A stretch of DNA of 27,284 nt from Verrucomicrobiales bacterium. Lineage in GTDB: Bacteria > Verrucomicrobiota > Verrucomicrobiia > Verrucomicrobiales > SLCJ01. The translations under genes and the position numbers were made by a program. Position 1 is the stretch's first letter. Each line of letters starts with the position of its first letter. Below, in pieces: positions 1 to 27,284 of the stretch. The stretch spans positions 1-27,284 of the forward strand of contig JBJTQJ010000095.1 in the NCBI GenBank assembly GCA_046075565.1, written 5' to 3'. The notes below the pieces were generated by a model, which saw nothing but the letters and a program-made list of their open reading frames with translations, was not told the origin of the DNA and did no database searches.

Positions 1-1
1 T

Positions 2-973
2 GGCGACGTCCACCTTGATCATCTTGTTCATCTCGGCGGCATCAATATCAATGTGGATGATTTTCGCGTTGCGCCCGAACATGTGCGCTTTGCCGATGAT
101 CCGATCGTCGAAACGGGAGCCGACATTGAGAATGAGGTCACACTCGACGATGGCTTTGTTGGCATAGGCGGTGCCGTGCATGCCGAGCATGCCGAGGGAA
201 AGCGCGTGAGTTTCCGGGAAAACCCCCTTGCCGAGAAGCGTGTTGGTCACGGGAGCGCCGAGGGTTTCCGCCAACTGGCGCAACTCCTGGTCGGCCCGTG
301 CGATCATGGCACCATGGCCGGCGAGGATGAGAGGTTTGCGCGAGGCGCGCAGGAGTTGGACGGCGGTGTCGATGGCGTCCAGATCGATGTTGAAGGATTC
401 TTCCGGATGGTAACCGGGCAAATCCATGTCCTCGTCAAAGTCACCGGTGAAAGCACCGGAGCTGATGTCTTTCGGGATATCGATGAGCACCGGCCCCGGG
501 CGTCCGGTGGTCGCGATATAATGGGCCTCGCGGGTGATCCGGGCGATGTCGTTCGTATTCTTGACCAGGTAGTTGTGTTTGACCACCGGCACGGTGATGC
601 CGAAAATGTCGGCCTCTTGGAAGGCATCCTTACCGAGCATCCAGGTGACCTGTTGGCCGCAAAGGATGATCATGGGCACGGAATCCATCTGGGCGGTCAT
701 GATGCCGGTGAGGGTATTCCCGGCTCCGGGACCACTGGTGACCAACACGGCAGCCGGACGACCGGTCGCACGGGCATACCCGTCGGCCATGTGCACCGCA
801 CCTTGCTCGTGCCGGACGAGCACGAATTTCATGTTCGTTTTGACCGTCTCGAGGGCATCAAAAATCGGAATGGCGGCGCCTCCGGAGTATCCGAAGATGT
901 ATTCGATGCCGAGGTCGTCGAGGGTCTTGATCAAAACCTGGGCACCGTCGAGTTGGGTAGAATTCGCGCTCAT
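2..973 (-). CDS. ilvB: Acetolactate synthase (AHAS) large subunit, biosynthetic type; 3' part runs off the window start
   Basis: Not in the ORF track (no stop in window). Manual translation from CAT at 971-973: MSANSTQLDGAQVLIKTLDDLGIEYIFGYSGGAAIPIFDALETVKTNMKFVLVRHEQGAVHMADGYARATGRP..., and at the window edge ...IIHIDIDAAEMNKMIKVDVA. RHEQGA-HMADGYAR and HIDID are AHAS hallmarks. Confidence 0.93.
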   Translation of the reverse strand, partial: MSANSTQLDGAQVLIKTLDDLGIEYIFGYSGGAAIPIFDALETVKTNMKFVLVRHEQGAVHMADGYARATGRPAAVLVTSGPGAGNTLTGIMTAQMDSVPMIILCGQQVTWMLGKDAFQEADIFGITVPVVKHNYLVKNTNDIARITREAHYIATTGRPGPVLIDIPKDISSGAFTGDFDEDMDLPGYHPEESFNIDLDAIDTAVQLLRASRKPLILAGHGAMIARADQELRQLAETLGAPVTNTLLGKGVFPETHALSLGMLGMHGTAYANKAIVECDLILNVGSRFDDRIIGKAHMFGRNAKIIHIDIDAAEMNKMIKVDVA

Positions 974-1033
974 GGGGTCAAAAGTTGGTTTGTGAAGGTT
1001 TATTTTCAGAGCGCAGACCATTTTCGTCAACCG

Positions 1034-1047
1034 AAAATCATGATTTT
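1034..1047. promoter_or_regulatory. Perfect 14-bp palindrome AAAATCATGATTTT in the divergent ilvB/esterase intergenic region; possible operator
   Basis: Seen directly; extends imperfectly to CCGAAAATCATGATTTTTCGG (1031-1051), about 60 bp upstream of the ilvB start. No cognate regulator identified. Confidence 0.3.
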
Positions 1048-1247
1048 TCGGCCAAATGGGCGAACCTCCGCATATTTTCCGTAAATAGTTTGACGATTTT
1101 TGGAGAAATGCGCGAAATCGAGACACCCCACCGAGCAAAGTTTGCCAATTTTCGGGCAAATTATGGGATCACCCGCCCCGGGATGGAAATTCGGCACCCC
1201 CGAAAACCTATCCTTGACCGATCCAGCCCAAGCTTCAAGATGTGCGC

Positions 1248-2159
1248 ATGAAGTCCGCCATTCTCTCTCTCCTCGTGTTTGCCGGCACCGCCTTGGCCGA
1301 CCCATCCTGGCAACCGCTCTGGGAACAAGGCGCTCCGGGTCCGAAAACCGAAGGCCCGAAGGATGAGGTGAATGCCAAGGGTGGTTACACCCGCATCGCC
1401 CGCCCCGAATTCCAACTCTGGCCGGTCCCCGGCGAAACCACCTCCCCCAGCCCCTGCCTGGTCATTTTCCCGGGCGGCGGCTATGGCATGTTGGCCATGG
1501 ACCATGAAGGGAAACAAATCGCGGAATGGGCGAACAAACTTGGCTTCACGGCCCTTGTCGTGAAATATCGGGTTTCACCCGATGACAAGGATGGCTACCG
1601 CACCCCTTGGCCAATGGTTGATGCCCAGCGCGCCGTGGCAACCGCCCGCCACCGAGCTAGCGAATGGAAAATCGACCCGGCACGCATCGCGATTATCGGA
1701 TTCTCCGCCGGAGGACATCTGGCCGCAATGACCGCCACCAGCCATCAACCGCGACCGGAACTCGGAGACGATGCCATCGCCAAAACATCCCCCCGCCCCG
1801 ATCTGGCCGTGCTGGTGTATCCGGTGATTTCCATGGACCAGCCCCACGGACATAGCGGCTCGAAACGCCGCCTGCTTGGCGAGTCGCCCGACGAAGCCAC
1901 CGTGAAAGCAAATAGCCCGGCCCTCCTCATTGACAAATCCTGCCCTCCCCTGCTGTTGATTCACACCGCCGACGATCCGGTTTCCCCGCTCAACAGTCTC
2001 GACATGGCCCGGGCCGCCAAAGTCGCCGGCGTACCTTTTACATTGCACCTTTACGAATCCGGTGGCCATGGGTATGGACTGCGCCCGAATGGCAAACCGA
2101 GCGACGCCTGGCCGGGAGATGCCGCAAAGTGGTTCAAGGAAAAAAAATGGGTTCCGTAG
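1248..2159 (+). CDS. Secreted alpha/beta-hydrolase (acetyl/carbohydrate esterase, BD-FAE-like)
   Basis: Signal peptide MKSAILSLLVFAGTALA, oxyanion motif FPGGGY, nucleophile GFSAGG, and C-terminal acid/His motifs (DDPV, GGHGYG). ATG 1248 preferred over GTG 1242. Confidence 0.88.
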   Translation: MKSAILSLLVFAGTALADPSWQPLWEQGAPGPKTEGPKDEVNAKGGYTRIARPEFQLWPVPGETTSPSPCLVIFPGGGYGMLAMDHEGKQIAEWANKLGFTALVVKYRVSPDDKDGYRTPWPMVDAQRAVATARHRASEWKIDPARIAIIGFSAGGHLAAMTATSHQPRPELGDDAIAKTSPRPDLAVLVYPVISMDQPHGHSGSKRRLLGESPDEATVKANSPALLIDKSCPPLLLIHTADDPVSPLNSLDMARAAKVAGVPFTLHLYESGGHGYGLRPNGKPSDAWPGDAAKWFKEKKWVP

Positions 2160-2190
2160 AATCTCCTGGATGACTCGGAAGCAGGACGCT

Positions 2191-2265
2191 GTACGACCGC
2201 GCTTCCAGCCGGTCGTCGTGGGAGCAACCATGTCATCCGACGACCGGCCAGAGGCACGGTCGTAC
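2191..2265. repeat. REP-like doublet (REPIN-type): two 28-bp inverted, internally palindromic arms between convergent genes
   Basis: Left arm 2191-2218 GTACGACCGCGCTTCCAGCCGGTCGTCG vs reverse complement of right arm 2238-2265 GTACGACCGTGCCTCTGGCCGGTCGTCG (24/28 identical). Each arm has a CGACCG...CGGTCG stem; 19-bp spacer. May also act as a bidirectional terminator. Confidence 0.7.
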
Positions 2266-2355
2266 GAGTGACTCACGGTTCCACACCGGCTCCCGCAGGT
2301 TCTGGTGCCTAACAAGGCAGAAGCGGCGGAGATTCTGTATTCCCAATGTTCTTCC

Positions 2356-4959
2356 TCACTCGCCTGGTCTGACGCGTACGATGACCGGTGGCCGCGAGAA
2401 GACGCGGGCGGCGGCTTCGGCAACGCTGGAGACGGGCAACTTCCTGGCTTCTTCGAGTTGCCGTTCGGCGTAGTCGGCTCCGAGACCGAGCAAGGCATTG
2501 ATGGCGGCCTGGCGACCACGCGAATCGATGCTCTGGTTCTGCAGAAGGTGTTTTCCTCGCCAGGTGTGGCGGGCGCGTTCGATTTCGGCAGAGTCGGGTC
2601 CTTCGGTGGCGAGGCGTCGGGCCTCATCGAGGGTTTCGGCCTCGGCATGGTCGAGTTTGTCGGCGCTGGTGCCGAGGTAGAATCCGAAGCCGCCAATGCG
2701 CGTCCCTTTCAGTTGGAAGGGAGCGACGAAGTAGGCCAGTCCCTGTTCCTCTCGAATCCGAAGGAAGAAACGCGAGGCCATGTCGCCGCAAGCTTCATCG
2801 AGTAGGTCGAGCGCGGTGGCATCGGCGGCCAAAAGGCCATCGGTCGGATAGACGACCACCAGCACGGCTTGTTCCTTGGGACGCCGCAACTCGAACACCC
2901 CGCCCATCGGTTCACCCGGCCAGATCATGTTGGAAGGAGCGGAGGATATCGTTTCTTCTGTTGGATTTCCGAAGCCCGATGTCAAGCGGGCGGCGGCATC
3001 ATCGGGATCGAAGTCACCGAAAACACCGAGAATCGAGCTTGTGGGGGCTCTCCGCCCCTGCCAAATGGCCGGCAGGGAGTCGGCGCGCAGGGCGGCAAGT
3101 GATTCAACAGTTCCTGCCGAAGGATGGGCGAATCCGGTGCCGGCGAAAAGCCGGGCGCGGGCCTCGCGCATCGCGGACGGAAGAGGCTGGAGATCACGAT
3201 CGCGGGCGGCGGCGATCATGGCGGCCCGTTCACGTTCCATGGCGGCGAGCGGGAAATTCGCCTGGCCCGCGACTTCGGCCAGCAACTCACAGCCCATCGG
3301 GAAGTCGTCGGCGAGCATGTCGAGCGAAATGCCGATACTGAGATTGCCCGCCATGGCTCCGAAGGAACCACCACGCCCTTCGATGGCTTCGGCAAGCGCG
3401 GCCCCATCGTGTTTGCCGGTTCCTTTCCAGAGTCCGTTGGCCAGCCATGTCGAGAGCCCGGCCATTTCCGGAGCATCGGCGGATGATCCACCGAGGCAGA
3501 AAAAGTGGGTCGAGACGATGGGCAACCGGGGATCCCGGCCTAACAGAACGGTCATTCCGTTGGGCAGATGGAGTGTTTCAAGATCGAGTGACGAACCCGA
3601 CGGACGGGCGGCGAAGACCGGGCGCGGCTTGGGCGCGGAATGCGGGAGCATACGCACGGTCACCCGCCGATCATCAAGAAGGTAACGGGTTGCCACCTCA
3701 ACAACCGTCGCGGCGTCCACCGATTGCAATCCTTGGAGGTAACGCTCCGGGTAATCGGTGCTGTGGGATAACAACCAGCTCGCAGCCACCTGCGACGCGA
3801 GTCCCTGGGTGGATTCGAGACCATGGAGGAAATCGGCCAAGGCGCCGCGCCGGGCTTTCTCCAATTCGGCAGGCGTCACCCCGGAAGCCCGGAGTTTTGT
3901 GATCTCGTTTAGAATGCCTTCTTCCAATGGAGCGAGCCGATCGATCTCCGTTTCGCCACCGGCGTAGAAGACACCGGAGAAACCAGGAGAATAAATCCCG
4001 GATCCGACCTCATGCGCCAACTCCTGTTCCTCACGCAAGCGGCGGAACAGACGGGAACTCTCACCTCCGCCGAGGATGCGGGCGAGCACATCCAACGCCG
4101 GAATGTCCGGATGGCCGTGGGCGGGCACATGCCAAGCCATCTGCAACCGGGCGAGATCGGTGGTGAACGAAACGGTCTTTTCTCTCGGCCCCGAAAGCTC
4201 TGGCTCGTCGGGCAGAACGGGCGAGCATCTACCCGACGGTGCCAATTCGCCGAAACGTTCCCGCACCATGGCAACGGCCTCGTCCACGTCCACATCGCCG
4301 GCAATGACAAAGAAGACATTGTTCGGCACATAGTGGCGGGCATGGTAGGCACGCACGTCGGCCAGCGTCAGGCGGTTGAAGGCCCCGAGATGACCGATGA
4401 CCGGATGCCGGCACGGGTGCTCGCGGAAAGCGGTGGCGAAGAGTTGCTCGGAAAAGACACGCCGGGGGTCGTCTTTGCCCATGGCGATCTCGCGGCGAAT
4501 CACTTCCTTCTCCCTTTCGAACTCTTCTTCGGGCAGGAGAGGATAAAAAACAAGATCGCCGGTCACATCGAGGGCGGTGGCAAGACCTTCCGAAGGTGCA
4601 TCCACCCAATAGACCGTCCGTTCGAAGGAAGTATAGGCATTGAGATAGCCCCCGGCTTCCTGGATGGCCCGGGCGGCTTCGCCAATACCGAAGGACCGTG
4701 TGCCCTTGAAGACGAGATGCTCGAGCAGATGGGAAATTCCGGCCCCGAGAAATTCCTGCTCGTGCACCGAGCCGGCGCGCACCCAGGCCTGGACACTCAC
4801 CACGGGAGACGATGCACCGGGGATGACCAGAACCTCCAACCCGTTCGGCAGGGTCTCAACATTGGAAGCGGGCAGGCGCGGTCTCGGCATGGCCGTGACT
4901 TTGCGACTGCCTGCGAAGCTTGCAAGTGGTTCCGTTTTCCCGGAAGGGAGTGTCATCAC
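2356..4959 (-). CDS. M16 family zinc metallopeptidase (pitrilysin/PqqL-like, fused two-half form)
   Basis: Inverted zincin motif HLLEH in GISHLLEHLVFKGT, NAYTS, distal EREKEVIRRE; second half repeats the fold without HxxEH and has LRIREEQGLAY. The true start may be slightly downstream (MPRPRL...). Confidence 0.92.
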   Translation of the reverse strand: MMTLPSGKTEPLASFAGSRKVTAMPRPRLPASNVETLPNGLEVLVIPGASSPVVSVQAWVRAGSVHEQEFLGAGISHLLEHLVFKGTRSFGIGEAARAIQEAGGYLNAYTSFERTVYWVDAPSEGLATALDVTGDLVFYPLLPEEEFEREKEVIRREIAMGKDDPRRVFSEQLFATAFREHPCRHPVIGHLGAFNRLTLADVRAYHARHYVPNNVFFVIAGDVDVDEAVAMVRERFGELAPSGRCSPVLPDEPELSGPREKTVSFTTDLARLQMAWHVPAHGHPDIPALDVLARILGGGESSRLFRRLREEQELAHEVGSGIYSPGFSGVFYAGGETEIDRLAPLEEGILNEITKLRASGVTPAELEKARRGALADFLHGLESTQGLASQVAASWLLSHSTDYPERYLQGLQSVDAATVVEVATRYLLDDRRVTVRMLPHSAPKPRPVFAARPSGSSLDLETLHLPNGMTVLLGRDPRLPIVSTHFFCLGGSSADAPEMAGLSTWLANGLWKGTGKHDGAALAEAIEGRGGSFGAMAGNLSIGISLDMLADDFPMGCELLAEVAGQANFPLAAMERERAAMIAAARDRDLQPLPSAMREARARLFAGTGFAHPSAGTVESLAALRADSLPAIWQGRRAPTSSILGVFGDFDPDDAAARLTSGFGNPTEETISSAPSNMIWPGEPMGGVFELRRPKEQAVLVVVYPTDGLLAADATALDLLDEACGDMASRFFLRIREEQGLAYFVAPFQLKGTRIGGFGFYLGTSADKLDHAEAETLDEARRLATEGPDSAEIERARHTWRGKHLLQNQSIDSRGRQAAINALLGLGADYAERQLEEARKLPVSSVAEAAARVFSRPPVIVRVRPGE

Positions 4960-5459
4960 TTGGTGACTTCCCGAATGGCCTTCAGGAAACCGTCGTCATG
5001 GGGATTGCCCGTCCATGCGAGTTTGCCAGTCTTGTCGAAAACGAAGGCCCGGGGGATGCCGCTGAAATTGATCGGGCAAGCACCATTTTCGACCACCGGA
5101 TATTTCACCTTGGCCTTGTCGAGCAACTTGTTGATCGCTTCCTTGGTGCCATTCTGGGCATGCACTCCGACGACCTTGAGCTCTTTGTTTTCGTAGCGCT
5201 TCGCGATCTTCGCCAACTCGGGCAGGAAAGCCACACAGGGCGGGCAGTTGATACCCCAATATTCGATGACAGCAGGTTTCCCCTCGAGATCTTCTTTTTT
5301 AAAGGCGACGTCGTTGATGGACTCGCCGAAACCGAACTGGGAAATATTCGCCTCGGGCACGGCGGCATCTTCCTTCTTCTCACGGGCTTGGAGGGAGACG
5401 GGGGCAACAAAGGCGACCGCGAGGGTCGCCACCAGGGCAATCAGGGTGGAACGATTCAT
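4956..5459 (-). CDS. TlpA/ResA-like thioredoxin-fold disulfide reductase with signal peptide
   Basis: C-terminal part of ORF 4956..5876; real start is the ATG at 5459 (MNRSTLIALVATLAVAFVAPVSLQA). Motifs EYWGINCPPC (CxxC) and GIPRAFVFD. Stop overlaps the M16 start. Confidence 0.87.
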   Translation of the reverse strand: MNRSTLIALVATLAVAFVAPVSLQAREKKEDAAVPEANISQFGFGESINDVAFKKEDLEGKPAVIEYWGINCPPCVAFLPELAKIAKRYENKELKVVGVHAQNGTKEAINKLLDKAKVKYPVVENGACPINFSGIPRAFVFDKTGKLAWTGNPHDDGFLKAIREVTK

Positions 5460-5505
5460 GACGCAGCATCGCCGTGCTGCACGAAAATGCAAGGGCCGGG
5501 TGCCT

Positions 5506-7455
5506 TCAGCTTTCGAAGTAGGTATAACCGTCGAGGCCGTCCCGGTAAAGGTTGACCATGTGATGGCGTTCCTTGGGCGTGATGAAGCCTTTGGCCACGG
5601 CTTTTTCGGCGAAAGCGCGGAACCGGGCCACGAGGTCCTTGGTATCGTATTCGACGTAGGAGAGAACGTCGGCCACGGTATCGCCTTCCACCTCGTGGGT
5701 GTAAACAAGTTTCCCGTCTTCGAGATGGACGCCGACCACGTTGGTATCGCCGAGCAGGTTGTGGAGGTCACCGAGGGTTTCCTGATAAGCTCCGACGAGG
5801 AAGACACCGACCCAGTAATCGTCGCCCGGTTCAATGGCGTGGAGCTGGAGAGTGCGCGAAACATCTTCCCTATCAATAAAGCGATCGATCTTGCCGTCGC
5901 AATCGCAGGTGATGTCGGCGAGCACGGCCTGCTGCGACGGATATTCGTCGAGCCGGTGGATCGGCATGACCGGGAACAACTGGTCGATGGCCCATGAATC
6001 CGGAAGGGATTGGAAGAGGCTGAAATTCCCGTAGTAGAAATCGTGAAGGGAACTCTTCAGTTCCAGGAGATCGTCCGGCACCTGATCGACTTCCTTGAGG
6101 CGGCGGGAAATACGGGTGAGGATGCGCCAGAAAAGGTTCTCGGCGATGCCGCGCTCGCGTAAGGTCACGTTCCCGAGAACGTGCATGGAGCGGATTTGAT
6201 CGCGGTAGTAGACGGCATCGTTATAACACTCGAGCAGATTCTTCGTGCGCAACTGGCCATTGACCTCGAGCAGATTCTTCAAGGTGGCGGAAGCACCTTC
6301 AGGCAAGTCCGGCATCGTCTCGTCGAGCTGGAATTTCGAGACATCGAGGATGTTAAAAACCAGCACCGAGTAGTAGGCCACGACCGCGCGGCCGGATTCG
6401 GAAATAATATCGGGATGCGGCAAGCCGGCCCCGTCGCAAAGTTGCATGACCACTTCCAGCACGTCGGTGCAGTATTCGCCGACCGAGTAGTTGCAGGAGG
6501 CGTGGAAATTCGAGTTGGAGCCATCGTAATCGACGGCCAAGCCGCCGCCGATGTCGAGCACACCCATGGGGGCACCCTCGCGGGCGAGATCGACATAGAT
6601 CCGGGCCGCTTCCGTGGCCGCCTCGCGAATCGAGCGGATATTCGGGATCTGCGACCCCTGGTGGTAATGGAGGAGACGCAGGCAATCGAGATATCCGCTC
6701 TCTTTCAGTTGGTCCACCGCCTCGATGATCTGCGGCGCGTTCAGACCGAAAACCGATTTGTCGCCGCCGGATTCCTGCCAGTGCCCGGCACCTTTGCTGG
6801 CGAGGCGCACGCGGATGCCGAGGTTCGGGCGCACGCCAAGCCGGCGGGCGCGTTCGATCACGAGGGCGAGTTCACCCGGCATTTCCAGCACGATCACCAC
6901 CATCACTCCCATCTTCTGGGCATTGAGGGCGAGATCGATGAATTCTTCATCCTTGTAGCCGTTGCAGACCAGATAAGCCTTCGGATCATGCATGTAGGCG
7001 AGGGCGGCGATCAATTCAGGTTTGGAACCGGCCTCGAGTCCGTAGTGGTATTTCCGCCCGAAATCGGCAATCTCCTCGATGACCTGGCGCTGCTGGTTCA
7101 CCTTGATCGGATACACGCCGCGGTAGTTGCCCTTGTAGCCGAGCGCGTCGATGGCTTTATTGAAGGACTCATTTAATTCGGCAATGCGCGAATGCAGGAG
7201 GTCGCGAAACCTCAACAGCACGGGCAGGTCGGTGCCGCGGTCGCGGAGACCGTGGATGATTTCCGCGAGGGAAATCTGCTTGGGCTTCTTGTTCTTCCCC
7301 GCCCCGAGTTCGACGGTCACCTCGCCGTCGCGGTTGATATCAAAATACCCATTGCCCCATTTGCCGATGCCATAAAGCTCGGCGGAGCGGGAACAGGACC
7401 AGGAGGCGGGTTTGGACGGCTTGCGGCCGCTGGGTGATTTGGTTCGGGCGTTCAT
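5506..7455 (-). CDS. speA: Biosynthetic arginine decarboxylase
   Basis: 649 aa; WGNGYFDIN, PLP lysine motif YPIKVNQ, GLEAGSKPEL, HYHQGSQI, DIGGGLAVDYDG, ESGRA, DITCDCDGKID, GAYQETLGDLHNL. Confidence 0.96.
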   Translation of the reverse strand: MNARTKSPSGRKPSKPASWSCSRSAELYGIGKWGNGYFDINRDGEVTVELGAGKNKKPKQISLAEIIHGLRDRGTDLPVLLRFRDLLHSRIAELNESFNKAIDALGYKGNYRGVYPIKVNQQRQVIEEIADFGRKYHYGLEAGSKPELIAALAYMHDPKAYLVCNGYKDEEFIDLALNAQKMGVMVVIVLEMPGELALVIERARRLGVRPNLGIRVRLASKGAGHWQESGGDKSVFGLNAPQIIEAVDQLKESGYLDCLRLLHYHQGSQIPNIRSIREAATEAARIYVDLAREGAPMGVLDIGGGLAVDYDGSNSNFHASCNYSVGEYCTDVLEVVMQLCDGAGLPHPDIISESGRAVVAYYSVLVFNILDVSKFQLDETMPDLPEGASATLKNLLEVNGQLRTKNLLECYNDAVYYRDQIRSMHVLGNVTLRERGIAENLFWRILTRISRRLKEVDQVPDDLLELKSSLHDFYYGNFSLFQSLPDSWAIDQLFPVMPIHRLDEYPSQQAVLADITCDCDGKIDRFIDREDVSRTLQLHAIEPGDDYWVGVFLVGAYQETLGDLHNLLGDTNVVGVHLEDGKLVYTHEVEGDTVADVLSYVEYDTKDLVARFRAFAEKAVAKGFITPKERHHMVNLYRDGLDGYTYFES

Positions 7456-7593
7456 CGGACGAGGGGCGGAAAGATCCGATCAGAATGCGCGGATGCAAGC
7501 CCGCATTTGGGAGATTTCCGCTGTGCCGGAGATACTGAGGTGTCGGCTTTTCCCGGTGAAATTTCCGCCACCCGCTCGACGTAAGCTGAGGTG

Positions 7594-8553
7594 ATGGCAA
7601 TCGGAATCCGATGTCTTCTAACGGCAAGCGTCCTCGGACTGGCCGCCAATACCACAGCCGGGGAAGCGGTGGCCGGAAGAACGCTGGCGTGGGAAAAAGG
7701 AGAAACTTCCCTCGCCCTCACCAACAACGGCAAGGTCGTTTGGCGACTGGTCCATGACCCGGAGCAACCGAAATCCTACTTTCATCCGCTCGCGACCATC
7801 GATGGCAAAGTCCTGACCGCCTTCGAGCCGGACGATCACCGCTGGCACCGCGGGCTCTGGTGGTCGTGGAAATACATCAACGGCCTCAACTACTGGGAAG
7901 AAGATCCGCAAACGGGCAAAAGTCAGGGCTTGACCCCGGTCACGCGGGCGGAAGTGCTGCCCTCACCGGATTCTTCCGCGCGGGTTCGCCTCGCTCTCGA
8001 CTACCAACCGCCGGGCCAGACCACTTTGCTCAAGGAAAAACGCGAACTGCATGTGCACGCGCCCGACGCGGAGGGCACCTATGTCATCGATTGGACCAGC
8101 ACTTTCACGGCGGCGGATGCACCGGTGAAACTGGATCGGACATTACCTCCCCACTAAGGCGGACCGGAATATGGCGGCTACGCCGGCTTATCCCTCCGGA
8201 TGGCCAAAGGACTCGACGGCTACACCTTCCGGACGCCTGCGGGAGAAACCAATCCTGCCGCCAGCCATGGCAAGACCAGCCCTTGGGTTGATCTCGCCGA
8301 TGCCCAATCGGGGATCGCCATTCTTGATCATCCCTCGAATCCCCGTCATCCTCCGCCATGGTATTTGCATTCGAACAAGACGATGCTGTTTTTCAGTCCC
8401 TCGCCATTGTTCAACGAAACCATCGAACTCGCCCCCCAAGAATCGATTTCCTTCCGCTACCAAATCATCGTCCACTCCGTCGGACTCACTCCAGAACGAA
8501 TCGACAATGAGTGGCGGAAATTCTCCCCAAACCAACCCGTCAAACAACCATGA
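7594..8553 (+). pseudogene. Secreted DUF6807/PmoA-family beta-sandwich protein interrupted by one in-frame TAA (8155-8157)
   Basis: Signal peptide, then PKSYFHPL, PDDHRWHRGLWW, NYWE. The frame continues through the stop: ...DRTLPPH*GGPEYGGYAGLSLRMAKG...GIAILDHPSNPRHPPPW... to TGA 8553. Track ORFs 7591..8157 and 8200..8553 share a frame. A real nonsense mutation cannot be told apart from a sequence error. Confidence 0.75.
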
Positions 8554-9392
8554 AAATCGGCTGCTTCGCTCTCATCCAACCCTTCTCGCCCATGCGGCGT
8601 CAATTCGAACTCATCCGTGAACTCGGTTTCGATTACGCGGATCTGACCGACAACCACGATGGCGCAACCCTCGGCACGGAATACGGGTTTTCCGCCTCGT
8701 TCAGCCTCGATTCGCACCCAGCGACCATACTCGATATGGTCAAAGAGTTCGGTCTCACCCTGACGAGTGTCTGCGCGCATGCGAATCTGCTCGATCCAAC
8801 GGCTCCCGATCGATATGGAACAGCGGAGATCATCAAGGCGATCAAACTCGCCCACTTTCTCGGGGTCAAACAGGTCATCACCACCGAAGGCGATCCTAAA
8901 ACGCATTTCGGCCATCATCTGAGCGAAGACCAGCGTTTGTTCAGCATTCGCGAAAAGCTTCACGAGCCGATCCGCTGGGCGGAGAATTTCGGCATCGAAC
9001 TTCTGCTCGAACCCCACGGCATTCTCACCGACACCGTCGCTGGCATGAGCAAAATCCTCGATGCCCTCGGCCATGAAAAGACCGTCGGTGTGAATCTCGA
9101 TACCGGCAACTCCTGGCTCGGCGGCGGGGATCCACTGGAGTTTGTCAAAGTCTTCGGAAGCCGCATCAAACACGTGCACTGGAAAGACATGCCCGCCGAA
9201 TGGCTGCCGAAACGCGGCACCCAATTCGGATGCGGCATGGGTTTGATTCCGCTCGGCGATGGCATCGTCGGGATCGAAGCGATTGTCAAAGAGCTGCTCG
9301 CCATCGGATTCGACGGACCCACCACCCTCGAAATTGCCGGTGAGGAAGCCGTCAAAACATCCGCCGCACGTCTCCGCGCCTGGTCCACATGA
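8550..9392 (+). CDS. Sugar phosphate isomerase/epimerase, xylose-isomerase-like TIM barrel (AP_endonuc_2)
   Basis: ATG 8550 overlaps the upstream stop (ATGA). Metal ligand motifs LLEPH, NLDTGN, HVHWKD, TLE. Confidence 0.88.
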   Translation: MKIGCFALIQPFSPMRRQFELIRELGFDYADLTDNHDGATLGTEYGFSASFSLDSHPATILDMVKEFGLTLTSVCAHANLLDPTAPDRYGTAEIIKAIKLAHFLGVKQVITTEGDPKTHFGHHLSEDQRLFSIREKLHEPIRWAENFGIELLLEPHGILTDTVAGMSKILDALGHEKTVGVNLDTGNSWLGGGDPLEFVKVFGSRIKHVHWKDMPAEWLPKRGTQFGCGMGLIPLGDGIVGIEAIVKELLAIGFDGPTTLEIAGEEAVKTSAARLRAWST

Positions 9393-10705
9393 AAACCTCC
9401 TCCTCCCCTACCCGCCGCGGCTTTCTCGCCAGCACCCTCGCCGCCGCCATCGCCCCGCAGTTTATTCCATAGCGGCTTCTCGGCGCCGATGCACCGAGCA
9501 ACCAGATCCAGCTCGGTCATATTGGAACCGGCGGACAGGGCAACGGTCTTCTGAGGAACTTCATGGCGGCGGGTGGATCCACGAGTGTGGCCATTGCCGA
9601 TCCTTTTCTCGAGCGCCGGCAAAGGGCCGGAGCATCGGTGAAGGAGAAACAAGGACACGAACCGAAACTCTACGCAGATTTCCGGGAACTGCTCGCCGAT
9701 AAATCCATTGACGCCGTGATCATCGCCACGCCCGATCACTGGCATGTGCCCGCGGGACTCGCCGCCGTGCGCGCGGGCAAGGATGTGTATATCGAGAAGC
9801 CGCTCGGCTACACATTGAATCAGAACCGCGCCATGCTCGAAGCGGTGAAAAAGCACAATCGCATTTTCCAATACGGGACCCAGCAACGCTCCAGTTCCAT
9901 CATCAAACGCGGTGTCGAACTTGTGCTCAATGGTAAAATTGGCGAACTCCAGCGCATCGAAGCTTGGTGTCCCGGAGGAGCAAGTGGCGGCTCGCTCGAG
10001 GAGATTCCCGTGCCAGAAGGTCTCGACTACGAACTCTACATCGGCCCTGCACCGATGAAACCCTGCACGAAGGACCGCATCACCAGCCAAGGGTCGTGGT
10101 ATTGCTCCGACTATGCGATCGGATTCATCGCCGGATGGGGAGCGCATCCTCTGGATATTGCCATCTGGGGACAAAGCTACGATCAGAAAGGCCCGGTCCG
10201 TTTCCGCGGCACCGGTGAGTTCCCCACCCTGGACGCTCTCTTCAACACTTGCGCATCCTGGAATGTGGAAATCCAATTCCCGGATCTGCCGATGCGTTTC
10301 TTGAGCGAAAACCACGCGAAGGAAGTGGTTGGGAAATACCGGAAAAACTGGGAGGACAATGGAACCACCTTCTTCGGTTCGAACGGCGGGGTCAGCCTGA
10401 GCCGCGGCAGTTTCGATGCCAGCGACCCGGATATGCTCCGTCAGCGTGAACCCGAAGGGGATCGCCGTGTGCTCTATCGCCCGAATTATTACGCGTCCTT
10501 CATTGAATCCGTGCGCGAACGCAGCCCGTCCGTCGCGCCCATCGAGGATGCCGTTCGTTCGGATGCCCTCAGCCACCTTTCCCTGCTCGCCATTCAATCG
10601 GGCAAGGAAGTCGTCTGGGATCCGAAAGCCTATCGCATCGAATCGCCCGCGGAATTGAATGGGAAGATGGGTTGCGAGGTCCGGGGCTCGTGGGAGCAAG
10701 CGTGA
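9389..10705 (+). pseudogene. Tat-exported Gfo/Idh/MocA oxidoreductase interrupted by an in-frame TAG at codon 28 (9470-9472)
   Basis: From ATG 9389 (ATGA overlap): [62 protein letters not shown]..., in frame with track ORF 9563..10705 (ATPDHWH, YIEKPL, QYGTQQRS, GWGAHPLD). Twin-arginine TRRGFL and Rossmann GTGGQG lie upstream of 9563. Confidence 0.78.
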
Positions 10706-10755
10706 CGGGTGTCTGGTCCGCGCTTGGGAGAAGGTGCCAAAGAATCTGAAATGGG

Positions 10756-10792
10756 AACCACGGATTTCACGGAAGGCACGGACGGCACGGAT
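10756..10792 (+). repeat. Short tandem repeat, 4 x CACGGA with 9-bp period, preceded by AAC
   Basis: AACCACGGATTTCACGGAAGGCACGGACGGCACGGAT; CACGGA at 10759, 10768, 10777, 10786. Confidence 0.75.
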
Positions 10793-10889
10793 GCCGATGG
10801 GTTGATGATTGACGTGGACACTCGAATGGAGTTGGCCTGCGAGCCTTTACCGAGTTCGTAACAAGAGCGTTGCAGCCTTCTGGAGTGTG

Positions 10890-10910
10890 CCACCGGCATC
10901 TTGCCGGTGG
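10890..10910. repeat. Perfect hairpin CCACCGGCA-TCT-TGCCGGTGG (REP-like singlet)
   Basis: 9-bp stem, 3-nt loop; no U-tract on either side, so more REP-like than terminator-like. Confidence 0.55.
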
Positions 10911-10926
10911 GGAATCCAATCCAAGT

Positions 10927-11063
10927 GGAGGGACGCTGCGGCTGCTGAGGGATGGCGCGTCGTTCGCGCGGGCAACGGACACGACCCTGCGGGACCGTGT
11001 CCCTCCGGGGGGAAACTCCGAAAGCCGGTAAATCCGGATGGTCGGGAGCTGCCGGGGAGGGAC
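10927..11063. repeat. Degenerate REP-like cluster with GGAGGGAC ends
   Basis: GGAGGGAC at 10927-10934, inverted GTCCCTCC at 10999-11006 (within hairpin GGACACG...CGTGTCC), and a third GGAGGGAC at 11056-11063. Resembles the GGCAGGGAC ends at 23307-23412. Confidence 0.5.
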
Positions 11064-11171
11064 GCCGCCCCCCCCCGCCCTGTCAACGGCGACAAAAGCA
11101 ATTGGAAGTCCGGCAAGGTTTCGGGCGATTCCGGGGATTGAATTCCCCTTATCCTGTGGTTGAGTTGCCGG

Positions 11172-11978
11172 GTGCCCGTCTTCCTGCTCGACCAAAAAGT
11201 CATCGTGATTGTCGGTGGCACCACCGGCCTCGGTCTTTCCGCAGCCCACGCGGTATTGGCTGCCGGGGCCGCGGGTGTTGTGGTCACGGGGCGAAATCCC
11301 GAGAGTGCGGACGCCGCCCTCTCCAGCCTCGGCGAAAAGGCGGTCGCCCACATCGGAGACGCCACCAGCCCGGAGCACGCGGAGGATGCCATCCGACTGG
11401 CGGTCGGGCGATTCGGACGGTTCGACGGGCTTTATCATGTGGCAGGCGGCAGTGGTCGGCGCAGGGGGGATGGTCCGCTCCACGAGGTCACGGATGATGG
11501 CATCGGCTTCACCCTCGATCTGAACCTTCACTCCCTCATTCTCTCCAATCGGGCGGCAGTACAACATTTCCTCGCGACGGGCACAGGCGGCAGCATCCTC
11601 AACATGGGTTCGGTGCTGGGCTGGTCGCCTTCACCTCGTTTCTTCTCTACTCATGTTTATGCAGCGGCGAAGTCCGCGATCATCGGATTCACCAAATCCA
11701 TCGCCGCTTGTTATGCGTCCAAGGGGATTCGCGCGAATGTTATTGCGCCCGCCCTCGTGGAAACCCCGATGGCCAAACGCGCCGCCGGAGATGATGATAT
11801 CCTCTCGTTTATCCGGACGAAACAACCGCTTGATGGAGGCCGCATCGGAAAACCAAACGATCTCGACGCCGCCGTCGTTTATTTCCTCTCCGATGGTTCG
11901 GCTTTCACCACCGGACAAGTGCTCGCGGTCGATGGCGGATGGACGGTTTCCGAAGGTCAAATTCCCGCCGGCCTATGA
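11172..11978 (+). CDS. Short-chain dehydrogenase/reductase (SDR)
   Basis: VGGTTGLG cofactor motif, NMGS, catalytic YAAAK, IRANVIAP, TGQVLAVDGG. Start uncertain (GTG 11172 or TTG 11160). Confidence 0.92.
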   Translation: MPVFLLDQKVIVIVGGTTGLGLSAAHAVLAAGAAGVVVTGRNPESADAALSSLGEKAVAHIGDATSPEHAEDAIRLAVGRFGRFDGLYHVAGGSGRRRGDGPLHEVTDDGIGFTLDLNLHSLILSNRAAVQHFLATGTGGSILNMGSVLGWSPSPRFFSTHVYAAAKSAIIGFTKSIAACYASKGIRANVIAPALVETPMAKRAAGDDDILSFIRTKQPLDGGRIGKPNDLDAAVVYFLSDGSAFTTGQVLAVDGGWTVSEGQIPAGL

Positions 11979-12868
11979 GACACGTGGTTGGCATCGACAT
12001 CGGAGGCACCCGCATCAAGGCACTGCTGGTTGATGAAACCGGCGCCGTGCTGGCCGAAACCATCGAGCCGACCGGCGATGACGGAACACCCGGCTGGAAA
12101 GAGCACGTGCGCGCGGCGGCGGCAAAAGCCGAACGCATGTGCGGACTAAAAGCGGACGCCTATGGCGTGGCGGCTCCGGGGATTGCCGCACGAGATGGTC
12201 TTTCCATCAGCTTGATGCCCGGCCGACTGCGCGGACTGGAAGGGCACACCTGGCAGGATTGCTTCGGTTCGGCCCTGCCGGTGCCGGTGATGAATGATGC
12301 ACAAGCCGCGCTGCTCGGGGAGATCTGGCTCGGTGCGGGACATCACTCCGGAAATGCCATTCTCCTGACCCTCGGCACGGGGGTCGGCGGAGCGGTGATG
12401 TTGGATGGTCGCTTGCTCCACGGTCACATTGGGCGCGCCGGCCACCTAGGGCATGTTAGCCTCGATCCCGGAGGTCCCCTGGACATTGTCGGCACACCGG
12501 GTTCGCTGGAGGATGCGATAGGCAATCATTCCGTGGCCCGACGGACGGGCGGGCGCTTCGCCGACACGAACGCCTTGGTGCGGGCTGTCGAAGCCGGGGA
12601 GCCCTGGGCAATCGAAGCCTGGCATACTTCGGTGCGCGCACTGGCGGCGGCGATTGCCGGGTTCATCAACGTGCTCGATCCCGAATGTGTGATCCTCGGC
12701 GGCGGCATTTCCCAGGTGGGTCCGACGCTTTTTGATCCCCTGCGGCAGCACCTTGAACAATTCGAATGGCGTCCCGACGGACATCACGTCCAGATCCTTC
12801 CCGCCTCGCTCGGCGAGCGGGCCGGAGCCCTCGGGGCCGCCCGCGCCGCTCTCGATTCCATCCAATGA
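11975..12868 (+). CDS. ROK family sugar kinase (no HTH)
   Basis: ATG 11975 overlaps the SDR stop. GIDIGGT, MNDAQAALLGE, TLGTGVGG, GRAGHLGH, ILGGGI. Confidence 0.92.
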   Translation: MRHVVGIDIGGTRIKALLVDETGAVLAETIEPTGDDGTPGWKEHVRAAAAKAERMCGLKADAYGVAAPGIAARDGLSISLMPGRLRGLEGHTWQDCFGSALPVPVMNDAQAALLGEIWLGAGHHSGNAILLTLGTGVGGAVMLDGRLLHGHIGRAGHLGHVSLDPGGPLDIVGTPGSLEDAIGNHSVARRTGGRFADTNALVRAVEAGEPWAIEAWHTSVRALAAAIAGFINVLDPECVILGGGISQVGPTLFDPLRQHLEQFEWRPDGHHVQILPASLGERAGALGAARAALDSIQ

Positions 12869-12872
12869 TTCC

Positions 12873-13667
12873 ATGACACCAGCACTCGACTACCTAACAA
12901 AATCACGTGGTCTCATCGAGACCGTGGAAAAGCAGATCCCGCTCATCGAAAAGGCGGCGGACATCTTCTCATCCACCATTCTCGCCGGACGTATGGTCCA
13001 TGTCTTCGGCTCCGGCCATTCGCGGATCATGACCGAAGAAATGTGGCCGCGTTATGGTTCCTACCCGGGATGGAATCCGATTGTCGAACTCTCTCTTTCC
13101 TTCCACAACCTGGTGGTCGGGGCGAACGGGCAACGCCAGGCGATGTTCCTGGAGAATGTCTCCGGTCTCGCCGACCGCATCCTGCGGAATTTCGATCTGT
13201 CCGGAATCGACAGCTCCCTCATCATCTCCTCCAGCGGATGCAACGTCGTGCCCATCGAAATGGCCGAGCAGTTCCAGAAGCGTGGCATCAAGGTGGTGGC
13301 CATCGTCAGCAGCGCGCATTTGGAAAGCTCCAAATCGAAACGGGCCGACGGCAAAAAGCTGACCGACTTCGCCGACATCGTGCTCGACACAGGAGCGCCC
13401 CCGGGGGACGCGATGGTCATGGTTCCCGGACTCGACACGCCGGTCGCCCCCGGCTCGACGGTTGGCGGATGCCTGCTCGTCAACGCCATCAAGGCGGAAA
13501 CAGCGGCCCGGCTCACCGCCGCCGGTCAAGCACCGAAGGTTCTCAGTGGCGCGAATGTCGTCGGCGCGGATCGTGCGGTCGAACTTTTCGAGTCCGCGTA
13601 CGATGAACACGCCCACCGCATGGCCCGCCTCTATGCCAATGTGGGGCTCCCCACCCCGATGCAATAA
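12873..13667 (+). CDS. SIS-domain phosphosugar isomerase-like protein
   Basis: ATG 12873 (MTPALDYL); HVFGSGHS, IISSSGCN, ADIVLDTGAPPGDA, PGSTV. Confidence 0.88.
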   Translation: MTPALDYLTKSRGLIETVEKQIPLIEKAADIFSSTILAGRMVHVFGSGHSRIMTEEMWPRYGSYPGWNPIVELSLSFHNLVVGANGQRQAMFLENVSGLADRILRNFDLSGIDSSLIISSSGCNVVPIEMAEQFQKRGIKVVAIVSSAHLESSKSKRADGKKLTDFADIVLDTGAPPGDAMVMVPGLDTPVAPGSTVGGCLLVNAIKAETAARLTAAGQAPKVLSGANVVGADRAVELFESAYDEHAHRMARLYANVGLPTPMQ

Positions 13668-13674
13668 TCCTAAA

Positions 13675-13811
13675 AACCACGAATAAACACGAATTTACAC
13701 GAAAAAATTGATAATCGGAGATTTATGAAAAAAGCTTCACTCACCCGCAAGATGAATTAGGTTTTTTCCATAACTCTGAAAGTTCGTGCCCATTCGTGTC
13801 TATTGGTGGTT
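13675..13811. repeat. AT-rich 137-bp hairpin/MITE-like element with 29-bp terminal inverted repeats built from 10-bp CACGAA units
   Basis: Left 13675-13703 AACCACGAATAAACACGAATTTACACGAA vs reverse complement of right 13783-13811 AACCACCAATAGACACGAATGGGCACGAA (24/29). The interior also pairs (TTATGAAAAAAGCT with AGGTTTTTTCCATAA). Confidence 0.75.
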
Positions 13812-13889
13812 CCATTTTCCTTTCAAGGATAATACTAATTTCTTCACCGTAATTTCCCCTGCCCTCGATCATTTCCCATCTCCCCTCTC

Positions 13890-14942
13890 ATGCAAACCAA
13901 CCCTCTCCGCACCTCCGTCATTGGCAGCTACTCCTTTCCAGGGTGGCTGGAATTCGCGACCTCGCACCTCGATCAATTCGGTTCAAGCGATCGCGCCGAA
14001 GCCCAGGACGACGCGGTCATCACGGCGATCTATGATCAACTCGCGGCCGGACTGGATGTCATCACGGATGGCGAACAAACCCGCCTCGACTTCAATCTTT
14101 CCTTCTACGGTTACCTCAAAGGCATCGAACTGGAATCCGATTCGCCACGCCGGTTCGGACCGCCCGCGCACGACCAACGGGGCAAACACCAGGTCGTGGA
14201 CACCATCACCGCTCCCAAGGGGCTCGGCGTGGTCGAGGAATACCAGAGGCTGGTGCGCATCATGCAACCCTGTGTGACCGATCATCCGGTCACGCTCAAG
14301 GCGAGTGTGCCCGGTCCTTATACCTTGAGCGGCCGACTCCTTCCCAACGCCCATTATCCCGACCGTCTGGCTCTGACCGAAGCCCTCCTGCCGATAGTCC
14401 GCGCCGAACTCGAAGCCCTGGTTGCCGCCGGATGCCAGGAGATCAGCGTCGATGAGCCATCGATGAGTTGTTATGCCTTCCGCGAGGATACGAAACGATT
14501 CGTGGACATCTTCAACCGCACGGTCGAGAGCGTGTTTGGAAAAACCCGTATCTGCACCCACCTGTGTTTCGGCAACTTCAAAGGTCATGCCGTGGGTTAC
14601 CGGCGTATTGCCCCGATGTTCCCGGATTTCCTCGATTTCAAATGTGATGAAATGCACGTGGAAATGGCCAGCCGTGAGTTCGCGGAAATCGAACTAATCT
14701 CCCGTATCGCCGAGCGGATGGATGTGGCCGTTGGCATCGTCGATGTGAAAAGCTACTATATCGAATCGCCGGAAGACATCGCCCACCGCGTGCGCCTCTG
14801 CCTCGAACACGCGCCCGCCGAACGACTGGTCTTCGCACCCGATTGCGGACTCAGCCAGACCGCCCGTTGGGCCGCGAAACGCAAGCTGGCGTCGATGGTC
14901 GAGGGCACCCGCATGGTGAAAAAGGATCTCGGTCTGCCATGA
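13890..14942 (+). CDS. Cobalamin-independent methionine synthase II family protein (catalytic domain only; Zn thiol alkyltransferase)
   Basis: 350 aa; SVIGSY, GLDVITDGEQTR, PGPYTL, SVDEP, Zn ligands THLCFGN (HxC), HVEMA (E) and PDCGL (C). Lacks the N-terminal half of full-length MetE. Confidence 0.9.
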   Translation: MQTNPLRTSVIGSYSFPGWLEFATSHLDQFGSSDRAEAQDDAVITAIYDQLAAGLDVITDGEQTRLDFNLSFYGYLKGIELESDSPRRFGPPAHDQRGKHQVVDTITAPKGLGVVEEYQRLVRIMQPCVTDHPVTLKASVPGPYTLSGRLLPNAHYPDRLALTEALLPIVRAELEALVAAGCQEISVDEPSMSCYAFREDTKRFVDIFNRTVESVFGKTRICTHLCFGNFKGHAVGYRRIAPMFPDFLDFKCDEMHVEMASREFAEIELISRIAERMDVAVGIVDVKSYYIESPEDIAHRVRLCLEHAPAERLVFAPDCGLSQTARWAAKRKLASMVEGTRMVKKDLGLP

Positions 14943-15793
14943 ACCCGGCCTTCCAAAAGGACGAACTCCTGCTCGCGGACATTGCCCAAGCCCGCGCGGA
15001 AGGCCGCCCTCGTCTTTGGTGGTTTGGTCAAAGCGGATTCCTGATGGTCACCCGTGAAGCGACCATCCTTTTCGATCCTTACCTCTCGGATTCGCTTACG
15101 AATAAATATGCGACCACCGACAAACCGCACACGCGGATCACGGAACGGGTTATCGCTCCGGAGTTGCTGACCGGGATCGACATCATCACCAGTTCGCACA
15201 ATCACACCGACCATCTGGATGCGGAAACCCTCCTTCCGCTCTTCCAAGCCAATCCGCAGGCGAAACTTCTCATTCCCCGCGCCAACCGGGCCTTCGTGCT
15301 GGACCGACTCGGTCCGGTCGAGGACCGTATTGAAGAAATCGACGCGGGTGAAACACGGCATATCGGAAACATCGAGTGGACGGGCATTCCCGCCGCCCAC
15401 AATACCGTCGAACGAGATGCGAACGGCTGCTGCCGGTTCCTCGGTTTCGTGGCCAAGATCGGAGGATTCTGCATCTACCACAGCGGCGACACGCTCCTGC
15501 ACGACGGTCTTGTTCCCGCTCTCGCACCTCACGCGCCGGATATCGCGTTGGTTCCGATCAATGGCAATCTTCCCGAACGCCGTGTCTCGGGCAATCTCGA
15601 CGGCAAAGAAGCCGCCGGTCTGGCGCATGAAATCGGAGCAGGACTCGCCATTCCCCACCACTTCGACATGTTCGACTTCAACACCGCTTCGCCCGGTCTT
15701 TTTGTCGTCGAGTGCAAACGGCACGGCCAAGCCTACCATGTCCTGCGGAACGGCGAGGGTTTGGATCTTCTCTCCCTTCCGGAGAATCCATGA
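14939..15793 (+). CDS. MBL-fold metallo-hydrolase (UlaG-like lactonase)
   Basis: ATG 14939 overlaps the upstream stop. WFGQSGF, DPYLS, SHNHTDHLD (HxHxDH), PAAH, YHSGDT, PINGN, IPHHFDMF. Confidence 0.9.
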   Translation: MNPAFQKDELLLADIAQARAEGRPRLWWFGQSGFLMVTREATILFDPYLSDSLTNKYATTDKPHTRITERVIAPELLTGIDIITSSHNHTDHLDAETLLPLFQANPQAKLLIPRANRAFVLDRLGPVEDRIEEIDAGETRHIGNIEWTGIPAAHNTVERDANGCCRFLGFVAKIGGFCIYHSGDTLLHDGLVPALAPHAPDIALVPINGNLPERRVSGNLDGKEAAGLAHEIGAGLAIPHHFDMFDFNTASPGLFVVECKRHGQAYHVLRNGEGLDLLSLPENP

Positions 15794-15827
15794 ATAACCG
15801 ACCGCAGACCTCCTCCCCTCTCCCATC

Positions 15828-16901
15828 ATGAATCGCCCTTGGAAAATCGCCGGCATCAATTTCGACCACATGCACATGGGTGACTTGTTGCGGATGGTTC
15901 ATGACCACCCGAACGCGGAGATCGTCGGCATTTGTGATGAATCCCCCGAGCGCATGGCCGCTGCCATCGCGAATTTCCAGATTCCACCGGAGAAGGTCTA
16001 TACCGATTACCACACCTGTCTTTCCGAAAGCCAGCCGGATCTGGTTATCCTCTGTCCGGCCACCGCCGAACATGGCGAGTGGACCCTGAGGATTGCCCCC
16101 TATGGCACGCATATTCTAATGGAGAAGCCCTTTGCCGCGAATCTGGCCGAGGCCGATGCGATGATCGCGGCCATGGCCGGAACGGGCAAAGAGTTGATCA
16201 TCAATTGGCCGTTGCGTTGGTATCCCTCGCACGCCACCGCGAAACGTCTGCTGGACGAGGGCAAAATCGGCGAGGTCATCGAAGTTCATTACTACGATGG
16301 AAACCGGGGACCACTCTGGCATACCGCCGACAAGATCGAAACCACCCCGACCGCGGAAGCGAAAGCCGCCAGTTGGTTCTACCGCAAGGAATCCGGCGGC
16401 GGTTCGCTTCTTGATTACCTCGGTTACGGGGCGACCCTCGGCACCTGGTTCATGGATGGACGGGCACCGATCGAAATGACGGCGATGGTCGACCAACCCG
16501 AGGGACTTGAAGTGGATGAACATGCCATCGTGATCGCGCGATACGCGACTGGGCTCTCGAAATTCGAAACTCGCTGGGGAACATTCACCGATCCATGGAC
16601 CCATCAACCGCAACCGAAATGCGGATTTGTCATCGTCGGCACCGAGGGCACGCTGTCGAGTTATGATCTGGAACCGACCGTGCGCCTGCAAACACGGGAA
16701 TGTCCCGCCGGCGTCGAGATTCCTTCGGACAAGCTCGTCCACCCGCACCACAATCCCATCGCCTATGTGCTCGAGTGTCTGGAAAATGGCCGGCAAGTGG
16801 ACGGCCCGCTTTCACCCGCCATCTCGCGTATTGGACAACGCATCGTCGATGCGGCCGTATCCAGTGTGCGCGAAAAACGTACGGTCCAACTGCCCGCCTG
16901 A
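15828..16901 (+). CDS. Gfo/Idh/MocA family oxidoreductase (cytoplasmic)
   Basis: ILMEKPFA, INWPLRW, GGGSLLDYLGY; variant nucleotide loop GINFDHMH. Confidence 0.88.
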   Translation: MNRPWKIAGINFDHMHMGDLLRMVHDHPNAEIVGICDESPERMAAAIANFQIPPEKVYTDYHTCLSESQPDLVILCPATAEHGEWTLRIAPYGTHILMEKPFAANLAEADAMIAAMAGTGKELIINWPLRWYPSHATAKRLLDEGKIGEVIEVHYYDGNRGPLWHTADKIETTPTAEAKAASWFYRKESGGGSLLDYLGYGATLGTWFMDGRAPIEMTAMVDQPEGLEVDEHAIVIARYATGLSKFETRWGTFTDPWTHQPQPKCGFVIVGTEGTLSSYDLEPTVRLQTRECPAGVEIPSDKLVHPHHNPIAYVLECLENGRQVDGPLSPAISRIGQRIVDAAVSSVREKRTVQLPA

Positions 16902-16913
16902 AATCCATCCGCC

Positions 16914-17990
16914 ATGTCAGAAAACTACGATCTCAAGTCGGCGGCCAAAACAACCATGGCGGCCCCGGTTTTTCAGTATCAACCGCCGGCGCCAAAAGGC
17001 CCGGTCCCGAAAATCGGTCTGATTGGTTGCGGTGGCATTACCTCCCACCATCTGCAAGCCTACCGGGATGCTGGATGGGAGGTTGCGGCATTTTTTGATC
17101 CCAACAGCGAGGCTGCGGAAAAGCGCCGAGCGGAGTATTTCCCCAATGCCAGCTTACGCGCCACTGCCGATGAGATCTTCAAGGATCCCAGTATCGGAGT
17201 CGTGGATATCGCCACCCATCCAAAAGCACGCGAAGAATTGATCCTGCGTGCCACCGATGCGGGCAAGCACATCCTCAGCCAGAAGCCATTCGCCGTCGAT
17301 CTCCCGACCGCCGAACGTTTGGCTGCGCATGCCAGAGCCCGGGGCGTGCGCCTTGCCGTGAATCAGAATGGCCGATGGGCACCGTATTTCGCCTACATGC
17401 GGCAAGCGGTGAAGTCGGGTTTGATTGGTGATATCGGCTCCGTGCATATGGTGCTGAATTGGGATCACACCTGGACGGCTGGCACTCCGTTCGCGGACAT
17501 CCATCATCTCATGTTCTATGACTTTGGCATCCACTGGTTTGATGCCGCGAGAACGCTAATGCACGGTCAGACCGCGACGTCGGTTTCGGCCCGGCTTGCG
17601 CGTTTCCCCAATCAACCGATTGAACCTCCCCTGCTCGCCTCCGCTACCGTCAATTTCCCAAAAGGCATGGCCACCCTGGCCTTCAACGGTTGCAGTCGAT
17701 TCGGTGCGAACGAGTCCTGCACGGTCATTGGCAGCAAAGGCACGCTGTCCGCATCCGGTCCGCTGTGTGGCATCCCGAAGGTTGCAATTCACACCACCGA
17801 AGGCGAAGCGGTTGCCGAACTGGAAGGAGCATGGTTTCCCGATGGTTTCCGCGGGTGTATGGGTGAATTGCTGCTCGCCATTGAGGAAAACCGCGAACCC
17901 GAGAACTCCGCCGCCGACAATATCCGGTCGATGGCCATAGTGCTCGCCGCCATGCGCTCCGCCGATGAAGATCGTCCGGTTCTGCTGTGA
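16914..17990 (+). CDS. Gfo/Idh/MocA family oxidoreductase (cytoplasmic)
   Basis: GLIGCGGI, DIATHP, ILSQKPFA, VNQNGRW, DFGIHWFD. Confidence 0.9.
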   Translation: MSENYDLKSAAKTTMAAPVFQYQPPAPKGPVPKIGLIGCGGITSHHLQAYRDAGWEVAAFFDPNSEAAEKRRAEYFPNASLRATADEIFKDPSIGVVDIATHPKAREELILRATDAGKHILSQKPFAVDLPTAERLAAHARARGVRLAVNQNGRWAPYFAYMRQAVKSGLIGDIGSVHMVLNWDHTWTAGTPFADIHHLMFYDFGIHWFDAARTLMHGQTATSVSARLARFPNQPIEPPLLASATVNFPKGMATLAFNGCSRFGANESCTVIGSKGTLSASGPLCGIPKVAIHTTEGEAVAELEGAWFPDGFRGCMGELLLAIEENREPENSAADNIRSMAIVLAAMRSADEDRPVLL

Positions 17991-18021
17991 CCGCCGAAGA
18001 TTTCTCCCCTAGTATCCCCGC

Positions 18022-19410
18022 TTATTTCGCGGCGGCTTTGAGTTCGCTGAATCGGGCACGCAATTCGCCGAGTTTGGCGGCGTGCTCGGGATTCCGCGCG
18101 AGGTCGTTCAACTCGCCGGGGTCATTGCCGAGGTCGAAGAGTTGTTCAAGCATTTGCTCCGGCCAGAACATGTATTTCCAGTCCTTGCGCACCAAAGCCT
18201 CGGACGCGGGAATGAAATCCGCATTGTTCAGCATCGGGTGTTCGTAATAAAACTCGGTGCGCCATTCCGGTTTCTCCGCTCCGAGATAAAGCGCCGCGAT
18301 ATCCCGGCCCTGCATGACCCCGGGCACGGGAATGCCGGCGGCGGTGAGGATGGTCGGGGCCAGATCCACATTGAGCGTGAAATTCGCATCGGTGGTTCCG
18401 CGTTTGCCCTTGGGCATACGGGGGTCGCGGATGATGAGCGGCACGCGGATGCTTTCCTGATGGGGATACCATTTGTCGGCCAATCCGTGTTCACCGTGGA
18501 AGTAGCCGTTGTCGGTAGTGAAAATGATCAGCGTTTTGTCGAGCACCCCTTGTTTTTCCAGTTCATCAAGAACGTGGCCGCAAACGGCGTCGTTTTCGGT
18601 GACCAACCGGTAGTAGTTCTTCATCATCCGCTGGTATTTCTCGGGAGTATCGAAGCGCCAGGTCCAACGGTGGCGGCCCTCGTTTTTCTCGGTAAAGAAA
18701 TCCGGCATCTTCTTCCATGCCTCATCGGTGGCGGTCGGTGGAACGGGGATGGTCACGTCCTCATAGAGCTTCATGCTCTCCGGCTGCGGAAGATACTGTT
18801 CAGGATTGCCATCCTCGGCATGCGGAGTGAAAAACGCGACATTGAGGTAGAACGGCTTTTCCTGCGGCCGGGTGCGCAGGAACTCAAGGGCGTCCTTCTC
18901 GTTGCGGGCGGTTGAGTGGATTTTCCCTCCATCTTTGGTGGGATACCAGTGCCGGCCATTGTAAAATCTACCGAAGTCGAACTTATCGGCCGGTTCCTTG
19001 CCGTTGTGCCATTTGCCGACGTGGCCAGTGTAATAACCATTGGCGCGAAGCAAAGCGGGAAGGCTGAGGTCCCAAGGTGTTGCCCATTCCTTGAACCCCC
19101 GGCAACCGTGGCGAGACATCCATTGCCCGGTGTGCAGACTCGCGCGACTGACCCCGCAGATCGACGTGGTCACGCAGTTGTGGGTGAAGCGCACGCTCTC
19201 ACCAGCCAAGCGATCAAGACGAGGGGTCTTCACCACCGGATTGCCGTCCACTCCGAGGGTGTCGTGACGCCAGTCATCGGCGTAAAGGACGACAACGTTC
19301 AACGGTTTGGCCGCCAAGGTGAGGGCGGAACAGAAAAGCAAAAGAAGTGAAATTGGCAGTTTCATGGGTCTTGAGAGATTCGGGCTGGTCTCATTGCCGG
19401 AGATGTTCAT
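18022..19410 (-). CDS. Secreted Cys-type (formylglycine-dependent S1) sulfatase
   Basis: [20 protein letters not shown] (CxxxR), [41 protein letters not shown] 19410 overlaps the GH78 stop; the signal peptide suggests an alternative start at 19365 ([18 protein letters not shown]). Confidence 0.93.
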
Positions 19411-22253
19411 TCTTCGACGGTAAACTTATAGCGTCCGCTGCCAATCCTCATGGATTGCAGACCATCTTTGGTGCCCAACACCTCGATTCCCTCCGCTTCA
19501 CCAAGGGGTTTGCCAGATTCGGTGGTCTTGCCAGCGGGCAGATAAATGGTCGCAGTGGTGTCGGCCGGGATATCAATTTCGAATTTATACCCCTTTTTCT
19601 CAACCGCCCCCTGATTCACGCGTTGCCAATTGCACACAATGGATCCGCGCGCGGACTGATGCCAGCAGTTGGCTCCCATCAAGTCGGGGAACATTTGCGG
19701 ACGGATGATGATGCGGTCGAAGGCGATGGCATCATCAGCCGGCTGGATGCCACCAAGGTGGTGGTAGAACCATCCCAAAATGGAGCCGAACATCGGGTGG
19801 TTGTGAGAAAATGTGTTGTCACTTTCCTTCCAGGTTTCCCATAACGTGGTGGCGTCGTTTTCCAACATCCAACCCCACGACGGGAAAGTCTTCCGCGTCG
19901 CGAGTTTAAAGGCAAGATCCGGGCGACCCCGTTCGGTTAGCTCGTCCAGCAGGAAGCGCGTGGCAAAGATGCCGGTGGTGAGACGTGGTCCGTCCTCCGG
20001 AGCGGTGAGGTTGGCCACCAGGTTTTCGAAGACCGCCTTTTGGGCTGCTTCGGGAGCGGCACCAAACCCGAGGGCGAGCACTTGCTCGGACTGTTCCCCA
20101 CCGCCGACTTTGCCGGAGTCTTTGTCGAGAAATGCCTTGGCCCAAGCGGCCGCCGATTCATCGGCCATTTTCGTGAAACGCGTCGCGTCGTCGTTCTTCC
20201 CGATAAGCTGGGAAAGTCTCGCCATGCGACGGGCCGCATCGATGAACATCGGGGTGATGACGGAAGGGCCGCGGGCTTTGGCCAGAGCTTCATGATCACC
20301 CAAGCCTTGGGTCACGAGGCCATCAACGCGTTTGGATGCCTCGAGGTCGAACCAGCGCACGGCAGCGGGAAGCTGCTCTTCGACGATGCGGAGATCTCCA
20401 TAGTGACGGTAGTGTAGTTCGATGAGCAACGGATGGACCATGGCCCACCCCACCCCGCAATACTGAATCCCGACGAAGGGCGCGGTATCGGTAAAGTTGC
20501 CATCCGGCCGGGCGGCCTCGGACCAGTTGCGGATCGTATTGGCGTAGTAGCCCTGCATGTCAAAACTCATGAGGAAGGCATCGGCCGTCGGGACGATGTC
20601 GCCGCCATAGGAAAACCTCTCGCGGTGCGGGCAATCCGAGGAAACGCTCATCACATTGCTCCGGAAGGTGTTGATGGTCATTTCCTCAATTCGATTCAGT
20701 GTACCATTCCCGGGGCCGATGTCTCCTGCCTGCCGGATGTCGGATTGCAAGCGGATGCCCTTGATGTCCGCGAGCGCCGGTGGTTTCTCTACCCCGGTGA
20801 TCTCCATGAAACGAAATGCGCGAAACGTAAAATCGGGGATGTATACCTCTTCTCCCCCTCCCTTTGTGATATAGACATCCTGTTGCCAAGCGATGGGAGG
20901 TGCTCCGGGCCCGCCTTTGGAAATTTCTTTGCCGTTCTCATCCTTCCTTGTGCCCTTAATTTGACCGCAGACACTCGTCATGGGGTTGAGCGTGCCGTCC
21001 TTATTCAGGATTTCCCCGTAACGAAGAAGGACGCGGGTTCCCGCCGGCAGCGAAAACCGGATTTCCGGAAGACCGGTGAAGTTTTTCCCGAAGTCCACGA
21101 TGTGAACATCCGGTTTCGGCGACTGGATCGAAATCGCGGGGAGCACTTCGGTAGCCCGCACCGGTGGCATGTCGAGAATGGGATGGAGCGGGTCGAGGGC
21201 GTGCGGGGTAACCCGCGCATCCCGCCATTTGGAGTCATCAAAACCCGGGGCATCCCATCCGGCCTCCTCCAAATGTGCGTCGCGTTCTTCACCAAGGTAG
21301 ATGCTGTTGCGCAAAGTAGGGCTCGAGCCGACGCGCCAACTAGGTCCGGTCGTGATGGTGGTCTTTGTTCCATCCGGATGCTCTACGACCAGAAGCGCAA
21401 TACCCCGCGGACGTCCGACGGGAAGTTCAACGCGGATATTCCGCGCGCCCCACATCCGCAAAGGCAAAGGATTATACCATCCGTTGCCAAGCGCCAAACC
21501 GAGGCAGTTTGCTCCCTCTTTCAGTTCTGTCGTGACGTCGTGCGATCGGAAGAGAATGCGTTTTTCGAAATTGGTCCATGGAGGATCAAGCGAAACATCC
21601 TTGAGCCGTTTGCCATTCAGGCTCGGGATGCCGTAACCAAGCCCGGCGACATGCAGCCAGGCCCGGGTGACGGGTTTTTCCAACTTGAATTCTTTCCGGA
21701 AACGCGGCGCGGGATCCTCCTTGTAGAAATCCTCGTCACGTTCGGGGTTGGATTTGCCGTCATCGAGCCAACGCGCTCCCTGCCAATCGGCGGGATCTGC
21801 TGGTGCAACCACCATCTGAGCTGGTATGCTCCAACCGGAACTGCAGTTCTTCTTGTCCCAGGCGCGGACTTTCCAGAAACATGTATCGCCAGCCGCCAAC
21901 GGTTTCCCGCGGTAAAGAACCACGGGAGAGCGCGTGGTCGGTTGGCGTCCGGAATCCCAGAGATCGCCTTTGTCCTTTTCGAGTTCCTCCAAGTTCCTGG
22001 AGACGAGGATTTGCCACTCGTGTTGAGCAAGCCCCCGTTCGAGCGTCTCAATATTCCACGTGAAAGCGGGTTGTTTGGAAACGACGGCCAAGGTCCCTTT
22101 CTGCCCGTCAGCGGAGGAAACTCCGATATCGAACTTGGTTTGCGCGGACAAAACCGAAACGTGACAAACGAGCATACAAAGGGCCAGCAAAGACCGGCAC
22201 GAGGAGAATGAAAATTGGGACACGGTGGAAAATTGTGTGGATTGGATTAACAA
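19407..22253 (-). CDS. Glycoside hydrolase family 78 (alpha-L-rhamnosidase-like), secreted
   Basis: N-terminal GDLWDSG/WKVRAWD domain, [27 protein letters not shown], catalytic region [30 protein letters not shown]. Exact start uncertain. Confidence 0.92.
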
Positions 22254-22260
22254 AGACGGT

Positions 22261-23265
22261 TCACTCCTTTGGCAGAAGCCAGATGTTCCGGAAAACGACC
22301 AGATTGCCGTGGTCTTGCAGGAAGACCGGACCGGCGGGCTGGTCGAGAGGTTTGTTCATGGGCGCTGCGGCCGTGAAGTCTTTTTTGAGTTCGAGATCCT
22401 CATGCACGAGCACGCCGTTGAGTTTCACGGTGATCCGCGGCCACGCGGTGCGGACTCCATCCTTGTCGAATTCCGGAGCGGTGAACTCGACATCATAGGT
22501 CTGCCAGGCCAAGGGAGGAAGACACATGTTGAGCGCGGGTTTGGCAACCGAGTAGATTCCGCCGCATTCGTTATCCTTGGGTTCGAGGCCGAAGGAATCG
22601 AGGATCTGGGTTTCCCAACGGCCCCAATGATAGACGCCGCTGTTCCCGCGCTTTTGGCCGAGAGCGGAAGGCATATAAGGCGTGCGGAATTCAAGGTGGA
22701 ATGTGTAGCTCTTGAATTTTTCGTTGGAAAAGATCCCCGAAGCGAGGAGGTGATTGTTTTCCATCTTTCCTTTATCCCAGGCATCGGCGGAAGTTCCATC
22801 GAAAAGGACAACCGCACCCGGAGGTGGCTTTGCGCCCAGCGTCGGACTGCTCCGCTCCACCCGTTCGAGTATCGCGGGCTCTTTGCCGGGCAGTTGGATT
22901 TCCAACTTATCGTCGTTCAGTTTGGCCGTGGTGGACGAGTCCTCGCTCTTCAGAACGAGTTGGTTGTCTTTCAACTCGCCGGCGAGCCGGATCCGATCCC
23001 CTTTCGCGCCTGCACCGGGGAGGCCCGCATCCGTCCACCAGGCTTCGAACTTCCCGCCTCCCCGCGCGACAAGCTGGACTCCATTTTTGTCGTCGCGGTA
23101 TTCGCCCTGGATGGTGAAATCGGGATCTTCGGTGGCGGCCAGGACCGGATCAGTCCAAGTGGAGAAACTCGGCTTCTTCTTCTCTTCTCCGATTGCCATC
23201 ATCGCAGGGGCGAGAAGCAGGACCAACGCGGCCAAAGCTCGGTTAATGGAATTGTTAGGTCTCAT
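22261..23265 (-). CDS. DUF1080 (3-keto-disaccharide hydrolase / 3-ketoglycal hydratase family), secreted
   Basis: Signal peptide; GAVVLFDG, HLEFRTP, GNSGVY, ETQILDS, GGIY, WQTYDV, LQDHGN-VVFRNIW. Confidence 0.9.
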   Translation of the reverse strand: MRPNNSINRALAALVLLLAPAMMAIGEEKKKPSFSTWTDPVLAATEDPDFTIQGEYRDDKNGVQLVARGGGKFEAWWTDAGLPGAGAKGDRIRLAGELKDNQLVLKSEDSSTTAKLNDDKLEIQLPGKEPAILERVERSSPTLGAKPPPGAVVLFDGTSADAWDKGKMENNHLLASGIFSNEKFKSYTFHLEFRTPYMPSALGQKRGNSGVYHWGRWETQILDSFGLEPKDNECGGIYSVAKPALNMCLPPLAWQTYDVEFTAPEFDKDGVRTAWPRITVKLNGVLVHEDLELKKDFTAAAPMNKPLDQPAGPVFLQDHGNLVVFRNIWLLPKE

Positions 23266-23306
23266 GAGAGTTGGAATGGACAGCTGTGGTGCCCGGCCTT
23301 GTGTCT

Positions 23307-23412
23307 GGCAGGGACCGCTGTCCCCAGCGGTCCGTGAGATCGCGAGGATGATGAAACCGCCAACGCGTGGCAGCTTCTTCCCCGCGGACGTTTGAGGACA
23401 AACGTCCCTGCC
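23307..23412. repeat. REP-like doublet (REPIN-type) with GGCAGGGAC ends
   Basis: Left 23307-23334 GGCAGGGACCGCTGTCCCCAGCGGTCCG; reverse complement of right 23385-23412 GGCAGGGACGTTTGTCCTCAAACGTCCG. Each has a perfect 9-bp stem and 4-nt loop; 50-bp spacer. Confidence 0.75.
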
Positions 23413-23451
23413 TGGGTCATCGATGTGGAAACGAGAAATGGTGTGGACATC

Positions 23452-24753
23452 TCACTTGCCCCCGAGCAATTTCACCATGCTGGTGGCCATGGCTTCGCCG
23501 ACATCCATATAAACCTCGGCTTTGCCGCCGTAGTGGCCGTTGCCGCTACCGCCTTGGGCCATCGGATTCGTATAGACGGTGGCTACATTGCCCTTGAATT
23601 CTGAGTGTTTGCCAGATTCGCCATCCACCGCAAGGTGGGCATCGAGAACTTTTCCGCCATTGCCGCCGGAACCTTTGGTCGATTCACCGAGGGTGCCCAG
23701 AACGAATTTGGCGTTGGGCGAATTGAATTCGGTTCGGAGGGCCTTGATGAACCGGACAAGATTTTCCTCGTATTTTTCGGCATGGGCGGGATTTCCACAG
23801 TCCTTCTCCCCCTGCCAGAAGAAGAAACCGGCGACTTCGTATTTCGTGGCATCCGGATAATGTCCGGACAGATCGGAGAGGGCCAGTTTGGCGGCCTCGA
23901 TGTCGTCATCCCATTGTTTGCCGGCGTACCATTCGCCTTCGACCTTCTCGCCGTTGCCCTTCGGATTGCCCGGCGTGCCCCGGTAGCCGGGTTGCATGGT
24001 GCCATTGTAGTCGTAAGGCTCACTGCCAGGAGGCAGCAGATCCCAACCGAGGCTGCGGTTTCCGATGCAGGACTTCAGAATCATCACCGGTTCGTCGAGG
24101 GCATTGCCTAGCCCATGGCCGATGCCGTATTCCGGTCCGAGGTTTTTGCCCTCGACTTTCATCCATTCGTTACGCATCTGGCCCTTGCCTTGCATATACT
24201 GGACGAAGCGAACATCCTTGCGTTCGACCCAACTGCCGTCATCGCCAACCAGATACGGGTATTTGCTTTTTGATTTCACCGCGAATTCGAGTGATCCATC
24301 TCCCCCGCCAACTTTGCCGAGCCCGACCATGTTGGACTGGCCGAGGAGAATGAAGACCTGAACCGGCTTGCTCATGTTGGCGGGCTTGCCATCGGATTTT
24401 GCGAACAGGTTGTCCGTCTTCACATCAACTTTTGCGGTCGACACGCTCGCTGCCGGCGCGGGAGGGGGTGTGCCGGTGGCTCCTTTTTCCTGGAGGAACG
24501 CGATGTCGTCGGCGGAAAGTTTGTCCTGCTTGAAGACAAGCTCTTTTCCGTTCGCCAGCGTAACGCCGACCATGCCGGTGGCGGGGTCATAGGACTTCAA
24601 CTCGCCCTCGAAGGTCTTCGAACCATCGGGGCTGGTCCAGGTGCGCGCCTGCACGCCGAGGGCGAACATTGCCAAAAGGCCCGTCGCAAGGGGTAGCACA
24701 CGCGTTTGGAAGGCGGGGAGGAAACCCAAACGGGAATGACGAACGGTTTTCAT
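23452..24753 (-). CDS. Secreted SHD1-like domain + SASA/SGNH (sialate O-acetylesterase-like) esterase
   Basis: Signal peptide ending VQA; RTWTSPDG...FEGEL...LSADDIAFL (SHD1-like); Pro/Ala linker; ILLGQSNM, GPEYG, GNRSL, FFWQGEKD, GHY. Confidence 0.82.
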   Translation of the reverse strand: MKTVRHSRLGFLPAFQTRVLPLATGLLAMFALGVQARTWTSPDGSKTFEGELKSYDPATGMVGVTLANGKELVFKQDKLSADDIAFLQEKGATGTPPPAPAASVSTAKVDVKTDNLFAKSDGKPANMSKPVQVFILLGQSNMVGLGKVGGGDGSLEFAVKSKSKYPYLVGDDGSWVERKDVRFVQYMQGKGQMRNEWMKVEGKNLGPEYGIGHGLGNALDEPVMILKSCIGNRSLGWDLLPPGSEPYDYNGTMQPGYRGTPGNPKGNGEKVEGEWYAGKQWDDDIEAAKLALSDLSGHYPDATKYEVAGFFFWQGEKDCGNPAHAEKYEENLVRFIKALRTEFNSPNAKFVLGTLGESTKGSGGNGGKVLDAHLAVDGESGKHSEFKGNVATVYTNPMAQGGSGNGHYGGKAEVYMDVGEAMATSMVKLLGGK

Positions 24754-24775
24754 TGTTAGTGGTTGGTTGAGCTTG

Positions 24776-26884
24776 TTAGCGCGGAGTCAGAGTGTATTCC
24801 TTGATGGTGAGCCCACGGCTGCCATCCTGCAAGGCGAAAGTGAGGGTGTTCATGCCTTCCTTCAATTCCAATTCCACCGGTTGCGTCTGCACCCATTTGC
24901 CGACGGTATTGGTGATGGGAATGGCTATTAGGGAAGAGGCATTGTTCGCGGCAACACCGAAGGTATGACCATTCTGCACCGTGACCACTTTGGCACTGAG
25001 GGAGTATTTGCCCGCGGGAGCCTCGAAAGCAACCTCGCCCTTGTATCCGGCCGTGGCATGAATCTGCATGCCTTTGCCAAAACTGCGCATGGCGGCGGCG
25101 CGTCCGGAAACCTTGCCGTGGGATACGGCAGGAATGACGATGGAACGGTCTGCCGAAACGACAATCTGCCGATCCGCCTCGCCGATCTTGTCGGAAGCGA
25201 GCGCTTGTTTGTCTTTCGCTTCATTGGCTTCACCCAGCTCCTGGCCCAGCGGCCCGAGGGTGACGGCGGTAGCGGCGAGGGAAACACTCTTCATGTGGGC
25301 GAGGCGGCTCCAGAGTCCGCCTTCGATTTTCTTGCGGTCGTTGTAAGCCTGTTCACCGAGGGCGGCGCTGACCCACTGCGCACGCAAGACGGGCATGAAT
25401 TTTTCCCCGTGGGCGCGGGCTTGGGTTTCCAGAAGGAAGTCCGAACCGCTACGAGGAGCTTCGTCCTTGTCCCACCAACTGTTGTTGAAACCGGCGCCCA
25501 GATTCACCACCCAGCCTTTGGGAGTCCAGTGGCTGAGCGCGGCGTGGGCTTTCTGGGTGACACCCCAGGTCGGGATTCCGAAGCTGCGCAGCATGAAACG
25601 CCCGAAGAATGCGCGGCGACCACAGACGCCTCCATTCATGATGATGTTCTGGTATTGCTGGAGGGAAGGCAGATCATACTGCACGTTCTGCGACCCATAC
25701 GGAACTTCCGTCCGAACTGTCGAGGCATAACGCCAGCCGTAGTCCGGATTGTAGATGTGATCCGGGCGGTAGTTTCGCAGCATGGAACGCCCCCACGCGA
25801 GGATGTGATCGGGAGCATCGCTGTTCACGACATGGCGCATCTCCCAAGTGGTCAAGGTTTTGAAAGCGGGATCCAATTCTCCGTCGAGATAGGCTTTTTC
25901 ATAGTGCTGGTAGCGTTTGACCGGATCCACGAACTGGGGAGCGCTCGTTTCATCCTTGGCGTTGCCCTGTTCGATCGGTTTCGCGTGTTCGAGGCTGGTG
26001 GCCAGCGCGAGGCGGACCAAGACAGGATCATCGGACTTTTGCGAGACCTTGCGGATTGCCGTGAGAATCTCTATTGCGCGGCCATAATTTCCGAACTTGG
26101 CTCCACCGGCTTCCAGCATGGCCGTCATCAGTTTGGTGTCCGACAAGAGCGCATCCACCAATTCTTTTTGGGCAGCACCCTGCTGGGCGAAATCGGCCAG
26201 ACCTTTGGAGGTGGCACCAGCGAGTACGGCGCACTTGACCAATTTTGCATCATAAGTGTCGGTGTTCAGGACAGATTCGACCGAGGCGAAAAGGGCATTG
26301 GAAGCGGCCATCTCGGCGGCCTTGGCTTTTTCGGCCGCGGCTTTGGCGATTTCGTTGGCGCGTGTCAATTCAGGTTCTTGTTTCTTCGCCGCGTCATATG
26401 CGGCCTGTCGTTCTTTCAAAGCGGCGAGCCCATCCTCCTTGTTCTTCTGCCATTTGGCGAGTTTCGCCTTGGCGGCGTCCCGTTCGGCATCGGTGGTCGC
26501 TTTTTTCAAGGCGGCCTCCGCCTGGGCGATGCCCTTTTCCGCCCCACCGATCCATTTGCCCTTGGCGTGGTCGACGAGAGCTTTGCCTGAACTGATACCC
26601 CCGAAAGCCTTCGCGGCGGCGGCGGCGTCAGCTTCGGCCTTGTTCAAAGCCTCGCGAGCCTTCTCGAAGTTAGCGGCCGCCTGCGGGTCCACCTGAGGAA
26701 GAGCCTTCTCGATTTCGGCGCGCAAACCATTCAGTTCCTGAGCGTAGCCCGCTTCCAGAGACTTACCAGCTTCGGATAACACCACGGGCACTGCACCAGG
26801 TTTGGCATGGACATTGGGCGAGGAACCGAGGGTGAAAGCTGCGAGAGCGATGGCGACGAGAGATAGGGATTTTCGGGTGGTCAT
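24776..26884 (-). CDS. Large secreted hypothetical protein: Ala/Lys-rich helical region, GGVCG...HAA core, C-terminal beta-sandwich (CBM-like)
   Basis: 702-aa ORF with signal peptide, 22 bp upstream of the SASA gene. NGGVCGRRAFFG and QKAHAALSHW in the core; TVGKWVQTQPVELELKEGMNTLTF resembles a CBM6/35-type end. Confidence 0.8.
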   Translation of the reverse strand: MTTRKSLSLVAIALAAFTLGSSPNVHAKPGAVPVVLSEAGKSLEAGYAQELNGLRAEIEKALPQVDPQAAANFEKAREALNKAEADAAAAAKAFGGISSGKALVDHAKGKWIGGAEKGIAQAEAALKKATTDAERDAAKAKLAKWQKNKEDGLAALKERQAAYDAAKKQEPELTRANEIAKAAAEKAKAAEMAASNALFASVESVLNTDTYDAKLVKCAVLAGATSKGLADFAQQGAAQKELVDALLSDTKLMTAMLEAGGAKFGNYGRAIEILTAIRKVSQKSDDPVLVRLALATSLEHAKPIEQGNAKDETSAPQFVDPVKRYQHYEKAYLDGELDPAFKTLTTWEMRHVVNSDAPDHILAWGRSMLRNYRPDHIYNPDYGWRYASTVRTEVPYGSQNVQYDLPSLQQYQNIIMNGGVCGRRAFFGRFMLRSFGIPTWGVTQKAHAALSHWTPKGWVVNLGAGFNNSWWDKDEAPRSGSDFLLETQARAHGEKFMPVLRAQWVSAALGEQAYNDRKKIEGGLWSRLAHMKSVSLAATAVTLGPLGQELGEANEAKDKQALASDKIGEADRQIVVSADRSIVIPAVSHGKVSGRAAAMRSFGKGMQIHATAGYKGEVAFEAPAGKYSLSAKVVTVQNGHTFGVAANNASSLIAIPITNTVGKWVQTQPVELELKEGMNTLTFALQDGSRGLTIKEYTLTPR

Positions 26885-27170
26885 TGGGAAAAAACGTGGG
26901 ATTACATCTGGCAGCGGATTCTACGCCTTGGCTCGGCCTGATTTTGCACGGAATTCTGCAGTTTCCCCCTTTCCAGCACCGTGCAAACAACCGCAGCCCG
27001 GATTGCCCACCGAAGCACGGGAAACTTCGCTGTTTCCCGCAATTTTCCCGGCTAACTGGCGTAGTAATCGGACCGGAGTTGTCCCACCCCCTGGTATTTC
27101 TCGCGGTGCCGGGCAACTGCCCTGCATTCAAAACTTTCTTACCAAGCCCATCGTCTCCATCTTCCTCGCC

Positions 27171-27284
27171 ATGTCTTCTTCTTCTCCCGTTGCCCAAACC
27201 TTCTCCCTCCCCGTGCCCGAGCGAGGATTTGTCAGTCTGAAACCAGCCGAAAATTGGGAACAAGGCCTCATCACCGCGAACGGC
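27171..27284 (+). CDS. N-terminus of a GH95 (alpha-fucosidase-like)/GH65-N-type glycoside hydrolase, truncated by the window end
   Basis: Not in the ORF track. ATG 27171 gives MSSSSPVAQTFSLPVPERGFVSLKPAENWEQGLITANG, matching the PA-x-x-W-E-x-x-L-x-x-x-NG start of GH95 N-terminal domains. Only 38 codons visible. Confidence 0.6.
   Translation, partial: MSSSSPVAQTFSLPVPERGFVSLKPAENWEQGLITANG

Follow-up and report, generated by a model that had tools for sequence, protein, structure and literature searches.

A conserved gene cluster around a single-barrel MetE-like zinc enzyme, with a predicted role in the breakdown of methylated sugars

What is a zinc enzyme resembling the catalytic part of methionine synthase doing among genes for sugar metabolism? 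The question is posed by contig JBJTQJ010000095.1 of a Verrucomicrobiales bacterium (assembly GCA_046075565.1), of which a stretch of 27,284 nucleotides (the window) was analysed. Seven open reading frames, all on the plus strand, fill positions 11172..17990: an SDR oxidoreductase (11172..11978, GTG start; PF13561/PF00106, with a conserved Y163-x3-K167), a ROK sugar kinase (11975..12868; PF00480, below every ROK equivalog cut-off), a SIS protein of the UPF0309/PRK02947 family (12873..13667; SIS_2, 266 bits against a PRK02947 cut-off of 135), a 350-residue single-barrel MetE-like zinc enzyme (13890..14942; PF01717, Meth_synt_2), a UPF0173/UlaG-like hydrolase of the metallo-beta-lactamase fold (MBL; 14939..15793; PF12706, Lactamase_B_2/3) and two Gfo/Idh/MocA oxidoreductases, A (15828..16901) and B (16914..17990; both PF01408). 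The frames lie where the initial annotation had placed them and Pfam bears out the families that it named, its terms 'lactonase' and 'isomerase' having been guesses from family membership. The ATGA overlaps by which it had coupled SDR to ROK and the MetE-like gene to MBL are present at 11975-11978 and 14939-14942, and by the list of reading frames the window holds, as had been said, no further gene of methionine, folate or corrinoid metabolism (the Pfam scan took in 11 reading frames and a GH78). Scanning the window with Rfam and for tRNAs gave no match, riboswitches included, and promoter and terminator counts in the window were no higher than chance.

The 222-bp gap between the SIS and MetE-like genes is occupied by a hairpin-forming intergenic repeat of about 165 bp (13665..13832, no strand assigned). 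This REP/MITE-like element was recognised from its copies in the genome and its RNA fold (z = -5.5), with 16 further copies of at least 120 bp (69-87% identity) dispersed over 16 contigs. It sits where close relatives have a flavoprotein gene (order SIS-FADox-MetE in loci L001 and L002). Readings of the gap as a promoter or as the scar of a lost flavoprotein gene were rejected, because the element recurs throughout the genome and shows no useful similarity to the loci of close relatives.

Which of these genes belong together was examined in 80 related loci, the best 80 of 556 matches, whose related genomes are not independent of one another. MBL was found in 61, SIS in 54, SDR in 38 and ROK in 35, and the Gfo/Idh/MocA genes A and B in 18 and 19, respectively. 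The first four form the core around the MetE-like gene and the Gfo/Idh/MocA pair is accessory, so that the two oxidoreductases, rightly recognised at the outset, can be counted in the proposed pathway only as accessory members. Of the 61 loci with MBL, 52 have it directly downstream of the MetE-like gene. In 12 of the same best 80 of 556 loci none of the core partners accompanies the MetE-like gene within the stretch examined. Conservation beside ROK, SIS, SDR and MBL, on which the idea of a common pathway had been staked, extends across phyla: the five-gene unit is 66-85% identical between them, and the system is spread over the PVC group, Bacteroidota, Chloroflexota, Acidobacteriota and candidate phyla, with Flexithrix dorotheae, Nibrella saemangeumensis and Brevifollis gellanilyticus as cultured carriers. 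In the plasmid collection the best match reached 31.6%, so that no close member was present there.

Among 301 Verrucomicrobiia genomes, the 38 with the MetE-like enzyme have MBL in 38 cases and SIS in 37, with overall totals of only 40 and 41. Of 21 genomes that have no SIS in the locus, 18 possess one at least 69% identical elsewhere. All 41 Verrucomicrobiia genomes with SIS carry either the MetE-like gene and MBL (37) or the flavoprotein (8), four having both. The four SIS genomes that are devoid of the MetE-like gene have the unit SDR-ROK-SIS-FADox-PTE, an arrangement without the MetE-like gene that recurs in three Bacteroidota. A strict pairing of MetE-like with MBL and of flavoprotein with PTE was dropped because the Chloroflexota sister group (40-50% identity) pairs the MetE-like gene with PTE (PTE in 6 of 13 cluster loci, MBL in 0 of 13). 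No conserved transporter, regulator or glycosidase accompanies the cluster among the loci compared. Neighbours seen in single loci diverge: sialic-acid genes (L034), a nucleoside hydrolase with PfkB (L004), GH127 (L020, L080, L125), NagA-like and NagB-like genes (L127, L142) and GntR-UTRA regulators. Both this divergence and the want of a conserved transporter, regulator or glycosidase count against the methyl-transfer model set out below. The gene set SDR-ROK-SIS-MetE-like-MBL is not described in the literature searched, which included few subscription journals.

Like gene content, conservation and co-occurrence, the residues and fold of the MetE-like protein are established directly. Its zinc ligands H224, C226, E258 and C319 align with MetE H641, C643, E665 and C726, and its homocysteine pocket S13/E62/D188 with MetE S433/E484/D599, the functional roles of the MetE residues being taken from PMC7857596. 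All seven are unchanged in every one of the 81 orthologues, in keeping with the intact HxC/E/C ligands noted initially. The predicted structure (pLDDT 95) is closest to MesD (3rpd, TM 0.83), and in a quick tree, built without the MesB and MesC references DET0516 and MA0053, the MetE-like proteins form a clade of their own, separate from XecA and other family members. The main clade has a further invariant cysteine, C194, close to the pocket; this residue is not retained in the sister group. Alkyl or methyl transfer to a zinc-activated thiol is the best reading, and we predict an S-methyltransferase for homocysteine that takes the methyl group from a sugar intermediate.

The criteria applied speak against MetE, split MetE, MesA-D and XecA, with MesB and MesC judged by their corrinoid partner. 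With full-length and archaeal split MetE it shares the catalytic barrel and all seven functional residues, but neither protein nor genome supplies a folate-binding half: it scores 55 bits against TIGR01371 (full-length MetE; cut-off 930) and 191 bits against PRK04326 (cut-off 406), and in a search for a separate Meth_synt_1 partner (PF08267), whose controls matched in 9 genomes, the sole match in the genome was the MetE-like gene itself, at 21.6 bits under a cut-off of 27. MesD (PDB 3RPD; PMC7857596), the best structural match, is likewise a single barrel (about 345 residues) with the same zinc ligands and homocysteine pocket. However, MesD similarity was defined as at least 390 BLAST bits to ACIAD3523 (PMC7857596), and the Acinetobacter protein, encoded beside DUF1852 whereas the setting here is a sugar pathway, is 27.5% identical at 115 bits (A. 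baumannii MesD standing in for ACIAD3523); the MesD model NF006589 gives 123 bits against a cut-off of 392. MesX (PF08908) is not adjacent in the window and had no match in the genome (100% complete), in a search in which no control genome matched either. MesA was rejected since the hosts are bacterial and not methanogens, and PRK00957, which we take to represent MesA, gives 86 bits against a cut-off of 258. The Wood-Ljungdahl corrinoid iron-sulfur protein that MesB and MesC require (PF03599) had no match in the genome, while controls matched.

XecA (Xanthobacter Py2) and EtnE (Nocardioides JS614) are also catabolic single-barrel zinc-thiol alkyltransferases, and their operons likewise include an SDR and a flavoprotein, but they are 25-28% identical to the MetE-like protein, fall in a separate clade (support 100) and have N and R/K where it has S13 and E62. 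A CoM/epoxide version of its role is therefore disfavoured. The initial annotation had imagined an activated thiol that removes a methyl or alkyl group from a sugar or opens an anhydro ring; the transfer stands as the best reading, and the XecA-like or ring-opening role is not supported, the pocket being of the homocysteine type. Betaine- and S-methylmethionine:homocysteine methyltransferases belong to a different protein family from the MetE-like enzyme and use onium donors. Named in PMC7857596, they likewise pass a methyl group from a methylated nutrient to homocysteine; we found none acting in a sugar pathway.

As to the partners, an eliminating enzyme of the NagS family is a better reading of the SIS protein than the isomerase first suggested. 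Its PDB matches are 3cvj and SCO4393/NagS (9eol), and H49, R60, E94 and D172, equivalent to the four essential NagS residues H53, R64, E94 and D179, are kept in 56-57 of 57 rows. It shares the UPF0309 SIS family and the phosphate-binding serines with this GlcNAc-6P dehydratase (PMC12680351), but the relationship is distant (94 bits), the NagS S91 position is M or L and there is no dmdR1 context. The distance led us to reject it as a NagS orthologue, a group confined to Streptomycetaceae at no less than 58.7% identity and beside dmdR1 (PMC12680351). NagS yields a C2=C3 furanose phosphate, and elimination of C2-H and C3-OH from a sugar phosphate is the predicted activity here, taken from the family because NagS homologues about 30% identical did not dehydrate GlcNAc-6P (PMC12680351).

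For the SDR the best NCBIfam is the glucose 1-dehydrogenase subfamily PRK07231 (171 bits, cut-off 215), and we predict a C1 dehydrogenase that forms a lactone. The best ROK matches include N-acetylmannosamine kinase, and a ketohexokinase-family gene (Khk) takes the place of ROK in 5 loci (L002, L041, L121, L122, L124). MBL conserves the metal motif H87-x-H89-x-D91-H92; its UlaG matches are weak (34.8 bits against a cut-off of 306 for NF008688, the UlaG L-ascorbate-6P lactonase model), and we predict a lactonase for phospho-sugars whose gene is coupled to that of the MetE-like enzyme. PTE has phospho-furanose lactonases as best matches. A KDPG aldolase gene occurs in or beside 9 loci, in frame with PTE in L121 and L122.

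Although every reaction and the substrate are ours to infer, we give about an even chance to a model in which the five-gene cluster breaks down a methylated sugar, the MetE-like enzyme moving the methyl group to homocysteine. ROK (or Khk) would phosphorylate the methylated sugar, the NagS-family SIS protein would take off C2-H and C3-OH to leave a 2,3-unsaturated furanose phosphate, and SDR oxidation at C1 would give an unsaturated lactone. A C2 O-methyl group would now be the enol ether of a 2-keto acid, and because its leaving group would be comparable to phenol the zinc-thiolate could take the methyl, yielding methionine from homocysteine and an unmasked sugar acid. MBL (PTE in other lineages) would then open the lactone to a 2-keto-3-deoxy-aldonate phosphate, to be cleaved by a KDPG-type aldolase. 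In lineages without the MetE-like gene the flavoprotein would perform the same job.

The flavoprotein belongs to the PF12831 family, for which a PDB sequence search, NCBIfam, the ESM Atlas and a fold search returned generic FAD folds only (closest solved fold at an uninformative TM of about 0.45); a metagenome scan recovered 6 loci. Since there is no informative solved relative and no precedent in the literature searched for flavin-dependent attack on a methyl ether, equivalence of the flavoprotein and MetE-like steps is tentative. Many loci hold both modules, which is also compatible with sequential steps. In 5 of 151 loci, from at least two separate clades, purU is the immediate neighbour of either the MetE-like gene or SIS; the other 146 lack it, and in the present genome it lies elsewhere, away from the cluster. 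According to PMC6214936, purU is found with a demethylating operon in nicotine catabolism, and its adjacency in the five loci speaks for the model. It accompanies MetE-type genomes and not the flavoprotein type, which counts against the model because oxidative demethylation would predict it with the latter. A GbcA-like Rieske oxygenase and a haem N-demethylase-like gene, which occur in one locus each (L142 and L013), count in its favour.

The best-fitting substrate is a 2-O-methyl aldose, which takes about half of the weight of the methyl-transfer model and is thus a tentative choice; the remainder goes to an N- or S-methylated sugar. We set aside 3-O-methyl sugars because elimination of the MurQ/NagS type, the chemistry known from MurQ, would release methanol and need no methyltransferase, and 6-deoxy methyl sugars, by our reasoning, sit poorly with a kinase of the ROK type and with the phosphate-binding serines of SIS. 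Just as speculative is the complete scheme, an oxygenase-free 2-O-methyl sugar route that proceeds by elimination and C1 oxidation, harvests the methyl as methionine, sends the carbon to the Entner-Doudoroff pathway and has the flavoprotein module as a convergent substitute. CYP236A on 6-O-methyl-galactose and FJS/PHYHD1 on 2'-O-methyl nucleosides likewise remove a blocking methyl so that the sugar can be catabolised, but as described in PMC6292453 and PMC12709175 they need oxygen and release formaldehyde, whereas the route modelled here is oxygenase-free and would keep the methyl as methionine. A methyl-to-homocysteine step does not occur in the sugar pathways found in the literature searched.

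Three other explanations have to be weighed. Homocysteine (or cysteine) could be a recycled thiol cofactor, added to the unsaturated sugar made by SIS, an epoxide or an aldehyde, with SDR oxidising the adduct and MBL freeing the thiol, as in the XecA-XecD/E-XecC or glyoxalase I/II cycles. The tight coupling of MetE-like and MBL genes, the SDR and flavoprotein genes of the XecA and EtnE operons, the unsaturated product of NagS-type enzymes and C194 all speak for it; we nevertheless consider it unlikely, for the sister group lacks C194 and has, in place of MBL, a PTE of the phospho-furanose-lactonase type, a replacement more in keeping with a sugar lactone than with a thioester, purU points to a one-carbon unit and a CoM-type pocket is absent. 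More improbable still is re-use of the pocket for an amino-sugar acid such as a 2-amino-2-deoxy-aldonate phosphate, the zinc acting as Lewis acid for deamination, hydrolysis or a lyase step along a thiol-free way from N-acyl amino sugars to KDPG. The NagS family's action on N-acetylhexosamine 6-phosphates, the N-acetylmannosamine kinase match, the linked KDPG aldolase and the sialic-acid, NagA-like, NagB-like and GntR-UTRA genes of single loci would suit such a pathway, but the His-Cys-Cys-Glu zinc site is unchanged and of the thiol-activating type, the S91 change and the inactivity of distant NagS homologues on GlcNAc-6P argue the other way, and purU is left unexplained.

Very improbable, in our estimate, is a further, fifth type of core methionine synthase, one that would feed the methionine pool from another one-carbon donor and whose place among sugar genes would be incidental. 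All seven methionine-synthase residues and the MesD-like fold would be expected of it, as would the 12 of the best 80 of 556 loci that have no core partner in the stretch examined; this genome has no full-length MetE, so that a B12-independent back-up would be useful, and MesD often occurs alongside MetH (75% of cases; PMC7857596). Against it stand the near-perfect co-occurrence with SIS and MBL even where the genes are scattered, the flavoprotein-module genomes that manage without the MetE-like gene, and the lack of linked met, folate or corrinoid genes except purU and of a riboswitch in the window. MetH is moreover intact here and over cut-off in 42 of 50 carrier genomes, which makes it unlikely that the cell relies on the MetE-like protein as its methionine synthase.

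Methylated sugars are hard for bacteria to degrade and build up in surface waters, and the sugar demethylases described in PMC6292453 and PMC12709175 are oxygenases. If the methyl-transfer model is true, polysaccharide-degrading bacteria could use methylated sugars and gain methionine without B12; the oxygenase-free 2-O-methyl route, should it hold, would be a new mode of carbohydrate demethylation and would extend the MetE fold to a reaction new for it. Three uncharacterised families, the MetE-like clade, UPF0309 SIS proteins outside Streptomyces and the PF12831 flavoprotein, are made assayable, and thousands of proteins annotated as 'methionine synthase' are probably mis-annotated.

All seven genes of the cluster lie on the + strand and encode an SDR (11172-11978), a ROK kinase (11975-12868), a SIS protein (12873-13667), a 350-aa MetE-like protein (13890-14942), an MBL protein (14939-15793) and two Gfo/Idh/MocA proteins (15828-16901 and 16914-17990). 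An ORF and sequence check reproduced this arrangement and its two ATGA overlaps as the initial annotation had described them, and the gene families it had named agree with Pfam matches. The window corresponds to contig C95 in a 3.9 Mb genome whose completeness is rated at 100%, with Luteolibacter-type Verrucomicrobiia as its nearest relatives by protein. The gap between the SIS and MetE-like genes, a position held by a flavoprotein gene in close relatives, contains a hairpin-forming, REP/MITE-like intergenic repeat of ~165 bp (13665-13832; fold z = -5.5). The repeat has no match in Rfam and recurs across the genome in at least 16 other long copies at 69-87% identity. DUF6807, AP_endonuc_2 and Gfo/Idh/MocA genes (7591-10705, +) end 466 bp upstream of the SDR gene on the same strand and are not conserved with the cluster, and a sulfatase and a GH78 alpha-L-rhamnosidase-like gene (18022-22253, -) converge on it from the opposite strand, an adjacency not conserved in relatives.

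The neighbourhood of the MetE-like gene, which had been put forward as an operon for an alkylated sugar, held up across genomes: in the top 80 of 556 related loci, many of them on short contigs, homologues are kept beside MBL (61), SIS (54), SDR (38) and ROK (35) genes; the two Gfo genes are present in 18 and 19, while 15 loci have a phosphotriesterase-like lactonase (PTE) and 13 a PF12831 flavoprotein. MBL lies directly downstream of the MetE-like gene in 52/61 cases and SIS directly upstream in 33/55; for loci without SIS, a SIS of at least 69% identity is encoded elsewhere in the genome in 18/21, a 39-41% form in 2 and none in 1. Hosts belong to the Verrucomicrobiota, Planctomycetota, Bacteroidota, Chloroflexota, Acidobacteriota, Latescibacterota, Poribacteria and Hydrogenedentota. 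Within an even sampling of 301 genomes of the class Verrucomicrobiia, where kin are not independent, the MetE-like enzyme (at least 69% identity) was found in 38, MBL in 40 and SIS (at least 64%, which leaves out a 56% SIS in genome G094) in 41; MBL accompanied it in 38/38 carriers and SIS in 37/38.

Several loci depart from this layout. A prokaryotic ketohexokinase-family gene (PF25270) replaces ROK between SDR and SIS in L002 (1626-2792), L041 (6104-7261), L121, L122 and L124, and URO-D-family genes, which share a fold superfamily with MetE, are inserted adjoining SIS in L036 (4049-5284), L053 (5820-7052) and L147 (8405-9505). In L034 (Pyrinomonadaceae) the full cluster sits within a sialic-acid-type locus comprising a NanM-symporter fusion, a BNR sialidase-like gene, two DHDPS/NanA lyases, GntR, a TonB receptor and a sulfatase. 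Other single-locus neighbours suggest sialic acid, nucleosides, amino sugars or GH127 substrates.

The MetE-like protein is modelled as a single barrel (pLDDT 95) whose top structural match is MesD (3RPD). Its residues S13, E62, D188, H224, C226, E258 and C319 align with S433, E484, D599, H641, C643, E665 and C726 of Citrobacter MetE, positions named as homocysteine-binding and Zn residues in the literature (PMC7857596), and all seven are invariant in 81/81 rows. Because XecA and EtnE have N and R/K in place of S13 and E62, the pocket is, as judged from sequence, of the homocysteine rather than the CoM type. Further invariant residues particular to the family (H94-D-Q-R97, C194, K231 and R238) surround the pocket, which suggests a defined second substrate. 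The enzyme falls under every NCBIfam methionine-synthase cut-off, shares 23-32% identity with the reference sequences and, in a quick tree that left out MesA-C, branches as a separate clade outside MetE, split MetE, MesD and XecA/EtnE. The family is large and tight (8000/8000 candidates scored passed E 1e-20), the next full-length clusters outside it standing at 48% identity and below. By the tests run it does not belong to MetE, split MetE, MesA-D or XecA, and its predicted activity resembles that of a MetE-fold homocysteine methyltransferase. Another single-barrel MetE-like gene, of 25% identity and with Zn ligands and homocysteine pocket intact, occurs in the window's own genome (contig C129; L081:4962-5972, -) in a sugar-type operon of AP_endonuc-like, Gfo-like, enolase-superfamily, MetE-like and 979-aa glycosidase-like ORFs, labels that apart from enolase and MetE-like were assigned by reading the sequence. 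Plasmids of Pseudoroseomonas (L103) and Aminobacter (L105) carry others with intact pockets, in operons for catabolism that also encode dioxygenases, CoA transferase and transporters; catabolic recruitment of this fold has therefore happened more than once.

The only solved relatives of the SIS protein are BH3325 and NagS. NagS is described as dehydrating GlcNAc-6P to a C2=C3 furanose phosphate, with H53, R64, E94 and D179 required (PMC12680351). These four positions, and likewise S119, are kept in 56-57/57 SIS rows and S121 in 51/57, whereas S91 of NagS is M or L in SIS. Since NagS homologues at ~30% identity are reported in the same account to be inactive on GlcNAc-6P (PMC12680351), the SIS substrate in the cluster is probably a different one. 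A second UPF0309 SIS subtype is paired with a ROK kinase in five loci of the Bacteroidota sample (L153-L157), one of which adjoins a sugar porter, an amidohydrolase and a beta-propeller lactonase.

An alternative form of the pathway is marked by a highly conserved PF12831 flavoprotein family (FADox; L037:8477-9844 and relatives), for which no informative solved relative was found (best TM ~0.45). The four SIS genomes without the MetE-like enzyme (G191, G306, G097 and G106) also lack MBL, and all four carry SDR-ROK-SIS-FADox-PTE. With five candidates scored per genome and a 50% match in G088 left out, flavoprotein orthologues were found in 8/301 genomes, all with SIS and 4 also with the MetE-like enzyme. 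SIS was matched in 18 of 401 Bacteroidota genomes (10 at 68% or more); of the nine among these ten that were new, six have the MetE-like enzyme and three the flavoprotein, the latter without orthologues of the MetE-like enzyme and MBL. Among cultured carriers, Flexithrix dorotheae possesses both modules, whereas Brevifollis gellanilyticus and Nibrella saemangeumensis are of the MetE type. Among 291 Chloroflexota genomes 25 matched the MetE-like enzyme at E 1e-55, and 13 of 20 regions hold a sister form (40-50% identity) in the same kind of cluster, the other 7 being unrelated contexts. A strict pairing of MetE with MBL and flavoprotein with PTE is countered by these 13 loci, which have PTE in 6 and MBL in none of the stretches examined; they make MBL and PTE, both apparently akin to phospho-sugar lactonases, look interchangeable. 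The MetE-like enzyme and the flavoprotein may be either alternatives or neighbouring steps.

A housekeeping methionine synthase would accord with the homocysteine-type pocket of the MetE-like enzyme. In the window's genome, no CoFeSP subunit and no MetE N-half was found; MesX had no match there, nor in any control genome. The same genome encodes a full-length MetH, and a search of 50 of 80 carrier genomes matched MetH in 48 and passed the cut-off in 42. This only lowers the likelihood of a back-up methionine role, because MesD also co-occurs with MetH (PMC7857596). The enzyme is most likely not the cell's methionine synthase, and we consider the housekeeping reading very improbable.

We give methyl transfer from a methylated sugar about an even chance. 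The simplest scheme using all five core genes would run from the kinase through C2-H/C3-OH elimination, C1 oxidation, methyl transfer to homocysteine and lactone opening to aldol cleavage. A 2-O-methyl aldose would fit, because its methyl group would block normal aldose-ketose isomerisation, elimination and oxidation would leave an enol ether open to Zn-thiolate attack, and demethylation would yield a KDPG-type acid in its lactone form, whose shape approaches that of the UlaG substrate; this specific version is tentative and takes about half of the weight given to methyl transfer. The 3-O-methyl, N-acetyl and simple N-methyl sugars rank lower, since they would need no methyltransferase after elimination. 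Use of a recycled thiol cofactor, against which the absence of a CoM-type pocket counts, seems doubtful, and thiol-free chemistry on an amino-sugar acid, favoured by the NagS likeness of SIS but not by the unchanged Zn ligands, is unlikely.

Sparse clues bear on the end product and on one-carbon metabolism. A gene for a KDPG-type aldolase occurs within or next to L063, L121, L122, L124, L142, L146 (opposite strand), L167, L175 and L176. In L121 (5968-7593, -) and L122 (5103-6698, -) it shares a reading frame with the PTE lactonase, probably as a fusion protein; the window's genome has one such aldolase, located elsewhere. PurU of E. coli is activated by methionine. The purU gene directly adjoins the SIS or MetE-like gene in 5/151 loci (L046, L087, L119, L123 and L126), which are not one clade on the enzyme's tree, and in the cited account of nicotine catabolism it belongs to a demethylating operon (PMC6214936). 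L142 also has a GbcA-like Rieske oxygenase (361 bits versus a cut-off of 670), and L013 a haem N-demethylase-like gene.

The sugar O-demethylases described in the accounts cited here are oxygenases (PMC6292453, PMC12709175), and no description of the SDR-ROK-SIS-MetE-like-MBL gene set was found in the literature searched. Newly recognised here are the relationship of SIS to NagS, the flavoprotein module as an alternative form, and the linkage of purU and aldolase genes; the five-gene system is real, conserved, uncharacterised and testable.
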